Part shown: positions 1 through 64,000 of the stretch, in pieces
Position numbering within the stretch: the first letter of the stretch is position 1
How the letters are laid out: each line of letters opens with the position of its first letter
Translations under genes and position numbers: made by a program
Notes under the pieces: model-generated
What the model saw: the letters and a program-made list of their open reading frames with translations, nothing else
What the model was told of the DNA's origin: nothing
Database searches by the model: none
From: a virus
IMG/VR virus record: IMGVR_UViG_2554235236_000002
Reading direction: 5' to 3' (one strand)
DNA length: 64,000 nt

Positions 1-917
1 GGGGAGAGGGAGCCATTATCTTTTGCTTTTTGCAGCTCTTTATATTTTTGTATTAACTGATCGGTCTGTTCTTTATTTGTGGTTATTGCTTCGACACTTT
101 TCTTTTGTGACTCTGCAAGCTTTTCTTGTTCTTGTTTAGCATCAGAATAAGCAGAGACAAGTTTTTCGATTACGAAGCCTAAAGCCATGAAACCTGCCAT
201 AGGCAGTACAGCACCTGCAAGAAAAGCCATTGTTGTTCGAGCGGTAGTTTTTAATGTAGCTAACGTAATATTTAAAAAGCGGGCTCTTATTGCTGCTCCA
301 GTCATGGAAGACGAAAAGGCAGTTAACGATGTAGGGAAGTTGTTAAGCAGTCTTAAGAATAAGTTCCCATTAGCTATGGCTCCGGTTCTAAGTGAAGCGT
401 TAAAGAGTAATACCGCAGTAGTTGCAATGCCAAAAACTTGAGGAAGGAGTCCGATTGTTTTTGTTATACCTGTTCCGATTTGAACAAGGTCTTTTAGAGT
501 TTCTGTAAGTGCAACTATGCCATCTGAAACTACTGCATCCCCAGAGGCTAAGCTCAATTCTGTCCACGCGTTTGATAATCGATTTATTCTTGCCTGGAGA
601 CTTTCTGAATATTTTTCCTGTTCTTTCCATGCGCTTCCGGTTGATTCCGCAGCCGTTGTTGCCGAATCCTGGGCAAGCTGGAATTGGTTCATAAGTGCAT
701 TAAATCGAGATAACTGGTAAATTCCGGAAACGCCTATTGCAGTTTGCCGTTTTTGTGCCTCAGAAAGACCGTCCCATTTGGAACTAAGCTCTTCAATTAG
801 TTCACTTGCGCTTTTAGCTTCTCCACTCGCTGTTTTAACAGAGATGCCAATTTGATCTAAAGCTTTTATTGAGCTTTCATTGTTTCCGATTCTCGCAAAG
901 ATTGTTTTTAAGGCGTT
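1..917 (-). CDS. yomI: Tail tape-measure protein, exon 3 (runs off window)
   Basis: Open frame NALKTIFARIGNNESSIKALDQIGISVKT... continues to position 1 without a stop. Confidence 0.9.
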
Positions 918-1140
918 CAATTCTGTTACTTTCACCAAAAGGCTACTGACCATATAATATGGCGGTGAGGCACTTCAACCTCACTCTCTATGTTTCCATA
1001 GAGTTCAGACTGTCGCTTCACATTTCTGCGTCTCTTCACTCAGTCGTTCAGGCTGCCATTACGCTTGCCCCTTGTCGTCCTCGACTAAACGTTAGGATTT
1101 CCAAGTCAATCAGAAGAGATTTAATGTCAGCAATCATTTT
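918..1140 (-). ncRNA. Group I intron (223 nt, no ORF) in the tape-measure gene
   Basis: P1: exon UGUCGGU pairs with IGS GCUGACA, with the U-G wobble at the splice site. P3 UCUCUUC/GAAGAGA, P7 GACUG/CAGUC, terminal G at 918. Removal gives ...NIVG-NALKTIFARIG. Confidence 0.92.
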
Positions 1141-1308
1141 ACCGACAATGTTACCGGATTCACGCGTAGTGCTACCAATGGCGGTAGTATATCCTATTAA
1201 GTCGTTTAATTCTACACCAAAGGTTGAAGCGGTCGCGCCAGCCTTCCTTATGGAGTTAGCCAGGTCTTGTGTTGTAACTGCATAGTTGTTGTCGACTTCA
1301 TTTAATTT
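1141..1308 (-). CDS. yomI: Tail tape-measure protein, exon 2 (56 codons: KLNEVDNNYAVTTQDLANSIRKAGATASTFGVELNDLIGYTTAIGSTTRESGNIVG)
   Basis: 168 nt, in frame with both flanking exons; typical TMP motif. Confidence 0.9.
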
Positions 1309-1584
1309 CGAATAATACCCTCGGTTTCCCGATACTTAGAGTAGGGGACTAGACTATATCTTCATCCCATTGGGATGCCCAGCGCTTCGAACAGTAGCTC
1401 AAAATCTGCTCTACACCATAAAGGTTAGTCGTTACACCTTCCTAAAATAGGCTTGGCACGGTATTGTCATAGGATTACTCCCTTAGAGTTCCACCGTTAG
1501 CATCCTTAGAAGAGGACACACCCCTGAGCAATAGGGTTCACTGGGTTTACGCTTATACATTACTGTATAAGGCGACTATAATTA
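1309..1584 (-). ncRNA. Group I intron (IA2-like, 276 nt, no homing endonuclease ORF) in the tape-measure gene
   Basis: Exon ends in U (GAU); intron ends in G (1309). P3 CCCAGUG/CGCUGGG, P7 GACUA/UAGUC, P10 UAAUU/AAUUA. Removal restores ...IAD-KLNEVDNN. Confidence 0.92.
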
Positions 1585-2976
1585 ATCGGCAATTGAAATT
1601 GAGTCTTCTGCAGCAACATTAAAGTTTAACATTGCACTTGTCAAAGTATTGACTGTTTCATCTACGGACAGATTTGATACGTTTTGAAGAACTTCTGCAG
1701 TTTTAGTAACGCTTCCTAGTTCAGCTTCATCAAATCCCATTCTCCCAAATGAACTTGTCATTTGAAGAATATCTGAAATCTTGTTGGAAAGCTGATCTCC
1801 CATCTCAACTGCTTCCTGCAACATATCATTGAACTTATAATTAGGTTCATCCATAACCCTGCGAATTTCAGTCATAAGTGTGTCAATTTGAATAACTTGA
1901 TCGACCATCGACTGCAACCCGCGAATTGGCCCCATGAACATAGTCATACCAGCAAACCACACCGGTATGCGGGCGGCAGCGACTCCTAACTGTTCAACAA
2001 ACCCCATTGTCTGCCTTGTAGTAGCAGCAATGTTAGAGGACATTTCCCTAAACTGCATATTAAGACTAGCCATCTGATTTCTTAGATTAGGTGTCCTTGC
2101 AGACAATTGATTAACTGAATTCAAATACTGCTGAAGTTGTAAATTACTTGCCTGGCTCAATGAGCTGCCGTATCTGTTTTGTAAGTTCTGAGTATTTACC
2201 TGGGCTTGTCTTCTATATAGTTCTAACTGCCTTTCAAGCTCTTTAGTCTTTGCAACTGCTGCTGACTTGTCATCAAGAGTCTTAAGCTTGACTCTGAGTG
2301 CTTCAATTTGTTCTGTAGACTGAGCTAAATTAATTTTTCTTCCAAGAGAGGAGAGGGTGACTTCAGACAGTTGCCCTTGCTCTTTTAGTCTTTGTAAGCT
2401 TACTCTAAGCTGTTCGATTGCCTTTCTTTGTTGATCAAGATTTGTTACAGTGGTTGAGTTTTTAATATTCCCATTTTGGTCGAGATTGTACGTAATATCC
2501 TTAAAACCATCACGATTTTTTTGAGTAGTGCCTGTCTTAATGCCTTGAGCATTTTGCCTTTCAATTATCTTTTGAGCTTGGCCAAGCTTTTGAATTTCAG
2601 AGGTTAATTTTGCTGTTTCCTGAGCTTCTTGACGAACCTTTTGATTTCGATTATCAATCGTCTTAATTTCTCGCTGAAGTATTTCACCATTCTTTTTGTG
2701 CTGCTGAATGATTTTTTCAGTTGTCCCATCAGAATTCTTAATGACCGTTTGTGTTTCTTTGACTGTTTGATTGTAATTCTTAAGATTTTTTTGATATGCT
2801 TCAACTGCAGAAGAGAATTCTTTGAGGGTTTTTAAAGCGGAAGCATCAATGTTTGTTTTGAGTTGAAGGGAGTTTAACTTAGATTGTAGTGTTTTAAGCT
2901 GTTTGTTGATTTGTTCGACTGATTGAGCGGAGGTGTCGGCAACTGGAGTAACTACAATTTTCAATTGTTGACTCAA
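1585..2976 (-). CDS. yomI: Tail tape-measure protein, exon 1
   Basis: MSQQLKIVV... coiled-coil protein with TMP motifs; the ORF stops at ...SISIAD exactly at a group I 5' splice site. Confidence 0.9.
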
Positions 2977-3022
2977 TTAATAATCACATCCTTTCAGAGC
3001 GGAGAATGGGGGAGAGGTGGAC

Positions 3023-3053
3023 AAAAATAAAAAACTCTGCATTCAAGCAGAGT
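3023..3053 (-). terminator. Intrinsic terminator-like hairpin
   Basis: ACTCTGC/GCAGAGT stem followed by a T-rich tail on the minus strand. Confidence 0.55.
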
Positions 3054-3065
3054 CAAGAAAATCAT

Positions 3066-3326
3066 TTATTTTATGTATAGCGGTTCATCTTCTTCATCAA
3101 TTTCTTCAGTATCCTCAATTTCAAGCCCCATATTAGAGGCTTGAAGGGTTATGTTGTCACCATCAAAATTTGTTAATGTTATTTCTTTAAGTTCTTCAAA
3201 TTCACCAAAGTCCAAAAGATCATATTCTGTAAGTCGTTTTGCTTCATCTTCTGAGTTTCCAAGTGTTGTGTGGCAAGCGGCTATAGTTAACGTTAAGTGA
3301 TTAACGAATTTTTTCACTTTGTTCAC
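3066..3326 (-). CDS. Small acidic phage protein (86 aa)
   Basis: ORF with RBS directly upstream of the tape-measure gene. Confidence 0.75.
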   Translation of the reverse strand: MNKVKKFVNHLTLTIAACHTTLGNSEDEAKRLTEYDLLDFGEFEELKEITLTNFDGDNITLQASNMGLEIEDTEEIDEEDEPLYIK

Positions 3327-3340
3327 CAGTCCTTTTTAAT

Positions 3341-5551
3341 TTATGAGGTGACTTGAATTTCCGACGGCATCTTGTTCATTGTCAAATGGCTTAGCTTCTG
3401 TCTGACGCCATAAAATCTTTTCTTTAAGTCCTCAGGAAACAAAAAAATAAAATCATATTCTTTAATGTTTTTATAGTAATCAATTTTTTTCATTGTTTTA
3501 TTCTTGTATTTTTTTAGCAAAGCGTTAGGAGGATTTTCTACATACATTCCAAAGTACTCAATATATACTACCTTTCCGCACTCAGGAAAGATAACAAAGT
3601 CAGGCGTGTACCATCTTCCTCTGCCTTCGTTACTTAACACAAACGAATGCTCACTTTTATACTCTACTCCAATTGGTTTTATTGATTTGATTTTCATTTC
3701 ATTTTTAATGAATTCATAAATCTCTACTTCTTCAAAACTGTCGCAAACGAAACCATCGCTCGTTATAAAAACATTAAAATCATTTGGATTCCATAAATGT
3801 TCATATTCGGGAAATGCACTACAGCACCACTGATAATAATTGTCAAAGTGACTTTTCCAAATAACTTTATTAAACTTTTCATAACCAAATTTGATAAGCC
3901 CTGACCGATTAACTTTTTTAGGGATATCAAGGGGATCTTTTATATTTAGGCGATATAAAATGAGTTCTTTCATCATATCGACAAGAAGTTCTTTAGTGTA
4001 TTGATTCCATTGATGCCACTCCCACTTGAATAAAATTTTATCTTTTTTAATAGAAGGAAAGGCTTCAATTAAGACCTCATATAAACTATTATAATACTTA
4101 GTATAATTAAAGAATGAATATACATCCTTACTTGTGAAGTTGTTTCTCAACCATTTCTTCAACTTTTCTGTACTGGTTAAAAAAGGTTCAATACCATGAT
4201 CGTAACAATAAGTTTTAATTGCAAGTATTCTATTTTCTTTGTCATCCCAAAAGCCAGTTGGGCTATGGGAAAAATCAAAAAGATGGATTTCTCTATCAAA
4301 TTTAGGGTGTAATACTCCCCTTGAATTTAAATACCAATGAAGCAGTCTCGTTGTTGAATGATTAAATTTTGTACTTGCAAAGGATTTTATTTTTTGATTT
4401 ACGGTATTTTGAGTCAAATTTAAAATATCCTCAATTGATAAGCGCTTTTTCTTTATCCAATAATCTAAATATTTTAAAATATCATCTTCATCCTGTGTAT
4501 AAAAGCTCAACTCGTATCGCTTTATATTTTTGTCAGGAAAACATAGATTTAAAAACCTTAATCGATCTGAGAATTTTTTATACAGGTGCCATATCTTATA
4601 TCTTTTCATTAGTTCTTTATTAAAAACGTGATTGTCACACAATTCTTTTTTACTTAGTTTTAAAAAGTCACTTAGAACAAATCTGCAAATCTTTATAACA
4701 TTTTTTTCTGTATTGCAGAATTCAGGCATCAATCCAATCTTTCCATCATAATAAAGTTTCCACCACTCAATAGGGTCTATGTCTTCGAATTTTTCAAAAA
4801 TGATACCATTCTTTCTGTACCTGAGCATGTTTGCATTGTGACCTTCACATTTTTTACAAGTGGTTTTCAATCCGTATTTTCCTAAATGATGAGCACTAAA
4901 ATTTTGATTGTCAAAAGGCTTTACTTCTTTACATTGGCGACACTTATAAAAAGAAGGTTTATTATTTGCTTTCTGAATACTAGATATTTTTTTATTTCTA
5001 GTTTCTTTTTTTAATGGATAAATGAACTGGTAAATATCAGGAAAGCTTTTGGTGTTAAAATGTTTATAGTATTGAGTGCGACTAACGTATCCTTTTTTAT
5101 TTGTCATGTCTTTTTCAGAAGGGAAGCATTTGTTTTCTTCACAAAATCTTATCACTTCATTAACAAGTGCTTTTTGCACATCATTTAGATTGTCAAATTC
5201 ACTTGTTAATTCGTAAATAGTGCCTTTATATTTTCTTGAGTTGCATTTCTTAAATTCAAAATTATCAACGCTCCTAATTTCACTATATTTTTTCCCGGAG
5301 CATGCTCTACAACAATACTTTGTTTGTTTTTCTTTAATAACACGTCTGTAGTAATTGTTATAGACTGTTGTTTTAATTTTATTGCAATAATCACATTTGA
5401 CTCTAACACTTGCCTCACTTCCCTTAGTAAGATGTTCTGCTTTAACAGTAAATGTTTTTCCTAGCCCCGTATACATATAGCCCAATTCAATAAAATGTTT
5501 TTTATTTCTTGCATTCCAAACAACATCTACGAGCTGATTTTCTAATATCAT
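3341..5551 (-). CDS. Large multi-domain putative free-standing (homing) endonuclease with a C-terminal PD-(D/E)XK-like domain
   Basis: N-terminal zinc ribbon (VKCDYC...YCCRAC), HNH-associated-type repeat (FPSEKDM...SRTQYYKHF), second CxxC-CxxC finger, and C-terminal DSFEEVEI...YTPDFVI...YIEYFG...KKIDYY. Confidence 0.65.
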   Translation of the reverse strand: MILENQLVDVVWNARNKKHFIELGYMYTGLGKTFTVKAEHLTKGSEASVRVKCDYCNKIKTTVYNNYYRRVIKEKQTKYCCRACSGKKYSEIRSVDNFEFKKCNSRKYKGTIYELTSEFDNLNDVQKALVNEVIRFCEENKCFPSEKDMTNKKGYVSRTQYYKHFNTKSFPDIYQFIYPLKKETRNKKISSIQKANNKPSFYKCRQCKEVKPFDNQNFSAHHLGKYGLKTTCKKCEGHNANMLRYRKNGIIFEKFEDIDPIEWWKLYYDGKIGLMPEFCNTEKNVIKICRFVLSDFLKLSKKELCDNHVFNKELMKRYKIWHLYKKFSDRLRFLNLCFPDKNIKRYELSFYTQDEDDILKYLDYWIKKKRLSIEDILNLTQNTVNQKIKSFASTKFNHSTTRLLHWYLNSRGVLHPKFDREIHLFDFSHSPTGFWDDKENRILAIKTYCYDHGIEPFLTSTEKLKKWLRNNFTSKDVYSFFNYTKYYNSLYEVLIEAFPSIKKDKILFKWEWHQWNQYTKELLVDMMKELILYRLNIKDPLDIPKKVNRSGLIKFGYEKFNKVIWKSHFDNYYQWCCSAFPEYEHLWNPNDFNVFITSDGFVCDSFEEVEIYEFIKNEMKIKSIKPIGVEYKSEHSFVLSNEGRGRWYTPDFVIFPECGKVVYIEYFGMYVENPPNALLKKYKNKTMKKIDYYKNIKEYDFIFLFPEDLKKRFYGVRQKLSHLTMNKMPSEIQVTS

Positions 5552-5649
5552 TTAGTAATTTCACTCCTTCTGGGAGAAGGGTGAATTAATTTTTTGATAT
5601 CTTCATTATTTTCTTTGTAACTACATATTTTATTATATTGACTCATTCT

Positions 5650-5871
5650 CTATTCTCCCTTTTGAAAACCATCCCAAGAAATTTTCACATTATGTACTTT
5701 GACTGTCTCTAGAGCTCTTCCATTCTTGTGTAGTAGAGTCAATTCAGTTAAATCAACTCGATCATCGGATATGGCATAGTATGAATCAAGCAGTGTCAAA
5801 CAATTGCTTGAAGCTGCTGTTTTGCGTGAAACGGTAAGAATAATAGTGCCATACACATTTGTGCTCGACAT
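5650..5871 (-). CDS. Hypothetical protein (73 aa), first gene of the endonuclease operon
   Basis: ORF with RBS (GAGGA) downstream of a sigma-A promoter. Confidence 0.7.
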   Translation of the reverse strand: MSSTNVYGTIILTVSRKTAASSNCLTLLDSYYAISDDRVDLTELTLLHKNGRALETVKVHNVKISWDGFQKGE

Positions 5872-5892
5872 TGTTAGTCATCCTCTCAATTT

Positions 5893-5934
5893 ATTATGAC
5901 ACTATTATGACACCATTAAGACACTGATGTCAAT
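5893..5934 (-). promoter_or_regulatory. Sigma-A promoter overlapped by three tandem 11-bp repeats (putative Arc operator)
   Basis: Minus strand TTGACA...TGtCATAAT; repeats attatgacact / attatgacacc / attaagacact at 5893-5925. Confidence 0.7.
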
Positions 5935-6022
5935 TAAATATCTACTTTTTTATTCGATTAATTTGTGTTAGTATTCTGTATGTGTGGTTAGTGTAAAGCA
6001 GTGTAAGTAAGGGGAGGGTTCC

Positions 6023-6181
6023 ATGTCAAAGGAGATTGAACGAATGACATTAAGGCTTCCTAAGGAGCTTCATTCTAAGCTTGTTAAAGAAGCGGACGAC
6101 AATATGAGAAGCTTAAATGGACAGATAGTGCACATTCTAAAAGAATTTATGGACAATCAAAATAAAGAAGATAATAAATAA
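6023..6181 (+). CDS. Arc-family ribbon-helix-helix DNA-binding protein (52 aa, not in ORF track)
   Basis: MSKEIERMTLRLPKELHSKLVKEADDNMRSLNGQIVHILKEF: Arc signature LRLP...RSLN; RBS GGGGAGG. Confidence 0.88.
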   Translation: MSKEIERMTLRLPKELHSKLVKEADDNMRSLNGQIVHILKEFMDNQNKEDNK

Positions 6182-6190
6182 GTCGCCCAA

Positions 6191-6847
6191 TTAATGAGCG
6201 ACTTGATTTGTTTTTCTTATAGCTAATTCCAGAACACCTTGCCAATATTCAGCTTTCTTTAATGCATAAGACACTGTAGAGTCTTCTTTGTTCCATCCTT
6301 TATCAATTCTACGATTTAACTTATCACGAGTAGGGAGGAAATCAATATAATAAACTGGATTTTCAAAATCTTCATTTGTGATCTTTAACCGAATTCTTTT
6401 CACAGTGTTTATGCCTGTGGTATTGGGAGAACTCCCGCCAATAATTGCTCCAACTCCACCAGCAATTGCACCTCCAATTAAAGCTCCAGCTACTTGTTGA
6501 CCTCGTGAAGCTTTCATAACCGTTGTATCATCAATAAGTATTTCTGAATCGACAATTTTATCAAAGGGGATAGCAACTTCATGAATCGTCCCATTAGGGG
6601 GCATTCTATATATTTTAAATAGCTCATTTTCTGAATTGAAGGCAATTTTCATTTTCCCGTCAGGATTTATATATGATTTATTCGGAGAAAAATCTAAATC
6701 ATATTGATCAAGGTTTTTTCGGTCTTTTTTAATAATCTCTTTTCGTTTTTCTTCTTGCTTTTTACTCTCAGACAGTGCATATCCGAAGAAAACAATAAAC
6801 CCTGCAATAATTAACATTGCGATAAACACACCAAACCACCTCATCAC
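6191..6847 (-). CDS. yomJ: YomJ-like membrane-anchored protein (putative superinfection immunity)
   Basis: N-terminal TM helix, GAIAGGVGAIIGG motif and C-terminal YIDFLPT...AEYWQGVL, resembling SPbeta YomJ; syntenic. Confidence 0.75.
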   Translation of the reverse strand: MMRWFGVFIAMLIIAGFIVFFGYALSESKKQEEKRKEIIKKDRKNLDQYDLDFSPNKSYINPDGKMKIAFNSENELFKIYRMPPNGTIHEVAIPFDKIVDSEILIDDTTVMKASRGQQVAGALIGGAIAGGVGAIIGGSSPNTTGINTVKRIRLKITNEDFENPVYYIDFLPTRDKLNRRIDKGWNKEDSTVSYALKKAEYWQGVLELAIRKTNQVAH

Positions 6848-7042
6848 ACAACAATATGCCTACAGTATACCACAATTTTCTTTCTCAGGAATGTTTATCT
6901 TGAGCAGAAGGGAAGAGGGAGCTGCTACTTCTCTCTCAAATTCCACCTGTTCCATTCACTCCCTAAAGTGTGTAAAACCTAATCATATTTCTATTTTCCT
7001 TTTTATTGAAATGAGGTTATAATATGGATAAACAGGGGAGGG

Positions 7043-7489
7043 ATGATCATGAAAAAATTATTGGCTTGTACGGTGTTAACATTATTACTGGTTTTGAATT
7101 TCAATGTGCAGAATTCAATGGCAAAGATTACAAGAGATCAGACAAAAGTGAGCTTTACAATGACTGAAGATAACACGGGTTTTTTTATGTCCGATGATAC
7201 TAATCCAAATTATTATCCAACTTGGCTTTATTACAGGTTTACAATATTTAATGCGGAAGAATGTACACTGAACATTAAGCTGCAGAGGATTACATTAGCT
7301 GGAGATCATAGAACGTTAAGCGAGAAAGAGTTTACTGGAAATCATTTTGATTTTAGCGCAACGGACAAAGTGGCGGGAACGCCGTTCAGGAATCATTACC
7401 TGGACATCACTAAGGTGTCAGATGGGTGTGGAGACGTCAAAATTAAAGGTTTTTACGGCTTTGAACATGAGGAGCCGGACTGGAATTAA
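7043..7489 (+). CDS. Secreted protein with Sec signal peptide, resembles B. subtilis YoaW
   Basis: MKKLLACTVLTLLLVLNF signal peptide; C-terminal GCGDVKIKGFYGFEHE; own promoter TTGAAA-TATAAT. Confidence 0.7.
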   Translation: MIMKKLLACTVLTLLLVLNFNVQNSMAKITRDQTKVSFTMTEDNTGFFMSDDTNPNYYPTWLYYRFTIFNAEECTLNIKLQRITLAGDHRTLSEKEFTGNHFDFSATDKVAGTPFRNHYLDITKVSDGCGDVKIKGFYGFEHEEPDWN

Positions 7490-7740
7490 TTTAAAACATT
7501 TCATGTCTCTACAAGCACTTGAAAGGGGAGAAGCGGTTATACTTTATTTAACGCCTCAATAAAAACGCTGCCTAAACAATTTTTCTCTCCTTTCAAGATC
7601 ATTTCAATTATCACCACATTGGCTTATGAGAGCTACTTCAGAGGAATACCATTTCTCAAGGGCTTCCTCGAATATTTCTAATACTTCACTTTTGCTCATG
7701 AATTTTTCACCTGCAACTTCAAAAATAAAAAAGACATCCA

Positions 7741-8214
7741 TCAGGACGCCTTTACTTTCTCTTTTTCAGCTTTAACTTGCTCCAGTAAGCTTTTTAAATA
7801 AACAGCGCTAATACGTCTTCTCATTTCTCTCCCAATTTTAAATAGCGTTGGCACAATTAATGTGCCAGTTACTACTATTGCCCATCCAATATTAACCTTA
7901 ATATACAAATTTACAACAATCGTTATTAAAGAAATTAAGGCAGCCAAATATTTGGAATGATCAAATTGAGCTTCAATTTTAGTCACCTTTGCTATCCCAT
8001 AAAATAATCCATCATTGTCAAGACCTCGTAAAAGGTTTAACATATCAACACAATTTCCTTCAGATTTAACTGAAAAGCAAGTTTCGATAAATTCATGAAA
8101 TTCTTTATCCGTTGCAGTTAAGAAAAAATGTTTGGTGTCTGCCTTATTCCAGCTTTTCACTTCTTCCAAATCTATCTTATTTTTCTTTCTTCTAAACGGC
8201 CACATATCACACAT
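7741..8214 (-). CDS. Two-TM membrane protein, paralog A
   Basis: Two hydrophobic helices; C-terminus YLKSLLEQVKAEKEK shared with its neighbour. Confidence 0.8.
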   Translation of the reverse strand: MCDMWPFRRKKNKIDLEEVKSWNKADTKHFFLTATDKEFHEFIETCFSVKSEGNCVDMLNLLRGLDNDGLFYGIAKVTKIEAQFDHSKYLAALISLITIVVNLYIKVNIGWAIVVTGTLIVPTLFKIGREMRRRISAVYLKSLLEQVKAEKEKVKAS

Positions 8215-8302
8215 TCACCTCAAAGTAATTATCGGTTACAATTGAAAAATTTCAAAGAGATGAGGGGAAACCTCCACATACATCAAATATAAAAGACATC
8301 CA

Positions 8303-8758
8303 TTAGGATGCCTTCTCCATTTCAGACTTTACCTGTTCGAGTAAACTTCTATATTTAATTGCTCTTGAACGATTGCTACTTCCTCTCTTAATAGAAAACA
8401 ATAATACAATAAACGTAAAATAGGCTACTATGAGCCCCGAAAGCTTAAGGCTCTCATGATCCGTATACAAATTCATGACTTGACTAACCATAAATACTGA
8501 TACTGCAACAAATCCAGGCACAGTTTTTGAATTATCATAGAACTCCTCAATTTCCTTAATTCTTGCAATTCCAAGTATAAGGGTATCCATGTCGAGACCT
8601 CTAATTCTTTGCAGCTCAGCTTTTTTGTCTTTATCAGATTTGTAATCAAAATATTCTCTAATGTATTTGATTATTTGATAATCACCCCATTCAAGCAACA
8701 CCATATTTAAATCTTTCGGCTCTCTTTTGGGGTTATTCTTCATTCTAAACCGCGACAT
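8303..8758 (-). CDS. Two-TM membrane protein, paralog B
   Basis: C-terminus YRSLLEQVKSEMEKAS; duplicated promoter and terminator flanks. Confidence 0.8.
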   Translation of the reverse strand: MSRFRMKNNPKREPKDLNMVLLEWGDYQIIKYIREYFDYKSDKDKKAELQRIRGLDMDTLILGIARIKEIEEFYDNSKTVPGFVAVSVFMVSQVMNLYTDHESLKLSGLIVAYFTFIVLLFSIKRGSSNRSRAIKYRSLLEQVKSEMEKAS

Positions 8759-8833
8759 CTTGATTCACCTCAAAGTGATTATCGGTCACAATTGGAAAAT
8801 TTTAAAGAGTGGACAGGGGAAGAATGGATAAAT

Positions 8834-8847
8834 AGAACATTAGTTCC
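8834..8847. promoter_or_regulatory. LexA/DinR SOS box
   Basis: aGAAC-atta-GTTCc matches the GAAC-N4-GTTC core and overlaps the -35 of a TGtTATAAT promoter for 8897. Confidence 0.7.
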
Positions 8848-8896
8848 TTAAATGGTCTATTTATGTTATAATTTTTATTGAAAAGGGGGCATTTTA

Positions 8897-9562
8897 GTGA
8901 ACGAATATCTCGCTTTACAAAAAGCAATAGGGAACCATATTGAACAAATGAAAAAGCTGCAAATAAACAGAGTACAGAAATTGTATGACCTAGTAAATGA
9001 AACTAATAACCTTCAACAAAACATATATAAAAATATACCTACAACAGTATTCTCCTTAACATCTCAGCTTGACTCGATTTACAAACAACTTAATACTGCA
9101 TCTTTGCATCAATCAGTTACTAAACAATTGCTTTCTTCGTATAAACCATACGCTTCATTCCAGAATCTAATAGATTCTATAAATGATTTCAGCAATTTAG
9201 ATGTAAGCAAAATTAACTTTTCTGTTGCAGATGAGTTGATAATTGATGATCCAAGCGAACTTGAAAATAAAAAGTATATTGAAGAAGCAGATGAATTTAT
9301 TCAGGAGCAGCACCTAGAAGAGGGGAATGTCACAGCAGAAGATATAAACAACACTATAGAAAAAGCTGATAAGACTCTTAATCCGTATACAAAACTTTAT
9401 GTGTTTCAAACAATTCTCTTTTTCGTACTAATGGCTATCTATATTCAAATAGGTGGGGAGGAAGCACTTGGGATCAACTTTCAAGAGTTTGTTGAAACAT
9501 ATATGGGGTTTAATGCAATACGAACTGTCACCAAGTCATCTGAAAATAACAACAGAGAATAA
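8897..9562 (+). CDS. Hypothetical protein (221 aa, C-terminal TM segment)
   Basis: ORF with RBS, behind the SOS-box promoter. Confidence 0.75.
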   Translation: MNEYLALQKAIGNHIEQMKKLQINRVQKLYDLVNETNNLQQNIYKNIPTTVFSLTSQLDSIYKQLNTASLHQSVTKQLLSSYKPYASFQNLIDSINDFSNLDVSKINFSVADELIIDDPSELENKKYIEEADEFIQEQHLEEGNVTAEDINNTIEKADKTLNPYTKLYVFQTILFFVLMAIYIQIGGEEALGINFQEFVETYMGFNAIRTVTKSSENNNRE

Positions 9563-9577
9563 ATTGGAGGTTGAACA

Positions 9578-9883
9578 TTGATGAACTTCGATCCTGAGAA
9601 ATTCAAGAAACTTCTTAATTCTGCGTCAAACCCTTCAAATCCAAAGGATACAAAAATAAAGAACTATTATGTGAATCAAGAGTATCAAGAGTTTGTATCT
9701 TTCGATATTGATTTTGAGAATGTAGATACCGCCTTGCGCATTGCTGGACTTTTAGGAAAACACGCTACGAACTTTACTATAACCACTTTGCATTTCCCTG
9801 ACACAAACAAAATTGATTATATTCAATTTATAGTATTCAAAATTAATGACCCGGAACTTTTAGCTATCCTAGATCAAATATAA
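9578..9883 (+). CDS. Hypothetical protein (101 aa)
   Basis: ORF with GGAGG RBS, co-oriented with 8897. Confidence 0.75.
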   Translation: MMNFDPEKFKKLLNSASNPSNPKDTKIKNYYVNQEYQEFVSFDIDFENVDTALRIAGLLGKHATNFTITTLHFPDTNKIDYIQFIVFKINDPELLAILDQI

Positions 9884-9884
9884 A

Positions 9885-9976
9885 AATAAAATCCCACTTA
9901 ATGATAAGTGGGATTGGTTATTAATCGGTGCATCTCTGTAAGGATGCACTCTTAAAAAGCGATTAACATTTTTGTT
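9885..9976 (-). ncRNA. Candidate ~90-nt small RNA
   Basis: TTGACA-17-TATTAT promoter (10011-9983), GTGCATC/GATGCAC hairpin, then an AATCCCACTT/AAGTGGGATT terminator; no ORF. Confidence 0.4.
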
Positions 9977-10019
9977 ACTATTATAATACATCTAAGTTTT
10001 TATTTTGTCAATGGTTGTT

Positions 10020-10697
10020 TTAAACTTGATGGTTTTTTTCTTTTAAAACTTTTATTTCATCTCTTAGTTCAGCAATTTCTTGTTCCATGTCATTGATTTT
10101 TTGATACTGTAAGCTATAAAGCAATGAAAAGGAAGTTTCAATTACTTCTTGAAAAATTGATCCCACTAAATAAATATCTTCATTCAAAGAGGATATCTTA
10201 TTCAATAATCGCCCTTTACTTATAATCCTCAATTCATCCATTACAATAGCTGATTCAGATTCAAATCCATCAGCAGGAGTAACCCTCCTGTAACGTTTAA
10301 GTCCAGAAGGATTTGTTATTGGATGAAAAGCATCTTTCACTTTGTCAGGACTTGATGTAACAGGTAACACGATCAATTTGTTTTCAATTTCATCGAGAAT
10401 TAGAACAGGATGACAATAAGCAAATTCGAAATTTAGTCCTAAATCGGCTAAAAAGATTTCCCCTTGTTGTGGTGTTACTATATTGTTCCTTTCCTTATAC
10501 TGATTAAACCGCCTTCTTTGAATCCAGTTCTGTAGGCTCTTTGTTATTTCTGACAGCTCATCTTCATTAACTTTATAAGAACATTGATTTACAAAGTTAA
10601 AAGATGTGAGGAGAAACTCTCTCCATACTTTTTCTGAATCAGAAGCCTTAATATTATTTGATAAATTGTTAAACTTGCTAAAATCAGGTTTAAGCAT
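10020..10697 (-). CDS. PemK/MazF-family endoribonuclease-like protein with N- and C-terminal extensions
   Basis: PQQGEIFLADLG...HPVLIL...LIVLPVTSS...SAIVMDELRIISKGRL matches the MazF pattern. Confidence 0.8.
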   Translation of the reverse strand: MLKPDFSKFNNLSNNIKASDSEKVWREFLLTSFNFVNQCSYKVNEDELSEITKSLQNWIQRRRFNQYKERNNIVTPQQGEIFLADLGLNFEFAYCHPVLILDEIENKLIVLPVTSSPDKVKDAFHPITNPSGLKRYRRVTPADGFESESAIVMDELRIISKGRLLNKISSLNEDIYLVGSIFQEVIETSFSLLYSLQYQKINDMEQEIAELRDEIKVLKEKNHQV

Positions 10698-10727
10698 TTG
10701 ATCCTCCCAAAACTTGATGAATAATCG

Positions 10728-10755
10728 ATTCGACAGAATAGGAGGAAATACCTTC
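10728..10755 (-). promoter_or_regulatory. Possible sigma-H-type promoter for the MazF-like gene
   Basis: gaAGGTATT-N12-GTCGAAT versus consensus RNAGGAWWW-N11/12-RNNGAAT (one mismatch). Confidence 0.4.
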
Positions 10756-10836
10756 TTTTTTTACAAAATTTTTATTTCACTCAAAAGCAAAACCCCCTCT
10801 AGGGAAGGGATCTTGATTTTGAATAAAAGAGTGATT

Positions 10837-11838
10837 TTACATAAATATTTGATTCTTTTCTTCTTTAAAATCGCGAAGGTCATAGTGTTTGATTGTAGTG
10901 GAAACATCTTCATGTTGAGCAATGTATTTGCTGACAAGTTCAATCTTGATTTTCTTGACTTCGAGTAAGTAGGTGATACAAGAGGCTTTAAAAAGGTGAG
11001 GGTTGATTCTGCGGCCAAGAATGTCTGACAAAACATCGGAGCAAAAATAATCAGCCCATGTTTCTGACATTTGCTTTGGTTGTCCACCGTAAGTAGTGGT
11101 AAAGAGGTATTCATGATCGTATCCGCGTTTTTCATGCCACAGCTTTAAATATTTTAGAGCTTCTGTGTTGATCATGTATTCCAGCACCTTGCCTTCACCA
11201 CTGCCTTTGCCAAATACTTTATGCGATAACACATATTGCTGCCCTTCAGGGATGGGATATTCTAAAATTTCTGTCTTAAACTGAATGATTTCAGCTCTTC
11301 TAGCTCCTACATTAAAAGCAGTTGCAAGCCAGGCCATCCCTAAATAGTTCTCATCTTCTTCAAGGGCTTTCATCATTGTTTGATAATCTTCATATGTGAT
11401 TTTTACTTTTTCATAGGTGATTGTCTTAGGAATAGCAGGGAGGCCGCGGGTAAAGTTCCTGAATGTTTTATAATTGTCATCATCCTCAGCCACTACGTTC
11501 TCAATATAGTTATTTAAAGAAGAAACACCTGCTTTTTTTAGTGCGATACCACTGGAAGACATGCCTCTGTTTTTTAAGAAACTTTGGTATCTAATGAAGT
11601 CACGCTTAGTGATCTTATACAGTTTCTTTCCATTTAGAGAATTATGTACCCACCAAAAGAATTGCCGAAGGGAAGAGGTGTATTGCTTTCTTGTTTTGTC
11701 ACGGAATGAGTGTGCATCCAAGAATTCTTCTGTTAAATTTCTGTGCTCCCCATCAACTTGCGCCCACATTTCATTAGTCACATCAGGCAACTTCTTTGCA
11801 CGGGGACGTATCATATTCTGTTTTATTTCTTTCGCCAT
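10837..11838 (-). CDS. yomM: Tyrosine recombinase (333 aa)
   Basis: GARRAE, KG, HLFK, QH and HY catalytic pattern; size and synteny match SPbeta yomM. Confidence 0.85.
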   Translation of the reverse strand: MAKEIKQNMIRPRAKKLPDVTNEMWAQVDGEHRNLTEEFLDAHSFRDKTRKQYTSSLRQFFWWVHNSLNGKKLYKITKRDFIRYQSFLKNRGMSSSGIALKKAGVSSLNNYIENVVAEDDDNYKTFRNFTRGLPAIPKTITYEKVKITYEDYQTMMKALEEDENYLGMAWLATAFNVGARRAEIIQFKTEILEYPIPEGQQYVLSHKVFGKGSGEGKVLEYMINTEALKYLKLWHEKRGYDHEYLFTTTYGGQPKQMSETWADYFCSDVLSDILGRRINPHLFKASCITYLLEVKKIKIELVSKYIAQHEDVSTTIKHYDLRDFKEEKNQIFM

Positions 11839-11851
11839 TAATTCACCACCA

Positions 11852-12271
11852 CTATTTAACTGTCTTGTGCCCAAGTTTATTGATATCCTTGGTCACAGCT
11901 TCAATTAAGCGACCATCCTTTAAAGCTTCAGCAGTGTTGGCCATGAAAGGTCTTGGTTTACCATAGCCATAATCGTATGTGTCTGGGAATGTATAACCTT
12001 CACCAGTTTCAACAACAGTTGCGACATCGCGACCTTCATCTTCTCGAATGTTATCCAATGAGAGCCCGTTAGCTTCATTTTCAGTTACAAAGGAGCTTTT
12101 CAGGTCATGTGTTCTTTCATAAACTAGGGGATTGTACACGTCGTAAACATCAGTTTCAACATGTTCTTGCCCAGTCTTGATTAACGTTTGCTTAGTGCTG
12201 CTATTTGATTGCTGGATGGCCTTTAAAGCTTCTGTTTGCACTAAAACGGCGAGATCTTTATAAGTCGCCAT
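11852..12271 (-). CDS. yomN: Phage virion/tail-region protein (139 aa)
   Basis: Synteny and size; ends PRPFMANT like neck/tail-completion proteins. Confidence 0.65.
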   Translation of the reverse strand: MATYKDLAVLVQTEALKAIQQSNSSTKQTLIKTGQEHVETDVYDVYNPLVYERTHDLKSSFVTENEANGLSLDNIREDEGRDVATVVETGEGYTFPDTYDYGYGKPRPFMANTAEALKDGRLIEAVTKDINKLGHKTVK

Positions 12272-12272
12272 T

Positions 12273-12758
12273 TTAGCTGTCCTCTTGAGTAAGCTCTTCA
12301 ACTTTTCTTAAGATATCTTCATTGATCTTGTCTGCATTTTTATTTGACGCATTTGTTATAAATTTTGTAAATTCGAGAGCAGCGTCTTCAACTTTTTTTA
12401 AACTTTCTTTTGGGAAAGCCTCGTAAATTGTTTTTATATGTTCTGACTTAACAATTTCTTCAAGCATTTTAATTTTAGCTGTCAAAGTTTTAGGCATATC
12501 AGCAATGTCACTAAATTCAATAATCATGTAGAGATGTGCTAGGTCTCCGGCATTTAAATCAGTTTTAATTTTTTTCTTGGTCTGGATTTCAACATAGTCT
12601 TCAACTAAGGATTTAATCATCTTAGATACCCTCGTTGGGTCGAAATTCGGGTAAATGTAAGTATGATATTGTTTATTCAATTCAATTCTCTGCTTCTCAT
12701 TGTATTTCTTATTATCCTCTTTAATATGACTAAGCGTTAATTTTTGTGTTGTCATCAT
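12273..12758 (-). CDS. yomO: Phage protein, possible tail assembly chaperone
   Basis: Synteny and size. Confidence 0.6.
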   Translation of the reverse strand: MMTTQKLTLSHIKEDNKKYNEKQRIELNKQYHTYIYPNFDPTRVSKMIKSLVEDYVEIQTKKKIKTDLNAGDLAHLYMIIEFSDIADMPKTLTAKIKMLEEIVKSEHIKTIYEAFPKESLKKVEDAALEFTKFITNASNKNADKINEDILRKVEELTQEDS

Positions 12759-12792
12759 ATTTCCTCCTTATAAGCCAAAATAAAAACACCTA

Positions 12793-12984
12793 TTAAGGTG
12801 TTACGGACATTCCTAAATCCACACTGACATTAATGAATGGCTTATCATAACTCCTGCCTGTTATCTCTTCATACTCTTTTGGGGTAATATGCCCCCACTC
12901 AACATAATCTCTCATGATAGAATCGTCTTCATAGCAGCCCCAATCAAAAAATTGTTTAATCGTAGCATAGTCAGGATATTTCAT
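12793..12984 (-). CDS. yomP: XkdX-family protein
   Basis: IKQFFDWGCY...YVEWGHITPKEYEEITG motif. Confidence 0.85.
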   Translation of the reverse strand: MKYPDYATIKQFFDWGCYEDDSIMRDYVEWGHITPKEYEEITGRSYDKPFINVSVDLGMSVTP

Positions 12985-13310
12985 GACGAACCACCACTTT
13001 TTAATTCAGCAACAGCCTTCTGTAGTTTTGCTATTTCATAAGTAAGTATTGCATTCTGTTTCTTTAAGAGGTCGATGGGGTCGGGTTCTGATTCTGACGG
13101 TGGATGTAATGCATCAATGTAATCCTGATCAGCGCTTTCCTTCCATGTTTGTTCAGCAGGATAAAATTTCGCTATATATAGGCCGGGAGGGGGTTCAATA
13201 TCAGTCCATCCATCTGGAATTGTATAATTTCCACCCTGATCGGGCGCAAGAACATCATTTTCGATCAACAAATAAGTTTTCGGATCATATTTAAATATGT
13301 TTTTCAGCAT
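12981..13310 (-). CDS. yomQ: Tail-fibre assembly-type protein
   Basis: PDGWTDIEPP...W motif; lies between the fibre gene and the XkdX gene. Confidence 0.7.
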   Translation of the reverse strand: MLKNIFKYDPKTYLLIENDVLAPDQGGNYTIPDGWTDIEPPPGLYIAKFYPAEQTWKESADQDYIDALHPPSESEPDPIDLLKKQNAILTYEIAKLQKAVAELKSGGSS

Positions 13311-13322
13311 TTTAATCTTCTC

Positions 13323-14951
13323 CTAAAGAGGAATTACTTCATCTAACCCGTAAGACGTAATGTTCTCAAGTTTATCTGAAATTTGACCTTCTAACCTCAT
13401 ATCGCCATTTGTTTCGATATATAACTTGGTCATGCCAGTAGTTCCGTAAATAGGGATTACTTTGCATCGGAGTTTGGATGGCCTGTACGATGCAGGGAGT
13501 GTGCCAAACACTGTTCCTCTAGTAGCGATAATTTCTCCTTCCAATAACAAAAGACCACCAATTGTTGAACATCTTACTCTTCTGTCTCCATGTTTCGCTC
13601 CATTTTTTAATGGAACATCAGTCCAAGTCGGTTCAATTTCATTTGATGTTACAACACGCTTCCAGCCTTTGAAGACTCCGTCTGTATGGACAGTACTATG
13701 CCAAATTATATTGTCGTAACTTCTCCAAGCATATATTGTTTTTCTTCCTTGATCAGTTTCAACTACATCGTAGTTAAACCACGAGCTATCATTAGATGTT
13801 GGATTGTTTTGGATTACATGTCCAGAAGCAAAATAAAAACCAGAAGGTAACGTTAATAGGTCAGTTCCATCGGCCAATTTAGTGCGTTTTCCGTCGTCAC
13901 TAATAAATTTATATATTTGTGCATTGCTCCATCTTGTGCGTTCGGAAGCAGTCAAATGAACTGTTTTATTGTTTGCGTGAGCATCAACTTTAGCCTGTGC
14001 TCCTCCTGAAGTTTCAAGCACTTCCCAATCAGACCAATTTCCATTAGAGAGTGTTTTTCGATAGGTTTTATTTTCGTTATCAAACGCAATAACTTGGCCG
14101 TGTGTTGCGCTAGAATTACAAGTCCAAATTCCTCTGACAGCCACACCAGGACTGTTTCCTGCATTAGAATGAGATGTAAAATGAACAAATCCTTTATATT
14201 TCAGCAGCAGTTCATGAAAATCATCAGTTTGATTAACGTAGAATAGTTGCTGTCCATCATTGTTTGTGATTTTAAAAAGCTGGCTTGCATTCCATTTTTC
14301 ACGTTCTTCATCAGTTATATGTTTAATTAAATCAGCGGTATGTAAATCAAACTCTGCTTTAGTTGCTTGTTCCTCGTTTGTCACATTCCCTAAACCGATT
14401 TGGTCTTTTGTTACGGAATGCGGATTAGTTTTATCATTTACATGAGCGTCTGTATAATTTTTCGCTAATTTCAGCGCATCATCTACATCAGAAGAGGAGG
14501 GGACTGTAATGAATTCTGTCCAGCCAGTGGAAGGGTACCAATGACGAAGATAAATCCTTGGGTCATTTCGATTTCCGGCATTAAAGAAAAATTGCGCAAA
14601 TCGGTATTTGGTAGCCTTAACATTCAAACACTCACCGTACTTACTAGGGTATCCAACCGCACTACCTGCGAGATGAAAAGTTGAAATTCCAAAAGGGTAG
14701 CTATCTCCAGGGTATGAAGCGTCTTGATATGGTGTAGGATCATTAATAATTGTCACCTGTTCAGTAGTTACTTCATGCGGATTAGCTTTATTGTTAATAT
14801 GGTAATTCACCAAATCAGAAAACTTTTCAACTTCACCTTTGATCTCTTTCTCGGTGTCTAAAGTGTGTTTTTCCAGTCTGGAAAAATTCCCTTTTAAATT
14901 TTCAATTTTTATTTCATTTTCTTTATTCTGTGCTCTAGAGAGGTTATCCAT
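13323..14951 (-). CDS. yomR: Tail fibre / receptor-binding protein with knob-like repeats
   Basis: HxNxKxNPHxVT repeats; GWTEF/WSDW/GWK knob-domain ends. Confidence 0.75.
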   Translation of the reverse strand: MDNLSRAQNKENEIKIENLKGNFSRLEKHTLDTEKEIKGEVEKFSDLVNYHINNKANPHEVTTEQVTIINDPTPYQDASYPGDSYPFGISTFHLAGSAVGYPSKYGECLNVKATKYRFAQFFFNAGNRNDPRIYLRHWYPSTGWTEFITVPSSSDVDDALKLAKNYTDAHVNDKTNPHSVTKDQIGLGNVTNEEQATKAEFDLHTADLIKHITDEEREKWNASQLFKITNNDGQQLFYVNQTDDFHELLLKYKGFVHFTSHSNAGNSPGVAVRGIWTCNSSATHGQVIAFDNENKTYRKTLSNGNWSDWEVLETSGGAQAKVDAHANNKTVHLTASERTRWSNAQIYKFISDDGKRTKLADGTDLLTLPSGFYFASGHVIQNNPTSNDSSWFNYDVVETDQGRKTIYAWRSYDNIIWHSTVHTDGVFKGWKRVVTSNEIEPTWTDVPLKNGAKHGDRRVRCSTIGGLLLLEGEIIATRGTVFGTLPASYRPSKLRCKVIPIYGTTGMTKLYIETNGDMRLEGQISDKLENITSYGLDEVIPL

Positions 14952-14953
14952 CG

Positions 14954-15319
14954 CTATGTCACCGCATTTCCCTTAATGGTAAGTGAACCACCATTGATTT
15001 TGGTTATTTCAAATAGAATTGCGGTTTTCCCGGCAACATCAAACTCCCATATTTCATCAATTCCAAGAGTGCTTGCACCAAACATGTGATTAGAGGAGTT
15101 TATTCCTTCTAGGATAATTTTTTTTCCATCCTGTGTAACGCTATAAAATTTAACTTCTCTTGAAGTACAGTCGCCCGTAATTTCAACAGTAAGTGTGCGA
15201 TGAGCACCCACAATAAGCTTTTCACCTTCACTTGGTTCAGTTACAGAATCATGGAAGACGAAAGGGGTGATTTGAGGTTCGACTTTTCGCGGTAGTGTTT
15301 TATAATCGCAAACTGACAC
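14954..15319 (-). CDS. yomS: Phage structural protein
   Basis: Synteny and size. Confidence 0.65.
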   Translation of the reverse strand: MSVCDYKTLPRKVEPQITPFVFHDSVTEPSEGEKLIVGAHRTLTVEITGDCTSREVKFYSVTQDGKKIILEGINSSNHMFGASTLGIDEIWEFDVAGKTAILFEITKINGGSLTIKGNAVT

Positions 15320-15427
15320 TAGAAACCTCCTTACATAAATTTTCTTAATAAAACACGCATTTTATTTGAATAAAAAAGAAGAGGGGGAACCCCCTCATAA
15401 TCTTTATTAATTAGATGTTATTTTTGG

Positions 15428-15820
15428 TTAGCTGGATGCTTGGCTTCCTTTTAATTCATCAATTTGTTTTTGCAAATCATCGAACTTGGCCTTGACTTCG
15501 CTGTTTAAGTTAACGAGCAAGACGCTGCCGGTTCCAATGTTGTTACTTCTGACAATATTGTCACCAAGCATTTCATGAGTAATGCTTTTTTCTTCAATGA
15601 CAGCAGGATCGCCTTTGTCACCTTTTGGTCCCGGTTCACCTTTGTCTCCCTTATCACCTTTTGGCCCCTGTGGCCCCGGTTCACCTGGCATCCCTTTAAT
15701 GTATAAAGGGTTCTCTTCATTGTTGTTTTTCAAATAAACAGCCGTTACTGGTTTTCCTGTGCCATCATCCTCTGCGGAAGTATATACTCCATTACTTTGG
15801 TTTAAAAATTGATCTGCCAA
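15428..15820 (-). CDS. Collagen-like (Gly-X-Y) phage protein
   Basis: GMPGEPGPQGPKGDKGDKGEPGPKGDKGD. Confidence 0.8.
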   Translation of the reverse strand: MADQFLNQSNGVYTSAEDDGTGKPVTAVYLKNNNEENPLYIKGMPGEPGPQGPKGDKGDKGEPGPKGDKGDPAVIEEKSITHEMLGDNIVRSNNIGTGSVLLVNLNSEVKAKFDDLQKQIDELKGSQASS

Positions 15821-15842
15821 TATAATCTCTCCTTATCTATTT

Positions 15843-16688
15843 TTATGAATTATTTGAGTCACCAACGTCTACTGATTTAGTTTGCGTTCCTGTGTCTGAT
15901 CCTGGGTCTGGAGCAGGTTCTGGTTGCTCAGGCTCAGGAGAAGGCTGGGTATCATCAATAGGATTTCCGTCTTCATCAACTGGAATCTGAAGGACTCGTC
16001 CCATTTTCCCGGATCCTCTTTTCGCTGTTGCTTCAAACTTCAATTCAGGAGTGAGAGCAGTTCCGTTTTCAAGTGACATATCAAACTCACCTGAAGGAGT
16101 AACATTATCGAATTGAAAGTATAAGTAGTTGATTACTTGATTAGTATCTGGATCGTATTCAATTGTCCGGTATTCAATCTCATACTTCTCAGAGAACTTA
16201 TCAGAGGCAATCTCCATAGAACGACCTTTCACTTCTTCTTTGTAAATTGCAAGCAGTTCATCACCAGGCTTTGCGAACTCTTCAGGAACTGTAACTGTTT
16301 TGTCCTTTGCTTCAAGTGTAATTGAATTTCCTTTAGTGTCTTGAAGGGTTACTAATCCGATCGGCTCCCTTGTCACGTCAACCTCTCCAATATCTGAAAC
16401 CATAAGATCATAATCAGTTTTGTAGACGTTAAATGTTCCTTTTTCAATTTCAACGCCTTGAGACATAGCCAACCATTCAAGATCAAACAGCGCATTTTTT
16501 AGATTCAAAGTAATTTCTTTATCAGATCGAAGGATGGCAATCGTTCTGTTTCCAATACCACCCTTTAGCTTATCTTGGGTAACTGCTTGCGAAAATCCAG
16601 CAATTTGGGCTTCCGCAGTAGCAACCAAATGGCCATCACGTTTTCTTTTTAAAATAACGTCAGCCGTATCGTTAATAACTGTTTTCAT
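15843..16688 (-). CDS. yomU: Putative major tail (tube) protein
   Basis: Position after the head-tail genes, beta-rich, Pro/Glu-rich C-terminal tail. Confidence 0.6.
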   Translation of the reverse strand: MKTVINDTADVILKRKRDGHLVATAEAQIAGFSQAVTQDKLKGGIGNRTIAILRSDKEITLNLKNALFDLEWLAMSQGVEIEKGTFNVYKTDYDLMVSDIGEVDVTREPIGLVTLQDTKGNSITLEAKDKTVTVPEEFAKPGDELLAIYKEEVKGRSMEIASDKFSEKYEIEYRTIEYDPDTNQVINYLYFQFDNVTPSGEFDMSLENGTALTPELKFEATAKRGSGKMGRVLQIPVDEDGNPIDDTQPSPEPEQPEPAPDPGSDTGTQTKSVDVGDSNNS

Positions 16689-16719
16689 TAATTAAATTCC
16701 TCCTAATAAAAAAAGCAGC

Positions 16720-17430
16720 CTAGTGGCTGCTTGAGATCATTTTAGAAATATTTTCTGCTTCTTTTTTAGAAAGAGTGTGGCTATCATCTTCAAATATCTC
16801 TATGTCTTTGCTCCAATCCTCTATGTTTTTAGCGTGATCGGGATCTACAGTCGCAAAAAGGGTGGAGGTGTCATATTTCTTTAATAAAGCTATTCTTAAA
16901 AAAGTCATGTAAACTTGATAAATAGTCCAATTAACAATCTTTTCATAATCACTAGAACCAAAAGCGACAATGCTTGAGATCATGTTTGTCAAATTAAGCT
17001 CTGAGGACTCTAGGCTTTTAAGTCGCTTGCTTCGTTCTATTGCCTTTTGGATAATGGGGTTTGGGTTAATTTTTTCTTCTTTCAATAAATTCATATCTAA
17101 AATCAATTTTCGTATTTCAGTAAAATTTTCGTGAGTAACTTTTTCAAGAACTCCTTCGTCATTGAACATTTTACTTAATACTTTATGATAGGCTTCTGTA
17201 AATAAGGGAAGCTGCGTAACAACTTCAAATAATGTAAGTTTCTTTACTTCCTTGGAAGACTCAGTTTGATTTGCGGAAAACAGGCTATATGCGATTTCAT
17301 CCCTACTCATTCTGACAAGGTTAAGATATTGAGCGAACTTGTAATAATCCTTTATCTTAATGAAATGACAATCTCCAATCGAAGTTTCAATTGGTAAGCC
17401 TAATATGTAAAAGTCTCGTAATTCATTCAT
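16720..17430 (-). CDS. yomV: Phage protein (236 aa)
   Basis: Size and synteny. Confidence 0.7.
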   Translation of the reverse strand: MNELRDFYILGLPIETSIGDCHFIKIKDYYKFAQYLNLVRMSRDEIAYSLFSANQTESSKEVKKLTLFEVVTQLPLFTEAYHKVLSKMFNDEGVLEKVTHENFTEIRKLILDMNLLKEEKINPNPIIQKAIERSKRLKSLESSELNLTNMISSIVAFGSSDYEKIVNWTIYQVYMTFLRIALLKKYDTSTLFATVDPDHAKNIEDWSKDIEIFEDDSHTLSKKEAENISKMISSSH

Positions 17431-17957
17431 TTCATTGCTCCAAATGTGAAAATCATTTTATAACCCAAATAACCAGCAGGAGGGTTTGCAATCAACATTC
17501 TTTTCGGAGCTAAAGCCTTTCCAAAGCCAGCGATATTTTTATTGAAGAGAAGCTCAGATAATCTGTCCAAAATTTTCAATGACCTGAATTCATTTTCTTC
17601 ATATGTCTCGATATGAGTGTAGACATCAATGTGAAGGTCTTGATCCATAAGCAAATAGCTTTGATTAGAGGACTTTGATAAACCACTACCCAGATACATG
17701 CAGAGTCTGCAGATTGGTGATTCAGTAATGTCATCGGTTTTTGGAGCTCTTTTGAAGATTGTCTTGAAAATAGGGGGGATAGTGCGGACTTTTCCATCTT
17801 CTTCAAAAGTTGTTTCAACTTCATAGCCTTCTAAGTCCTGAACATCAGGGAGGTCAGGGGAGAGGGGATTGTCCTTATAATACAGAAGTCTGTTGAGCTC
17901 AGAATCATTGATCAATGTTCTGAAAATCTTGGTCATGTGTTCGACCATGTTACTCAT
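17427..17957 (-). CDS. yomW: Putative tail terminator/completion protein
   Basis: Synteny. Confidence 0.6.
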   Translation of the reverse strand: MSNMVEHMTKIFRTLINDSELNRLLYYKDNPLSPDLPDVQDLEGYEVETTFEEDGKVRTIPPIFKTIFKRAPKTDDITESPICRLCMYLGSGLSKSSNQSYLLMDQDLHIDVYTHIETYEENEFRSLKILDRLSELLFNKNIAGFGKALAPKRMLIANPPAGYLGYKMIFTFGAMK

Positions 17958-18622
17958 GCACTGTCTTCACCTCGGACTTTCTTTTCGGCAATTAATTTTA
18001 TTGTGCCATGATCTCCATAAACCTTAGAATAATCAATATCCTTAACAAGATAATCCTCACCGAAAAATGAGAGAGGGAGTCCAATTTTAATTTTGTCGTT
18101 TTTTATGTTTGGAATTGTGATGTTTGCTTGACCATTAGGAAGGTTGACGGCTAGATCAGTCCCATTTATAGATGTTGAACGTTCAAAAACACATGGTATT
18201 TCAATAACTTCTCCAGGGACTTTAATTTTGATTGGTTTACCAGTAATCTCGCTTATCTTGTCTGAATCAATCCATTTATCATTTGTAGTTATCTTTATTG
18301 AAGAGTTGGAAAGGCGCATAGTAGCGCTATCATTCATTTTGTTGTCAGTTGGTCTTGAATCAACTATCCAAAGATTATCATCATATTTAATTATATCTCC
18401 ACGATTTAACAATCCGATCACGGTCAGAATCTTTTTGACTTCACTGTTTTGAGTAGTCTGAATAATTACTTGGACAGGTTTTCCGTTGAGTTCAACATCA
18501 TATGTTTCAGGGGAGTTGGCGAGGATTTCTTTGAAAATTTGATATTTATTTGAGGTAAACTCTTCATTTTCATAACCACTCAAATAATTATTTGAGGACA
18601 TCAAATACCATTCTTTAGACAT
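17954..18622 (-). CDS. yomX: Putative head-closure protein
   Basis: Synteny. Confidence 0.6.
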   Translation of the reverse strand: MSKEWYLMSSNNYLSGYENEEFTSNKYQIFKEILANSPETYDVELNGKPVQVIIQTTQNSEVKKILTVIGLLNRGDIIKYDDNLWIVDSRPTDNKMNDSATMRLSNSSIKITTNDKWIDSDKISEITGKPIKIKVPGEVIEIPCVFERSTSINGTDLAVNLPNGQANITIPNIKNDKIKIGLPLSFFGEDYLVKDIDYSKVYGDHGTIKLIAEKKVRGEDSA

Positions 18623-18634
18623 TTAGAAGACCCC

Positions 18635-19021
18635 TCAATCAAATTTAATTTCTTTCATTTTACTCATCTTTATGCCAATTTCATCGCATAGTCCTTCATA
18701 AGCTCTGTTAACCTGTGCTTTTGTATTTGCAAGACCAGTTAACTGAATGTCCCGGCCGATTACGTTGTTCAATTTTAAAACTCTGTCAAGATACCGCCCC
18801 AGATAATTCTTATACATTAACATCCCTAAAATTTGTATTTGAGGGTAAGTTAGAGGGGACTTAAAATCCAATGTAATCTTGTCAAAATTTAATGGAGTTA
18901 ATTCAAGCTCGTACTCACTTATTGCATTAAGCAAAAACTGCCTTTCTAAACTTTCCGGAAGCTCTTCCGTAGATTGAAACATTGAGTGGAATACATCTAT
19001 GATTTCTTCATAGGGAGTCAC
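18635..19021 (-). CDS. yomZ: Putative head-tail adaptor
   Basis: Synteny and size. Confidence 0.55.
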   Translation of the reverse strand: MTPYEEIIDVFHSMFQSTEELPESLERQFLLNAISEYELELTPLNFDKITLDFKSPLTYPQIQILGMLMYKNYLGRYLDRVLKLNNVIGRDIQLTGLANTKAQVNRAYEGLCDEIGIKMSKMKEIKFD

Positions 19022-19032
19022 AATAGCACCCC

Positions 19033-29320: not shown

Positions 29321-29838
29321 ACAAGTATTCCTCCTTATAATCCTTTTAATTAATATATAAAACTAAAATAAATTCCTTCGGAAGTCCGATGATCCGATAG
29401 CATCGGCCAATCCGAAAAGAGGAGATAGAGGGGAAAAATAAGAAATGAATAAATCGGATAGGTGTTGAGGGAAAACACCCGAAGGAATTTACAAATAACA
29501 AAAGACGTCTTTTTAGACGTCTTCAGAAACTCTTTCTACACATGGTAGATGAGCTAAAAATGGAGCAGCAAAGAACAGAGTGAAATTTTTTCGTCTAAAT
29601 ATGACCAAATAAAAATATCTAACGTCCGTAAAACTGTAAAGAGCGTGAAACGTAAGCTGTTAAACGTTATCCGTTTCCCATCCTACAAAAAAATTGTAAT
29701 TTTATCGGTATTGCAGTTTGGATACGCTCCAAACCAAGGCGGCTCTCTACTTCTCTGACGCTCCAAGCTGATGATTTTTACACCAGCTATGAAGGTGAAA
29801 TAATTTTCACCCTCATAGCTAAGGCAAAAGCTCAGCAT

Positions 29839-30354
29839 TTATAGATACTTATTAGCAGCCTCAAACTCAATTTCATAGTTATGATTTGCTTTTTCAATTG
29901 CATTTGATAAGCGATTCGCCATTCTTTCAAGTTTTAATCCTTTAGATTTCATTTTCTCAGGTTCAAACATGGCTTCACGATAACTCACAACATCAGAATA
30001 TGATGCTAGTCGTTCAGTTTGTTTCGAACGTCCATAGTTTTTAAGTTTATTAGCTTCACCTCTTAGTTGTTGAGCTAACTCAAGAGCTTCCGTTATAGAC
30101 AACTCTTTTTCATCCCATACAACTTTAGCATATAGGTTTGCTTCGGCCATCAACACTACAAGGTCACGATAATCTTTCCTTGCAACTTCCAACTCTGTTG
30201 TGATTTTATCAATAGTTTTTGTTGGTTTAGTGTATGGTTCATCTTTGTCGTGTTCAACATAGGCAACGCTATCTCTTTCTTGCAAGAGTTCTTGAATACG
30301 TTTGGAAATAGTATTTCTTAAAGGGAGAGCTTCAAATAGTGCGATTTTTGACAT
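29839..30354 (-). CDS. DIP1984-like helical/coiled-coil protein
   Basis: LFEALPLRNTISKRIQEL...AEAN...ITEAL...IEKAN pattern recalled for the DIP1984 family. Confidence 0.65.
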   Translation of the reverse strand: MSKIALFEALPLRNTISKRIQELLQERDSVAYVEHDKDEPYTKPTKTIDKITTELEVARKDYRDLVVLMAEANLYAKVVWDEKELSITEALELAQQLRGEANKLKNYGRSKQTERLASYSDVVSYREAMFEPEKMKSKGLKLERMANRLSNAIEKANHNYEIEFEAANKYL

Positions 30355-30412
30355 TCACATCTTCTCCTTTTTCGTTAATAAGGCGACTTGCATCTTGCAA
30401 GACCCTTTTGTA

Positions 30413-30484
30413 CAGGGGCGACAGGGATCGAACCTGCCCACGCGGTTTTGGAGACCGCATCGCCACCGAGGAACATGCGCCCCT
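30413..30484 (-). tRNA. tRNA-Trp (CCA), non-canonical D arm, 3' CCA not encoded
   Basis: Acceptor AGGGGCG/CGCCCCT, anticodon arm GCGGT-CTCCAAA-ACCGC, T arm GCAGG-TTCGATC-CCTGT, discriminator G. Confidence 0.85.
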
Positions 30485-30979
30485 AGGATCGCCTGCGCAC
30501 CGGAAGGCTCGGAAGCACATTCCGGAAAGACCCGTAGGCAACGCAAGCACAAATAGAATAGTTTTGAAAAGACAAGACCGAAAATAATCCTTTTCAGTGA
30601 AAGGGGAGCGGTGATCAAACGCTCAAATGCCAATTCACTTATTTTACGATTATAGAAAAATCGCTAACCCGGAAAAATTTTATGCCTCATTCGAATAGTC
30701 GAAGGGCAGTATTCAGATGAGGAAGACGCATCCGCCTCATCTAAGTGCAAGCCGAAGCTGTACACCGCAATTAATTTAAGACAAAACTGTCACCCATAAT
30801 AAGACTGTGATGGGTTCACCCTACAAAGTAGTTAGTAGCAAAGGTCTTATTGACAGTTTTCGTCCGATAATAGCCACTTGCCTGTCTCCTAGAGATACAG
30901 GCGAGCTAGCTAACCTCGATCCCTCGCAAATGACTATTATCCGACCCACTTCAAATTGAAGTGGAGGGAAGAGGAGTAA

Positions 30980-31129
30980 TTATTCTGAAGAGATTAAACC
31001 AATACTCCTCATATACTCTTCCTCTGAGGCGAAGAAAAGCTCGATCTGTTCTTTGGTAATCGTAATATTGTGCTTCTTTGCATTTTTTAATATTACTTTT
31101 TCTAAATCATCATAGTTAAACTCAACCAA
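30980..31129 (-). CDS. Small protein, 49 aa (MVEFNYDDLEKVILKNAKK...; not in ORF track)
   Basis: AAGGAG RBS, TTG start, directly after HU. Confidence 0.6.
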   Translation of the reverse strand: MVEFNYDDLEKVILKNAKKHNITITKEQIELFFASEEEYMRSIGLISSE

Positions 31130-31149
31130 CAGAATAATTCTCCTTTTAA

Positions 31150-31425
31150 TTATTGTTTGATAGCATCTTTAAGAGCTTTAGCAGCTTTAAATGCTGGTGC
31201 TTTTGTTGCTGGGATTTCAATTTCTTCCCCTGATTGAGGGTTACGCCCCTTGCGTGCAGCACGCTCTCGCACTTCGAAACTGCCAAAACCGTGCACTTTA
31301 ACTTTTTCACCATCTTTTAGAGCAGATGTGATTACATCAAATGTTGAGTCAACAACCAATTCGACATCTTTCTTTGTTAGTTCTGTAGCCTCTGCAACTG
31401 CACCAATTAGTTCTTTTTTATTCAT
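31150..31425 (-). CDS. hupN: HU-family DNA-binding protein
   Basis: MNKKELI...[19 protein letters not shown]. Confidence 0.95.
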
Positions 31426-31530
31426 TCTTATTTCCTCCTAAATGTAAGTTTAATTTTATGTATCTATCCATAATATAAAAATTTATGTATGGTTCAAAAA
31501 TGCTTATATATCAAGGGATTTAGCATTTTT

Positions 31531-32337
31531 CTAAAGCGTTACATTTCGATGTTTTCTTACTCTTGTCCTTGTTTTTTCTTTTGCTATTACGGATGCACAA
31601 GGTGGGCAGTATTTAGATTTGTTACTTTTAAATCTAAATGGAGTTTGGCAATTGACGCATGATTTAACTTTCTTTTGACCAGTGTGCAGATCATAATAGA
31701 GACCGATACTGTCAAACGATTTTATTTTAATAGCCGTTTCTCCGCCGGGTTCAATACCATAGATAAAACTTAATTTAATAAATCCTTTATTCCGAATTTC
31801 AACAATATCCTTCTTGGCCAATTCGCCAATGTTTTGATGCAGCTTGTTGGCAGTTAGCGAAGTATGAGAAGCATCTATAAGTTCTTTGTATCTTTTGTTG
31901 TTTCCGCCAAAATAGTGTTCTGTTGTATGCTCCCCGTATTTGATGTGATGAACTGTCGAATATAATTTTGCTAAGACAAGAAGGGTAAAGCAGAGCTTTT
32001 TTTGTTGATGGTTGATATCTAAAGAATCAATAAATCGAAGTTCATTCTCCGTTATATCAATTTCATTTGCATTGATTAAAATATTTTCTTTTTTTCTTGC
32101 ATAATTAAGTACCGAATTAATTTTTTTGTAATAAAGAACCCGACTAAAGTTTTCAATGTTCTTTTTGCAGAAATCATAAAGGAGCTCTTCACGTTTTTTA
32201 GGCTTATACCCTAATTCTTTATAGTACATTGCCAATAACTTCAGTTCATAATTGAGGTTCTTTGAAATGAATCCATTTTCAATAATTGCTTCTGCATATT
32301 CTTTCTCTTTAAACTTAAATTTGTCTATCATAGACAC
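31531..32337 (-). CDS. Phage protein with C-terminal zinc ribbon (268 aa)
   Basis: CVNC...CPPC; translationally coupled to yonO. Confidence 0.75.
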   Translation of the reverse strand: MSMIDKFKFKEKEYAEAIIENGFISKNLNYELKLLAMYYKELGYKPKKREELLYDFCKKNIENFSRVLYYKKINSVLNYARKKENILINANEIDITENELRFIDSLDINHQQKKLCFTLLVLAKLYSTVHHIKYGEHTTEHYFGGNNKRYKELIDASHTSLTANKLHQNIGELAKKDIVEIRNKGFIKLSFIYGIEPGGETAIKIKSFDSIGLYYDLHTGQKKVKSCVNCQTPFRFKSNKSKYCPPCASVIAKEKTRTRVRKHRNVTL

Positions 32338-35102
32338 ACCTTTCTTAATGAGTAATGTTTATTAAGGTAGTTGATATCACCTTCTTGATCAAGTACAGGG
32401 ATGTTGAAACTTTTTTGTTTTACTTTTACGTTTTCAAATATGTATTGGCCGTAGAGATGCCATAAAATCTCTTTATTTGAGCTCTTTTCATCAACATAAA
32501 ATAAGCGAACAAGGTAATTAACTGCCTCGTAAATATTGGAGCAAATATCATTGAGTCTTTGTTTGAATAAATCTAGGGAATTGGAGAAATTGCTGCAGAG
32601 ATCTGAATCATATAAATTTTTATCTGTATCACTACTTGTTCCCAATGAAAATGATTGATTAATACTTTTTTTATGTTTTTGATATGCTTTTACTACTTTC
32701 CTGTACCGTGATTCATCAAGTTCAACTGCATCATTCATATAAATCTTGTAAATTTCATCATCGATATCCTTGTTAACAATGTTTCTAATACCAAAGTCAA
32801 CGGATTCAATGTACTTGCAGAGTCTGTTCATTACACAGTCGCTCTCAATCACAGGATTAAACCTTTCAAATAACTTAAGAAATTCATGCTGCTCCTTTGT
32901 TTTTCGTTTTACTTTCTTGAGCTCCTGAAGACTAATCCCAAATTTCTGCTTGCAAGTGATATCATAGGTTTTGACATGTTTTTTGTATTTGTTTTTAGTT
33001 CCTTTGTATAAATAAATAAAAAAGTAGGGGTGTTTATCCAATAAGATTCTATTGTAAAATTCCTTAGCCGTCTTAACATTCTCCGAGTCATCTTTTTTGA
33101 TCTTTTGATAATTAATCCAGCGAGAAGGGATGCCTTTAACTTCTCGTCCAATTTTGGCCTTATCAATTTGAGCACTTTGCAATTTGGTACACATTTTTAC
33201 TCGATTTAATGTGGTGAGATACTCTTCAGAATCAGAATCAAGCTGAGAAAGAAGAGCGTAGCCACTCGTGCTTTTATTAGTGATTGAACCAATAATCGAG
33301 CCAAATGAAAAAAGGTCTGCATTAAATAAATCTTCCTCAGTCAAAACCTTTTTGGTTGAAGTGGGAGGGGTGTAGGCCACTGGCAACTCATTTTTATAAA
33401 CCCCCTTTAATACTGTTTTATCCGAAGTTGTTGCAATAATGTCATAGTCGAAATCACTACCAGCCCAATTCATTGTCTCAGAGCCGTGAACATTCACAAT
33501 GATACCTGTGTAATTATGTCTGTACCAATAATCCATATCTTCAGTTTGCTTTAGATTTAAAATCAAATGTTCGCTGCGATAGGTGAGGGGAGCGCGCATA
33601 CTGTCAACATATTTGATTCCTTTTTGATTCCAATAATTTGAGTAGTATTCACGCTTACCTAAAAGCCCTGTTACCTCTAGCCCACAAACGTGCTGCATCA
33701 TTGCATAGGGATCGCTAACAAGAGTCTGGAAGTTACCATCTAAGATTATATCCCCAAGGCATCCGCGTTGGATTTTCCTTTTCATTAAGTCATAAATTTT
33801 CTTTTTTATGTATTTGTCGTTGATTAAGTCAGGGTTAACTATTAAAGACTTAACCCAATGATTATCAGATTTCTCCATGTAATTCGTAATTTTTTCGTCT
33901 GTGACATCAGTACCCAGCAAAAACAAGATGGTGTAATATATGTTGCCTGAATTGACCCCGGTTATCCAGTTAACGAATTTCTCACAGACTTTTTCAATGT
34001 CTTCATGGTTTAGATTCAGAGTCTGCAAAAATTGATAGTTCATTTTCAAAATGTCTTTATCTTTTTTGGGGCTGTGTAGTGAAACTCCCCATTTCAAATT
34101 GTTCTTTTCACAGTTATTTTCATAAACCTCAATGGAGGGAAAGCTGTCCCAGAGTTTAAATTGGCTTTCAGTGAGGATAACATCAATGTCCCTCAAATCC
34201 ACAATTTTTGGGTTCCCGTTAGAGTCTTTATAAGATGTTCTGATTCTATAATTCCCATTGTTTACTTTTTCGCAAAACTCATGAATGGGGAAGGTGTTAA
34301 GCATTCCTTTGATGAAGTTCTGTCTGATACACCATTGTGCAGGTACATAATCTAAGCCTAATTCATCTGCCCATTTTTTCGCCATCTCATAGCTAATCAA
34401 ACCTTGGCCATCAAAACGGTTAAATGATTCAACAATATCTTTAACTTCGATAATGTCATCATCTTCATAATCTGTTTCTGTCACAAAGTTTACTTTTACT
34501 TTAGTGTCGCTATAATAATCAGGGACTAAACAAAACCGGGGAGAACTAACTACTTGAGTGGCGCTGCCAGCCAATCCCTTATAAGCATTAAACTTAGAAG
34601 GGACTAGGGCTTTATTTAAATCTCTTCCGTTATCCAGGATTTCATTAAGTCTTTTGGATGTCTCTTCTTCGATAAATACAACAGTTGAAACCCTTGCTTG
34701 CCCCGCAGAAGACGAGAATCGAATAAACTTTTTATTATTTAAAGTGAGTCCATTTTTATGTAAATCTTTATAATGACTAGGATGATCCATTTTAATTGTT
34801 ATGTATTCTGGAATAAACAGAATTTCGTTAATTTCATTTTGGATACCCTTCAACTTCTTTGAAATATCCTGTGAATGATTTAGTCTTTGTAAAGTTTCCT
34901 TTTCTTTGTTAAGTGATTCAAGGTATGTGTAGTCAACTTCCTTGTTTTTAATGTCCCTAATAGATCTTAAAATTTGATTATCAAATAAAGCAATAACTTC
35001 GTTGTACTCTTGAGCTTCTTCGAATGATAACGATATATTATAGCCAAACTCTTTAAGTCTAGATGAGTTGAATTTGTATGTATAAAACTGTTTATTCTCC
35101 AA
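32328..35102 (-). CDS. yonO: YonO-type single-subunit DNA-dependent RNA polymerase
   Basis: Catalytic DFDYD motif, RFDGQG, RAP motif; 924 aa at the head of the late arm. Confidence 0.92.
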   Translation of the reverse strand: MENKQFYTYKFNSSRLKEFGYNISLSFEEAQEYNEVIALFDNQILRSIRDIKNKEVDYTYLESLNKEKETLQRLNHSQDISKKLKGIQNEINEILFIPEYITIKMDHPSHYKDLHKNGLTLNNKKFIRFSSSAGQARVSTVVFIEEETSKRLNEILDNGRDLNKALVPSKFNAYKGLAGSATQVVSSPRFCLVPDYYSDTKVKVNFVTETDYEDDDIIEVKDIVESFNRFDGQGLISYEMAKKWADELGLDYVPAQWCIRQNFIKGMLNTFPIHEFCEKVNNGNYRIRTSYKDSNGNPKIVDLRDIDVILTESQFKLWDSFPSIEVYENNCEKNNLKWGVSLHSPKKDKDILKMNYQFLQTLNLNHEDIEKVCEKFVNWITGVNSGNIYYTILFLLGTDVTDEKITNYMEKSDNHWVKSLIVNPDLINDKYIKKKIYDLMKRKIQRGCLGDIILDGNFQTLVSDPYAMMQHVCGLEVTGLLGKREYYSNYWNQKGIKYVDSMRAPLTYRSEHLILNLKQTEDMDYWYRHNYTGIIVNVHGSETMNWAGSDFDYDIIATTSDKTVLKGVYKNELPVAYTPPTSTKKVLTEEDLFNADLFSFGSIIGSITNKSTSGYALLSQLDSDSEEYLTTLNRVKMCTKLQSAQIDKAKIGREVKGIPSRWINYQKIKKDDSENVKTAKEFYNRILLDKHPYFFIYLYKGTKNKYKKHVKTYDITCKQKFGISLQELKKVKRKTKEQHEFLKLFERFNPVIESDCVMNRLCKYIESVDFGIRNIVNKDIDDEIYKIYMNDAVELDESRYRKVVKAYQKHKKSINQSFSLGTSSDTDKNLYDSDLCSNFSNSLDLFKQRLNDICSNIYEAVNYLVRLFYVDEKSSNKEILWHLYGQYIFENVKVKQKSFNIPVLDQEGDINYLNKHYSLRKVCL

Positions 35103-35137
35103 TAAAGCATATCTCCTTTTTGTTCTTTTAATTTGTG

Positions 35138-35578
35138 TTATATTTTGATATCAGTTATGTATGATGAAAGCTCATCCAGTAAAGCATGAATATCCTCGTC
35201 AGTTGCATTACAGGAACAAGACGAAAAAGTAATGTCTTCAATCCAAGGATTCCTTTTTAAAACTGCTTTAATGTGTTTTACTTTTTCTGAAGGAGATAAG
35301 CAAACACCATCAACAAATTTACTTTCAATAAATCTTTTTAATTTGTTTAATTGCTTGCTTGAAATCCGATCATTTTTATTAAGGGATGCTTCTTTTCTAA
35401 TAAACATGAATTCTTCTTCACTTAATCTTTTAATCTTGTTTCTCGTATTCCCCACAAATGCTGCTTCCCCAATGTTGAGATCACGGTTTAATGCTTCTCT
35501 TTTTCTGTATGTATGACCGTTTTCTTTAATTTGAATGTCTTTTGTTAATGTATATCCTTCTGTATTATGTAGTAACAT
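35138..35578 (-). CDS. Hypothetical protein (146 aa)
   Basis: ORF with GGAGG RBS upstream of yonO. Confidence 0.7.
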   Translation of the reverse strand: MLLHNTEGYTLTKDIQIKENGHTYRKREALNRDLNIGEAAFVGNTRNKIKRLSEEEFMFIRKEASLNKNDRISSKQLNKLKRFIESKFVDGVCLSPSEKVKHIKAVLKRNPWIEDITFSSCSCNATDEDIHALLDELSSYITDIKI

Positions 35579-35878
35579 GTTTCTCCTCCAAAATTTCCGA
35601 TATATTTTTCATTGAATCACTCCTATTGAATATTCTTAGAGTATTTAACACTGCACAATTGATGAACTCAATTACACATCAAAATCACTCCTTACTTGGT
35701 TTTTGTATCTCTATTATATACTTTTAATTTGTTTTTGTCCATAAGTATTGAACTGAATTATTCATCCAGCTCAATAATTTCAAATAAATCGGATAGTTCA
35801 TAGTTTAGAACAGACAAACCTTATGCAATATAAGAGATGGAGGAGAGCTACGACACTCTCCAGTTAAAATGTATATAC

Positions 35879-36064
35879 CTACATAATACAAACTAATTCA
35901 CAATAACCTTCATCATTCAATATATATTGGCAGGCACCAGGAGGTAATACAGGGCATGGACGGCCACTAACATAAACAAGATTTGGGGTTATGGAAAAAG
36001 AATATGGGCTTGCAAGATAAGAATATGGAATTACAGGATATTGACGATGAAACAAGTAAATCAC
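35879..36064 (-). CDS. Small Cys/Tyr/Pro-rich protein (likely TTG start 36055)
   Basis: AAGGAG RBS; FHRQYP...PCPVLPPGACQY...CELVC. Confidence 0.55.
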   Translation of the reverse strand: MIYLFHRQYPVIPYSYLASPYSFSITPNLVYVSGRPCPVLPPGACQYILNDEGYCELVCIM

Positions 36065-36262
36065 TCCTTACTTTATTATAAAAATTGTATTTAAATTTTT
36101 GTGTTTTTGTAGATTGTCTACACATAATTGTGCCATTGCCCAACAAGGATTCTTGGACTTTATAGCCTGTTAGTGAAGAAATAGCTCAAACGAGAGATAT
36201 TTTGATTTTTTATAAGTAGGCATCTTCACAAACATAGATACATATTAATGTGTGAATGAATA

Positions 36263-36745
36263 GTGAATGGGGGCTGCTTGAACATGTATAGACCATTTAT
36301 TTTTTATAATTACCAATATGGTTACCCGCATGATTATGCTTATAATATCGGGGTAAACCCTATGGTACGACAACGAATATCAAACGGTCAACGGGTTCAA
36401 CAACCAGGACTACCTAGAATTTATCTCGTTGATAATGGGAGATTACGTTGGATTGTTGATGCAGATGTTTATATGGGGATTTTTAAAGATTGGAAAGGGA
36501 TTTTGTCAGTGAATGTGCAATCCCATCCTCAAGGACCACCTCTTGTTAGAGGAACTTTGCTCTTTAAACATCCAAATAACCCCAGAGTATACTTATACGA
36601 TAAAGAAGACGGTCGTAGATGGGTAAAACGATGGATTGTGAATCCGCACTCTTTTAATTTTTATCATTTTGATTGGAATAAGATTCAAATCAAAAACCCT
36701 TCCACATTTAATCCTCCCAATGGCAGTAGCATTGTAGCACGATGA
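36263..36745 (+). CDS. Hypothetical protein with Tyr-rich N-terminus and internal two-fold repeat
   Basis: PRIYLVDNGRLRWIV / PRVYLYDKEDGRRWVKRWIV duplication. Confidence 0.7.
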   Translation: MNGGCLNMYRPFIFYNYQYGYPHDYAYNIGVNPMVRQRISNGQRVQQPGLPRIYLVDNGRLRWIVDADVYMGIFKDWKGILSVNVQSHPQGPPLVRGTLLFKHPNNPRVYLYDKEDGRRWVKRWIVNPHSFNFYHFDWNKIQIKNPSTFNPPNGSSIVAR

Positions 36746-37440
36746 TTTTGAATCTATTAATTAAAATGGTTTGGGGGGAGATCTGTAATCCTCTCCTTGT
36801 ATCGGCAGCGGATTACATTGCTGTCGTAAGCAAATAAGAAAGCTGAAGAAAAGATAATAGCATCAAGAGGATTTTGTCTTTTTGAGTACAGGAAAGGGGA
36901 GGATGAATCGTAAAAAGTTTGGGGGAGAAGGGCTTGAGAATGATTTAGGTAAGATGGAGAGTATTTTAGAGGGAGGGGAGAGTGTGAAAAGTGTTGAGAT
37001 AAAAGGGTTTTACGATAGCGAATACGATTAAATTAGGCTGAAACCCAAAAATAATCATGGTGTGGAAATGGAAGTGCTAGGGGAATATTCGTTCCCTTTT
37101 TTGTTATTTTGGATGTTAATATCCCCCCCTATATAGCCTAATATATGGTATCCATTTACGGTTATAAGGGTAGTTATAACTTGATTTATTGAATCCTGAT
37201 TCAGAAAAACAGTGAGATCAATATAATATTAAAAAGTCAACCATTTAAGAAGATATTTTTAAAAAAATTGAAACTGTAATCAGATGAGGGAGCACGCTTT
37301 TTTTAAATAAAGAATCGTTTGAATAACAGTGGGCGGCGAGTCGAAGACTTATTTTTTATTTAACACACTTATACCAAATAATAACCCTTTCCCCTTACCT
37401 ATATTATTCTCTAAAAAACAAACTAATTAAAAGAAATATA

Positions 37441-37469
37441 TTGACTATCTTTAATAGTCATGATACAAT
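37441..37469 (+). promoter_or_regulatory. Early promoter with palindromic operator
   Basis: TTGACT-17-TACAAT; GACTA-N7-TAGTC. Confidence 0.75.
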
Positions 37470-37517
37470 TTAAATATAGTTAAGCGATACATATATAGCC
37501 GAAAGGGGAAATAAAAA

Positions 37518-37929
37518 ATGAAAAAAACTGAATGGATGTTAAATAGCGAATATCGTGCAATGTTAGATTTTGAACAACGCGGGACAGTTTTAGCGGGTAT
37601 TATAGAAAATCCATATGCATCACCATCCAGTTTACTTACGCAAATTTATGATATTGTTGACGATCACTTAGAAAGATATCGTGAAGACAGCTGCATTTAT
37701 TACATTATGGATCATTGGGTTGTGTACAACCCGATTGAAAGGTATTTAGGTGTTTATTACAAGGAAGGCTGTCATTGCACTTATGATACTCGTGATCTGA
37801 CTGAGAGTGATACCAAAAGATTTTGCAATTATGCATACCCTATTTAAAGATGAAATTCAAGAATTGAAAATCATGATTAAAGAAGCCGAGAAAGAGTTAC
37901 AAGTGATTGGCGGAAAGAAAGTTAAGTAA
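37518..37929 (+). pseudogene. Early gene frameshifted by a 4-bp duplication
   Basis: Tandem CTGA-CTGA at 37797-37804; removing one copy gives a 135-aa ORF ending at 37929. Confidence 0.6.
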
Positions 37930-38295
37930 ATCCATTCCCAAAAAGCAAATTAAAATCAATTAATGAAGAGGAAACGACAATGACACAAAAGCAAATATAT
38001 TATTTCAACAGCTACGATGTATTAAAGCTATCTAATAAACAATGTTATATAAACAAATTAAAAATACACGACTCGGTTTTATGACTGAGTCTTTTTTATT
38101 TCCATTTTAAGCACGCTCACAGCCTCACAGACAAGCCTTAATACATTCCTGGCATTATTTATATTCATTACCGCTAATCCTTATCAGATCAAGCCATAAC
38201 CCAGAAATAAAACCTCTTTCTAAACCTCGTTATTCACTTTTAATTTGTGTTTAAATATGATATAATTATAGGTATAGAAAGGAGGGGAAAACATT

Positions 38296-38478
38296 GTGTT
38301 TGATAGGGTAGGTGTTGTGTTGGCTATTGTCTTATCTCTTTCAACGCTGACAATCAATATACTAACCATTATTGAGAAGTTAGCCACAATAAGAAACAAG
38401 ACAAGCCATAGACATCAAAGAAAAAAGCGTCTACGAAAGCGAAACCGGGCAAGGCACCGCAGACGTACACGCCTATAA
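38296..38478 (+). CDS. yonT: Type I toxin YonT-like (TM helix plus Arg/Lys tail)
   Basis: VGVVLAIVLSLSTLTINILTIIEK followed by RHQRKKRLRKR. Confidence 0.85.
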   Translation: MFDRVGVVLAIVLSLSTLTINILTIIEKLATIRNKTSHRHQRKKRLRKRNRARHRRRTRL

Positions 38479-38547
38479 CACAGCAGGCTAGAGGAGTAAT
38501 CCTCTAGCTTCATCTACAGTATAACATAATCAAACACAATTTAAAAC

Positions 38548-38736
38548 ATGAAACGTATTCCATTATGGGTTACTCATTTATTGTTTATTGTATGCTTTGT
38601 TCTATTCCTGTTCAATAGGCAATACTTCAGCAGCTCAACACAGATCATTGTTTATACAGTTTTTATAGTTACGCTCATAGTCATAGCTGTTTCATGGTTT
38701 GTTTATTATACAGTCAAACGAAAACAAAATAGATGA
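38548..38736 (+). CDS. Small two-TM protein (YoyJ-like position)
   Basis: Hydrophobic 62-aa ORF after yonT; GCTAGAGG/CCTCTAGC hairpin between them. Confidence 0.7.
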   Translation: MKRIPLWVTHLLFIVCFVLFLFNRQYFSSSTQIIVYTVFIVTLIVIAVSWFVYYTVKRKQNR

Positions 38737-38789
38737 GTGATGATAATCGCTCATCATTACATAATATATAAATTAAAGGGAGTTAGTGG

Positions 38790-40022
38790 ATGACGGGAAT
38801 AAAGGTAATTGATTCTATAATGGGTAGCGGTAAAACAACATACGTCATTAACATGATGAACAACTCATCAGAGGATGAGCACTTTATTTTTATTACGCCT
38901 TATCTTGATGAGGTGGCAAGAATAAAGAAATCATGTACGAATAGAAAATTTTATGAACCAAAAGTACATAGTGAAGAAGGAGAAACAATTTATAAACTTG
39001 ATTCCCTCCATAAGTACCTAGCAGAAAACAAGGATATTGTAACAACTCATGCACTGTTTAGTATGTCCAATGAAACAACCAAAGAGCTAATCTACTCAGG
39101 AAATTATACACTAATTTTAGATGAGGCAATGGAAGTTGTTAAGAAATTAAACATTTCTAAAGACGATCTGGATATGCTGTTTAAAAATAAATGGATTGTA
39201 AATGAAAACGGTCAAATCATTTGGAATGCAGAACATGAGGAGAAGTTAAACAGGGAATACAAAGGGGAATTTCAGCACCTTAAACAATTAGCATTAAGCA
39301 GAAATCTGATTTTACATAACGACAGCGTTCTATTTTGGCAATTCCCCGCGGATATTTTTAAACAGTTTAAACAGGTTTACAATTTAACCTACTTGTTTGA
39401 TGCACAGATACAAAAATATTATTATGACCTGAACAACATTAAATACAGCTTATATACAATAGCTAAAGACGGAAAGATTAACAAACTAATTAAATATAAT
39501 AAAGAAAGTGATAAAGATATCAAAGACAACCTAAAGAACAAAATAAAGATTTATGAAGGGCAATTAAATAAAATTGGTGATGACAAATTTGCATTGTCGA
39601 AAAGCTGGTTTGAAAAACGTTCAGCGCTACATAAACGTCTTAAAAATAATATTTTAAACTATTATCAAAACATAATTAAATCAAAGTCAAAAGATAATTT
39701 ATGGACAACGTTCAAGACGCATAAAAGCAAGTTGAGCGGAAAGGGATATACTAAGGGTTTTTTACCTTGCAATACAAAGGCAACAAATGAATATAGCCAC
39801 AAAAAGACACTAGTCTATTCAATTAACAGATTCGTTAATCCAGCAATAGACGATTATTTCAGATCTAAAGGAATAATAATTAATCAGGATGTTTACGCGT
39901 TATCCGAGATGATTCAATGGATTTGGAGGTCAGCAATAAGAAACGGAGGAGACATAAACATTTATATTCCCTCCTCAAGAATGAGGGGATTATTAAAAAG
40001 CTGGTTAGAAAATGAGATTTAA
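38790..40022 (+). CDS. yonV: SF2-helicase-like ATPase
   Basis: DSIMGSGKT Walker A, LILDE, QWIWRSAIR; 410 aa. Confidence 0.88.
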   Translation: MTGIKVIDSIMGSGKTTYVINMMNNSSEDEHFIFITPYLDEVARIKKSCTNRKFYEPKVHSEEGETIYKLDSLHKYLAENKDIVTTHALFSMSNETTKELIYSGNYTLILDEAMEVVKKLNISKDDLDMLFKNKWIVNENGQIIWNAEHEEKLNREYKGEFQHLKQLALSRNLILHNDSVLFWQFPADIFKQFKQVYNLTYLFDAQIQKYYYDLNNIKYSLYTIAKDGKINKLIKYNKESDKDIKDNLKNKIKIYEGQLNKIGDDKFALSKSWFEKRSALHKRLKNNILNYYQNIIKSKSKDNLWTTFKTHKSKLSGKGYTKGFLPCNTKATNEYSHKKTLVYSINRFVNPAIDDYFRSKGIIINQDVYALSEMIQWIWRSAIRNGGDINIYIPSSRMRGLLKSWLENEI

Positions 40023-40268
40023 ATTGCGGCTATGAAAAAAAAAGCAATAAATCATTTTTAAAAGTCTTCTGTCCCAAGGGGTTTTTAGACCTGTCCCGTA
40101 AAAGAAAGAGTGTATATAAATTAAAAGAATAGATAGAAAAACCTTGGGATGCTGACAAACATTTAAAACAGCTTCGCTGCCTTAAATGTTTTGGTCTGCA
40201 CCATCCCAAACCCTTCACAGACTTATAAATATAATTACATACAAATTAAAAATATTAATAAAAAATAA

Positions 40269-40297
40269 TTGACTATCTAAAATAGTCATGATAATAT
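40269..40297 (+). promoter_or_regulatory. Early promoter with palindromic operator
   Basis: TTGACT-17-TAATAT; GACTA-N7-TAGTC. Confidence 0.75.
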
Positions 40298-40328
40298 AAT
40301 AATAGATCAAATGACAAATTAAAAGGAG

Positions 40329-42272
40329 TTGTTTAAAATGGCATTATCTATTTATGATAAAAGAACGGCAAAGGTTGAAATTATGGGAGAGCTTAAAAAA
40401 AGAGGCTGGAAGGTATATGGATATAAACAAGACAAAAGCGATCCAATGACTGACTATTTTGATCCCGCATCATGGGATGGTATTGCAGAAAAAGACGGAT
40501 ACATAATTCTTATTGATATTTGCAAATATGATCTAGGTAAATCAGGCAAAAAGGTAACTAAAAAAGGTTACACTATTGATCATGCTAAAATTGCAAAACT
40601 TCAAGCAACAATTAACGATAGTGCTGCAAGTGAAAACGAAAAAGAAACGTCTAGAAAAATCATTGAAAAAATGAGACAAAAAGAAGAAATGGAAACTGTT
40701 GTTGTCTCTCAGTATCCAGTTTTTAAACATGCCAATCCAAGTCGAACAAATTGGCATATCGAAAAAGACGGGGAAATCATTGCAAAAGGTAATCGCGCTT
40801 TTTCTTTCTTTGATTGGAATAATAAAGAAGAATCGCAAGCTAAACTTGTGAAATTCGTCGACGGTTTAGAAAACAAAATCAATGAACAATCAAAGCTAAT
40901 TCCAGTTAAAAAACAAGTTGTTAAAAAGGTTGTAAAACCTGTATCAATTGATCTGACTATTGAAGAAGCTCAAGAGGGACAAACATACCTTGTAATTGAT
41001 AAGCCTTTGACATATGGCGTACAACAAGGATACGTTTATAAATTAACCAGAAAACAAGAGTTTAACGGGAAATTGTCTGTATCTTTCGTAAGAATGAATA
41101 AAAAATTAAATAAAGAGCTTACTGGCTCAAGCAATTCAGCGAACACTGCTTACTTTTCCGAAACTAATTTCAAAAGACTACTTGAAAAAGGATGCTTTCA
41201 CTTTGCAGAGTTGAAAGAGGTTGAAGAGGTAACAGAAAAGACTGTATATGTAAAGGCAAAAAGAGACACAGCTCAAAAAGAAAACCTTTTAACAGGTGAT
41301 TCAGTCGAAACAACAAACGAAACAGTAGAGGAAAACGCTCAAGGAACTGCAGAAAAAGAAACAACAGTTACATATACACTGAACGAAGAAAAAAACGGTG
41401 TTGAAATCCGTTTTAGTTCCAAACCATCTGAAGAGATACGGGAGCAGATGAAAGCGGCCGGGTTCCGGTGGTCACGTTATTCTAAGTGTTGGTATGCCAA
41501 ACAATCAGATAGTACAATTTCACTTGCTAAGGAACTAAGCTCGAATGATCTTAAAAATCAAGAAAACGCCTTTGAATATCCTGAAATAGATATTGATGAT
41601 ATCGAAACATATGTCATTGATCAAAAGACACAAGACCGCGAACATGGTGCACATTGGATTTTTAGAACAACCAAAAGAGATCACACAAAGGAAATCCAAC
41701 ACCTGTTCAACTCTTGGAATGATGAGGTTAAAAAGCTAATTAAAACAACTGATAATCAAAGTGTTATATACCATCTAAAAAAGGACTTGCAGCGGTTCAA
41801 AAAGCGTTATTATGATCTGTACGTGAAGTATTTAACCTTAAAAGGGAATAACCCTTCCTGGGCGGTTACTGGACGTGCTGGGCGTAATATGAGCAGATAC
41901 AGTAGATTACTGGATAGAGAAAATGCTGTGATGCTTCAGCTTGCAGAAATTCCAGAGGAATTTAAAAGAAAGCTATCCGAAGCAAAGGACAGAATTAGAT
42001 ATACAGAGAAAGAAAAAATCAAGAAACAGGTTTCCAAGATTGATAACATTATTGAGTTTAAAGCAGAAAATAAAGAATTTACTTTCATGAATCATCGAGA
42101 GAAAAAGCGGGCTTATGTTTATGGTGAATGGTTTATTTGTAAGGCATGGGGAGCGTTTCGAATCTTTTTTAAAGACAGGGAAGTTCATACAATGTTGACC
42201 ACAGAAACGTTAAATGACGCTAAGAAATACGCGACCTATTTAATAAGTCAATACAACTCAAAAATATCATAA
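40329..42272 (+). CDS. Multi-domain early protein with DUF3560-like segments
   Basis: EIRFSSKPSEEIREQMKAAGFRWS...WY and NPSWAVTGRAG motifs. Confidence 0.7.
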   Translation: MFKMALSIYDKRTAKVEIMGELKKRGWKVYGYKQDKSDPMTDYFDPASWDGIAEKDGYIILIDICKYDLGKSGKKVTKKGYTIDHAKIAKLQATINDSAASENEKETSRKIIEKMRQKEEMETVVVSQYPVFKHANPSRTNWHIEKDGEIIAKGNRAFSFFDWNNKEESQAKLVKFVDGLENKINEQSKLIPVKKQVVKKVVKPVSIDLTIEEAQEGQTYLVIDKPLTYGVQQGYVYKLTRKQEFNGKLSVSFVRMNKKLNKELTGSSNSANTAYFSETNFKRLLEKGCFHFAELKEVEEVTEKTVYVKAKRDTAQKENLLTGDSVETTNETVEENAQGTAEKETTVTYTLNEEKNGVEIRFSSKPSEEIREQMKAAGFRWSRYSKCWYAKQSDSTISLAKELSSNDLKNQENAFEYPEIDIDDIETYVIDQKTQDREHGAHWIFRTTKRDHTKEIQHLFNSWNDEVKKLIKTTDNQSVIYHLKKDLQRFKKRYYDLYVKYLTLKGNNPSWAVTGRAGRNMSRYSRLLDRENAVMLQLAEIPEEFKRKLSEAKDRIRYTEKEKIKKQVSKIDNIIEFKAENKEFTFMNHREKKRAYVYGEWFICKAWGAFRIFFKDREVHTMLTTETLNDAKKYATYLISQYNSKIS

Positions 42273-42291
42273 ATAAATTAAAAGAAATATG

Positions 42292-42320
42292 TTGACTATT
42301 TAACGTGGTCGTCTTATAAT
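42292..42320 (+). promoter_or_regulatory. Early promoter with degenerate operator
   Basis: TTGACT-17-TATAAT; GACTA-N7-TGGTC. Confidence 0.7.
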
Positions 42321-42354
42321 AAAGACACAAACAAATTAAAAGTTATAGAAGAGA

Positions 42355-43053
42355 GTGATGACCATGAAAACTTATACATACAAAGGGCAAGAAACGAGCC
42401 TAGTAGATTTTTTTGAAGATGTAGTTCTAGATTGCTTTGCGGAGGCTGTCTTTAGTGTAGATCATTGTATCTATGAAGATATGGCAGAGGAGCAGCAAGA
42501 GAAGGTGAAACAGACTTTCTTCAAGATGCTTGAACAAAAAGAAATTGAAAAAGACTTTGATAAAAAATACAAATTTCCTATGATGATTTACGATTTCAAA
42601 GGAACGTATCCGGGGAACTGTATTACTGATCTTTTAGAATCATTTATGTATCGCGAAGACGAAAAAACATTCACCGAAGCAGCTAGGCAACTTGAACCCT
42701 TAAAAGGCGAGAGAGTAACATTACTTGAATATGATGACTTTGGCTTTCCAAGTGTTACGCAAACAGTTGTCAAAGAGGTTTCAGTAGAACCCTATGCTCA
42801 ATATAAATACAGCCTTTTTCTTACTCACAGAGTGAAACGTAAACGCACTGATTATAAGGAGGTATTTACACCTGTTAATACATTGATAGTATATAGAGGG
42901 TGGCATGACATTGATCCGAGAGCTACAGAAGTAGTGAGTGAGACGCCAGACTTGATTGTAAAACAAAGTAGATACGGAGCGTTTGACGTTCGTTTTATAA
43001 CAGATGCTATAAACTCAACTTATTTAAAACCAGTTGTCAATATTATAAGGTGA
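42355..43053 (+). CDS. Hypothetical phage protein (232 aa)
   Basis: ORF after promoter. Confidence 0.8.
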   Translation: MMTMKTYTYKGQETSLVDFFEDVVLDCFAEAVFSVDHCIYEDMAEEQQEKVKQTFFKMLEQKEIEKDFDKKYKFPMMIYDFKGTYPGNCITDLLESFMYREDEKTFTEAARQLEPLKGERVTLLEYDDFGFPSVTQTVVKEVSVEPYAQYKYSLFLTHRVKRKRTDYKEVFTPVNTLIVYRGWHDIDPRATEVVSETPDLIVKQSRYGAFDVRFITDAINSTYLKPVVNIIR

Positions 43054-43319
43054 TAAGAGTTATGAGAAAAAGAGCGGGTTTCGTGTATAGCAAGCGTGTA
43101 GGCGATCCATCAAGCAAATATGGTTTAAATCCTGATCAATTTGAAATTGATATCATGAATAAACAAAGGCAAACCCAAGAGCTTAAAGAACATTATAAAG
43201 AATCCTTATACGAGCTGATTAAAGTTAATGCTTTAGGGCATGAAATGTTTCCGGATGATAGGTTTTCCTTAATTCTAGAATGTTTAAGAGAGATTAAAGA
43301 GGAATTAAAAATAAATTAA
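43050..43319 (+). CDS. Hypothetical protein
   Basis: ORF coupled to upstream gene. Confidence 0.55.
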   Translation: MIRVMRKRAGFVYSKRVGDPSSKYGLNPDQFEIDIMNKQRQTQELKEHYKESLYELIKVNALGHEMFPDDRFSLILECLREIKEELKIN

Positions 43320-43328
43320 AAATATATG

Positions 43329-43357
43329 TTGACTAATTAAAATAGTCATAGTATAAT
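43329..43357 (+). promoter_or_regulatory. Early promoter with palindromic operator
   Basis: TTGACT-17-TATAAT; GACTA-N7-TAGTC. Confidence 0.75.
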
Positions 43358-43432
43358 AAAAACATAAGAAAAAGCAATTAATAAAAACCTAAAATACTAA
43401 TTAAAAGTAAAACGAGAAAAAGGGAGAAGGAA

Positions 43433-43783
43433 ATGAGAAATAAAAAGTTAATGGAAAAAGTAAATGATTTAGGTACTCAAAATTTAAGCACAAGAGAGCA
43501 TAGTACAAGAGTAATGATACAAATAGCAATAATCATGAAAGCGTTTGGAGTTAAAAGAGATGAAATCAACAAGCCAGCAAGGGATTATGAGAGAGAGATT
43601 ATTCTATCCGATGATGAAATAAGAGAAGAATTCTATAGTGAATTGAAATTCCTAAACAGAGCTAAAGAAAAAAATGATATTGATAAAATAAAAGAGTTTA
43701 AAAATGGAGTTCACTATTTTATTGACGCTGTAAGATTTTTTAATGCTAGCTTAGCAGATGAATTTGAGACATATGTTAATTGA
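43433..43783 (+). CDS. Hypothetical protein (116 aa)
   Basis: ORF with RBS. Confidence 0.75.
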   Translation: MRNKKLMEKVNDLGTQNLSTREHSTRVMIQIAIIMKAFGVKRDEINKPARDYEREIILSDDEIREEFYSELKFLNRAKEKNDIDKIKEFKNGVHYFIDAVRFFNASLADEFETYVN

Positions 43784-44351
43784 GAATGGAGCGGTTAAAA
43801 TGACAAAACAATATATGATTAAAGATCTTCAAACGGGAGACTTTTCACACCATACTACGCTAAACGATATTTTTGAGGACTTGGCTCAAGATTATCTTTC
43901 TAATGATTGGACTGATGAAGAAGCCGGGGAGCTCGAAACAAAATTTAAACAGTACACAGAAGAGGAAAAAATAGATTTTGTCCAAGACGAGTATGAATAT
44001 AAATTAATTGCATATCCTACTCCGCAACAGATAGCAGAGTGGGAGGAGTTCACCGGGATGAAATGGGAAGAAGACAAAGAACCCAACAGGGTGTTTGTCA
44101 TCTATACTCTGCATATTCGGGACAGAGGGAGAGGAGGGCACACTTGGGGCATTAAAGGTGTGTTCTACGATCGACACGAAGCAAACAAAAAAGCTATCGC
44201 AATAAGGAACGAACATATAGAAGAATGGTACACTTCTAAAAACGACAATTCTTATGAAGTATACGAGTTTATGAAAGGCTTAAATACTAGTAGTGTAGAG
44301 AGTGATAACAGTTCTTTTGAAATCAGTGTAACAGAAGAATATTGCGAGTAA
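43758..44351 (+). CDS. Acidic hypothetical protein (likely start 43800)
   Basis: ORF with RBS. Confidence 0.7.
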   Translation: MNLRHMLIENGAVKMTKQYMIKDLQTGDFSHHTTLNDIFEDLAQDYLSNDWTDEEAGELETKFKQYTEEEKIDFVQDEYEYKLIAYPTPQQIAEWEEFTGMKWEEDKEPNRVFVIYTLHIRDRGRGGHTWGIKGVFYDRHEANKKAIAIRNEHIEEWYTSKNDNSYEVYEFMKGLNTSSVESDNSSFEISVTEEYCE

Positions 44352-44382
44352 AGATATTTTAATAGATGGGAATGATTTAACA

Positions 44383-44595
44383 ATGACACACAACGAAAAA
44401 TTACTAAACGCATTAATGCAGTTCAAAAATTCAGCATATGAAATTCGGGATCTTTGGGAGCAAGCCGACAGCATAACAGATAGTGATCTTTGTGATGATT
44501 ATCCATTTGATAATGATTTTTGTGAAGTTGTTGAAAAGATAGGTGACTGGGTAATGACACAAAATAGCTTATTAAATCAAAATAAAACAAATTAA
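44383..44595 (+). CDS. Hypothetical protein (70 aa)
   Basis: ORF with RBS. Confidence 0.7.
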   Translation: MTHNEKLLNALMQFKNSAYEIRDLWEQADSITDSDLCDDYPFDNDFCEVVEKIGDWVMTQNSLLNQNKTN

Positions 44596-44631
44596 AATGA
44601 TTAAGGTGAGATGTAACAGACATCTTATAAC

Positions 44632-44696
44632 AGTCGTGGCGGCGACGTTAAATAGGCATTAAGCCGCCAGCGTTCCCCACATTGGGGAGGTTGCAA
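44632..44696 (+). ncRNA. Pistol self-cleaving ribozyme
   Basis: P1 GUCG/CGAC with loop UGGCGG pseudoknotting to CCGCCA; UUAAAUAG linker; P2 GCA/UGC; UUAAG; GCG; P3 CCCC/GGGG; AGG-U cleavage motif. Confidence 0.9.
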
Positions 44697-44727
44697 CAGG
44701 AATAACTCTATATTTCATCGCAATAAA

Positions 44728-44952
44728 ATGCGAATTAAAAAGAAAAGGGATGATAATATGAATGAAATGGATTTAATTCATGCGTTTAAATCAATGCTAA
44801 TGGTAGCTAGAGAATACGAATTAAAAATTGATGAGAAGTACGAAGAATTAGAAAATATCCTTTTAGAAGAGTATGACTTAGAAGTGGTTCATACAGTGGA
44901 TCATGACATGATGGATAGTATGGAAAACGTGTATCAACTATTAAATAAATAA
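44728..44952 (+). CDS. Hypothetical protein (likely start 44758)
   Basis: ORF just downstream of the ribozyme. Confidence 0.65.
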   Translation: MRIKKKRDDNMNEMDLIHAFKSMLMVAREYELKIDEKYEELENILLEEYDLEVVHTVDHDMMDSMENVYQLLNK

Positions 44953-44985
44953 AATGCATATTTTAAACAGAAAGGGAGTTGTCAA

Positions 44986-45246
44986 ATGAGTTACGGTGGT
45001 TACTACGGAAAATTAGATAAAAAATCAATTGTATATGTTTTGGATAATGGGATAGCTAGTTTAAAAGATGAAGTTATTGGCAGAGAGCGTGATCTAGAGT
45101 CACTATGGTTTAAATATAGAAAATTACATCAAGTCCTTTACGGACAAGGGGATATTTTACTATCTAATACAAATAAAGTTCGGTTCGAAAGTAGACTTAA
45201 CACTGTTCTGAAAAAGTTGGAGAAATTAGAAGGTGAAAAGAAATGA
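44986..45246 (+). CDS. Hypothetical protein
   Basis: ORF with GGGAG RBS. Confidence 0.7.
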   Translation: MSYGGYYGKLDKKSIVYVLDNGIASLKDEVIGRERDLESLWFKYRKLHQVLYGQGDILLSNTNKVRFESRLNTVLKKLEKLEGEKK

Positions 45247-45315
45247 TTTCAAAAGGTAGCTAGAATGACTTTAAAGCAGATTTTAATTTGAATAAAACAA
45301 CAATTTTACAGGAAG

Positions 45316-45600
45316 GTGGATATTAAAATGGAACAGAATGAAAATACTTGGGGATTAGCTTTTGTGAAAATTGATCTTAAAAATGATCAGTTTAATGAAT
45401 TGTTAGCGTTGAACTTAGAAACAGAGCAAATAGCAAGAGAAGTATTTGGTCGAATAAAGAACGAATTTAAAGAGAATAAAGGTGAGCCTGATTGCCTTAT
45501 TGATTTAATTGATGAACATAACGACATTATAGAAGACTATCCTCTTACAAAAAAACAAATAGTCACCATTGCTTCATTGTTAGGGCATGAAATCAAATAA
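45316..45600 (+). CDS. Hypothetical protein
   Basis: ORF; stop codon lies inside a palindromic motif. Confidence 0.7.
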   Translation: MDIKMEQNENTWGLAFVKIDLKNDQFNELLALNLETEQIAREVFGRIKNEFKENKGEPDCLIDLIDEHNDIIEDYPLTKKQIVTIASLLGHEIK

Positions 45601-45667
45601 AACAGCAGTTTCATTCAGATTACATTTGATTGTATAATATAGGAAAACTAAAGCGGAGGGACAGGTT

Positions 45668-45898
45668 ATGAAAATCATTAGCATTAAATTTGATGTTTCT
45701 TACTTTGAAATTTACGCGGAGTTTTCCAGTGAATCAGAATTTCATCAGTCAGACTATGATATACAGATGGATTTGCTAATGATGACTAAAGCTATTTTAA
45801 AGGCTGCAGGCTATTCAAATTATTTAACAGTGGATACATATATGAAAGACATTGATCGAAATTCTGTTTTCTGTTCTTATCAACTTGAAAACAGTTAA
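45668..45898 (+). CDS. Hypothetical protein
   Basis: ORF with GGAGG RBS. Confidence 0.7.
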   Translation: MKIISIKFDVSYFEIYAEFSSESEFHQSDYDIQMDLLMMTKAILKAAGYSNYLTVDTYMKDIDRNSVFCSYQLENS

Positions 45899-45969
45899 AA
45901 TAAATTCAGGCAAAAAACAGAGAGCTACAGGCATGTATAAAATCACACCGGAAAATAACTAAATAAAAC

Positions 45970-46206
45970 ATGAATTTTAAACAAATTAAAAGGGATGCAG
46001 TAAAATTGCTTGATCAAATACATGATTGTTTTGTAAGTGTATATAGAAGAGTTCCAAATAAAATGGAATTAAAAATTATTGCAAAGACTTTGCCCGCGGA
46101 AATTAAATTCCTTGCTGATCAATGGGGCTGGAATGATACAGAAGTAGGGGACAAGGTGCTCTATTGGATAGCACAAATGAAAGCAGAAAAGGAGAACCAA
46201 ATATGA
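45970..46206 (+). CDS. Hypothetical protein
   Basis: ORF. Confidence 0.65.
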   Translation: MNFKQIKRDAVKLLDQIHDCFVSVYRRVPNKMELKIIAKTLPAEIKFLADQWGWNDTEVGDKVLYWIAQMKAEKENQI

Positions 46207-46358
46207 AGACAGAAAAAGAATATGCTGTAATGACGCATAGGATATGTCCAAAGTGTAAAAAGAAAATGCTAAAAGAGTTAGGAGCGGAATATCCTAAAAC
46301 TGTGAAGTGTCCCAATGGCTGTATAACAACAAAAGAACTTGCTGTCTTTTGTGCATAA
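46203..46358 (+). CDS. Small zinc-ribbon protein (MKTEKEY...CPKC...CPNGC)
   Basis: AAGGAG RBS; two CxxC pairs. Confidence 0.6.
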   Translation: MKTEKEYAVMTHRICPKCKKKMLKELGAEYPKTVKCPNGCITTKELAVFCA

Positions 46359-46390
46359 AAAACGAACTTAACTTAAAGGAGCGGCTTTAA

Positions 46391-46603
46391 ATGAACTTAC
46401 ATAACAACCTATTCCACGAAACGAGAGAACAGATCAAATCATACTTACTCACCCCAGAATCCTGTGACATGGTCAAAGAATGGGGGATGCAGGAGCAAGT
46501 GCTTGATGAACTTACGGAGGGATATTTTGAGTTTAAAAAGGAACATCACGGCAACATTAACGAATATATCTCTCGGCGTATAGAGCTGCCTTACTATCAT
46601 TGA
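46391..46603 (+). CDS. Hypothetical protein
   Basis: ORF with AAGGAG RBS. Confidence 0.7.
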   Translation: MNLHNNLFHETREQIKSYLLTPESCDMVKEWGMQEQVLDELTEGYFEFKKEHHGNINEYISRRIELPYYH

Positions 46604-46713
46604 AATACTAATTAAAACAACAATCATCATTATAGACTAATGCTGATTTTGAATAAAAACATTATTTTATGAAAAATTTACTTCTGAAGAGAAGGGATAA
46701 TACTGTAAAAGGT

Positions 46714-46884
46714 ATAACAGCTCTTATCTTTTATTGCGAGCAAATTTTGATACGCAAAGGGATTTTTTAAGATACCACATAGCTCACTAAAAAAATTAAA
46801 ACAGTATAACAGCAGCGGAAAAAAGTTGCGGGCAATTTTTGCAGAAACGATATAACAGCCAACTTGAAAAATCGCGGGCATTTT
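46714..46884. repeat. Three copies of the bipartite motif ATAACAGC-N12-T(T/C)GCG(G/A)GCA
   Basis: Copies start at 46714, 46806 and 46852; further copies at 49397 and 51698. Confidence 0.75.
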
Positions 46885-46943
46885 CTAAAATAGGAAAATT
46901 TTGATTGACGTTTTTAAATAGTCGAAGTAAAGTTGGATAAGAG

Positions 46944-47159
46944 GTGAGAAAAATGATTAGATCAAATTTAAAGGCTATTGCAGATGAGGCAGGCATTTCA
47001 ATTTCTCGATTAAGTGCCGAAATAAATCATGGGAAAGAAACCGTTAGAAAAATGTACAATGATGACATGGAGCGGTTTCCAAGAGAATTGCTTGATAAGC
47101 TTTGCAAGCATTTCAACTGTGAACCAGGAGACTTGATAAAATTCGAAAAAGATGAATAA
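46944..47159 (+). CDS. yopB: Cro/C1-type HTH regulator
   Basis: [21 protein letters not shown]...[12 protein letters not shown]. Confidence 0.8.
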
Positions 47160-47174
47160 ATTTCTAATTAATTA

Positions 47175-47203
47175 TTGACTATTTAAAATAGTCGTTATAT
47201 AAT
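47175..47203 (+). promoter_or_regulatory. Early promoter with perfect palindromic operator
   Basis: TTGACT-17-TATAAT; GACTATTT-A-AAATAGTC. Confidence 0.8.
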
Positions 47204-47242
47204 TAAATCAGAGGTTAAACAAATTAAATGGAATGAGAGGGA

Positions 47243-47521
47243 ATGGGGATGCCGAAATACAAAATCTACTACGGAGTAGGCGGAACAATTAACGACATCA
47301 CAAAAGATAATGAAGCTTATGAATATGAAAACTACCAAGAAGCGTTAAATATTGCTCGACAGCAAGCATGTGAAGCATTTGAAAGTTATGAAAGAATGTG
47401 TGGAGTTACAAGTATAGAAGAAAGAATCGAACAGGACGGGTTGACAGAGGAAGAAGCTGCAGCAGAATACAATGAAGATGTTGAATCATGGATTGAGTAT
47501 GGCGCAGATGAAGTTGAGTAA
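47243..47521 (+). CDS. Acidic hypothetical protein
   Basis: ORF with RBS. Confidence 0.7.
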   Translation: MGMPKYKIYYGVGGTINDITKDNEAYEYENYQEALNIARQQACEAFESYERMCGVTSIEERIEQDGLTEEEAAAEYNEDVESWIEYGADEVE

Positions 47522-47747
47522 AATATTTTAAAAAATACACAATGATGGAAAGAAGAGAAAATAAATGGCAAAATCAATCGATCAAATTCAAAAAGTGAAT
47601 TACGGGAAAATTGATTTTGATAGCTGGGTTGATGCTTTAAACGAATACCTTAATTGCCTGTATGATATTGGTGACACGGTAACACTTTCTAGAGACTCAA
47701 GAGTTAACGATGAGAAATTTTTGTGGGTTTCCTAATTTTAATAAAGG

Positions 47748-48041
47748 ATGATAAATCAAATGGATAACAGCTCAACTTCAGTCAGATCTTTAATTTTTAG
47801 CACGCATATCGAAAGATTGAAAGAGTTGCTGTTTAAACTTCATGATGGATCAATTACAAAAGAAGAACTCCGCGAATTGTCTAAGATCCATTTAGAGTGT
47901 ATGGAAATGACCGCGCATGTGGTTGGGGAAGCAAACGAATTTCTTTTAAAGTCTGATTTACTTCCTGAAGACGATGCTAAAGAAATGAGTGAGCTGCTAC
48001 ATAAGATCAAAGAAAGCAACAAGGGAAAGAAAGATTTTTAG
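47748..48041 (+). CDS. Hypothetical protein
   Basis: ORF. Confidence 0.65.
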   Translation: MINQMDNSSTSVRSLIFSTHIERLKELLFKLHDGSITKEELRELSKIHLECMEMTAHVVGEANEFLLKSDLLPEDDAKEMSELLHKIKESNKGKKDF

Positions 48042-48064
48042 AAGAAGGAAGCGGGGGAGTATTT

Positions 48065-48244
48065 ATGGAGCAGAAATATAGAGTGATCAAGGATATTCCA
48101 GAAGGGTGGGAAACAGGTGCCGCAGTAGGGGATGTATTAACCGTAAAGCCTTGGCAAGGAGAATTGACCTTGATGAAAGGTGATAAAGCTGTATGCGATA
48201 CTGATTCTGAATACGCTAAAGATTATTGCGAAGAGATTGATTAA
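48065..48244 (+). CDS. Small protein, 59 aa (MEQKYRVIKDIPEGW...; not in ORF track)
   Basis: GGGGAG RBS; stop codon lies inside a TAAAA-N6-TTTTA motif. Confidence 0.7.
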   Translation: MEQKYRVIKDIPEGWETGAAVGDVLTVKPWQGELTLMKGDKAVCDTDSEYAKDYCEEID

Positions 48245-48279
48245 AACCAGTCTTTTATAAGAAAGTGAGGAAATTGAAA

Positions 48280-48432
48280 TGTCAGATAAAGAATACCTTT
48301 TAACATATAAAAAAATGGAACAGTTGATTTTGGGTGGTTCGATACCGAGGAAGAAATGAGAGATTTTTACGAAGTAGAGATAATTGATAGCGTCCGAATC
48401 TGGAACGCCGAAGAAATCGATCTATCGAAATA
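48280..48432 (+). pseudogene. Small gene frameshifted in an A7 run
   Basis: MSDKEYLLTYKK then NGTVDFGWFDTEEEM... in another frame; one extra A at 48309-48315 joins them. Confidence 0.45.
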
Positions 48433-48463
48433 ACAGTAGCTTATTGCTGGGGGAGAAATAACT

Positions 48464-48664
48464 ATGGGATATAGCAAAGATTTAGCAATTAACATAGCGA
48501 ATAAGTGCGCGCAAGACCTTAAATGTAAACATTATGTTGTCCATAATCCTAAAACGTATAGAGAAATTTTTGATAATACAGGCTTCATTGTGATACAGAA
48601 TGTAAGTGAAGATGATAAAATATCTGTTGTTTACGAAACGGAACATAAGCACTACTTGAGTTAG
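48464..48664 (+). CDS. Hypothetical protein
   Basis: ORF with RBS. Confidence 0.65.
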   Translation: MGYSKDLAINIANKCAQDLKCKHYVVHNPKTYREIFDNTGFIVIQNVSEDDKISVVYETEHKHYLS

Positions 48665-48692
48665 AATTCAATTACTAAGGAGCTGTTATTCT

Positions 48693-48911
48693 ATGGATTA
48701 TAAAGAGTTAGCTGATGAATATGAAAAAGTAATCAGGAGAAAAGCGAAGAGAATACGAATGGCAAAAGAAAGGCTCAGTATTTTAGCTATGGAAATTCTT
48801 CCTGAAATTGAAAGTGAAGAAAAAAGAGAATGGGCTAAAAGCTATTTTAGACACATATTTGATTATTTAGAAAAAGGCAATGACGAGGAAAACAATTTAT
48901 ATAATTCTTGA
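48693..48911 (+). CDS. Hypothetical protein
   Basis: ORF with RBS. Confidence 0.65.
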   Translation: MDYKELADEYEKVIRRKAKRIRMAKERLSILAMEILPEIESEEKREWAKSYFRHIFDYLEKGNDEENNLYNS

Positions 48912-48937
48912 GGCAATGCTGTCCCTTATAGAGATAG

Positions 48938-49372
48938 GTGATCACTATGAAGCCAAAATTAATCGGATTAGGAACAAAAAGAAAAGTATATGACATGGGT
49001 GATGGAACAGTCATTAAGGTTCAAAACAATGACTTTGGTTTCTCTGGAGTATACTCGAACATTCAAGAAATTTCTTTGTTTAATGAATTTGTAAAAAGAA
49101 AAACAATAGAACGGCCATTATTTAATTTGGGTGAAATCATTGATCATCACCCATCTGGTTACTGGCTTAGGATGAAGAAATACAGCCAGGAACGAATAGA
49201 GTTGATGGATGATTATTTAAGTCAAGTCCTTGATGCTATTCCTATGATGGACGCTAATGCGGCAAACATTGGAGTTACTGAAGATTCGCACATGGTATTG
49301 CTTGATTACGAGGGGATAGGTTGTAATTGGTTTTTTAAATCCACAAATCCATATGTCGCTGGTGTGCTGTGA
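48938..49372 (+). CDS. Minimal protein-kinase-like protein (144 aa)
   Basis: IGLGTKRKVY (Gly loop), VIK, E helix, DANAAN (catalytic DxxxxN), LLDYEG. Confidence 0.65.
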   Translation: MITMKPKLIGLGTKRKVYDMGDGTVIKVQNNDFGFSGVYSNIQEISLFNEFVKRKTIERPLFNLGEIIDHHPSGYWLRMKKYSQERIELMDDYLSQVLDAIPMMDANAANIGVTEDSHMVLLDYEGIGCNWFFKSTNPYVAGVL

Positions 49373-49486
49373 AAAGGGTTTTGTACAGATTTTAATATAA
49401 CAGCAACCTGTTTATATTGCGGGCAATTTAAAGAATGGAAGATAGTCAAATAAAATTACGAATTTAAAAGAAAGTGTGGATGGAAG

Positions 49487-49849
49487 ATGAGTATCGACTT
49501 TGATAACCTGTCAGTCTTTCAAAAGACACAGTTAAATCATATTGTAGACGAACATAAACAAAGAGAGCAAAGAGTTAAACCAATTATTGAGCAGCTTAAA
49601 AATTATATGGTGTTGAATATTTGGGAACTTGACTCTTTTTAAATAGCTAAAATCAAGAGAAGTGATAAGAAAGAAATCATGTATGCAACCTTCTTAAATT
49701 ATCAGTCCTTGAAACAGTTCGCTTCAACGTTAGATCACGCTTTGTTAGTGTGTTTAGCCCACAAATATGAAGGACATCATTCAAGTTTTCCTGGATATGC
49801 GGAGAGAATGCTAGGAGCCAATTTCATGCCAGAGGAAGAAGAGTCTTAA
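49487..49849 (+). pseudogene. 120-codon gene interrupted by an in-frame TAA
   Basis: TAA at 49640-49642; the same frame continues open to 49849. Confidence 0.6.
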
Positions 49850-49874
49850 CTAAATGAAATGACAATTATAAAGG

Positions 49875-50138
49875 ATGTTAACTATGAGAGTTAATCCAAA
49901 TCCGTTAAGGGAAATAATAGGGACAATACAGGTTAAATTTTCACCTGACGGTATTTCAATACCAATGGAAGTTTATGAATGTGGACATTATGCTCCTCCA
50001 AAACAAGACATAATTGGTGAATACAATGCGATAAGAAGAAGATGCGCGAAATGTGGAAGGGGGAAGCCTCCTCAACTTACAAATTTAGAAATAGAACAAA
50101 TTAAGAACGGTAAACGATTGTTGAAGATAGAAGAATAG
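49875..50138 (+). CDS. Hypothetical zinc-binding protein
   Basis: ECGH...CAKC. Confidence 0.65.
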   Translation: MLTMRVNPNPLREIIGTIQVKFSPDGISIPMEVYECGHYAPPKQDIIGEYNAIRRRCAKCGRGKPPQLTNLEIEQIKNGKRLLKIEE

Positions 50139-50169
50139 ACCGAATTTTAATAAGAAAGGGGCGCTGTAT

Positions 50170-50355
50170 ATGTTGCGAATAATTTTGAATGATGGTCAGA
50201 CGCTTTTAAACGATCCTTCAATTGGATGGAACCTCAACTCAATAGAAGCTATTAAAGAAACTCTAAATGATACAGGGCGGTATGATTTGTATACAAAGGA
50301 AAACGGATGGCAGCGCCTTTCCGCTAATGATATTAAAATACTGCAAAAAGTTTAA
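50170..50355 (+). CDS. Hypothetical protein
   Basis: ORF with RBS. Confidence 0.65.
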   Translation: MLRIILNDGQTLLNDPSIGWNLNSIEAIKETLNDTGRYDLYTKENGWQRLSANDIKILQKV

Positions 50356-50397
50356 ATAAAACAACTCTTTTAACAAAAAAGCCGGAAATTATCCGGC

Positions 50398-50781
50398 TCA
50401 AGTGGCTCTTTTAGCGACTACCCAAAGTGTTACTTCTGCATTGCTTGTGCCTTCATTATGCAGAATTATAACCATTACATGTGGGTGTCTTGGAACTAAT
50501 TGAACTATTGATACATTCTGTAGAGGTCGAGAAGTATTAAACCCAGCACTTATTACATGTTCATTCTGTCGTGCTATTAACCGAAAATCAACAAATTCAC
50601 CTCTTCGGATACTTACTTGAGGTGTCCATGAATATCTTGTAAAGCCATGCCCTAAATCTTCTCGGGAAGCAGTATCGAAACCAAGATCAAAACGTCTAGG
50701 TTCTTGTTGCCTTATTGTTGTAGGTGTTCTTTGTGGTAACTGCCATCCGTAAAATGGGTAATAATTATTCAAAAACAACAC
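50398..50781 (-). CDS. Hypothetical beta-rich protein with YYPFY...RQ N-terminus
   Basis: Counter-oriented gene with GGGAG RBS and its own terminator (GCCGG/CCGGC). Confidence 0.7.
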   Translation of the reverse strand: MLFLNNYYPFYGWQLPQRTPTTIRQQEPRRFDLGFDTASREDLGHGFTRYSWTPQVSIRRGEFVDFRLIARQNEHVISAGFNTSRPLQNVSIVQLVPRHPHVMVIILHNEGTSNAEVTLWVVAKRAT

Positions 50782-50921
50782 ACTCCCAATATATGGTTTA
50801 TTATACGGTATTCATTTAGTTAAAAAATGAAGATTGTCTTAATAATTTAATAATGGGGATGTTATTTTCATTTTTAATAAAAGAAACATTTTAACCTAAC
50901 CGGGCAACAGAAGAAGAAAGG

Positions 50922-51101
50922 CTAAATGCTCTTCTTCATCCCGCAGCGGCGACATTCACGCAGGAATATGCCGTCTTTGACTGAGCTCTTGAAAAGTGTA
51001 TAGTCGCAATTGTCGCAGCGGCCGTAATGTACATCAGGATACTCTTTATAATCGTAGACAATTGAAGTATCATAACCCTTTGTTTCAAACTCTTTCTCCA
51101 T
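50922..51101 (-). CDS. Small zinc-ribbon protein, 59 aa (MEKEFETKGY...CDNC...CRRC; not in ORF track)
   Basis: GAAGGTGA RBS; two CxxC pairs. Confidence 0.75.
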   Translation of the reverse strand: MEKEFETKGYDTSIVYDYKEYPDVHYGRCDNCDYTLFKSSVKDGIFLRECRRCGMKKSI

Positions 51102-51193
51102 GAAATCACCTTCATAAAATAAAATCAGCTTTATAAGAATAACAAACCTTGATACTCAAATAAAGATCTATTTTAAAGAAATGGGGAGACCAA

Positions 51194-51658
51194 ATGAAAC
51201 TACCTAAAGTTAAAATTGATATCGAATGGAATGAATTTAGCAATGGTAAAAGGATTGAAGACATTGAAGGCTTGATGGAAGCCAACAAATTAAACAACAA
51301 TGATTTTAACTACTTTTTTGAATTGCATGAAGATGAAAATGCTGTAGTTTTTGTAAACGTTGCAGGTTATGAGCTTGAGGAAGAAGATATTGAAAGTGGT
51401 GTTGGACGAGTTTTTCAAACTGAAACTGCAATAATTATCAAAAATGCGAACAATGTAAAGCTAATCAATGAACTGCGTTTTGGTGGTGATTATAATGGAG
51501 ACATGCTTGATGAATTGAATAACTTGTTAAAAGATAAACCTGTTTGGACATTGGATGATTTTGAAAAAGCTGGCGTAAAATTAAATGCTAACGGCTATGA
51601 TCCTTTCGGATATTCTTGGTACAACTACATCGATGAAAAACAAAGCATTATTGCTTAA
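51194..51658 (+). CDS. Acidic hypothetical protein
   Basis: ORF with GGGGAG RBS. Confidence 0.75.
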   Translation: MKLPKVKIDIEWNEFSNGKRIEDIEGLMEANKLNNNDFNYFFELHEDENAVVFVNVAGYELEEEDIESGVGRVFQTETAIIIKNANNVKLINELRFGGDYNGDMLDELNNLLKDKPVWTLDDFEKAGVKLNANGYDPFGYSWYNYIDEKQSIIA

Positions 51659-51775
51659 AATACTAATTAAAAGAATAAACAAAATATTAACAATGACATA
51701 ACAGCCGCTGACAGAAATTACGGCCAATTTAATCAAATTAAAACAAATTAAAAGTGTAAACGAGGAGTGATTGGG

Positions 51776-51874
51776 TTGACTATTGAAAATTGGAGAGACA
51801 GTTTAATTTTTATTGGTGTTATGAGTTTGGGATTGACTGCGCTTATATTATCTCTTGCACATTTCGGCCAATAA
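51776..51874 (+). CDS. Small membrane peptide, 32 aa (MTIENWRDSLIFIGVMSLGLTALILSLAHFGQ)
   Basis: GAGGAG RBS, TTG start, single TM helix. Confidence 0.55.
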   Translation: MTIENWRDSLIFIGVMSLGLTALILSLAHFGQ

Positions 51875-51939
51875 TTCTTTACTTTGTTGTATAATGGTAA
51901 TCAGATAAAAGAATCATTTTAGGTAGAGAGGGGTTAATT

Positions 51940-52344
51940 TTGGTACTCAAAGAAAGAGGGCAAATAGATCAAGAATTTGGTGCTGAAGAAATCGCTGATT
52001 ATTTAAGATTAAGAGGCCTTAAGCCGAAAGTAGATGCAATGCATTTTGGAGACCATTCCGGGGGAAGCATTACCTTTTGGTACAGACTCAGAAGATATTA
52101 TATAGCTCTTGTTCAGTTCGATAAACCAGGAGATAAAGATCCATTAAGCAGCAAAAATGGCTTTACTCAATTAGGAATGGATTCTAAAGGACGAGCAGAA
52201 GAGATAATGATACATTTGGTAGTACAAATAAGGAGCCTTTCCCAGAGGAAGAAGAATGGTTTAACTTATATCTTGAATACAATGAGTGTGAATAAAAGCA
52301 TGGCTTTAACGAAAAACAAAGTATTGAAGGAGAAATTATTGTGA
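51940..52344 (+). CDS. Hypothetical protein (134 aa)
   Basis: ORF coupled to the next gene. Confidence 0.7.
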
Positions 52345-52880
52345 GTGATCAAAATGAAAAAAGTCCTTCATGGATAAGTGACATAATAAAATTAGGCCCA
52401 AAATATCTAATTGCATTAGCGATTTTCTCTGGGGTGTCTCTTTTGCTTGGAAATATTGAACTTGGTGAGCAGCTCGGAGTAAGAGAAGCAATAAATAATT
52501 TCAAACTTTATCTTGGATTACTTTTCTTAGCCTCAACAAGTTTCCTTATGGCTCATGGTTTATGGGGCATATGGATAAAAACAAAAAATGTTATTGATTA
52601 CAGATCTAGATACAAAATTCAAAGAGAGAGGCTTCGAAACCTTAATAGAAAAGAAAAACAGTTATTAGCTCCGTTTATATTTGATAACATCAGATCACGT
52701 GAATTAAGCATAGCTGACGGGACAGTGAAGGAATTAGAACTTCTTCAAATTATTTATAGAAGCTCTAGCATCGGTAGTAGTAGAGGTATGGTTTTTCCAT
52801 ATAACTTGCAACCGCGGGCGAGAGAGTACCTCATGAAAAATAAACACTTATTACATGAACCAATAGATCATGTCCTATAA
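52341..52880 (+). CDS. yopH: Superinfection-exclusion B (SieB)-like membrane protein
   Basis: Two TM helices followed by [13 protein letters not shown]...LELLQIIYR. Confidence 0.7.
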
Positions 52881-52901
52881 GACAGAAAGGATTAGTCAAA
52901 T

Positions 52902-53435
52902 TTGAATAGTTTAGGCGAAATAATATCTAATTTTGAAGGTATCATTGGGGCTTTATTAGGAGTCATAGTTACTTTAATTCTAACTCACACACTAAAGCAC
53001 TTTGGAGGAATTAAATTTTTTATAGTTGATTTTGAAATAAATTTTAGAATTGATAAAAATGATGGTTGGGATTCTAAAGTTAATTCATCTAAAGATGAAG
53101 CAACACAAGTAGAAATCAAATCACAGATTGAAATATATAACGGCGCTGAGATTCCCAAGATTCTTAGAGAAGTTAAGTTTCGCTTTTACAAAAACACAAA
53201 TTTACTAGTTTCTGTTATCCCTGATGATGTAACAACTGAACGATTTGATAGGTATAGCCATTACCGCGATGAGCTTTTTAATATTAATTTACCTTCAAAA
53301 CAAATCACCGAAATTAATTTAATTAAGAACATAAAGGAAGAAGAAACTAGACTAGTAAAGAAATGCAATAGAGTTTATCTAGAGGCAAAAGATCACAATG
53401 GGAAAATATACAAAGCCTTATTGGGTGAGTTTTAA
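52902..53435 (+). CDS. yopI: Membrane-anchored protein (177 aa)
   Basis: N-terminal TM helix; size and synteny. Confidence 0.65.
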   Translation: MNSLGEIISNFEGIIGALLGVIVTLILTHTLKHFGGIKFFIVDFEINFRIDKNDGWDSKVNSSKDEATQVEIKSQIEIYNGAEIPKILREVKFRFYKNTNLLVSVIPDDVTTERFDRYSHYRDELFNINLPSKQITEINLIKNIKEEETRLVKKCNRVYLEAKDHNGKIYKALLGEF

Positions 53436-53474
53436 TTTTAATAATTTTAGTTTAAAGTCATTTGGAGGTGTTCA

Positions 53475-53699
53475 ATGAGAGACAGGGGGAGCATTAACAG
53501 AATAGCTGGGTTGATCACTCAAATATGGGAGCAGCAACATGATAAAAGTTTTCTGCAGCTTATTGAGACCTTGAAAAGTGATTTCATTATGCAGAAGACT
53601 GGAATTATGGAGAAAGAAGTCTTTGCTAAGGACGATGAGTTCGAGAGATTTCTCACAGAGCACCTGAATGAATTAATAGGAGACAATCAGCATGACTAA
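53475..53699 (+). CDS. Hypothetical protein
   Basis: ORF with GGAGGTG RBS. Confidence 0.65.
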   Translation: MRDRGSINRIAGLITQIWEQQHDKSFLQLIETLKSDFIMQKTGIMEKEVFAKDDEFERFLTEHLNELIGDNQHD

Positions 53700-54030
53700 A
53701 AATCAATGGGAGCAAGATTTAGAGCAACAAGAACTAGAAAAGAAGGCTCATAATAGAGGATATAGGGCAGGAGTTAAAGCAGAAGGGGAAGCATCGAAAA
53801 GAGTCGAACTCCTAGAAAATGTACTTCTTGAATTCGTCGGATACGAAGATGAGTGTCTGCAAACAAAACCAGGACTATTGAAAAGAAAAAGAGCAGATCT
53901 CGTTGACCAAATCATATATCAAAGACAGTTGATGAGAGAGCTTTATAATCACTTGGACGATGATGTTAGGTTAAAGTTAAGGACGAAGGTGGAAAGTCAT
54001 ATATGGCCAGTAACGCACAGTGAGGATTAG
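53692..54030 (+). CDS. Hypothetical protein
   Basis: ORF with RBS. Confidence 0.65.
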   Translation: MTKNQWEQDLEQQELEKKAHNRGYRAGVKAEGEASKRVELLENVLLEFVGYEDECLQTKPGLLKRKRADLVDQIIYQRQLMRELYNHLDDDVRLKLRTKVESHIWPVTHSED

Positions 54031-54091
54031 TCCTCCTGTGTATTGTTCGGATAAAATACGAATTTTATTAAAACTAATTAAAAGAAATATA

Positions 54092-54120
54092 TTGACCGTT
54101 TTGATTTAGAATGCTATTAT
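54092..54120 (+). promoter_or_regulatory. aimR promoter
   Basis: TTGACC-17-TATTAT with extended TG; lacks the TAGTC half-site. Confidence 0.65.
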
Positions 54121-54143
54121 AAACATATATTCTAAGGGGAAAC

Positions 54144-55313
54144 GTGGTGAAAGAATTGGAGTTGAAAAATTTTTTAAAGAATAAATGTGAAGAAGAACGC
54201 GGACTCGAAAAGGAGCTTGCACGAATAGCAGGATACTCTAACTCGTCAGGCTTTCATCATTTCATTTACAATGAAAAGAAAGAAATGGATAATATTCAAG
54301 GTATCATTGACGTGATTCAGAAGATTTCCCCGGAATATGAGTTTGATTTAATGAGTGAATACATATTGACATTAGACATAAATAAATCTGCAGCAAGGCA
54401 AGGCTTAGAATACCTTAGTGTAAATCAGCTATATGACACTCTAGATAAACATATTAAGAAAATGGTGTCTGCAAAGAATTCAGTTAGTAAAGAATGGGGA
54501 AAAGTCTATGCAGCCCAAAGAGAGCTAGACAAAGGCAACATTGGTATTGAAGAGTGCATTAGGCTGTTGGCTGAAATACACCCCAAATCATCTGAAATGA
54601 AGGTTTACTCTAGGATTATCCCCATGTATGCCATACTACCTTTAAAGCAATTTGGTAGATTAAAAGATATGAGTGATATTGTCTTGATTGACACAATCAG
54701 TAATCAAAATTATGTTTATCATTCGTTTAAGAGTCGCTATATGCTATTACTGGCAAACTGCTTCTTTGGAAACAATGAGATTGAGAAAGCACAAGAATAC
54801 GCAAGACATGGGATAGAGAATTCAAATGTGAAGAGGATCATTTTTTTCTCATACCTCACGTATGGAAGTTCTTTAATGTTAGATGATTACGAGAAATCAA
54901 AAAGCAGTTTTTTGAAAGGTTTAGAAGTTGGCAAAGGAAACAAAATTTATGAGCAACATGCGATTAGAAATCTTTGTTTCCTAGAAAATCTATGGGGGAA
55001 AGAGAATCAATATTTGAATATACAATCTAATGAAATAATGGACAGGCAAGAAGTTGTTCATTATCTTATAAGAAAAGGTTCTAAGCAACAGGCCAAAAAA
55101 ATGCTTGACCAGTTAGATCTCATGGAGCACGATGATAACGATCTGGGATTGCATTATTATTTAAAAGGACTTTTGGAAAGCTCTCGCGAATATTTTTTAG
55201 AATCAGTCAAATATTTTAAATTAAGTGGTGATAAGTTTTCCTGCACCCTTCCAATAATTGAACTCGAAAAGTTAGGTGTTGAAAAACAAATTTTAGAGAT
55301 AATATCAATTTGA
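54144..55313 (+). CDS. aimR: Arbitrium receptor AimR (RRNPP/TPR family)
   Basis: 389 aa, N-terminal HTH, ARQGLEYLSVN, TPR repeats, followed by a peptide gene. Confidence 0.93.
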   Translation: MVKELELKNFLKNKCEEERGLEKELARIAGYSNSSGFHHFIYNEKKEMDNIQGIIDVIQKISPEYEFDLMSEYILTLDINKSAARQGLEYLSVNQLYDTLDKHIKKMVSAKNSVSKEWGKVYAAQRELDKGNIGIEECIRLLAEIHPKSSEMKVYSRIIPMYAILPLKQFGRLKDMSDIVLIDTISNQNYVYHSFKSRYMLLLANCFFGNNEIEKAQEYARHGIENSNVKRIIFFSYLTYGSSLMLDDYEKSKSSFLKGLEVGKGNKIYEQHAIRNLCFLENLWGKENQYLNIQSNEIMDRQEVVHYLIRKGSKQQAKKMLDQLDLMEHDDNDLGLHYYLKGLLESSREYFLESVKYFKLSGDKFSCTLPIIELEKLGVEKQILEIISI

Positions 55314-55344
55314 TTCTAGACTGCATTGAAAGGAGGTGAAGAAT

Positions 55345-55458
55345 ATGAAAAAGTTGTTCGTTGGAATTGTTGTATCCGTTTCTCTTTTAGCTGTCGGTAT
55401 TGCTGCAGCTCAAGTTAACAGTGGATTCTCTGTTGCAGGGTTTACTGTAGGGGCGTAA
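55345..55458 (+). CDS. aimP: Arbitrium pro-peptide AimP (37 aa; predicted mature peptide GFTVGA)
   Basis: MKKLFVGIVVSVSLLAVGIAAAQVNSGFSVAGFTVGA; AGGAGGTG RBS; not in ORF track. Confidence 0.93.
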   Translation: MKKLFVGIVVSVSLLAVGIAAAQVNSGFSVAGFTVGA

Positions 55459-55495
55459 TACATAACAATTAAAAGTTTAGTTTCACTACATAATT

Positions 55496-55528
55496 AGACG
55501 TTTGACTCTTTTGAGTTAAGCGTCTTTT
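55496..55528 (+). terminator. Terminator after aimP
   Basis: AGACG..TTGACTC/GAGTTAA..CGTCT stem plus T-run. Confidence 0.75.
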
Positions 55529-55728
55529 CCATTTTAAAGAGTTTTTTATCAAAATTGCAATTATTCTTTTCAGTAAATTTTCATAGTTTAGTTAACACAT
55601 TCAAAAAAATAATAAAGAATGTGTTATTTGTCGTGGAAAAATAAACTAAAAGGGTTTACAAACCTCATCACATCAATTAAAATGAGAATATAACATTATT
55701 AATTAGTTTAATAGAAAGGAGTTAACCT

Positions 55729-55932
55729 ATGATTCCGTGCGGCAAACAAAGCGAAAGTAATGTTGAGTATTTCAAGTTGGCTTATGAAAGTAAAATGAAG
55801 AAGTATGGGGAAGAGTGGATTTTCGCCATTGAAAATAAACAAAAACAAGTTATGCGTGAAAAGAAAGAGAAAATTAGAAGAGAGCTTACAAAAGGATATA
55901 TGGCGCTACTAAGTGCACAATTAGGAGAATAA
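55729..55932 (+). CDS. First gene of the lysogeny (sro) operon, yopM-like position
   Basis: 67 aa behind a TTTACA-17-TAAAAT promoter. Confidence 0.6.
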   Translation: MIPCGKQSESNVEYFKLAYESKMKKYGEEWIFAIENKQKQVMREKKEKIRRELTKGYMALLSAQLGE

Positions 55933-55935
55933 ATA

Positions 55936-56265
55936 ATGAAAATTCTTGAAAACAAATTAAAAATAGAAGATGATTATATAATTGACGCGATTGACACATT
56001 TCAAAAAGGTAAGTTACATATTAGAGAACAAATCATTCATTCGAATAGCGCTGTTGATCTTTATTATGCTAAATTGCAAATAGATGAATTTTTTAAACAG
56101 ATCAATGATTCAATAAAATTAATTAAAATTACCTGCAGTGATCTGTTTGAGAAGAAAGAAATGAATATGGCTGCCTTAGAGATACTAATTAATATTAGAG
56201 AAGAAGCAAAAAACGAATTTAGCATATTTATTTCTGATAACAATAAACGAATTAAAAGTGTATAA
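55936..56265 (+). CDS. YopN/SroB-like helical protein (assigned by position and size)
   Basis: 109 aa, all-alpha character, second gene of the operon. Confidence 0.55.
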   Translation: MKILENKLKIEDDYIIDAIDTFQKGKLHIREQIIHSNSAVDLYYAKLQIDEFFKQINDSIKLIKITCSDLFEKKEMNMAALEILINIREEAKNEFSIFISDNNKRIKSV

Positions 56266-56303
56266 ATACATAATTCATAATATAAACCAAGGAGGGAAAA
56301 CAG

Positions 56304-57398
56304 TTGGGGGCTGTAGTTCAATCGATAAGAAAATTCAGGGTGTTCGATGATATTTTAGCTTTTCTAAAGGAAAAAGACACAGATAGCTCAGCTGGAAACA
56401 TTAAGGGGTATAACAAAAACAAGAAGAAAAAATCGAAATACGGATTGCACTCTAATACAGCAGTTAACTATTTAAGCGACATTAAGCAGTTTTTTTGGTT
56501 TTACTGTAAGACTGAAATTGAATTTTTAAAAGAAGAACATCTGTCTTTTAAAAGGTCAGATGTTTTGGCATTTAAACATTATCTTGAGCATAACAAAGGT
56601 GCAGCTAACACAACTATCAATCGAAAGATCGCAGCACTTAAATCATTACACGGTGAACTGAAAAGGCTTTATCCTGACTATGTTGAAGATGATCCTTTTT
56701 ATAACGTTAAAAGGAGCAAAGAAATAAGAAGGACAAGAGCCAATACTTCACAGATCCAAGCAGAAATGATTTGTGACAACATGTTCATTTATGAAAAACA
56801 GAAACCACTTCTGAAAAAATTATTTGGGTACTTCCTTTTGCGAAGTTCTTTTAGAATATCCGCGGCTCTTGACGTTAGATGGTGTGATATTGAAGTATCT
56901 AATGAGAACCCAGATTGGTTTAGAGTCACTGTCATTGATAAAGGGGCAAAGCTGTGCACTACAGGAATTCACAGAGTGTTTTATGACCAGTTGCTTGAAT
57001 TAAGAAGTGATAACACAAAAGACACAGATAGGGTATTCGAGGGACTTACTGAAGATGCATTTAGAGCCTCTCTCAAACGCTCATTAAAAAGTCTGGGCAT
57101 TCCAGAAGAAAGCGGGATATCTCCTCACTCATTTAAAGGAGTAGGGATAACGGAAGTATTCGAAGCCACAGGAAATGATTATAGAGCAGCCATGAAACAA
57201 GGTAATCATAGTAACTTTGATACAACCTTGAGATACTTGAACAGCGAAACAGACATCTCCCAAACGGCGGGGATAATAATGGATGAAGAATTAGACATAT
57301 CTATTCTACAGCAAGTTACTAAAGAAGAGTTCTTAGATTTTTTTGAACAATGTGATAAACAAACATTAAGAAAGGCTCTACAGTTTTTCAATCGTTAA
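56304..57398 (+). CDS. yopP: Integrase-fold protein
   Basis: RSSFRIS, KG, HSFK, GNH and RY residues; synteny. Confidence 0.8.
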   Translation: MGAVVQSIRKFRVFDDILAFLKEKDTDSSAGNIKGYNKNKKKKSKYGLHSNTAVNYLSDIKQFFWFYCKTEIEFLKEEHLSFKRSDVLAFKHYLEHNKGAANTTINRKIAALKSLHGELKRLYPDYVEDDPFYNVKRSKEIRRTRANTSQIQAEMICDNMFIYEKQKPLLKKLFGYFLLRSSFRISAALDVRWCDIEVSNENPDWFRVTVIDKGAKLCTTGIHRVFYDQLLELRSDNTKDTDRVFEGLTEDAFRASLKRSLKSLGIPEESGISPHSFKGVGITEVFEATGNDYRAAMKQGNHSNFDTTLRYLNSETDISQTAGIIMDEELDISILQQVTKEEFLDFFEQCDKQTLRKALQFFNR

Positions 57399-57465
57399 TT
57401 CCTATAACCTTGATTAAAGTGAGGTGATCTGCTACATTTAACATAGTATTAGGTGAGGTGATATC

Positions 57466-58842
57466 ATGGAATCTCCTGTGATTTTTGATATGGAAGCAGA
57501 TAAAAAGTTGATGGAAGAACTAATTGAGACTAAATTAAAAATACAACATGATAATAAATTAATGACAGCATATAGACAAGCTATGATGAAGGACAAATTT
57601 CCTCCAGGGAAAGCGCAAGAACTTTTCAATAAGCTTAGCAGTCCACATGCAAGATTAACGACTGGAGAGAAATATTTTCTCGCGAAAAACCTACACAGGA
57701 TCACTAAAGAGGAAAGAATTTCTCCTGAAAACTATTTCCCACCGAACGGAATAAAGGATATAGAACTTAACTGGGAAGGCTACAAAACGGATGAAGTATC
57801 GTTCCCGTACACATTTACAGATGTTACAAAGATTGCTTCAGACAATTATTTCTTTAAGGTGAAAGCGAGCGAATTATTTAAGCTTTATGAATCACAATTG
57901 CTTCGCTACAATCCAAAGGCTCAACGAACTGACAGGACAATTCATTTAAAAGAAGTAGATGATGAAATACCCGTTCCTGAGTTGGTTGAGTCTTCAGTCG
58001 AAGCTATAGCGCAATTAACAGAAAAGAACGACTTGATAAAGTCAGTATTGACATTTAACGCACTATTAGGGAGCTCAGAAGAAGGAATCGAGCTTTTATT
58101 CGATGAGGAAGAAAGAAAAATAACTGTTACTAAAGGCACTCGTTTGGACGTAATTGATGGTTGGCACAGACTGACTGGTATAAGTAGAGCTTTCAGAAGA
58201 AATCCAAATATCAAAGATTTTTATTTGAAAGTTGATTTGTATAACTACACAATGAAAAAAGCAAGAAAACACTTCGGACAACAAAATACCATTAACCCGG
58301 TGGCCAAATCAAAGATCGCGGAAATGAGTGAGAACGATTATCTTTCTGTTGTCATTAACTTTATTAAAGACAACAGTGACATCGGAGAATTAATTAAAGT
58401 GAATGAGGACAGCATACGCAAGGGAGAGCCTTATATCACCACTTTCGAAAGATGTCTCAAAGGACTAAAAAGGGCTTTGAATACATTTGACTATACAGTT
58501 GAAAATTTAGCCGAAGCAAGAAAGCTTGGCATGTATTTGACGGAAGTATTTAATACGGTTTTTAATTCGTATATAGATGATTTTACAAACCATTCCTTTG
58601 GGGAAAGTAAAAGTGCTATAACAACTTCTCCAGTCATTTTAGGAGTTTTAGCCTTGGGGATTAAAATGAAGTTAGAATCAAAATCTGCAGATGATGTGGA
58701 GGATGTGCTATCTAACTTAGATTTTTCCTTGGATAACAAACTGTGGCGAGAGCTTAAATTAGTAAGCGAGGATACAAAACTAAATAATAATGCAATTAAA
58801 GATACATTCGAATTTTTTAGTCGGTTGACAACAGAGGTGTAA
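57466..58842 (+). CDS. yopQ: DndB/DGQHR-domain protein
   Basis: VIDGWHRL...FGQQN; 458 aa. Confidence 0.82.
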   Translation: MESPVIFDMEADKKLMEELIETKLKIQHDNKLMTAYRQAMMKDKFPPGKAQELFNKLSSPHARLTTGEKYFLAKNLHRITKEERISPENYFPPNGIKDIELNWEGYKTDEVSFPYTFTDVTKIASDNYFFKVKASELFKLYESQLLRYNPKAQRTDRTIHLKEVDDEIPVPELVESSVEAIAQLTEKNDLIKSVLTFNALLGSSEEGIELLFDEEERKITVTKGTRLDVIDGWHRLTGISRAFRRNPNIKDFYLKVDLYNYTMKKARKHFGQQNTINPVAKSKIAEMSENDYLSVVINFIKDNSDIGELIKVNEDSIRKGEPYITTFERCLKGLKRALNTFDYTVENLAEARKLGMYLTEVFNTVFNSYIDDFTNHSFGESKSAITTSPVILGVLALGIKMKLESKSADDVEDVLSNLDFSLDNKLWRELKLVSEDTKLNNNAIKDTFEFFSRLTTEV

Positions 58843-58845
58843 ATA

Positions 58846-59847
58846 ATGGAACTGTATAATGATACGGTAAAGAAAAAGTTTATAGAACAAGTCAAAAAGG
58901 AAGAGCAGCCCCAGTTATTATCAATATTCCGAAAAGGTGCAGAACTTGAAGAATATTTGAAAAAAGATATTTACGATTTTAATTCTAAAGAAATTCTTGA
59001 GTTCCTAACTCTGTTGAATAGATCCACGCTTTCTTCTATAATGAGCTGCTGGTCTCACATCACAAGGTATATTGATTGGGCAATTTATCAGAATATCACT
59101 AAAGGTACTACAAATTTGTCTAGAGACTTAACTATTGATGATGTTAAGAACTGCGTTGATGAAGGGAAGAAGCTCTATATTACTTTAAATGAGCTCAAAG
59201 AAATTTTAGATACCTTAGTGAATCCCAGAGACAGAGCCATGTTAATTCTGCTATTTGAAGGGGTTCAAGGTTTCAAATGCAGTGAAATATTAAATCTTGA
59301 AAAATCAGATATTGAAAAAGCCTTACAGAATAACAACATTTTAACCGTAACTGATGATAAGCATGGGCAGAGAGATATCAAAGTGAGTGATGAATGTCTT
59401 AAAATTTGTCTTAAAGCTGCAAATGAACCAGTGTATCAAAAGAAAAATGGATATTCTGAAGCGTTTAATAAAGAAACAATATTAGCTGATAATAATTTTG
59501 TAATTAGAAACCGAAGAACCAATTCAGATAAAGATCAAGAAAGATCTTCGTTTTTTGTCATAATTAACACGATGAGATATATTTTCTCACCAGAGTTTTT
59601 TGATTATCCATATGTTAACCCAACAAGAATAAATAGGTCTGGTGTTTTATATGAAGGATTTAAAGTGTATAAAGAAAAAGGGAAATTAGAAACAGAAGAT
59701 TATATTAATATAATTCAAAAGAGAAGCGAAAGATATGAAGACATTCATAAAAAGGTTTACAAGGTTAAAGAATATATGAATGAAGATGAGATTAAAAAAT
59801 ATTATGCGAAAGAGCTTGGAATTGAGGGTACTATTAGAATGCGTTAA
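58846..59847 (+). CDS. yopR: Master repressor (MrpR/SroF), integrase-like fold
   Basis: LLFEGVQGFKCSEILNL, INRSG; last gene of the operon. Confidence 0.82.
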   Translation: MELYNDTVKKKFIEQVKKEEQPQLLSIFRKGAELEEYLKKDIYDFNSKEILEFLTLLNRSTLSSIMSCWSHITRYIDWAIYQNITKGTTNLSRDLTIDDVKNCVDEGKKLYITLNELKEILDTLVNPRDRAMLILLFEGVQGFKCSEILNLEKSDIEKALQNNNILTVTDDKHGQRDIKVSDECLKICLKAANEPVYQKKNGYSEAFNKETILADNNFVIRNRRTNSDKDQERSSFFVIINTMRYIFSPEFFDYPYVNPTRINRSGVLYEGFKVYKEKGKLETEDYINIIQKRSERYEDIHKKVYKVKEYMNEDEIKKYYAKELGIEGTIRMR

Positions 59848-59850
59848 AGC

Positions 59851-59876
59851 AGCGTCCGGAATCGGGCGCTTTTTTT
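59851..59876 (+). terminator. Terminator of the sro operon
   Basis: AGCGTCCG/CGGGCGCT stem plus T-run. Confidence 0.8.
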
Positions 59877-60165
59877 ACTGAAATAAAAATCTTCATTTTT
59901 AATAAAATAAACACAAAAATTATCGGAAAAATCGGATTATACGTGTTTGTTCGACATGATAAGACAAAAGTAGCTATTCTCATGAAAAATAATATGTAGT
60001 AATATGGGCATATGTTAATGGAAGTCAATCAAAACGAATGAGTCTAAAGTCCTTTTTGTGAGTGAACTATTATTGAACAACCTCTGACTAGGGATATCTA
60101 GAGCATAAAAATATCTCTGGATATGCTTAGAAAAAAGAGGTATAATAAACTCACGAACAAAAAAC

Positions 60166-60179
60166 AGAACATACGTTCT
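60166..60179. promoter_or_regulatory. LexA/DinR SOS box
   Basis: aGAAC-atac-GTTCt just downstream of TATAAT (60141). Confidence 0.7.
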
Positions 60180-60209
60180 TATTTAAATTCATTATAGGAT
60201 ATAGGGGAA

Positions 60210-60470
60210 ATGAGAATGAAAAAACAAAAGTATTTAAACAATTGTTCTTTGCAAATTGATACAGTCATTGAAAACGCGGCAAGTTCAACTGAGTATTCAA
60301 AAAATAAAGCGGAGTTTATTCTTGAAAAACTTATGGAGGCATATAAGGTTGTTTTTGTGAAAGTCGACGGAGAAACTGAGGAGTTTGAGATCTGTAACTT
60401 GGAATATGAAATTGAGAATACTGAAGAAGATGAATGTGGCCAACCACTGGCCTTAGCTATGGCTAAATAA
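60210..60470 (+). CDS. yopT: YopT-like protein
   Basis: YLNNCSLQIDTVIEN...VFVKVDG...LEYEIENTEE resembles SPbeta YopT. Confidence 0.7.
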   Translation: MRMKKQKYLNNCSLQIDTVIENAASSTEYSKNKAEFILEKLMEAYKVVFVKVDGETEEFEICNLEYEIENTEEDECGQPLALAMAK

Positions 60471-60482
60471 AAGGGAAAAAGT

Positions 60483-60677
60483 ATGGATATCTCAATAAAT
60501 GTTGCTCTAGAGAGCGTAGACATCAAATTAAAAAGCAAAAGTCTTTCATCAAATCAGTTCTCGGCCGTTATGATTCTAAGTGATACAAGTAACAACAATT
60601 TAAAATTAATTATGCCAATTGAGGATATTGTGGAATTGAGGGATGAAATCAATGAGTTTCTATTCAAAGTGAGATGA
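60483..60677 (+). CDS. Hypothetical protein (yopU position)
   Basis: 64 aa ORF with RBS. Confidence 0.65.
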   Translation: MDISINVALESVDIKLKSKSLSSNQFSAVMILSDTSNNNLKLIMPIEDIVELRDEINEFLFKVR

Positions 60678-60793
60678 TGCCACCGGGGTCTCAGTCAATA
60701 GGGTTAAAAAGTAATCAAATTTTATTGCTTTTTGAAAATCCCTATTGACTAAACTTTTCTTGGGTTATACAATTTAAATACAAATTAAAAGGA

Positions 60794-61012
60794 GTGGTTG
60801 AATTAGAACTTGTTTTTAAAAAAATGGGTAAGATACTTGATTCACACACAAGAGCCTCAAAAAATTTGAAACAGAGTGATTACAGAAGGGTCATTGGTGA
60901 TTTGCACTTTGTTATTGAGAATGCACAAGAGATTGTATACATATTAAATGAATTGATTAGAGAAAAGGAAGAGGGGCAACAACATGATCGCTGCATATCC
61001 AACAAGAATTGA
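60794..61012 (+). CDS. Hypothetical protein
   Basis: ORF behind a TTGACT-17-TACAAT-like promoter. Confidence 0.65.
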   Translation: MVELELVFKKMGKILDSHTRASKNLKQSDYRRVIGDLHFVIENAQEIVYILNELIREKEEGQQHDRCISNKN

Positions 61013-61208
61013 AATTAAAGACTACAGTAAAGTAGGCTTAGTAAAGAGAATAAGAGAAAAGGAGGCAGCTGGATGGGAATGTATCCAACCTATCTCAAAA
61101 AGATGTAAAGAGGCAGTTATTACCAACTGTGTCGATAGTGGGCTAAAGTACAAACGAGCGTATGTTAGTCGTTTTGAGCATTATGTTGTTATGAAAAAGA
61201 CCAAATAA
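60984..61208 (+). CDS. Hypothetical protein
   Basis: ORF with RBS. Confidence 0.65.
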   Translation: MIAAYPTRIEIKDYSKVGLVKRIREKEAAGWECIQPISKRCKEAVITNCVDSGLKYKRAYVSRFEHYVVMKKTK

Positions 61209-61279
61209 GCAAATTAAAAGTAAATAAAAGATTAATTTTATACAAATTAAAAGGGGGAATACATATAACTTCAATTACA

Positions 61280-62443
61280 TTGTCAACAATGCAGCAACAA
61301 GCCGTGGAAAGTATTGAAGATTGGTTTAAAGGGGAGGGTAAAGCACCCTACTTCTTAGCAGGGTATGCTGGGACAGGGAAAACCACACTTGTTAATTACG
61401 TAATTGATAAGCTGAAGATCAAGCTTTCTGAAGTAGCATTTGCATGTTATACGGGAAAAGCGGCACTGGTAGTAACACAGAAAGCTCAAGGAAAGTATAA
61501 AGCAAGCACGATACACAGTTTGATTTACGACACCTACGTGGATAAAAAAACTGGAGATCTAACTGTAAAGAAAAAATCAAAAGATATGCTGTCACACCTT
61601 AAATTAATTGTAGTTGATGAGGCCTCAATGGTAGACGGGCAGATTATGAGTGATCTGAGGTCTTTTGGAGTAAAGATTCTTTTTATTGGAGATACAGGGC
61701 AATTGCCGCCAGTCTCACAAAACAAAAATGAGGAATTTCTTCAGATGTTCAATAACCCTGATTTCACATTGACAGAAATTCACCGACAAGCTGCAGAAAA
61801 TCCAATCATATACCTGTCAATGCTTGCGCGAACTAAACAAAAAATTGAACCTGGCACGTATGGGAAAAATGGCGAAGCGGTAGTGATTACTCATTCGACC
61901 TGGGAAACAATGAAAGAGCATTTTTACGAGAAAGCAGATCAGATTATTTGTGGTTATAACAGGACAAGAAAGCATTTGAATTCTGAGATAAGAAAGTTCT
62001 TAGGATATGAAAGTGACTTTCCTCTTGAAGGCGATAAGATGATCTGTTTAAAGAATGACTGGAATAAAAATCTTGATGATATAAGTCTGGTTAATGGTAT
62101 GACTGGATATGTAAGCAAAGTTTATCAAGAAGATGCTGTTAGTGAAAAGCTTAAATACGATTCGACCGTTATTGATTTTCAACCAGATTTTACTGGCGAT
62201 TATTTCGAAAAACTTGTTATTCCAAATGACTCGTTAACTGATGATGCATTTAAGCTGCAGCCGCATGAACATAAAATTTATAACTCTTTTGAATATGGTT
62301 ATGTAATCACTTGCCACAAATCACAAGGATCGCAGTGGGAAAAGGTTGTAGTCATTGATGAAGTCCTAGACAGAGATATGCACCACAGATGGCTCTATAC
62401 AGCAATAACACGAAGTTCAGAAAAGTTAGTGTTAGTGGTGTAA
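61280..62443 (+). CDS. RecD/Dda-like SF1B DNA helicase
   Basis: GYAGTGKT, IVVDEASM, GDTGQLPPV, IHRQ, TCHKSQGSQW, YTAITR. Confidence 0.92.
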   Translation: MSTMQQQAVESIEDWFKGEGKAPYFLAGYAGTGKTTLVNYVIDKLKIKLSEVAFACYTGKAALVVTQKAQGKYKASTIHSLIYDTYVDKKTGDLTVKKKSKDMLSHLKLIVVDEASMVDGQIMSDLRSFGVKILFIGDTGQLPPVSQNKNEEFLQMFNNPDFTLTEIHRQAAENPIIYLSMLARTKQKIEPGTYGKNGEAVVITHSTWETMKEHFYEKADQIICGYNRTRKHLNSEIRKFLGYESDFPLEGDKMICLKNDWNKNLDDISLVNGMTGYVSKVYQEDAVSEKLKYDSTVIDFQPDFTGDYFEKLVIPNDSLTDDAFKLQPHEHKIYNSFEYGYVITCHKSQGSQWEKVVVIDEVLDRDMHHRWLYTAITRSSEKLVLVV

Positions 62444-62489
62444 AGCTTAATTTGAATAAAAGTAAAACTTTAAACAAATTAAATGGAGG

Positions 62490-62783
62490 ATGAAGATGAT
62501 TGTCAAAAAACAAACCAAAAAGATGGTTATAGAAGTGTTTCATAATTCCTTGGATAAGATGTGGGAAACAATCAAGCAACTGGAACAAGAAGGGTGGTCT
62601 GGAAACACAAGAGTGAGTGTTGTAGGGATGCCTCTCTTTGAATTTAAATTACGTAATGATGAGGAGGTAAAGAAGTTTAAAGAATTATATCAGACAACAA
62701 AAGTGCAAGAGCCTGAAGAAGATTCACTCTTTGATGACTGTCCGTATGTACTCTATACAATTCATGAACGTGAAATTGAATAA
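62490..62783 (+). CDS. Hypothetical protein
   Basis: ORF with GGAGG RBS. Confidence 0.7.
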   Translation: MKMIVKKQTKKMVIEVFHNSLDKMWETIKQLEQEGWSGNTRVSVVGMPLFEFKLRNDEEVKKFKELYQTTKVQEPEEDSLFDDCPYVLYTIHEREIE

Positions 62784-62827
62784 AATTGAAGTTTTAATAA
62801 GAATTCAACAAATAGGGAGAGTTTTCA

Positions 62828-63052
62828 ATGAACCTAAAGTTACAAGATTACTTTAAAGAATTGGACACAAATCTAAAGGAATTAGGAACGTCTGATTCAT
62901 CAATTGAATATGCACCGCATATTAGAGATGAATTCGATAAGGTCATTTATAGCTTAAATAAAATAAAAAACTATTTAGGTGGGGAAGAAATAACCCACAC
63001 ATCAGATAAATATTTTCAATACAAAGACTGCTTTAAAGGAAATGAGAGGTGA
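62828..63052 (+). CDS. Hypothetical protein
   Basis: ORF with RBS. Confidence 0.65.
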   Translation: MNLKLQDYFKELDTNLKELGTSDSSIEYAPHIRDEFDKVIYSLNKIKNYLGGEEITHTSDKYFQYKDCFKGNER

Positions 63053-63302
63053 ACAGTTAATGAAATTAAGGATAATGAGATGTTCAGACGCAAGCTACTG
63101 GTATAGAGATAAGATAGGTATGTATTACGATGTATTAAATAAAGGCGGGATAGCTCACAGTGTACAACATGATTCAAACACTCCTTTATCAAAAGCTGCA
63201 GTTCTTAAAGAAGATGCCATTATTTTTGAAGATGAAAAGCTTGATAAGGTTAAGCAGTTATTTAGAAAACTAGATAATCAGCTAAAAAAGATTTGTTTAT
63301 AG
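63042..63302 (+). CDS. Hypothetical phage protein (likely start 63060)
   Basis: ORF; GAGGTG RBS. Confidence 0.65.
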   Translation: MRGEQLMKLRIMRCSDASYWYRDKIGMYYDVLNKGGIAHSVQHDSNTPLSKAAVLKEDAIIFEDEKLDKVKQLFRKLDNQLKKICL

Positions 63303-63316
63303 GAGGAAAAATGTAA

Positions 63317-63553
63317 ATGGGTTCATTATTTCAGGAAGAGATTAATAATAATTTATCTGACGAAGTAATTCGGCTGAAAGAAGAAAACAAAAATTTAAAA
63401 ACAGAAAAAGAGAATCTAATAGATTCATTAGGTTGGTTAGCTGAACAATTTGAATTAAGACTATCCAGTAAGCCTGCCACAAACGTAGTTGAATCATTAT
63501 CATATGCGTATAGTCTTCTTAGAAAATTTCATGATGATTATAAGGATAAATAG
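63317..63553 (+). CDS. Coiled-coil hypothetical protein
   Basis: ORF with AGGAGG RBS. Confidence 0.65.
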   Translation: MGSLFQEEINNNLSDEVIRLKEENKNLKTEKENLIDSLGWLAEQFELRLSSKPATNVVESLSYAYSLLRKFHDDYKDK

Positions 63554-63728
63554 CTAAGATAAAAGGATTATTTTATTCAAAGAGGGGATGAATGTATCGG
63601 TTACATCAAATACATATTTGAAACAGCATGGTTTAACTTAGTATGGTTTAAATGGCATTTGGGAGCAGATATAAAAGCGTTTGAGAATTGCAGCTGGAAA
63701 GACTATATAGATTCCAAGAGGAGGGACA

Positions 63729-63929
63729 ATGATGAATTACAATCTTAATGATAAGACCCTTAAAGAGATTTTTGATTTTTATTTTGAGTCCCATGGTCAG
63801 AAAGTGGAAGAAGTTCAGTTTCTTGAAAACCGTGTTCTTGTAAGAACTAAATCAAAAGTCAATAAGCGTATTGATATTCCTGAATTCATACATAAAAGAC
63901 CACACAGATCAAAATATGCGATTATCTAA
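63729..63929 (+). CDS. Hypothetical protein
   Basis: ORF with GGAGG RBS. Confidence 0.65.
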   Translation: MMNYNLNDKTLKEIFDFYFESHGQKVEEVQFLENRVLVRTKSKVNKRIDIPEFIHKRPHRSKYAII

Positions 63930-64000
63930 AAGACAATTAAAAATATAAAAAACGAGGACAAGGAGAATGAAATGAATCCAAGGCAAGCATTTAGAATCTT

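What the first reader, a model, noticed from the sequence alone, without database searches (positions are those of the whole stretch)
918..1584. Two different ORF-less group I introns 168 nt apart in the tape-measure gene
Seen in sequence: the tape-measure ORF stops at ...SIAD. Removing 1309-1584 and 918-1140 restores one continuous frame (IAD|KLNEV...NIVG|NALKTIF). Both inserts have U before the 5' splice site, a terminal G, and P3/P7 cores. They are unrelated to each other: a 276-nt IA2-like intron and a 223-nt compact intron. Neither encodes an endonuclease. Inference: tail assembly needs two splicing events, which could act as a timing or physiological checkpoint on virion production. Automated annotation would wrongly call this gene split or dead.
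Basis: partly seen in the sequence, partly recalled or inferred. Interest (0 to 1): 0.8.

Follow-up and report, generated by a model that had tools for sequence, protein, structure and literature searches.

The report
Two introns split phage tape-measure gene
The tail-length "tape measure" gene of an SPbeta-like Bacillus prophage is cut into three pieces by two small group I (self-splicing type) introns that carry no endonuclease gene; this is real, but it is a further example of an arrangement already known in Bacillus phages.

Summary
On the minus strand the tape-measure gene reads exon 1 (2976..1585), a 276-nt insert (1584..1309), a 168-nt exon 2 (1308..1141), a 223-nt insert (1140..918) and exon 3 (917..1, running off the window). 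Removing both inserts gives an open 825-codon frame. It is colinear with intron-less SPbeta yomI, and the TP901 tape-measure profile runs across both joints without a gap (3-120, 121-175, 176-346).

Both inserts have U before the 5' splice site, a terminal G, a guide sequence that pairs with the 5' exon, and a P3/P7 pseudoknot core. Compensatory base changes in relatives support these helices. The two inserts are unrelated in sequence and architecture, and neither has an ORF.

Splicing was not shown. RNA-run contigs gave no junction for this allele.

The "checkpoint" inference has no support. Relatives carry none (SPbeta) or one to three introns, at six sites within about 130 codons. Intron 2 is 94-98% identical between phages whose flanking exon DNA is only 66-78% identical. 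That pattern fits selfish, laterally moving elements.

Group I introns in Bacillus prophage tape-measure genes were described in 2008 (PMC2504315), and this scan has noted them before in other genomes. Verdict: a new member of a known kind, of modest interest.

The parts
1585..2976 (-). Exon 1 of the tape-measure (yomI-like) gene, 464 codons, ending ...SIAD. The start codon is taken as the first TTG of the ORF and is not verified.
   Evidence: ORF list and translation. TIGR01760 tape_meas_TP901 profile positions 3-120 match residues 349-464, E 7.6e-25. About 74% DNA identity to SPbeta yomI.
1309..1584 (-). Intron 1, 276 nt, an IA-type group I intron with no ORF. It begins with an in-frame TAA. 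Guide sequence AGUCG is at 1577..1573. P2 is at 1571..1552. P3 is 1545..1541 paired with 1382..1378. Two extra hairpins lie at about 1536..1503. P4 is 1497..1493 paired with 1462..1458. P7 is 1430..1426 paired with 1356..1352. P7.1/P7.2 lie at 1425..1394, P8 at 1377..1363 and P9 at 1346..1318. The terminal G is at 1309.
   Evidence: RF00028 38.5 bits over the full model. Exact gap against SPbeta. Helices keep pairing with compensatory changes across 20 distinct related introns. Coordinates. Folding z-score -2.4.
1141..1308 (-). Exon 2, 168 nt or 56 codons (KLNEV...NIVG).
   Evidence: TIGR01760 profile positions 121-175, E 2.4e-13. 94.6% amino-acid identity to a contiguous stretch of SPbeta and phi3T yomI.
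918..1140 (-). Intron 2, 223 nt, a compact group I intron with no ORF and no P2. Guide sequence GCUGACA is at 1131..1125 and pairs with the exon end UGUCGGU. P3 is 1119..1113 paired with 1037..1031. P4 is 1105..1102 paired with 1074..1071. P5 is 1097..1094 paired with 1081..1078. P6 is 1070..1067 paired with 1053..1050. P7 is 1045..1041 paired with 1012..1008. P8 lies at 1030..1019, P9 at 1003..986, P9.1 at 984..965 and P9.2 at 962..950. The terminal G is at 918. Thirty in-frame codons run from exon 2 into the intron, up to a UGA at intron nt 91-93.
   Evidence: RF00028 28 bits; only the 3' half is placed correctly. Exact gap against SPbeta. RNAalifold on 9 sequences supports P4-P9.1 with compensatory pairs. 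P3 is paired 7/7 and P7 5/5 in four distinct variants. Coordinates. Read-through. Folding z-score -2.8.
1..917 (-). Exon 3 (NALKTIF...), open for 305 codons to the edge of the window. The gene continues beyond it.
   Evidence: Translation. TIGR01760 profile positions 176-346, E 6.1e-25.

Best explanation
The tape-measure gene of this SPbeta-like prophage carries two independent group I introns in the conserved TP901-type core of the protein. The late transcript is made as one pre-mRNA. Each intron folds into the group I core, made of P1 (the guide sequence paired with the end of the upstream exon), the P3/P7 pseudoknot, P4-P6, P8 and P9. It is then removed by the usual two transesterifications: an external guanosine attacks after the U at 1585 or 1141, and the freed exon end attacks after the terminal G at 1309 or 918. 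This joins GAT-AAA and GGT-AAC and allows translation of one full-length tape-measure protein. Unspliced RNA would give a 464-residue product ending at the TAA that opens intron 1. Neither intron encodes a homing endonuclease. They are selfish passengers that persist because they splice. They reached this allele by lateral transfer: recombination with intron-bearing phages, help from an endonuclease supplied in trans, or reverse splicing. Shown here: the inserts, their exact borders, the restored protein domain, the conserved and co-varying ribozyme helices, and the lateral distribution. Inferred: that both RNAs actually splice in the cell, and how they move.
For: Intron-less SPbeta yomI is colinear, with gaps of exactly 276 and 223 nt. 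The TIGR01760 profile is continuous across both joints: 3-120, 121-175, 176-346; Pfam PF10145 behaves likewise. RF00028 matches both inserts and nothing else of this family in the window. For intron 1, P2, P3, P4, P5a, P6, P6a, P7, P7.1, P8 and P9 stay paired with compensatory changes over 20 distinct related introns. Its 3' core matches introns of many Firmicute phages. For intron 2, P4-P9.1 have compensatory pairs. Its P3 is paired 7/7 in four variants that differ at 5 of the 7 pairs, and its P7 is paired 5/5 with one compensatory pair. Relatives of intron 2 also split known genes, a P22-type coat gene and a ribonucleotide reductase gene. The exons stay open and in frame in all 15 IMG/VR relatives, 2 genome loci and 2 further Bacillus genomes that carry such inserts. 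Intron 2 is 94-98% identical where flanking exon DNA is 66-78% identical. Published precedent: PMC2504315, PMC3706429 and PMC11878797.
Against: There is no direct evidence of splicing. In four RNA runs the contigs keep intron and exon contiguous, which fits pre-mRNA or DNA carry-over. The one contig that joins 917 to 1142 is a 91%-identical allele with GGA instead of GGT, so it is most likely an intron-less gene of another phage. Both Rfam scores are below the curated threshold of 50 bits. P10 is weak for both introns: 2 bp for intron 2, and an off-register 4 bp for intron 1, read from the sequence. P4 of intron 2 has only 4 bp. A ribosome could run 30 codons into intron 2 before it meets a stop, which might interfere with folding. 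Intron 1 has two hairpins between P3 and P4, a placement I could not match to a described subgroup.
Confidence: 0.85

Rival explanations
1. The inserts are decayed intron relics that no longer splice. The tape-measure gene would then be dead and the prophage defective.
For: No spliced junction was recovered from the RNA runs. Rfam scores are sub-threshold. There is no endonuclease gene, as in degenerating introns.
Against: All three exons are open and give a seamless domain match. The core helices are intact and co-vary. The same introns sit in a provirus rated 99% complete. Many relatives have intact exons around them. A dead gene would accumulate stops and frameshifts.
Confidence: 0.07
2. 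The introns are kept because splicing acts as a checkpoint. Tail assembly would be gated by guanosine or GTP supply, or by the coupling of translation and folding.
For: Both introns lie in an essential late gene, and both must be removed for a functional protein. Intron 2 is open to ribosome entry for 30 codons, which could couple splicing to translation.
Against: Close relatives manage with 0, 1, 2 or 3 introns at different sites. Intron and host gene have different histories. No conserved feature beyond the ribozyme was seen. Nothing measured here concerns timing.
Confidence: 0.05
3. The inserts are not introns but another kind of insertion, such as a miniature transposon, an IStron or an assembly artefact.
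For: None specific. This is considered only because the Rfam scores are below threshold.
Against: The inserts lie at exact codon-preserving borders with U at -1 and a terminal G. The group I core co-varies. The same inserts occur in independent assemblies and in 15 sequencing studies. No transposase was seen; terminal repeats were not scanned for.
Confidence: 0.02

Closest known systems
TMP-IVS1, IVS2, IVS3a and IVS3b: group I introns in tape-measure genes of Bacillus cereus-group prophages (Tourasse & Kolsto 2008, PMC2504315)
   Same: These are group I introns, some without a complete endonuclease gene, inside the tape-measure gene of Bacillus prophages, with up to two per gene. Related introns occupy different sites with adapted P1, and different introns occupy one site. 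The distribution is patchy and does not follow host phylogeny.
   Different: The phage lineage differs (SPbeta-like rather than lambdaBa01-like), and so does the host group (relatives here are in B. glycinifermentans and B. paralicheniformis). Here six sites crowd into about 130 codons of the TP901 core, and up to three introns sit within about 400 coding bases. Intron 2 is not IA1 or IA2. I could not check whether any site coincides with IVS1-3, because the figure is not held.
Group I introns of SPbeta bnrdE and bnrdF (Lazarevic et al. 1998 and 2001, cited in PMC8270828)
   Same: They lie in the same phage family and are group I introns in conserved phage genes.
   Different: They sit in ribonucleotide reductase genes, not the tail gene. 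SPbeta itself has no intron in yomI. The review of SPbeta-like phages that I read mentions no tape-measure intron.
Multi-intron genes of Herelleviridae: Twort orf142 with three ORF-less IA2 introns (from my own knowledge), and Bastillevirinae polymerase and terminase genes with 2-3 introns (PMC11878797)
   Same: Several group I introns lie close together in one phage gene, and some lack an endonuclease. The 3' core of intron 1 is 86-92% identical to introns of Staphylococcus, Listeria and Enterococcus phages.
   Different: Those phages are virulent myoviruses and the host genes differ. Splicing was shown experimentally there, not here.
ORF-less 265-bp group I intron in the minor tail gene of mycobacteriophage BAKA (PMC3706429)
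   Same: It is a small endonuclease-less group I intron in a tail gene. It has U at the end of exon 1 and G at the end of the intron, and it is absent from close relatives.
   Different: There is one intron per gene, the host is an actinobacterium, and splicing was confirmed by RT-PCR.

Membership tests
Group I intron (Rfam RF00028) | The 5' splice site follows a U that forms a U-G wobble with an internal guide sequence (P1). | tested here: met
   Intron 1: exon CGAU pairs with intron GUCG, U(-1) with G9, and the helix is extended by U1-A8 and A2-U7. Intron 2: exon UGUCGGU pairs with GCUGACA, U(-1) with G10, giving 7 bp. The same guide and exon pairing is kept where family A sits at a second site (ctcgat|TAATTATAGTCG).
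Group I intron (Rfam RF00028) | The last intron nucleotide is G (omega-G). | tested here: met
   G at 1309 and G at 918. All 35 inserts extracted from relatives also fit T at -1 and G at the 3' end. Where the alignment allowed several junctions, the one with T and G was chosen.
Group I intron (Rfam RF00028) | A conserved core is present: the P3/P7 pseudoknot with P4-P6 and P8. | tested here: met
   Intron 1: P3, P4, P6, P7 and P8 stay paired with compensatory changes. Intron 2: P3 7/7 and P7 5/5 in four variants, and P4, P5, P6 and P8 have compensatory pairs. The alignments are small and the sequences are related, so this is support, not proof.
Group I intron (Rfam RF00028) | The score reaches Rfam's curated gathering threshold of 50 bits. 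| tested here: not met
   The scores are 38.5 and 28 bits. The third intron of the nearest provirus reaches 49.5 bits. PMC11878797 notes that the covariance models under-represent some intron groups. For intron 2 the model mis-places the 5' half into exon 2.
Group I intron (Rfam RF00028) | Removal joins the exons precisely and restores the host gene. | tested here: met
   The test was by homology only. SPbeta yomI is colinear and TIGR01760 is continuous across both joints.
Group I intron (Rfam RF00028) | Splicing is guanosine-dependent, in vitro or in vivo. | not testable with these tools
   The RNA-run contigs gave no junction for this allele.
Subgroup IA (IA2-like phage introns) | Extra helices P7.1 and P7.2 lie between P7 and the 3' strand of P3. 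| tested here: met
   This holds for intron 1 only. Intron nt 160-191 form two hairpins; P7.1 stays paired in 15-20 of 20 sequences. Intron 2 has only 3 nt between P7 and P3', so it is not IA. The subgroup definition is recalled from my own knowledge.
Mobile (homing) group I intron | The intron encodes a homing endonuclease. | tested here: not met
   Neither intron has an ORF. Endonuclease-bearing relatives do exist. A record named Microcystis phage MaeS has a 1.3-kb insert near the first site with a Vsr/DUF559-type ORF (phrog_559, E 3e-13).

The most novel reading that the evidence does not exclude
The TP901-type core of SPbeta-like tape-measure genes is an active arena of intron traffic. At least six insertion sites lie within about 130 codons, and at least five families of endonuclease-less group I introns occupy them. 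These introns still move between diverged alleles (intron 2: 94-98% identical, against 66-78% for flanking exon DNA) and between sites (family A at two sites, 91% identical). If this movement runs through reverse splicing or through nucleases supplied in trans, or if the introns are retained because they make the allele immune to intron-borne nucleases of competing phages, the locus would be a natural system for studying how ORF-less introns spread.
Probability: 0.25. Interest if true: 0.55.

Novelty: new member of a known kind. Interest (0 to 1): 0.3.

Why it matters
For annotation, gene callers will report this essential tail gene as two or three fragments or as a pseudogene. This has already happened for Geobacillus virus E3 and for a podovirus coat gene. 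The prophage could then be scored as defective when it probably is not. For biology, the relatives show a dense intron hot spot in one conserved protein core. Endonuclease-less introns there are much younger than their host genes. This gives a compact comparative data set on how such introns spread, but it adds no new principle.

Tried and rejected
1. RNA evidence. Four RNA runs were laid on 400-2200. Contigs keep introns attached to exons. The only 917|1142 joint belongs to a 91%-identical allele with GGA at the junction and differences that the intron-bearing contig of the same run lacks. I read it as an intron-less gene of another phage, not a spliced product.

2. The Rfam gathering scan found no intron. 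Only the E-value scans did.

3. Megablast against the phage records found nothing. Blastn was needed.

4. The window's own assembly is not held. A locus cannot serve as a search centre.

5. The ORF has no Pfam family. Residues 7-91 match phrog_12131, 'homing endonuclease', at E 1.2e-9. It shows no similarity to the intron-borne nuclease of the MaeS record. No full-length counterpart was found in relatives that carry the same introns, including the nearest provirus; one (L009) has a distant 23-39% identical match over most of its length, and four have only short N-terminal matches. The idea is therefore neither supported nor excluded.

6. An alternative P3 for intron 1 (GGAUGC with GCAUCC) was rejected. 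It competes with P8, which abuts the conserved GAAGAUAUAGUC element, and it is not kept in family E. CCCAG with CUGGG co-varies.

7. The P2 that RNAalifold proposed for intron 2 (AAUC with GAUU) was rejected, because it overlaps the co-varying P3.

8. Co-conversion tracts. The first 50 nt of exon next to intron 2 are more alike than the next 160 nt. That stretch is also conserved in intron-less SPbeta, so this says nothing.

Full report
WHAT IS THERE. The gene lies on the minus strand. An ORF of 464 codons (2976..1585) ends ...SISIAD and is followed at once by TAA. Cutting out 1584..1309 (276 nt) and 1140..918 (223 nt) joins it to a 56-codon piece (1308..1141) and to a frame that stays open to the window's edge (917..1). 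Together these give 825 codons without a stop, reading IAD|KLNEV and NIVG|NALKTIF. T precedes both 5' junctions and G ends both inserts. Every coordinate in the finding is correct.

IS IT MORE THAN CHANCE. There are three independent checks.

- Intron-less SPbeta yomI (about 74% DNA identity) aligns colinearly with gaps of exactly 276 and 223 nt, at GAT|AAA and GG(T/G)|AAC. The second junction can slide by one base on alignment alone; only the stated position gives U at -1 and a terminal G.
- NCBIfam TIGR01760 (tape_meas_TP901) matches exon 1 at profile positions 3-120, exon 2 at 121-175 and exon 3 at 176-346. No residue is lost or gained at either joint. Pfam PF10145 behaves the same way.
- Rfam's group I model matches both inserts and nothing else of that family in the window. 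The scores are 38.5 bits (E 4.8e-8) and 28 bits (E 6.8e-5). Both are below the curated 50 bits, so the default scan missed them.

RIBOZYME ANATOMY OF INTRON 1. The guide sequence AGUCG (1577..1573) pairs with the exon end CGAU, with a U-G wobble at the splice site. I aligned 20 distinct related introns from tape-measure genes of relatives. P2, P3 (intron nt 40-44 with 203-207), P4, P5a, P6, P6a, P7 (155-159 with 229-233), P7.1, P8 and P9 stay paired, with many compensatory changes. For example, P3 occurs as C-G, U-A and G-C, and P7 as U-A and C-G. Two hairpins between P7 and the 3' strand of P3 (P7.1 and P7.2) mark it as IA-type. Its 3' core is 86-92% identical to introns of Staphylococcus, Listeria and Enterococcus phages. 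Two further hairpins sit between the 5' strand of P3 and J3/4; I could not place these in a described subgroup. The intron opens with an in-frame TAA.

RIBOZYME ANATOMY OF INTRON 2. Rfam places only its 3' half correctly, so I worked from relatives. These were seven near-identical copies at the same tape-measure site and three distant copies. One distant copy splits a P22-type coat gene of a podovirus, one splits a ribonucleotide reductase gene of a roseophage, and one lies in a Desulfovibrio phage. RNAalifold recovers P4, P5, P6, P7, P8, P9 and P9.1 with compensatory pairs. P3, which that program cannot draw because it forms a pseudoknot with P7, is UCUCUUC (1119..1113) paired with GAAGAGA (1037..1031). 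It is paired 7/7 in all four distinct variants although five of the seven pairs differ between them. P7 is paired 5/5 with one compensatory pair. The guide GCUGACA (1131..1125) pairs with the exon end UGUCGGU. There is no room for P2 and there is no P7.1/P7.2, so this is not an IA intron. The exon frame runs 30 codons into the intron before a UGA. The two introns share no detectable similarity. Neither has an ORF. Both fold better than shuffled controls, with z-scores of -2.4 and -2.8.

RELATIVES. The nearest record, an IMG/VR provirus rated 99% complete, has both introns. It also has a third, 337-nt group I intron inside exon 2 (RF00028 49.5 bits). I examined fifteen IMG/VR relatives, two genome loci (Bacillus glycinifermentans and B. 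paralicheniformis) and two further Bacillus genomes. Inserts with T at -1 and a terminal G occur at these places, numbered on the window's spliced protein:

- after codon 464;
- inside codon 475;
- inside codon 504;
- after codon 520;
- inside codon 592.

Geobacillus virus E3 has a homolog of intron 1 after codon 470, which makes six sites in about 130 codons. Each gene carries one to three introns. SPbeta, phi3T and their B. subtilis kin have none at these sites. Five or six intron families are involved. Family A, to which intron 1 belongs, also occupies the codon-592 site in two phages at 91% identity. There the same guide sequence faces a similar exon end, CUCGAU. Intron 2 is 94-98% identical between phages whose flanking exon DNA is 66-78% identical. 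It has therefore moved laterally and recently, without an endonuclease of its own. A record named Microcystis phage MaeS has a tape-measure homolog with a 1.3-kb insert near the first site. That insert holds a Vsr/DUF559-type endonuclease gene (phrog_559), and its 3' end resembles intron 2. So nuclease-bearing introns do target this region.

WHAT IS NOT SHOWN. Splicing itself is not shown. Six RNA-type runs hold part of the stretch, and I laid four of them. The data are assembled contigs, which keep introns joined to exons. The single contig that joins 917 to 1142 is a 91%-identical allele with GGA at the joint, most likely an intron-less gene of another phage. The checkpoint idea has no support. 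The free variation in intron number and position among close relatives, and the mismatch between intron and host-gene histories, point to selfish elements. How ORF-less introns move here is open. The neighbouring 736-aa ORF has an N-terminal domain matching a 'homing endonuclease' phrog. No close or full-length counterpart was found in relatives with the same introns; the best is one distant 23-39% match.

COMPARISON AND NOVELTY. Group I introns in tape-measure genes of Bacillus prophages were described in 2008. That work found three sites, up to two introns per gene, IA1/IA2 types, some lacking a complete endonuclease gene, related introns at different sites and different introns at one site (PMC2504315). 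Two or three introns per gene are common in Bacillus myophages (PMC11878797). An ORF-less tail-gene intron was shown to splice in a mycobacteriophage (PMC3706429). SPbeta's known introns are in bnrdE and bnrdF (PMC8270828). I found no paper on tape-measure introns in SPbeta-like phages, but the library is incomplete. This scan has already noted tape-measure introns in other genomes: 65 notes in at least 48 genomes hold the search words. They include a five-intron gene and an SPbeta-like prophage. The finding is therefore a correct reading of a new member of a known kind. The added value is the hot spot and the evidence for recent lateral spread of endonuclease-less introns.

Noticed in passing
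window 44632-44695 (+): A Pistol ribozyme (RF02679) scores 61.2 bits, well above its gathering score of 34.5, E 1.1e-8. It lies in the gap between two same-strand ORFs, 44383..44595 and 44728..44952.
   Followed up: partly
window 38416-38511 (-): A sub-threshold match to the Bacillus SR6 antitoxin RNA (RF02892) scores 45.1 bits against a gathering score of 55, E 1.5e-4. This would fit the yonT/SR6-type toxin-antitoxin of SPbeta-like phages (the SPbeta link is from my own knowledge).
   Followed up: no
window 3341-5551 (-): A 736-aa ORF lies just upstream of the tape-measure gene. It has no Pfam family. Residues 7-91 match phrog_12131, 'homing endonuclease', at E 1.2e-9. No close or full-length counterpart was found at this position in 17 relatives; the best is one distant 23-39% match. 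This looks like a variable slot.
   Followed up: partly
L019 4124-4460 (= G001, nearest provirus): A third group I intron of 337 nt lies inside the counterpart of exon 2, splitting codon 475 after its second base. This leaves a 32-nt exon between two introns. Its 3' end is 93% identical to that of intron 1.
   Followed up: partly
L033 206-1500 (record MT362618.1, named Microcystis phage MaeS): A tape-measure homolog, 61% identical to the Bacillus exon 2, is split by a 1.3-kb insert and annotated as separate hypothetical proteins. The insert has a Vsr/DUF559-type endonuclease ORF and a group I 3' core. A Bacillus-like tail gene in a phage recorded as infecting a cyanobacterium is odd.
   Followed up: partly
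window 1503-1536 (-), intron 1 nt 49-82: Two hairpins are inserted between the 5' strand of P3 and J3/4-P4. They are present in families A, B, E and the Geobacillus E3 intron and absent from family C. I could not match this placement to a described group I subgroup.
   Followed up: partly
window 30414-30484 (-): A weak match to the tRNA-Sec model scores 35.7 bits against a gathering score of 47.
   Followed up: no

Follow-up and report, generated by a model that had tools for sequence, protein, structure and literature searches.

The window, by which we mean the whole stretch of 64,000 nucleotides of viral DNA (IMG/VR record IMGVR_UViG_2554235236_000002), contains a gene for an extended MazF/PemK-like toxin in a short interval next to a yomM-like tyrosine recombinase gene. 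A leader and an intrinsic terminator separate the two genes, and past the toxin stop codon there is a sigma-A-type promoter followed by a predicted small RNA (Table 1). The preliminary description of this DNA had carried the toxin gene to position 10760; the open reading frame ends at 10697, and the additional segment is part of the leader.

Table 1. Features of the toxin locus, with positions in the window
Feature	Position	Strand	Basis and remarks
Predicted small RNA, ~90-95 nt, ORF-less	9883..9976	-	fold, terminator scan
Sigma-A promoter TTGACA-17-TATTAT	9983..10011	-	11/12 match; starts 8 nt past the toxin stop
Extended MazF/PemK-like toxin gene (P0001)	10020..10697	-	225 aa, stop codon included; ORF list and translation
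C-terminal extra helix, residues 195-225	10023..10115	-	coiled-coil-like; model and generic coiled-coil Pfam matches
MazF core, residues 74-194	10116..10478	-	alignment to B. subtilis MazF, conservation, structural alignment range 74..199
N-terminal extension, residues 1-73	10479..10697	-	two long helices in the model (DSSP)
Shine-Dalgarno sequence GGGAGGA	10702..10708	-	strong; 4 nt 5' of the toxin ATG
Conserved leader element, sigma-H-type GAAGGTATT-12-GTCGAAT	10728..10755	-	regex match
Intrinsic terminator between yomM-like and toxin genes	10788..10815	-	terminator scan: 12 pairs and T-run
yomM-like tyrosine recombinase gene	10837..11874	-	PHROG integrase 1e-26; matches SPbeta yomM; upstream edge of the cargo slot

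The toxin gene occupies a cargo slot of an SPbeta-like prophage

The window is an SPbeta-like arbitrium prophage, as had been proposed from the sequence: AimR is encoded at 54144..55313 (Pfam AimR, 4e-83), and SPbeta-like phages match the structural genes at ~76% identity. The toxin gene lies outside the arbitrium module, ~44 kb from aimR, directly downstream of the yomM-like gene in the interval between the yomM-like and yomJ-like genes. The same interval holds yomL and yomK in SPbeta and transposases in phi3T, and in phage BUCT083 a RelE/ParE toxin gene with a small upstream gene stands at the position of our toxin gene. The contents of this interval change from phage to phage, and it is a cargo slot. 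Near-identical copies of the toxin gene occur in proviruses of 127-173 kb and in one genome of Bacillus glycinifermentans; the latter, whose copy is 98% identical, also has a canonical mazF.

The protein is an enlarged member of the MazF/PemK family

Both sequence and fold place the toxin in the PemK/MazF family. Residues 78-174 match the Pfam family PF02452 (PemK_toxin) with 27.8 bits against a curated cut-off of 23.1, as do 47 of the 61 family members that we collected, and a phmmer search of solved structures matched B. subtilis MazF (YdcE/EndoA) and B. anthracis MoxT at E ~2e-3. An AlphaFold2 model with the 61 family members as input reached pLDDT 96.3 and pTM 0.87. The top Foldseek matches of this model are all MazF, and an exhaustive structural scan with VIA-align superimposed it on S. 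aureus MazF with Z 12.4 and rmsd 2.0 over 107 residues, followed by lower scores for Kid (Z 10.3), CptN (8.8), CcdB (8.0) and ToxN (5.6). The model has the SH3-like barrel shared by MazF, Kid and CcdB, at a sequence identity to MazF of only ~20%. The toxin drew no match in PADLOC-DB 2.0 at E<=0.1 and none in NCBIfam, and its match in PHROGs is weak and confined to the C-terminal tail.

In the phmmer alignment with B. subtilis MazF, E91 of the toxin pairs with E20, H96 with R25 and T114 with T48, which agrees with the earlier observation that His replaces the catalytic Arg. Across the 61 members the active-site positions rank among the best-conserved columns: E91 is conserved in 60, position 96 is His in 58 and Arg in 3, and position 114 is Thr or Ser in 59 (the core is annotated T114/S115). 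R163 is conserved in 58 members, and H125 is likewise listed as a conserved core residue. Of the catalytic Arg and Thr typical of MazF, the protein thus carries His96 in place of the first and retains the position of the second. Judging from the alignment, the interchange of His and Arg at this one site speaks for a residue that still acts in acid-base chemistry or phosphate binding, not for decay; a His at this site could also signal lost or altered catalysis.

The core is flanked by the ~70 additional N-terminal residues and the coiled-coil tail that the preliminary description had recognised. In the model the N-terminal helices span residues 22-42 and 45-61; at the other end, the canonical C-terminal helix of MazF corresponds to residues 181-193 and is followed by an extra 30-residue helix at 195-224. 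The three-part build of N-terminal helices, core and tail is common to all relatives. One face of the second N-terminal helix, S54-L-Q-N-W58-x-x-R61, is conserved among the 61 members at S54 (58/61), Q56, N57, W58 (54/61) and R61. The N-terminal extension matches no Pfam family in any of the 61 members, antitoxin families included, and the tail attracts only generic coiled-coil matches.

This architecture brings up a first explanation of how the protein might be controlled, namely that it is a single-chain, self-restrained toxin in which the N-terminal helices or the C-terminal coil serve as built-in antitoxin or sensor and a phage cue acts as the trigger; the RNA downstream of the gene would then be merely a regulator or an unrelated neighbour. 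The model confidently packs the extensions, which are conserved throughout the family, onto the core (pLDDT 93-96, pTM 0.87), and no protein partner is found at any locus (see below). The N-terminal region, however, has no similarity to antitoxin families, and self-restraint would leave unexplained the near-consensus promoter and hairpin RNA that follow the stop codon in 11/11 loci. We consider this explanation unlikely.

Distribution of the family and gene neighbourhoods

A word-indexed search found 14 relatives. The exhaustive profile search extended the family to 453 representatives at E<=1e-3, with 157 remaining at 1e-10 and 43 at 1e-30; almost all are 200-265 aa long, and a protein-language atlas contains Bacillota clusters of 51-106 members. 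The family was present in 3 of 401 and then in 5 of 401 sampled genomes; because it is so sparse among them, its distribution has the pattern of an accessory gene. A collection of 50,697 deposited phage records that contains SPbeta and phi3T gave no match to the toxin in a tblastn search. Viral-contig scans with the single proteins P0004 and P0010 gave no further loci, and family-level genome draws gave no new ones.

We compared the gene neighbourhoods in eight independent contexts: the prophage, two metagenome contigs (L013 and L014) and five genome loci (L038, L039, L046, L047 and L048). No protein neighbour is conserved across the eight, and the neighbours differ in every context. Among them are a hydrolase together with an Rgg-like gene; dnaK/dnaJ; a ParB-methylase with integrase and Panacea-domain genes; an Mrr endonuclease accompanied by a serine recombinase; a primase; a transglutaminase; and HTH-M78 and PIN genes. 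None of the eight loci has an adjacent protein antitoxin of the MazE or PemI type. Since the neighbours differ in every context, the toxin gene is solitary as far as proteins are concerned. It tends toward mobile or defence-type DNA, and the family also occurs outside arbitrium phages, in non-phage contexts. A role in anti-phage defence, one of the functions suggested earlier for this gene, is made plausible by the cargo slot, in which a related phage has a RelE/ParE pair, and by the Mrr, PIN and Panacea-domain neighbours of relatives on mobile elements; the search of PADLOC lends it no match, and because PADLOC has no model for the toxin, it is the genomic context that speaks for such a role.

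The preliminary description had also suggested that the protein may feed into the MazEF-dependent lysogeny decision, for example by titrating MazE or by forming heteromers. The background to this suggestion is as published: the arbitrium circuit acts through host MazE and MazF, and its players AimX, YosL and phi3T_93 (the counterpart of YopN) are small proteins whose genes lie within or close to the arbitrium/repressor module and which use a MazE-like helix to bind host MazE or MazF (PMC10769878). The window does carry an arbitrium module, host MazEF is part of the phi3T circuit (PMC10769878), and B. glycinifermentans, the host of the 98% identical copy, has a canonical mazF of its own. The toxin, in contrast to these modulators, is a protein of 225 aa with a MazF fold, encoded in a cargo slot ~44 kb from aimR. 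Its low identity to MazF (~20%), the lack of any tblastn match among the phage records and the location of relatives on chromosomal islands and other arbitrium-free elements, the family being found mostly outside such phages, also weigh against an input to the decision, which we regard as very improbable.

The upstream gap and leader

The 140-nt gap between the yomM-like gene and the toxin gene (10698-10836) contains no ORF and hence no antitoxin ORF; the two signals reported before are both present, the terminator at 10815..10788 and the sigma-H-like match at 10755..10728. Since ~1.2 matches of the latter kind are expected per window, the match is unremarkable in isolation. The same leader element, expected 0.018 times per 150 nt, is also found 5' of the relatives in L038, L046 and L047, and doubtfully in L048. 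A CCUCC segment within the element pairs with the Shine-Dalgarno sequence in a leader hairpin, and such a sequestering hairpin is predicted in the window, L038 and L047, with stems of different sequence. The leader element may be a stationary-phase sigma-H promoter, a translational lock on read-through transcripts, or both.

A promoter and a predicted small RNA downstream of the toxin gene

The sigma-A-type promoter just past the toxin stop codon (10011..9983) is the best promoter-like site in the 2.3 kb that we scanned. The RNA predicted to start from it consists of an extended hairpin (9968..9919), a terminator hairpin (9915..9890) and a U-tract, and the inner stem of the extended hairpin (9949..9928) has the stem GUGCAUC and the loop CUUACAGA. 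The predicted fold of the whole RNA has an energy of -31.1 kcal/mol and a z of -7.0. Upstream, the toxin gene appears to be insulated and conditionally expressed, and the promoter of the RNA looks constitutive; this is the customary logic of toxin-antitoxin pairs, as far as it can be read from the signals in the DNA.

We compared the locus with the copy in B. glycinifermentans. The toxin region of that copy has diverged by 3% and the body of the RNA is identical, the differences within the RNA unit being confined to the promoter spacer and the terminator loop. Homology extends from the toxin gene through the promoter and the RNA into the terminator, at whose foot (9888) it breaks off. Because the RNA body is unchanged and the similarity stops at this point, we conclude that the RNA unit travels with the toxin gene, as a module of ~0.95 kb. 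Searches of Rfam with the RNA of the window and with the loci of six relatives produced chance-level matches only and assigned no family, and no tandem repeats of the ToxI kind are present near the toxin gene.

A small RNA next to a toxin gene could act on the synthesis of the toxin rather than on its activity, either in the manner of a type I antitoxin or through another control at the RNA level, for example pairing with the toxin mRNA or an effect on its stability or 3' end. SPbeta-family phages do carry type I pairs (bsrG/SR4 and yonT/SR6), and the predicted leader hairpin that sequesters the Shine-Dalgarno sequence would already amount to control of the toxin at the RNA level. The RNA, however, lies on the same strand as the toxin and we rejected it as an antisense RNA to the toxin mRNA: its duplexes with the initiation region, computed with RNAduplex, fall within the range of shuffled sequences in 7/8 loci (21/100 and 24/200 shuffles for the window), that of L047 being marginal (9/200). 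The base pairing with toxin mRNA that characterises type I antitoxins is thus not seen. Same-strand location and duplexes no better than shuffles in 7/8 loci make a type I mechanism unlikely, and control of toxin synthesis as a whole has, in our estimate, a low probability.

The promoter-RNA-terminator unit is conserved in relatives

We inspected the region downstream of the toxin gene in eight family loci (the window, L013, L014, L038, L039, L046, L047 and L048) and in three distant relatives. A sigma-A-type site is located at the toxin stop codon in 8/8 family loci, with the start of the -35 element within -20 to +20 of the end of the stop codon. The match to the consensus is 12/12 in L046, 11/12 in L039 and the window, 10/12 in L038 and L048, and 9/12 in the remaining three; the TTGACA of L039 and that of L046 share bases with the TGA stop codon of the toxin. 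Sites with at least 10/12 matches occur in the same loci at a background of 0.024 per 70 nt, and the binomial probability of finding them at 5/8 loci is near 5e-7, to be read with the reservation that the loci are homologous and not strictly independent. The promoter was also found at the stop codon in all three distant extended PemK genes (L025, L045 and L031); L025, a second paralogue from B. glycinifermentans, likewise carries His where MazF has the catalytic Arg. The promoter is absent at four loci of short canonical MazF (L009, L016, L021 and L022); a fifth such locus, L017, has a 10/12 site, but this one leads into an ORF. The promoter statistics rest on these 8 + 3 homologous loci, which are not fully independent, and it should be kept in mind that a terminator is expected 3' of any gene and that AT-rich DNA yields promoter-like matches.

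Each promoter is followed by a predicted ORF-less RNA of 70-160 nt made up of one to three small hairpins and an intrinsic terminator, with folds at z -3.3 to -7, such that the sequence of promoter, hairpin RNA and terminator 3' of the toxin is present in 11/11 loci inspected. Six loci share a mini-hairpin with a 3-4 bp stem, a G(U)AAG or GAAG loop, and A and AA as flanks. We counted 12 copies of it in 6 x 330 nt, where ~0.11 would be expected per 330 nt, and its middle pair varies between C-G, U-A and A-U, which by inspection is a covariation of the stem. L048 has two hairpins with a UAGUU loop, and a compensatory change distinguishes their stems. The first hairpin coincides with the predicted RNA start in four loci. 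The last hairpin stands 4-9 nt 5' of the terminator, and several relatives have two identical mini-hairpins per RNA. The G(U)AAG mini-hairpin of the more distant loci is absent from the RNA of the window, and therefore the correspondence between the window and its relatives is one of position and architecture, not of sequence.

We also considered the mini-hairpin as a genome-wide repeat and rejected this idea, the 13-mer AGCCGAAGGGCRA being found in 58/401 Bacillota genomes, about as in a reversed control when judged by eye; in tandem, two copies of AGCCGAAGGGCRA occur in these 401 genomes only at the toxin locus of G417. Matches to two tandem copies in viral contigs were discarded as well, as they are coding EPKGK repeats in high-GC phages that have no toxin homologue.

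With a conserved small RNA gene behind the stop codon at all loci examined, the term "orphan" that had been applied to the toxin is probably wrong. Another explanation is that the protein is not a toxin but a His-type MazF-fold protein for RNA binding or processing, for which the neighbouring RNA is a dedicated substrate or ligand, the two forming a ribonucleoprotein with some other role for mobile elements. The replaced catalytic Arg, the conserved pairing of protein and RNA, and the lack of matches in PADLOC and NCBIfam are in line with such a role. Against it, conservation is strong in the remainder of the MazF active site and the interchange of His and Arg suggests a retained catalytic function, and a patchy spread on mobile elements beside defence and toxin-antitoxin genes is typical of toxin modules. 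We judge a non-toxin role to be quite improbable.

Proposed mechanism

The reading that we prefer, and hold tentatively as a serious possibility, is that the two genes form a type III-like pair in which a MazF-fold RNase is restrained by direct binding of the neighbouring small RNA. The toxin gene would be the protein half of a two-part toxin-RNA module carried as accessory cargo of the prophage. Its product would be an enlarged MazF-type endoribonuclease with His in place of Arg, a retained active-site Thr/Ser and added helices, and the near-consensus sigma-A promoter past the stop codon would drive a short non-coding hairpin RNA that ends at the terminator. This RNA is predicted to bind the toxin and keep it inactive, as type III RNA antitoxins do. 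The extra helices may provide the RNA-binding surface, the N-terminal extension being the obvious candidate, and the coiled-coil tail would fit a dimer. MazF proteins act as dimers, and in several relatives the two identical mini-hairpins of the RNA would provide one for each protomer of such a dimer.

Expression of the toxin would be weak and conditional, owing to the upstream terminator together with the sigma-H promoter or the hairpin that sequesters the Shine-Dalgarno sequence. The RNA would be short-lived, and its synthesis would cease on loss of the prophage or once a superinfecting phage has stopped transcription. The toxin thus freed would cut RNA, with the result that the infection is aborted or the cured cells are killed.

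More tentatively still, these modules may make up an undescribed class of RNA-antitoxin systems, composed of an enlarged MazF/PemK RNase and a downstream hairpin RNA, that is patchily distributed as cargo of Bacillota mobile elements and serves in exclusion or addiction. To our knowledge, RNA-antitoxin (type III) systems come from only three toxin families and the recent AbiF case; the type III systems that we know of are all defined by a repeat array 5' of the toxin, and searches for them use that criterion. In the literature that we searched, an extended MazF with an RNA gene behind it is nowhere described. If the proposal is true, a toxin of the MazF family proper whose partner RNA lies downstream and has one to three hairpins would escape searches for repeat arrays, and the type II MazF lineage would be directly linked to RNA-based neutralisation. 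Other genes annotated as "orphan" or "solitary" toxins may then have unannotated RNA partners, and the biology of the SPbeta family would gain a candidate module for exclusion or addiction that is located in a defined hotspot for cargo.

Comparison with known systems

Canonical MazEF/PemIK systems, represented by B. subtilis MazF (EndoA; PDB 4MDX, 4ME7), share with the toxin the Pfam family and the fold, and the Glu of the beta1-beta2 loop and the position of Thr48 are retained. The toxin differs from canonical MazF in being twice the size and in having His for Arg25, and its gene differs from theirs in having no adjacent MazE or PemI in eight loci and a terminator-insulated leader of its own. 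A MazF gene without a neighbouring mazE is known from Myxococcus xanthus, where MazF-mx is solitary (cited in PMC2701414) as the toxin is here. MazF-mx is, unlike the toxin, of canonical size and controlled by a protein encoded elsewhere, and no partner RNA has been described for it.

The nearest conceptual parallel is AbiF (Abi_2)/RCd22 of the C. difficile prophage phi027. There, too, a prophage toxin has an adjacent non-coding RNA, which binds and neutralises it and carries two copies of a small conserved motif (PMC12373285). The HEPN-like fold of Abi_2 is unrelated to that of MazF, and so are the motif and the placement of the RNA. Fused defence proteins of the CapRel type are likewise single prophage-borne genes that combine a toxin domain with what, in the case of our toxin, are possibly restraining domains. 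They have another toxin fold.

The toxins of type III systems have the Kid/MazF fold, with additional elements by which they hold their RNA (Blower et al. 2012, PMC3401426). The toxin, like those of ToxIN, CptIN and TenpIN, has a Kid/MazF fold with extra elements, and in its case these include a coiled-coil tail. It does not belong to the ToxN, CptN or TenpN sequence families: its one real Pfam family is PemK_toxin, and its structural matches to CptN (Z 8.8) and ToxN (Z 5.6) are weaker than that to MazF. Nor does the locus have the type III layout of repeats, terminator and toxin, as there are no repeats and what stands 5' of the terminator at 10815..10788 is the yomM-like ORF. The RNA gene is instead 3' of the toxin, with its own promoter and one to three hairpins in place of a tandem array; both the order of toxin and RNA and the absence of the array are unlike every described type III system. 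What the two have in common is an adjacent non-coding RNA, a predicted one in our case, built from repeated small structured units, with a strong promoter and a terminator that sets the ratio of the products. Type III systems also reside on mobile elements and act in phage exclusion, as the candidate module may do here. By analogy, the module would work most like a type III system, with an enlarged MazF as its toxin and the RNA placed downstream.

Extended PemK-like genes at other loci

Features of the window and of related loci
Feature	Location	Strand	Description
Two-gene unit converging on the toxin module	window 8897..9562 and 9578..9883	+	ORFs
Paralogous gene 1	window 7741..8214	-	~155 aa; hydrophobic segment; C-terminal motif SLLEQVK...
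Paralogous gene 2	window 8303..8758	-	~155 aa; hydrophobic segment; C-terminal motif SLLEQVK...
Toxin leader fold	window 10685..10770; L038:7903-7988; L047:8388-8473	- (window)	predicted CCUCC/Shine-Dalgarno pairing
Two additional mini-hairpin copies	L013:2340-2400		past the RNA's terminator, immediately upstream of Rgg/TPR-like regulator gene
Toxin-family member	L014:5947-6720		adjoins dnaK/dnaJ/rsgA; apparent frameshift after ~residue 150
Second, different extended PemK-like gene	L025:1447-2064 (B. glycinifermentans G002:C23)	-	205 aa; PemK 44.9 bits

Like the window toxin gene, the second B. glycinifermentans gene encodes His in place of Arg25 (GGLHY); its stop codon is overlapped by a TTGATT-17-TATAAT promoter, followed by ~150 nt and a terminator. 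The arrangement of a toxin gene followed by an RNA may therefore not be confined to the single family of the window toxin. At L031 (G069:C44), another locus with a more distant extended PemK gene, a TTGACA-17-TAATAT promoter lies downstream of the gene, and 3' of this promoter are two tandem units, each consisting of a 5-bp hairpin and then AGGCUAA, with a terminator after both; the repeat structure is plainer here than at the other loci.

Among the closer relatives of the toxin, the apparently frameshifted member (L014) is either a pseudogene or affected by a sequencing error, and it nonetheless retains the downstream promoter and two mini-hairpins, i.e., short stems capped by G(U)AAG or GAAG loops.

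Predicted RNA folds

In the window RNA, the loop of the hairpin at 9928..9949 (-) includes CUUAC. The relatives share GUAAG as a loop motif, to which CUUAC is the reverse complement; this may be due to chance or may hint that the opposite strand matters in the window. The predicted leader pairing is found in all three tabulated loci with different stem sequences, and the leader bases that form it double as a match to a sigma-H-type promoter.

Neighboring genes in the cargo slot

The hairpin at 9890..9915 is common to the toxin module and the convergent unit, which stops there; read on the + strand, it has only a poor T-tract. Past 9888 the B. glycinifermentans copy continues into unrelated DNA, so the convergent unit is separate cargo. 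The two paralogous genes neighbor each other in the same variable slot as the toxin. Neither has a match in Pfam, PHROG or PADLOC, and the pair may represent a duplicated membrane-protein cargo gene.

Follow-up and report, generated by a model that had tools for sequence, protein, structure and literature searches.

A conserved modular RNA leader in an SPbeta-like Bacillus phage carries an orphan copy of an Abi_2-linked small RNA

We analyzed a gene-free stretch of 500 bases that precedes a tRNA-Trp gene in 64,000 nucleotides of viral DNA (IMG/VR record IMGVR_UViG_2554235236_000002; this whole sequence is hereafter the window) from an SPbeta-like Bacillus phage. This stretch is a conserved, folded RNA leader composed of separable modules. 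One of them, module B, is homologous to a small RNA found beside Abi_2 toxin genes in bacteria and, by analogy with known RNA antitoxins, the phage probably uses it to disarm an AbiD/F-type suicide-nuclease defence. Resident prophages of the host group carry both the toxin gene and the RNA, and only the RNA is found in the SPbeta-like and SPO1-like phages that come in.

All the genes around the gene-free stretch lie on the minus strand, in the following order of transcription:

32328-35102, minus strand: distant homologue of yonO, first in the local order and followed by an ORF of 268 aa
31150-31425, minus strand: HU-like homologue of yonN (Pfam Bac_DNA_binding, E 4e-37; 63% identity with SPBc2 YonN)
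30980-31129, minus strand: ORF of 49 aa between the yonN homologue and the leader
30413-30484, minus strand: tRNA-Trp (CCA) called by ARAGORN, directly 3' of module D
29839-30354, minus strand: ORF of 171 aa without a Pfam match, the first protein gene past the leader
27923-29116, minus strand: homologue of yonJ, after the 171-aa ORF

This arrangement matches the 1.7-kb gap between yonN and yonK of SPbeta, where the order is yonO, yonN, leader, yonK and yonJ. [quoted passage not shown] 2017, PMC5467207). The synteny with SPbeta indicates that the stretch of the window is the head of the late transcript. We bracketed the YonO start site between the two published primers of the primer extension: in SPBc2, the forward primer falls 83 nt ahead of the conserved element, and the reverse primer, which lacks one T relative to SPBc2 and matches it nowhere exactly, corresponds by eye to a word inside module A. 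The start site of the window phage would be the one carried over from SPbeta, a placement that follows from synteny only. A 2021 review of SPbeta contains nothing further on the leader RNA.

Using blastn, we found the leader at about 77% identity in SPBc2, phi3T and ~25 further SPbeta-like phages, and pattern scans revealed many more copies among IMG/VR proviruses. SPbeta-like leaders with modules A-D at 75-86% identity to the window were also present in assemblies of a Streptomyces sp. and a Paenibacillus sp.; these contigs likely represent contamination of non-Bacillus assemblies by B. subtilis-group DNA. Comparison of the ORFs of the window and its relatives revealed no conserved ORF across the gene-free stretch. 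A coding function was rejected: the window contains no equivalent of ORFs 55 and 56, which are annotated on the opposite strand in phi3T. These hypothetical ORFs (phi3T_56 and phi3T_55, positions 2116-2596 of the phi3T locus) cover modules A-C and beyond, and they are probably spurious calls over a structured RNA.

The stretch (501 nt) folds better than dinucleotide shuffles, with z-scores of -3.8 on the minus strand and -5.0 on the plus strand, a result that is hardly decisive alone. The aligned homologues are more informative on strand. With G.U pairs allowed, 97.0% of the cells of module B and 94.4% of those of module A are paired on the minus strand, as compared to 84.2% and 85.0%, respectively, on the plus strand. 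Since G.U pairs are frequent and pairing falls on the opposite strand, the RNA corresponds to the minus strand and runs in the same direction as the tRNA and the genes. The initial annotation, which proposed a structured non-coding RNA beside the tRNA, had read the stems on the plus strand. All the stems that it quoted are indeed present at their plus-strand positions (30783/30851, 30799/30844, 30793/30810, 30867/30931 and 30715/30735), as are the hairpin at 30946-30964 and the GC-rich block at 30490-30545, and its proposal of a non-coding RNA is borne out by conservation: the stems hold in 25-45 homologues and are conserved in SPbeta-like phages, with compensatory substitutions.

Rfam searches, conducted on the whole window at gathering score and on 30300-31200 at E<=10, matched only the tRNA in this region; no family matched the leader in 30300-31200, and the stretch contains none of the DUF3800-type, drum or skipping-rope RNAs. 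Elsewhere in the window, a pistol ribozyme (Rfam RF02679) is located at 44632-44695 on the plus strand, with a score of 61.2 bits relative to a gathering score of 34.5.

From 5' to 3' of the RNA, the leader comprises the following elements:

30946-30964, minus strand: 5' hairpin CCACTTCAA/TTGAAGTGG, seen in the sequence at the head of the conserved element
30862-30945, minus strand: module A1, a 19-bp helix ATAATAGCCA/TGACTATTAT that closes a three-way junction with two small hairpins
30783-30860, minus strand: module A2, an outer and an inner helix with an internal hairpin that varies and possibly a crossing helix
30704-30776, minus strand: module B, two hairpins, an orphan copy of the Abi_2-linked small RNA
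30566-30703, minus strand: module C, three hairpins (at about 30646-30664, 30597-30638 and 30567-30595) with conserved loops and linkers
30485-30565, minus strand: module D, a GC-rich and nearly invariant CCGGAA/TTCCGG domain directly adjoining the tRNA

Modules A, C and D together represent about 85% of the stretch. The words of the 5' hairpin differ in SPBc2 and in two other loci (L006 and L029), where the position is still self-complementary. Module A contains 44 double-change cells, relative to 15.9 in shuffles (0/500), and sliding the structure along the alignment reduced pairing to 34-47%. Helix 1 of module A1 (30867/30931) is paired at 99% across 27 sequences, in which six pairs alternate between A-U and G.U and one alternates between AU and GC. 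In module A2, three pairs of the outer helix (30851-30860 with 30783-30792) are changed on both sides (CG/AU/UA, AU/CG and UA/CG), as is one pair of the inner helix (30844-30850 with 30799-30805; AU/GC). The internal hairpin of A2 appears paired at 62%, a value obtained from a region misaligned by MAFFT. The crossing helix of A2 (30810-30814 with 30793-30797), which would form a pseudoknot, is possible in 27/27 sequences with both sides invariant; it would be sterically tight through its one-nucleotide linker, and its CCC run can pair alternatively with a nearby GGG in one lineage.

Module C presents nine pairs changed on both sides across 26 sequences and is found without modules A and B in other prophage types. 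Our search pattern for this module was too short and returned mostly chance matches. In six loci of non-SPbeta prophages (L122, L089, L102, L111, L123 and L125), a conserved element of ~45 nt lies about 60 nt upstream of module C; this element, absent from the window, may be a further leader module. Module D is conserved among SPbeta-like phages, past a variable insert. We did not detect covariation in the alignment of module D homologues, which suggests that its role may be at the RNA or at the DNA level. Other prophages carry module D by itself, ahead of tRNA-Trp or of the first gene upstream of the terminase; in one locus (L143), it lies directly before a ribosome-binding site, with the large terminase gene about 3 kb downstream. 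Modules C and D look like shared late-leader elements.

We compared each part of the leader with all fetched loci and found five arrangements:

Arrangement 1: modules A, B, C and D, with the tRNA in the lineage of the window
Arrangement 2: modules A and B without C (L008/L019/L028/L053 and L027)
Arrangement 3: modules B and C without A (L009, L011, L036 and L045)
Arrangement 4: modules C and D with the tRNA, without A and B (L122)
Arrangement 5: module D alone, with or without tRNA-Trp, in smaller unrelated prophages (L142-L155)

The same tRNA follows module D in L122, L144, L147, L149 and L154 as well. The distance between modules C and D is 0 nt in the lineage of the window and about 0.6-1.1 kb in SPbeta-type loci, with an insert of about 690 nt in SPbeta and phi3T. 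The insert contains the Rfam RNA DUF3800-VIII in SPBc2 (L001 3494-3559; 47.5 bits), phi3T (L002 2991-3056; 44.7 bits) and a third locus (L008 4267-4332; 58.8 bits), all above the cut-off of 40.2. In this late-leader gap, the DUF3800-VIII RNA directly precedes a terminator-like hairpin, itself followed by module D; the window lacks this RNA.

We further analyzed module B. Its first hairpin (P1) has a UUCG loop and is preceded by a UAAU-type 5' tail; the second (P2) is a hairpin of 8-9 bp (AGATGAGG/CCTCATCT) with the conserved apical sequence GGAUGCGUCU. A covariance model (R1) was built from 15 toxin-adjacent copies only. This model yielded a single match in the 64 kb of the window, at 30704-30776 on the minus strand (66.8 bits; E 3.5e-15 for 192 kb searched), and it scored 62-71 bits on module B of SPBc2, phi3T, Goe3 and phiAGATE. 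Of the 46 positions that do not vary among toxin-linked copies, the copy of the window retains 41, and the five differing positions correspond to compensated changes of the P2 stem or to the loss of the U-run. P1 differs from the toxin-linked consensus by a single change, from U-A to U.G; in P2, the ten apical nucleotides are those of the toxin-linked copies and the stem is fully compensated. The initial annotation assigned the leader to no known class, which agrees with the Rfam searches for the leader as a whole but does not apply to module B, whose membership in the Abi_2-linked family is established by these comparisons.

The alignment of module B contains 108 double-change cells, relative to 41 in shuffles (0/500). 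In this alignment, P1 and the P2 apex never vary, and five pairs of the P2 stem covary. Among the phage copies taken by themselves, P2 is paired at 93.8% by means of about six different stem sequences. This maintenance of pairing through stem variants indicates that the fold of module B is under selection in phages. We found no promoter-like site for module B in the window, and its terminator U-run is replaced (positions 62 and 64). Module B of the window therefore depends on read-through of the leader.

The 64-nt core of module B (30715-30778) is found at 89% identity in SPO1-like myoviruses, inside tRNA clusters. A 27-nt pattern taken from this core matched 44 viral, 19 species-genome and 18 metagenome loci, with genomes and contigs distributed across Bacillota. 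The Rfam model of abiF (RF03085) did not match at E<=10 in 30300-31200 or in an Abi_2 locus (L059), nor at gathering score in 17 loci, which indicates that the module B RNA belongs to a family other than abiF.

Several relatives of this RNA present other features. Four loci (L030 10483-10558, L160, L165 and L171) contain a variant RNA with the same P1 and an unrelated, longer P2 (45-48 bits with R1); these variants have their own promoter and no Abi_2 gene of the clade nearby, and in L030 a FuFi-1 RNA lies 3.5 kb away. In a metagenome locus (L169 1194-1290), a tandem duplicate of P1 precedes a single P2 with a changed apex, and the same apex variant is found in L167. Plasmid pFDU301A of Priestia megaterium carries a free-standing homologue (L068 2514-2587; 77 bits) with a promoter, a terminator and a CUGCGG loop in P1, and no Abi_2 gene of the clade within 2.5 kb. 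Skipping-rope RNAs (RF02924), likewise small RNAs associated with proteins, are present in the same tRNA clusters as module B in Goe3 (L003 2446-2516) and in L015 (3280-3349). Right after module B of Goe3 (L003 1577-1662), we also observed an unannotated tRNA-like stretch, for which ARAGORN makes no call; its acceptor-like closure of 6 bp ends in CCA, and it contains two hairpins of the GGTTCGAT type that resemble T-arms.

In 12 genome or viral loci and 9 metagenome loci, a gene encoding an Abi_2 protein of 324 aa (Pfam E 1e-31) is located about 30-200 nt from the RNA. The bacterial small-RNA gene is composed of sigmaA-like -35 and -10 boxes with 17-nt spacing, a short 5' tail, P1, P2 and a U-run; the promoter is conserved in most toxin-linked loci, and the P2 apex consists there of the conserved ten bases. 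The RNA usually lies downstream of the Abi_2 gene. This order is reversed in L047, L174, L175 and L176, the RNA being upstream in L047 and in the loci of the B. subtilis group. The RNA is far better conserved than the Abi_2 protein (57-100% amino-acid identity), and on an Enterococcus faecalis plasmid it persists beside an Abi_2 with 41% identity. The toxin clade presents an invariant R-x4-H HEPN motif, and its only relative in the PDB is PbAbiF (8VZ6; E 0.008).

We did not find an Abi_2 gene in the window using tblastn and an HMM of the clade, and PF07751 was not detected in the complete records of SPBc2, phi3T, Goe3 and phiAGATE or in that of the nearest provirus (G001). These results indicate that the phage copies of module B are orphans. 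Among 91 species representatives of Bacillaceae, the Abi_2 clade was found in one, and a large protein database contained it in B. subtilis, B. spizizenii, B. inaquosorum and B. zhangzhouensis. We located the Abi_2 gene downstream of a YolD-family gene in two genomes of B. subtilis and in a contig of B. inaquosorum, and the small RNA of these B. subtilis-group cassettes (99 bits) lies about 115 nt upstream of the Abi_2 gene. In one of the two B. subtilis genomes and in B. inaquosorum, the cassette is located between the YolD-family gene and lysis and SPbeta-type tail genes, and a large serine recombinase adjoins it, which indicates that the cassette is prophage cargo there. The downstream side in the second B. 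subtilis genome is instead occupied by an LXG toxin and immunity genes.

Taken together, we consider it reasonably likely that the leader is transcribed late and carries an orphan RNA of the antitoxin type, serving as a decoy. The stretch would constitute the structured, non-coding 5' part of a late transcription unit on the minus strand: a chain of independent modules (A1, A2, B, C and D) ending in tRNA-Trp, where cleavage by RNase P/Z would separate the leader from the mRNA. Module B would be a toxin-less copy of the ~70-nt small RNA which, by analogy with AbiF/RCd22 and AbiF/AbiFr, may be the RNA antitoxin of an Abi_2/AbiD-F HEPN nuclease. Produced in bulk as part of the late leader, it would bind the resident nuclease and hold it inactive, so that the infection would not be aborted. 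For the window phage, we infer each of these steps, from the transcription start and processing to the binding and neutralization of the toxin. Several points count against the decoy: the abiF model of Rfam does not match the RNA, module B of the window has neither a promoter nor a terminator U-run of its own, its late expression might be too late to block an early-acting toxin, and the Abi_2 clade is rare among the Bacillaceae representatives.

The decoy offers a first candidate function for a portion of the "unannotated ncRNA" with which the SPbeta late operon begins. Module B defines a second RNA family partnered with an Abi_2 clade, absent from Rfam (Rfam 15). The toxin cassette is found as prophage cargo in the B. 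subtilis group and the toxin-less copies of SPbeta-like and SPO1-like phages are under structural selection, which offers a directly testable conflict between phage and prophage in the best Gram-positive model organism. HEPN toxins of the AbiF type with RNA antitoxins were characterized only in 2025 and are held to be ancestors of Cas13. We found no published report of a phage RNA decoy against such toxins and, to our knowledge, pseudo-ToxI is the only classical case of RNA antitoxin mimicry.

A broader version of the decoy function, which we regard as doubtful, extends it to the entire leader as a multivalent anti-defence array of RNAs, which the phage polymerase would make in bulk and tRNA processing would release. 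Modules A1, A2, B and C would then each be a decoy for a different RNA-controlled toxin. Such an array would include DUF3800-VIII in SPbeta, and module B together with the skipping-rope RNA among the tRNAs of SPO1-like phages; phage tRNA clusters would double as "RNA counter-defence islands".

Alternatively, the leader may act only in cis, with module B as a borrowed pair of stable hairpins that has no dealings with any toxin. Its roles could include promoter escape or processivity of YonO, protection of the 5' end, processing by RNase III or RNase P, or the timing of translation. The location of the leader, where the late operon begins, fits such roles, as do the recurrence of modules C and D before tRNA-Trp and packaging genes in unrelated prophage types and the lack of a promoter and terminator proper to module B in the window. 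However, module B is free-standing in the tRNA clusters of lytic SPO1-like phages (Goe3, phiAGATE and L015), far from late leaders. Moreover, P1 and the apical loop, which are invariant in the toxin-linked copies, are what the phages keep as the stem drifts. A mere hairpin would not need this conservation of P1 and the apex, which argues against a purely cis-acting leader and makes this explanation unlikely.

It is rather improbable that module B serves immunity among kin, the orphan RNA allowing SPbeta-like phages to coexist with, or to superinfect, relatives that carry the Abi_2 cassette; we give the same low credence to module B being the remnant of a cassette that has lost its toxin and guards the lysogen against toxin genes brought in by recombination. 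The prophages in which the cassette occurs do have lysis and tail genes of the SPbeta type, together with a large serine recombinase, which suggests that the RNA and the cassette circulate in the same phage gene pool. The mechanism would nevertheless be that of the decoy, namely the neutralization of the toxin by the RNA, and only the beneficiary differs. In addition, the copy of the window is in the late leader and not at the cassette site between yolD and the lysis genes, and lytic myoviruses also carry module B.

The initial annotation proposed a large structured RNA of ~500 nt and mentioned GOLLD and ROOL; the corresponding alternative is a single ornate RNA of that kind with a biochemical function of its own. 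The length (~480 nt), the many helices, the possible pseudoknot, the prophage setting and the adjacent tRNA all recall such RNAs, but no Rfam model matches at E<=10, and the modules are shuffled, lost or 0.7-1.1 kb apart in relatives. We also detected no conserved long-range pairing between modules in the alignments, which argues against a single GOLLD/ROOL-type architecture. Given the independent mobility of the modules, we find this alternative very improbable. Least credible of all is a decaying relic or a DNA-level element (promoter, pac or replication signal) without RNA function: module D is conserved in sequence without covariation, but the strand-asymmetric G.U pairing and compensatory changes of modules A, B and C are not expected under this hypothesis, and the structure is retained in phages that are only about 75% identical here.

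We finally compared the leader with known systems. The SPbeta non-coding RNA occupies the same syntenic position, and its modules A, B, C and D are 77-84% identical to those of the window; it differs by ~690 nt more between modules C and D, including DUF3800-VIII, and by the lack of tRNA-Trp, and the publication that describes it (Forrest et al. 2017, PMC5467207) presents neither its sequence nor a structure or function for it. GOLLD (RF01998) and ROOL (RF03087), which are also found in prophages with an adjacent tRNA (PMC5737381), resemble the leader in this setting and in their many helices, but the leader matches neither model and is a mosaic rather than one conserved architecture. The DUF3800-I to -XI, drum and skipping-rope RNAs (Weinberg et al. 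2017, PMC5737381) have structures that differ from those of the leader, although putative orphan copies of DUF3800-VIII and skipping-rope lie beside module B in SPbeta and Goe3, respectively.

The closest parallel on the side of the toxin is provided by the AbiF systems, whose RNA antitoxins have been established at the bench (PMC12373285; review PMC12737573): AbiF toxins are neutralized by a bound, cis-encoded small RNA, as for RCd22 of the C. difficile phage phi027 (PMC12373285), and AbiFr is the non-coding RNA antitoxin of PbAbiF (PDB 8VZ6; review PMC12737573). As in these systems, the family of module B is a small, conserved hairpin RNA beside an R-x4-H Abi_2 gene, in a cassette that is often borne by prophages. 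In contrast to them, it consists of two unlike hairpins rather than repeated abiF hairpins, has its own promoter, usually lies downstream of the toxin gene, and is present in the window without a toxin gene.

Pseudo-ToxI of the Pectobacterium phage PhiTE is reportedly an RNA mimic of the antitoxin of the type III system ToxIN. ToxI itself is made of tandem 36-nt repeats that are cut by ToxN. Pseudo-ToxI thus represents a phage-borne, toxin-less look-alike of an abortive-infection RNA antitoxin, which is the mechanism that we propose here, and module B is likewise a toxin-less phage copy of the RNA partner of a defence system, selected in phages. The two differ in that module B is a single two-hairpin unit, placed in the leader of a late operon, with a HEPN toxin as its putative target.

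Follow-up and report, generated by a model that had tools for sequence, protein, structure and literature searches.

A complete pistol-class self-cleaving ribozyme between two small genes of an SPbeta-like temperate Bacillus phage

No function has yet been established for the pistol ribozymes (Weinberg et al. 2015), or for most of the self-cleaving ribozymes carried by bacteria and phages. A stretch of 64,000 nucleotides of viral DNA, hereafter the window, raises the question of this role at one defined locus, where a short GC-rich segment lies in the 162-nt gap between two open reading frames of the plus strand (44383-44595 and 44758-44952). The first-pass annotation had read this segment as an intact pistol ribozyme by which the phage cuts its own early polycistronic mRNA, uncoupling or down-tuning the small genes that follow. 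It was thus of interest to establish whether the segment is a true member of the class, in which message it would be transcribed and which of its two neighbours, if any, its cleavage would serve.

The letters at 44632-44696 were exactly as previously quoted. When the window was scanned with Infernal against 4227 Rfam families, the sole match above threshold in the 64 kb was Pistol (RF02679) at 44632-44695 on the plus strand, covering the full model (positions 1-68 of 68) with 61.2 bits against a gathering score of 34.5 and an E-value of 1.1e-8 (cmscan). This match is far beyond chance, and the search with the Rfam pistol model, which had been proposed as a check of the initial reading, consequently supports it. 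No second ribozyme family was found by the Rfam scan at E-values up to 1 between 36 and 64 kb of the window. The GC content over the match reached 0.58 for a window mean of 0.35, in agreement with the earlier description of a GC-rich intergenic island, and amounted to 0.50 and 0.47 in the two 64-nt intervals overlapping the pistol, with flanking intervals at 0.23-0.41. An identical copy of the ribozyme is present in the nearest related record, a 127-kb IMG/VR provirus (G001) that is identical to the window at this locus.

Alignment to the model allowed each element of the class to be placed on the plus strand. The P1 hairpin (44633-44646) pairs GUCG at 44633-44636 with CGAC at 44643-44646, and its loop UGGCGG (44637-44642) contributes the 5' strand of the pseudoknot, whose 3' strand CCGCCA (44664-44669) pairs with it at six of six positions. 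Between P1 and P2 runs an A-rich linker, UUAAAUAG (44648-44655), which corresponds to conserved model positions 17-24, is nearly invariant in relatives and retains the AAA of the conserved linker (44650-44652). P2 joins GCA at 44656-44658 to UGC at 44692-44694 by three Watson-Crick pairs only, a feature counted against a functional reading; the flanking pair G44655/A44695 received a positive model score. P3 (44673-44689) is a hairpin of 6 bp in which UUCCCC (44673-44678) and GGGGAG (44684-44689) enclose the loop ACAUU.

The nucleotides expected around the active site were also found. Structures of the env25 pistol place A32, G33, G40 and G42 closest to the scissile bond, with the cut at G53-U54 (PMC7027511). 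The A-G at 44662-44663, within a UUAAG motif, and the GCG at 44670-44672 are the equivalents of A32/G33 and of G40, C41 and G42 respectively, such that the four equivalents A44662, G44663, G44670 and G44672 are all retained and G44663-C44671 represents the invariant G33-C41 pair. Because the cleavage bond of the family falls within a junction whose length is strictly 2 nt (PMC4604425), the cut is predicted between G44690 and U44691, a G-U junction (44690-44691) onto which model positions 63 and 64 map and where the first-pass annotation had also placed it. With all conserved unpaired nucleotides and the strict 2-nt junction present, the sequence at 44632-44695 has every sequence and structure feature that defines the pistol family, and the element-by-element parse of an intact ribozyme proposed earlier is upheld.

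Comparison with other pistols provided additional evidence on this structure. No match to the locus was found among 50,697 phage records (megablast, blastn), and searches of plasmids returned two short matches only, neither of them covering the pistol; the comparison sequences were therefore taken from IMG/VR and from genome contigs. They came from proviruses found through the flanking proteins, from a DNA pattern scan and from species-representative genomes, and all were confirmed with Rfam. Seventeen of these pistols were aligned and evaluated for pairing and covariation on the pistol structure, pseudoknot included. Standard pairs occupied 91.7% of the pair cells (96% in the pseudoknot), and double-sided changes were observed in 14 of the 21 pairs, distributed over P1 (3 of 5), the pseudoknot (4 of 6), P2 (3 of 3) and P3 (4 of 6), so that every multi-pair helix, pseudoknot included, displays compensatory changes. 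The pseudoknot, for instance, reads UGGCGG/CCGCCA in the window, UUAGGG/CCCUAA in L027, UCCGGG/CCCGGA in L040b and UUUGAG/CUCAAA in L028. None of 500 shuffles reached the observed values of pairing and covariation, and when partners were slid by 1-3 columns the count fell to 1-3 pairs. The structural claim is solid, since the covariation lies far above both the shuffled and the slid controls.

Most relatives have diverged in the 5' flank but hardly at all in the 64-nt core, and substitutions in the pseudoknot and P1 mostly preserve pairing, either by compensation or as wobble pairs. Two copies depart from this pattern, both at 3239-3302 of their contigs: that of L007 carries an A-to-C change in the AAA linker and a P3 mismatch, and that of L041 a G-to-A change at the equivalent of G42 together with P1 mismatches. 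Both score 46-49 bits and may represent weakened or decaying ribozymes. Since these changes affect conserved positions, the pistol is not kept intact in every lineage. A separate observation concerns an unrelated viral contig (L040, IMGVR_UViG_3300028591_000440), which holds two pistols on the same strand, 1.5 kb apart (7512-7579 and 8999-9075), each 6-8 nt past the stop codon of an ORF, the second with a long insertion in P3.

The element that carries the window's pistol is, judged by its gene content, a large SPbeta-like temperate phage in the broad sense. It encodes a YonO-like single-subunit RNA polymerase of 924 aa (32328-35102, minus strand), 78% identical to that of Bacillus phage BUCT082 (Spbetavirus) and 25% to that of the SPbeta-type phage SPbetaL5, and its portal and tail genes lie on the minus strand. 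It also encodes a homologue of the arbitrium receptor AimR (54144-55313, plus strand; E-value of 8e-90 to solved AimR structures) and one of the master repressor MrpR/YopR (58846-59847, plus strand; E-value of 7e-73). The presence of both regulators implies a lysis-lysogeny control of SPbeta type, and together with the polymerase they agree with the SPbeta-like setting assumed in the first-pass annotation. Relatives of the polymerase at 30-31% identity occur in Clostridium phage c-st and in Enterocloster phages. Two further RNA features were recorded in the window. A sub-threshold match to the SR6 antitoxin (RF02892; 45.1 bits against a gathering score of 55, E-value of 6.5e-5), the antisense RNA partner in a type I toxin-antitoxin system of Bacillus, spans the full model at 38416-38511 on the minus strand, where the structural genes of the minus strand give way to the small genes of the plus strand. 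Within the window, GC content is highest (up to 0.70) in an island at 30378-30560, which contains a tRNA-Trp with anticodon CCA (30413-30484, minus strand), upstream of which, on the same minus strand, about 65 further GC-rich bases have no Rfam match.

The question of the message in which the pistol would be transcribed was approached through the promoters of the small-gene block. A promoter module of 69 nt recurs five times on the plus strand (37425-37493, 40253-40321, 42276-42344, 43313-43381 and 47159-47227). It consists of a sigma-A-like TTGACT-17-TATAAT whose -35 box overlaps a dyad, TGACTA-N7-TAGTCA, found in its exact form at four sites in the window for 0 expected. The copy at 43329-43357 (plus strand), made of the same TTGACT-17-TATAAT with its dyad, is the likely promoter of the unit containing the pistol, and the next copy, at 47175-47203, bounds this unit. 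Every sizeable ORF from the 43329 promoter to 47.1 kb is on the plus strand and no terminator was predicted between these points. With promoter copies at both ends, co-directional ORFs and no predicted terminator, the pistol most likely belongs to an early operon under repressor control, about 1.3 kb from the operon's start, with three genes preceding the ribozyme and at least six following it, and its description as part of an early polycistronic mRNA was hence a reasonable one.

The dyad modules have the appearance of a set of operators for the phage's own master repressor. In SPbeta, the master repressor MrpR binds the SPBRE repeat present in early promoters (PMC10516654). An identity between the dyad and SPBRE was considered and rejected, the exact dyad being absent from SPbeta and from BUCT082; the analogy with SPBRE is thus one of architecture only.

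The genes on either side of the pistol were then compared among relatives. When ten neighbouring ORFs were scanned with PHROG and Pfam, neither flanking gene was given a function, and no antisense ORF of at least 60 aa runs across the window's own pistol. The upstream gene (44383-44595, plus strand) encodes a 70-aa orphan protein belonging to no Pfam or PHROG family. Apart from one contig (L043), its homologues are confined to the B. licheniformis group, namely B. licheniformis, B. paralicheniformis, B. glycinifermentans and B. swezeyi. A pistol of 46-61 bits was present at the same site in 11 of the 11 IMG/VR proviruses with a homologue of this gene, and also in B. glycinifermentans, B. swezeyi and contig L043, that is in all 14 loci, where it lies 25-167 nt 3' of the stop codon of the 70-aa gene. 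Contig L043 (JAEORV010000312.1, 3.7 kb) belongs to a 'Promethearchaeota' MAG and carries, at 1650-1846, a fragment of the 70-aa gene with 87% identity followed by a pistol of 60.6 bits; misbinning or contamination of this archaeal MAG with Bacillus-phage sequence is the most likely origin of the contig.

The downstream gene (44758-44952, plus strand) encodes 64 aa and likely starts at ATG 44758 behind a ribosome-binding site, its frame being open from 44728. It is preceded by a segment that would form the leader of the 3' cleavage product (44696-44757, plus strand), conserved in most relatives and containing the ribosome-binding site AAAGGG and a small hairpin, UCGCA-N6-UGCGA. The fold of this leader is no better than that of shuffled sequence (z -0.17), and neither an upstream hairpin (44612-44626) nor a downstream one (44717-44733) displays consistent covariation. 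On this side the neighbourhood varies. In L022 and L024 the downstream gene is present next to a different upstream neighbour and with no pistol, homology starting at 44761; in L008 the homology to the window stops at 44725, beyond which the leader is replaced and another gene follows; and in L041/L047 the leader and the next gene both differ from those of the window. As the 70-aa gene is always accompanied by a pistol while the downstream gene varies, the ribozyme travels with the upstream gene. The 14 cases of linkage are not independent, the relatives being close (82-100% protein identity).

Taken together, these results make it very probable that the segment is a functional pistol-class ribozyme transcribed within an operon of small co-directional genes (about 43.36-47.16 kb) in an SPbeta-like temperate Bacillus phage; from this we infer cutting in the cell and separate stabilities or translation for the two halves of the message. 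Once RNA polymerase has passed 44695, the 64-nt RNA would fold into P1, the pseudoknot, P2 and P3. G44670, the equivalent of env25 G40, would then activate the 2'-OH of G44690, a Mg2+ held by G44663 would aid the leaving group and the chain would break between G44690 and U44691. In env25, roles are assigned to the 2'-OH of ribose 32, to N7 of G33, which binds the catalytic hydrated Mg2+, and to G40 as the general base (PMC7027511), and the pistols tested so far cleave at rates of about 4-10 per minute when Mg2+ is at physiological levels (PMC4604425, PMC7027511). The 5' product would comprise the three upstream genes and a compact, near-complete ribozyme ending in a 2',3'-cyclic phosphate on G44690, and the 3' product would begin with a 5'-OH on U44691, 67 nt before the next start codon, and carry at least six small genes.

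Public RNA data were also considered at the site. The stretch is contained in 15 RNA runs, in all cases as assembled contigs, and four of these runs were compared with the operon. In run X7 one contig ends at 44671 and the next begins at 44701, leaving a hole of 29 nt which contains the predicted cut; two other breaks occur in the same run within about 3.9 kb. This break around the cut site is a weak hint at cleavage in the cell, as structured GC-rich segments also lose coverage for other reasons. Two other runs labelled as RNA, X2 and X3, gave contigs of 13.9 and 43 kb that span the site, and consequently either uncleaved RNA or carried-over DNA exists in these samples.

The effect proposed in the first-pass annotation is that the cut would mainly lower the downstream cluster (44.7-46.6 kb), its 5'-OH product being decayed by RNase J1 as is that of glmS. 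Degradation of the glmS 5'-OH product by RNase J1 is reported for B. subtilis (Collins 2007, cited in PMC11780869), and the 67-nt leader of the predicted product is without a significant protective fold (z -0.17 as given above), such that down-tuning by this route is plausible by analogy. On the other hand, the pistol is linked to the upstream gene, and the gene supposedly regulated is swapped in L008 and L041 and found pistol-free in L022 and L024. The depth in run X7 is also higher for the downstream contig (18.4) than just upstream (9.0), contig depth being a poor measure of expression, and entry of RNase J1 could be blocked by the nearby ribosome-binding site or by pairing of the 5'-terminal UUGC with GCAA at 44720-44723, a pairing for which no covariation was observed. 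Down-tuning as the main effect of the cut is thus possible but somewhat doubtful, and the linkage to the upstream gene speaks no less for a function at the 3' end of the upstream message. The ribozyme would then be part of the upstream cassette and would provide the 70-aa gene, wherever it is recombined, with a structured 3' end capped by a cyclic phosphate that insulates its message. Such a role would fit the retention of the pistol in the 14 loci with differing downstream partners, as well as the position of distant phage pistols (L027, L040), which start from 1 nt inside the upstream ORF to 8 nt past its stop codon, and the fact that nearly the whole ribozyme stays on the 5' product after the predicted cut. 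The same linkage could, however, reflect the positions of recombination breakpoints, and the closeness of the 14 relatives reduces its weight; this role is held with the same reserve as down-tuning. An extension of it, in which gene and ribozyme form a mobile cassette with the pistol as its 3' module and self-cutting makes the message of the orphan gene independent of context, is still more tentative and rather unlikely. If true, small phage genes could move between operons and leave the stability of the messages around them unaffected, and the cassette would be a natural counterpart of the synthetic ribozyme insulators designed for gene circuits.

The distribution of the pistol bears on whether cleavage is of any use to the phage. 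The survey of SPbeta-like genomes for the same insertion, suggested along with the initial reading, gave a divided answer: a pistol at the same site in 11 related IMG/VR proviruses, none in SPbeta (SPBc2), phi3T, SPR and BUCT082. It was not found either in EZ-2018a, in Geobacillus virus E3 or in two related proviruses, and 2 of the 49 species-representative genomes of the genus Bacillus contain one. The pistol is therefore an accessory element and, as the closest cultured phages are without it, is dispensable for a phage of this type. These absences, from the six phages named and from 47 of the 49 genomes, and the core substitutions of the L007 and L041 copies would be expected of a neutral passenger of a mosaic small-gene region, cleaving with no adaptive role or already decaying. 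A passenger would not, however, be expected to keep its 64-nt core nearly invariant in most relatives while its 5' flank diverges, nor to change in the pseudoknot and P1 mostly by compensation or wobble, which makes this reading improbable. Trimming of the 5' leader of a separate transcript, started from an internal promoter at 44554-44583, was also weighed. The sequence there is a weak match (ATGACA-18-CAAAAT, 9 of 12 positions) of a kind no commoner than in shuffled sequence (57 found for 47.7 expected), it falls inside the upstream coding region and it is without the dyad operator of the four promoter copies that match exactly; trimming of this kind is very unlikely.

Compared with known systems, the locus in the window is a real, ordinary pistol in the usual setting for its class. 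It shares P1, the 6-bp pseudoknot, P2, P3 and the G-U junction with the pistol class (RF02679; PMC4604425) and its env25 member (PMC7027511), from which it differs by a P2 one pair shorter and by the sequences of its helices, their pairing being kept. Pistols are common near phage genes in Firmicutes (PMC4604425), and the present setting is typical in that respect. Since standard Rfam annotation finds the pistol, nothing here is new in kind; what is new is that it invariably accompanies one orphan gene and that it occurs in a phage related to a pistol-less model. SPbeta is the best-developed model of a temperate phage in Bacillus, and the hosts of its relative described here, in the licheniformis group, are culturable and close to genetically tractable Bacillus. 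The combination of one ribozyme, one defined operon and natural relatives without a pistol would offer a clean system for the study of message stability and RNase J1.

The idea of downstream processing is itself an existing hypothesis, as the processing of polycistronic RNA into pieces of differing stability was already proposed for phage hammerhead and twister ribozymes (PMC3088659, PMC6765202). Like the hammerheads of prophage operons (Perreault et al. 2011, PMC3088659; reviewed in PMC6765202), the window's pistol occupies a short intergenic gap flanked by small phage genes of the same orientation, whereas the clustered ribozymes of PMC3088659 flank successive genes and the present locus has a single ribozyme, of the pistol class. 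The glmS ribozyme of B. subtilis (Collins 2007, cited in PMC11780869) has the same product chemistry as that predicted here and a host of the same genus, and the RNase J1 decay route is therefore available to the pistol products; glmS is, on the other hand, ligand-dependent and located in a 5' UTR, whereas the pistol lies mid-operon and belongs to a class that is constitutive as far as known. A parallel in location is the B. licheniformis plasmid pLSDY01 (PMC13269093, 2026), a mobile element of the same species group with a pistol beside SPbeta-type yop/yoq genes; there the pistol, on a plasmid of 212 kb, is mentioned as an annotation only, whereas the element described here is a chromosomal-type provirus of about 127 kb.
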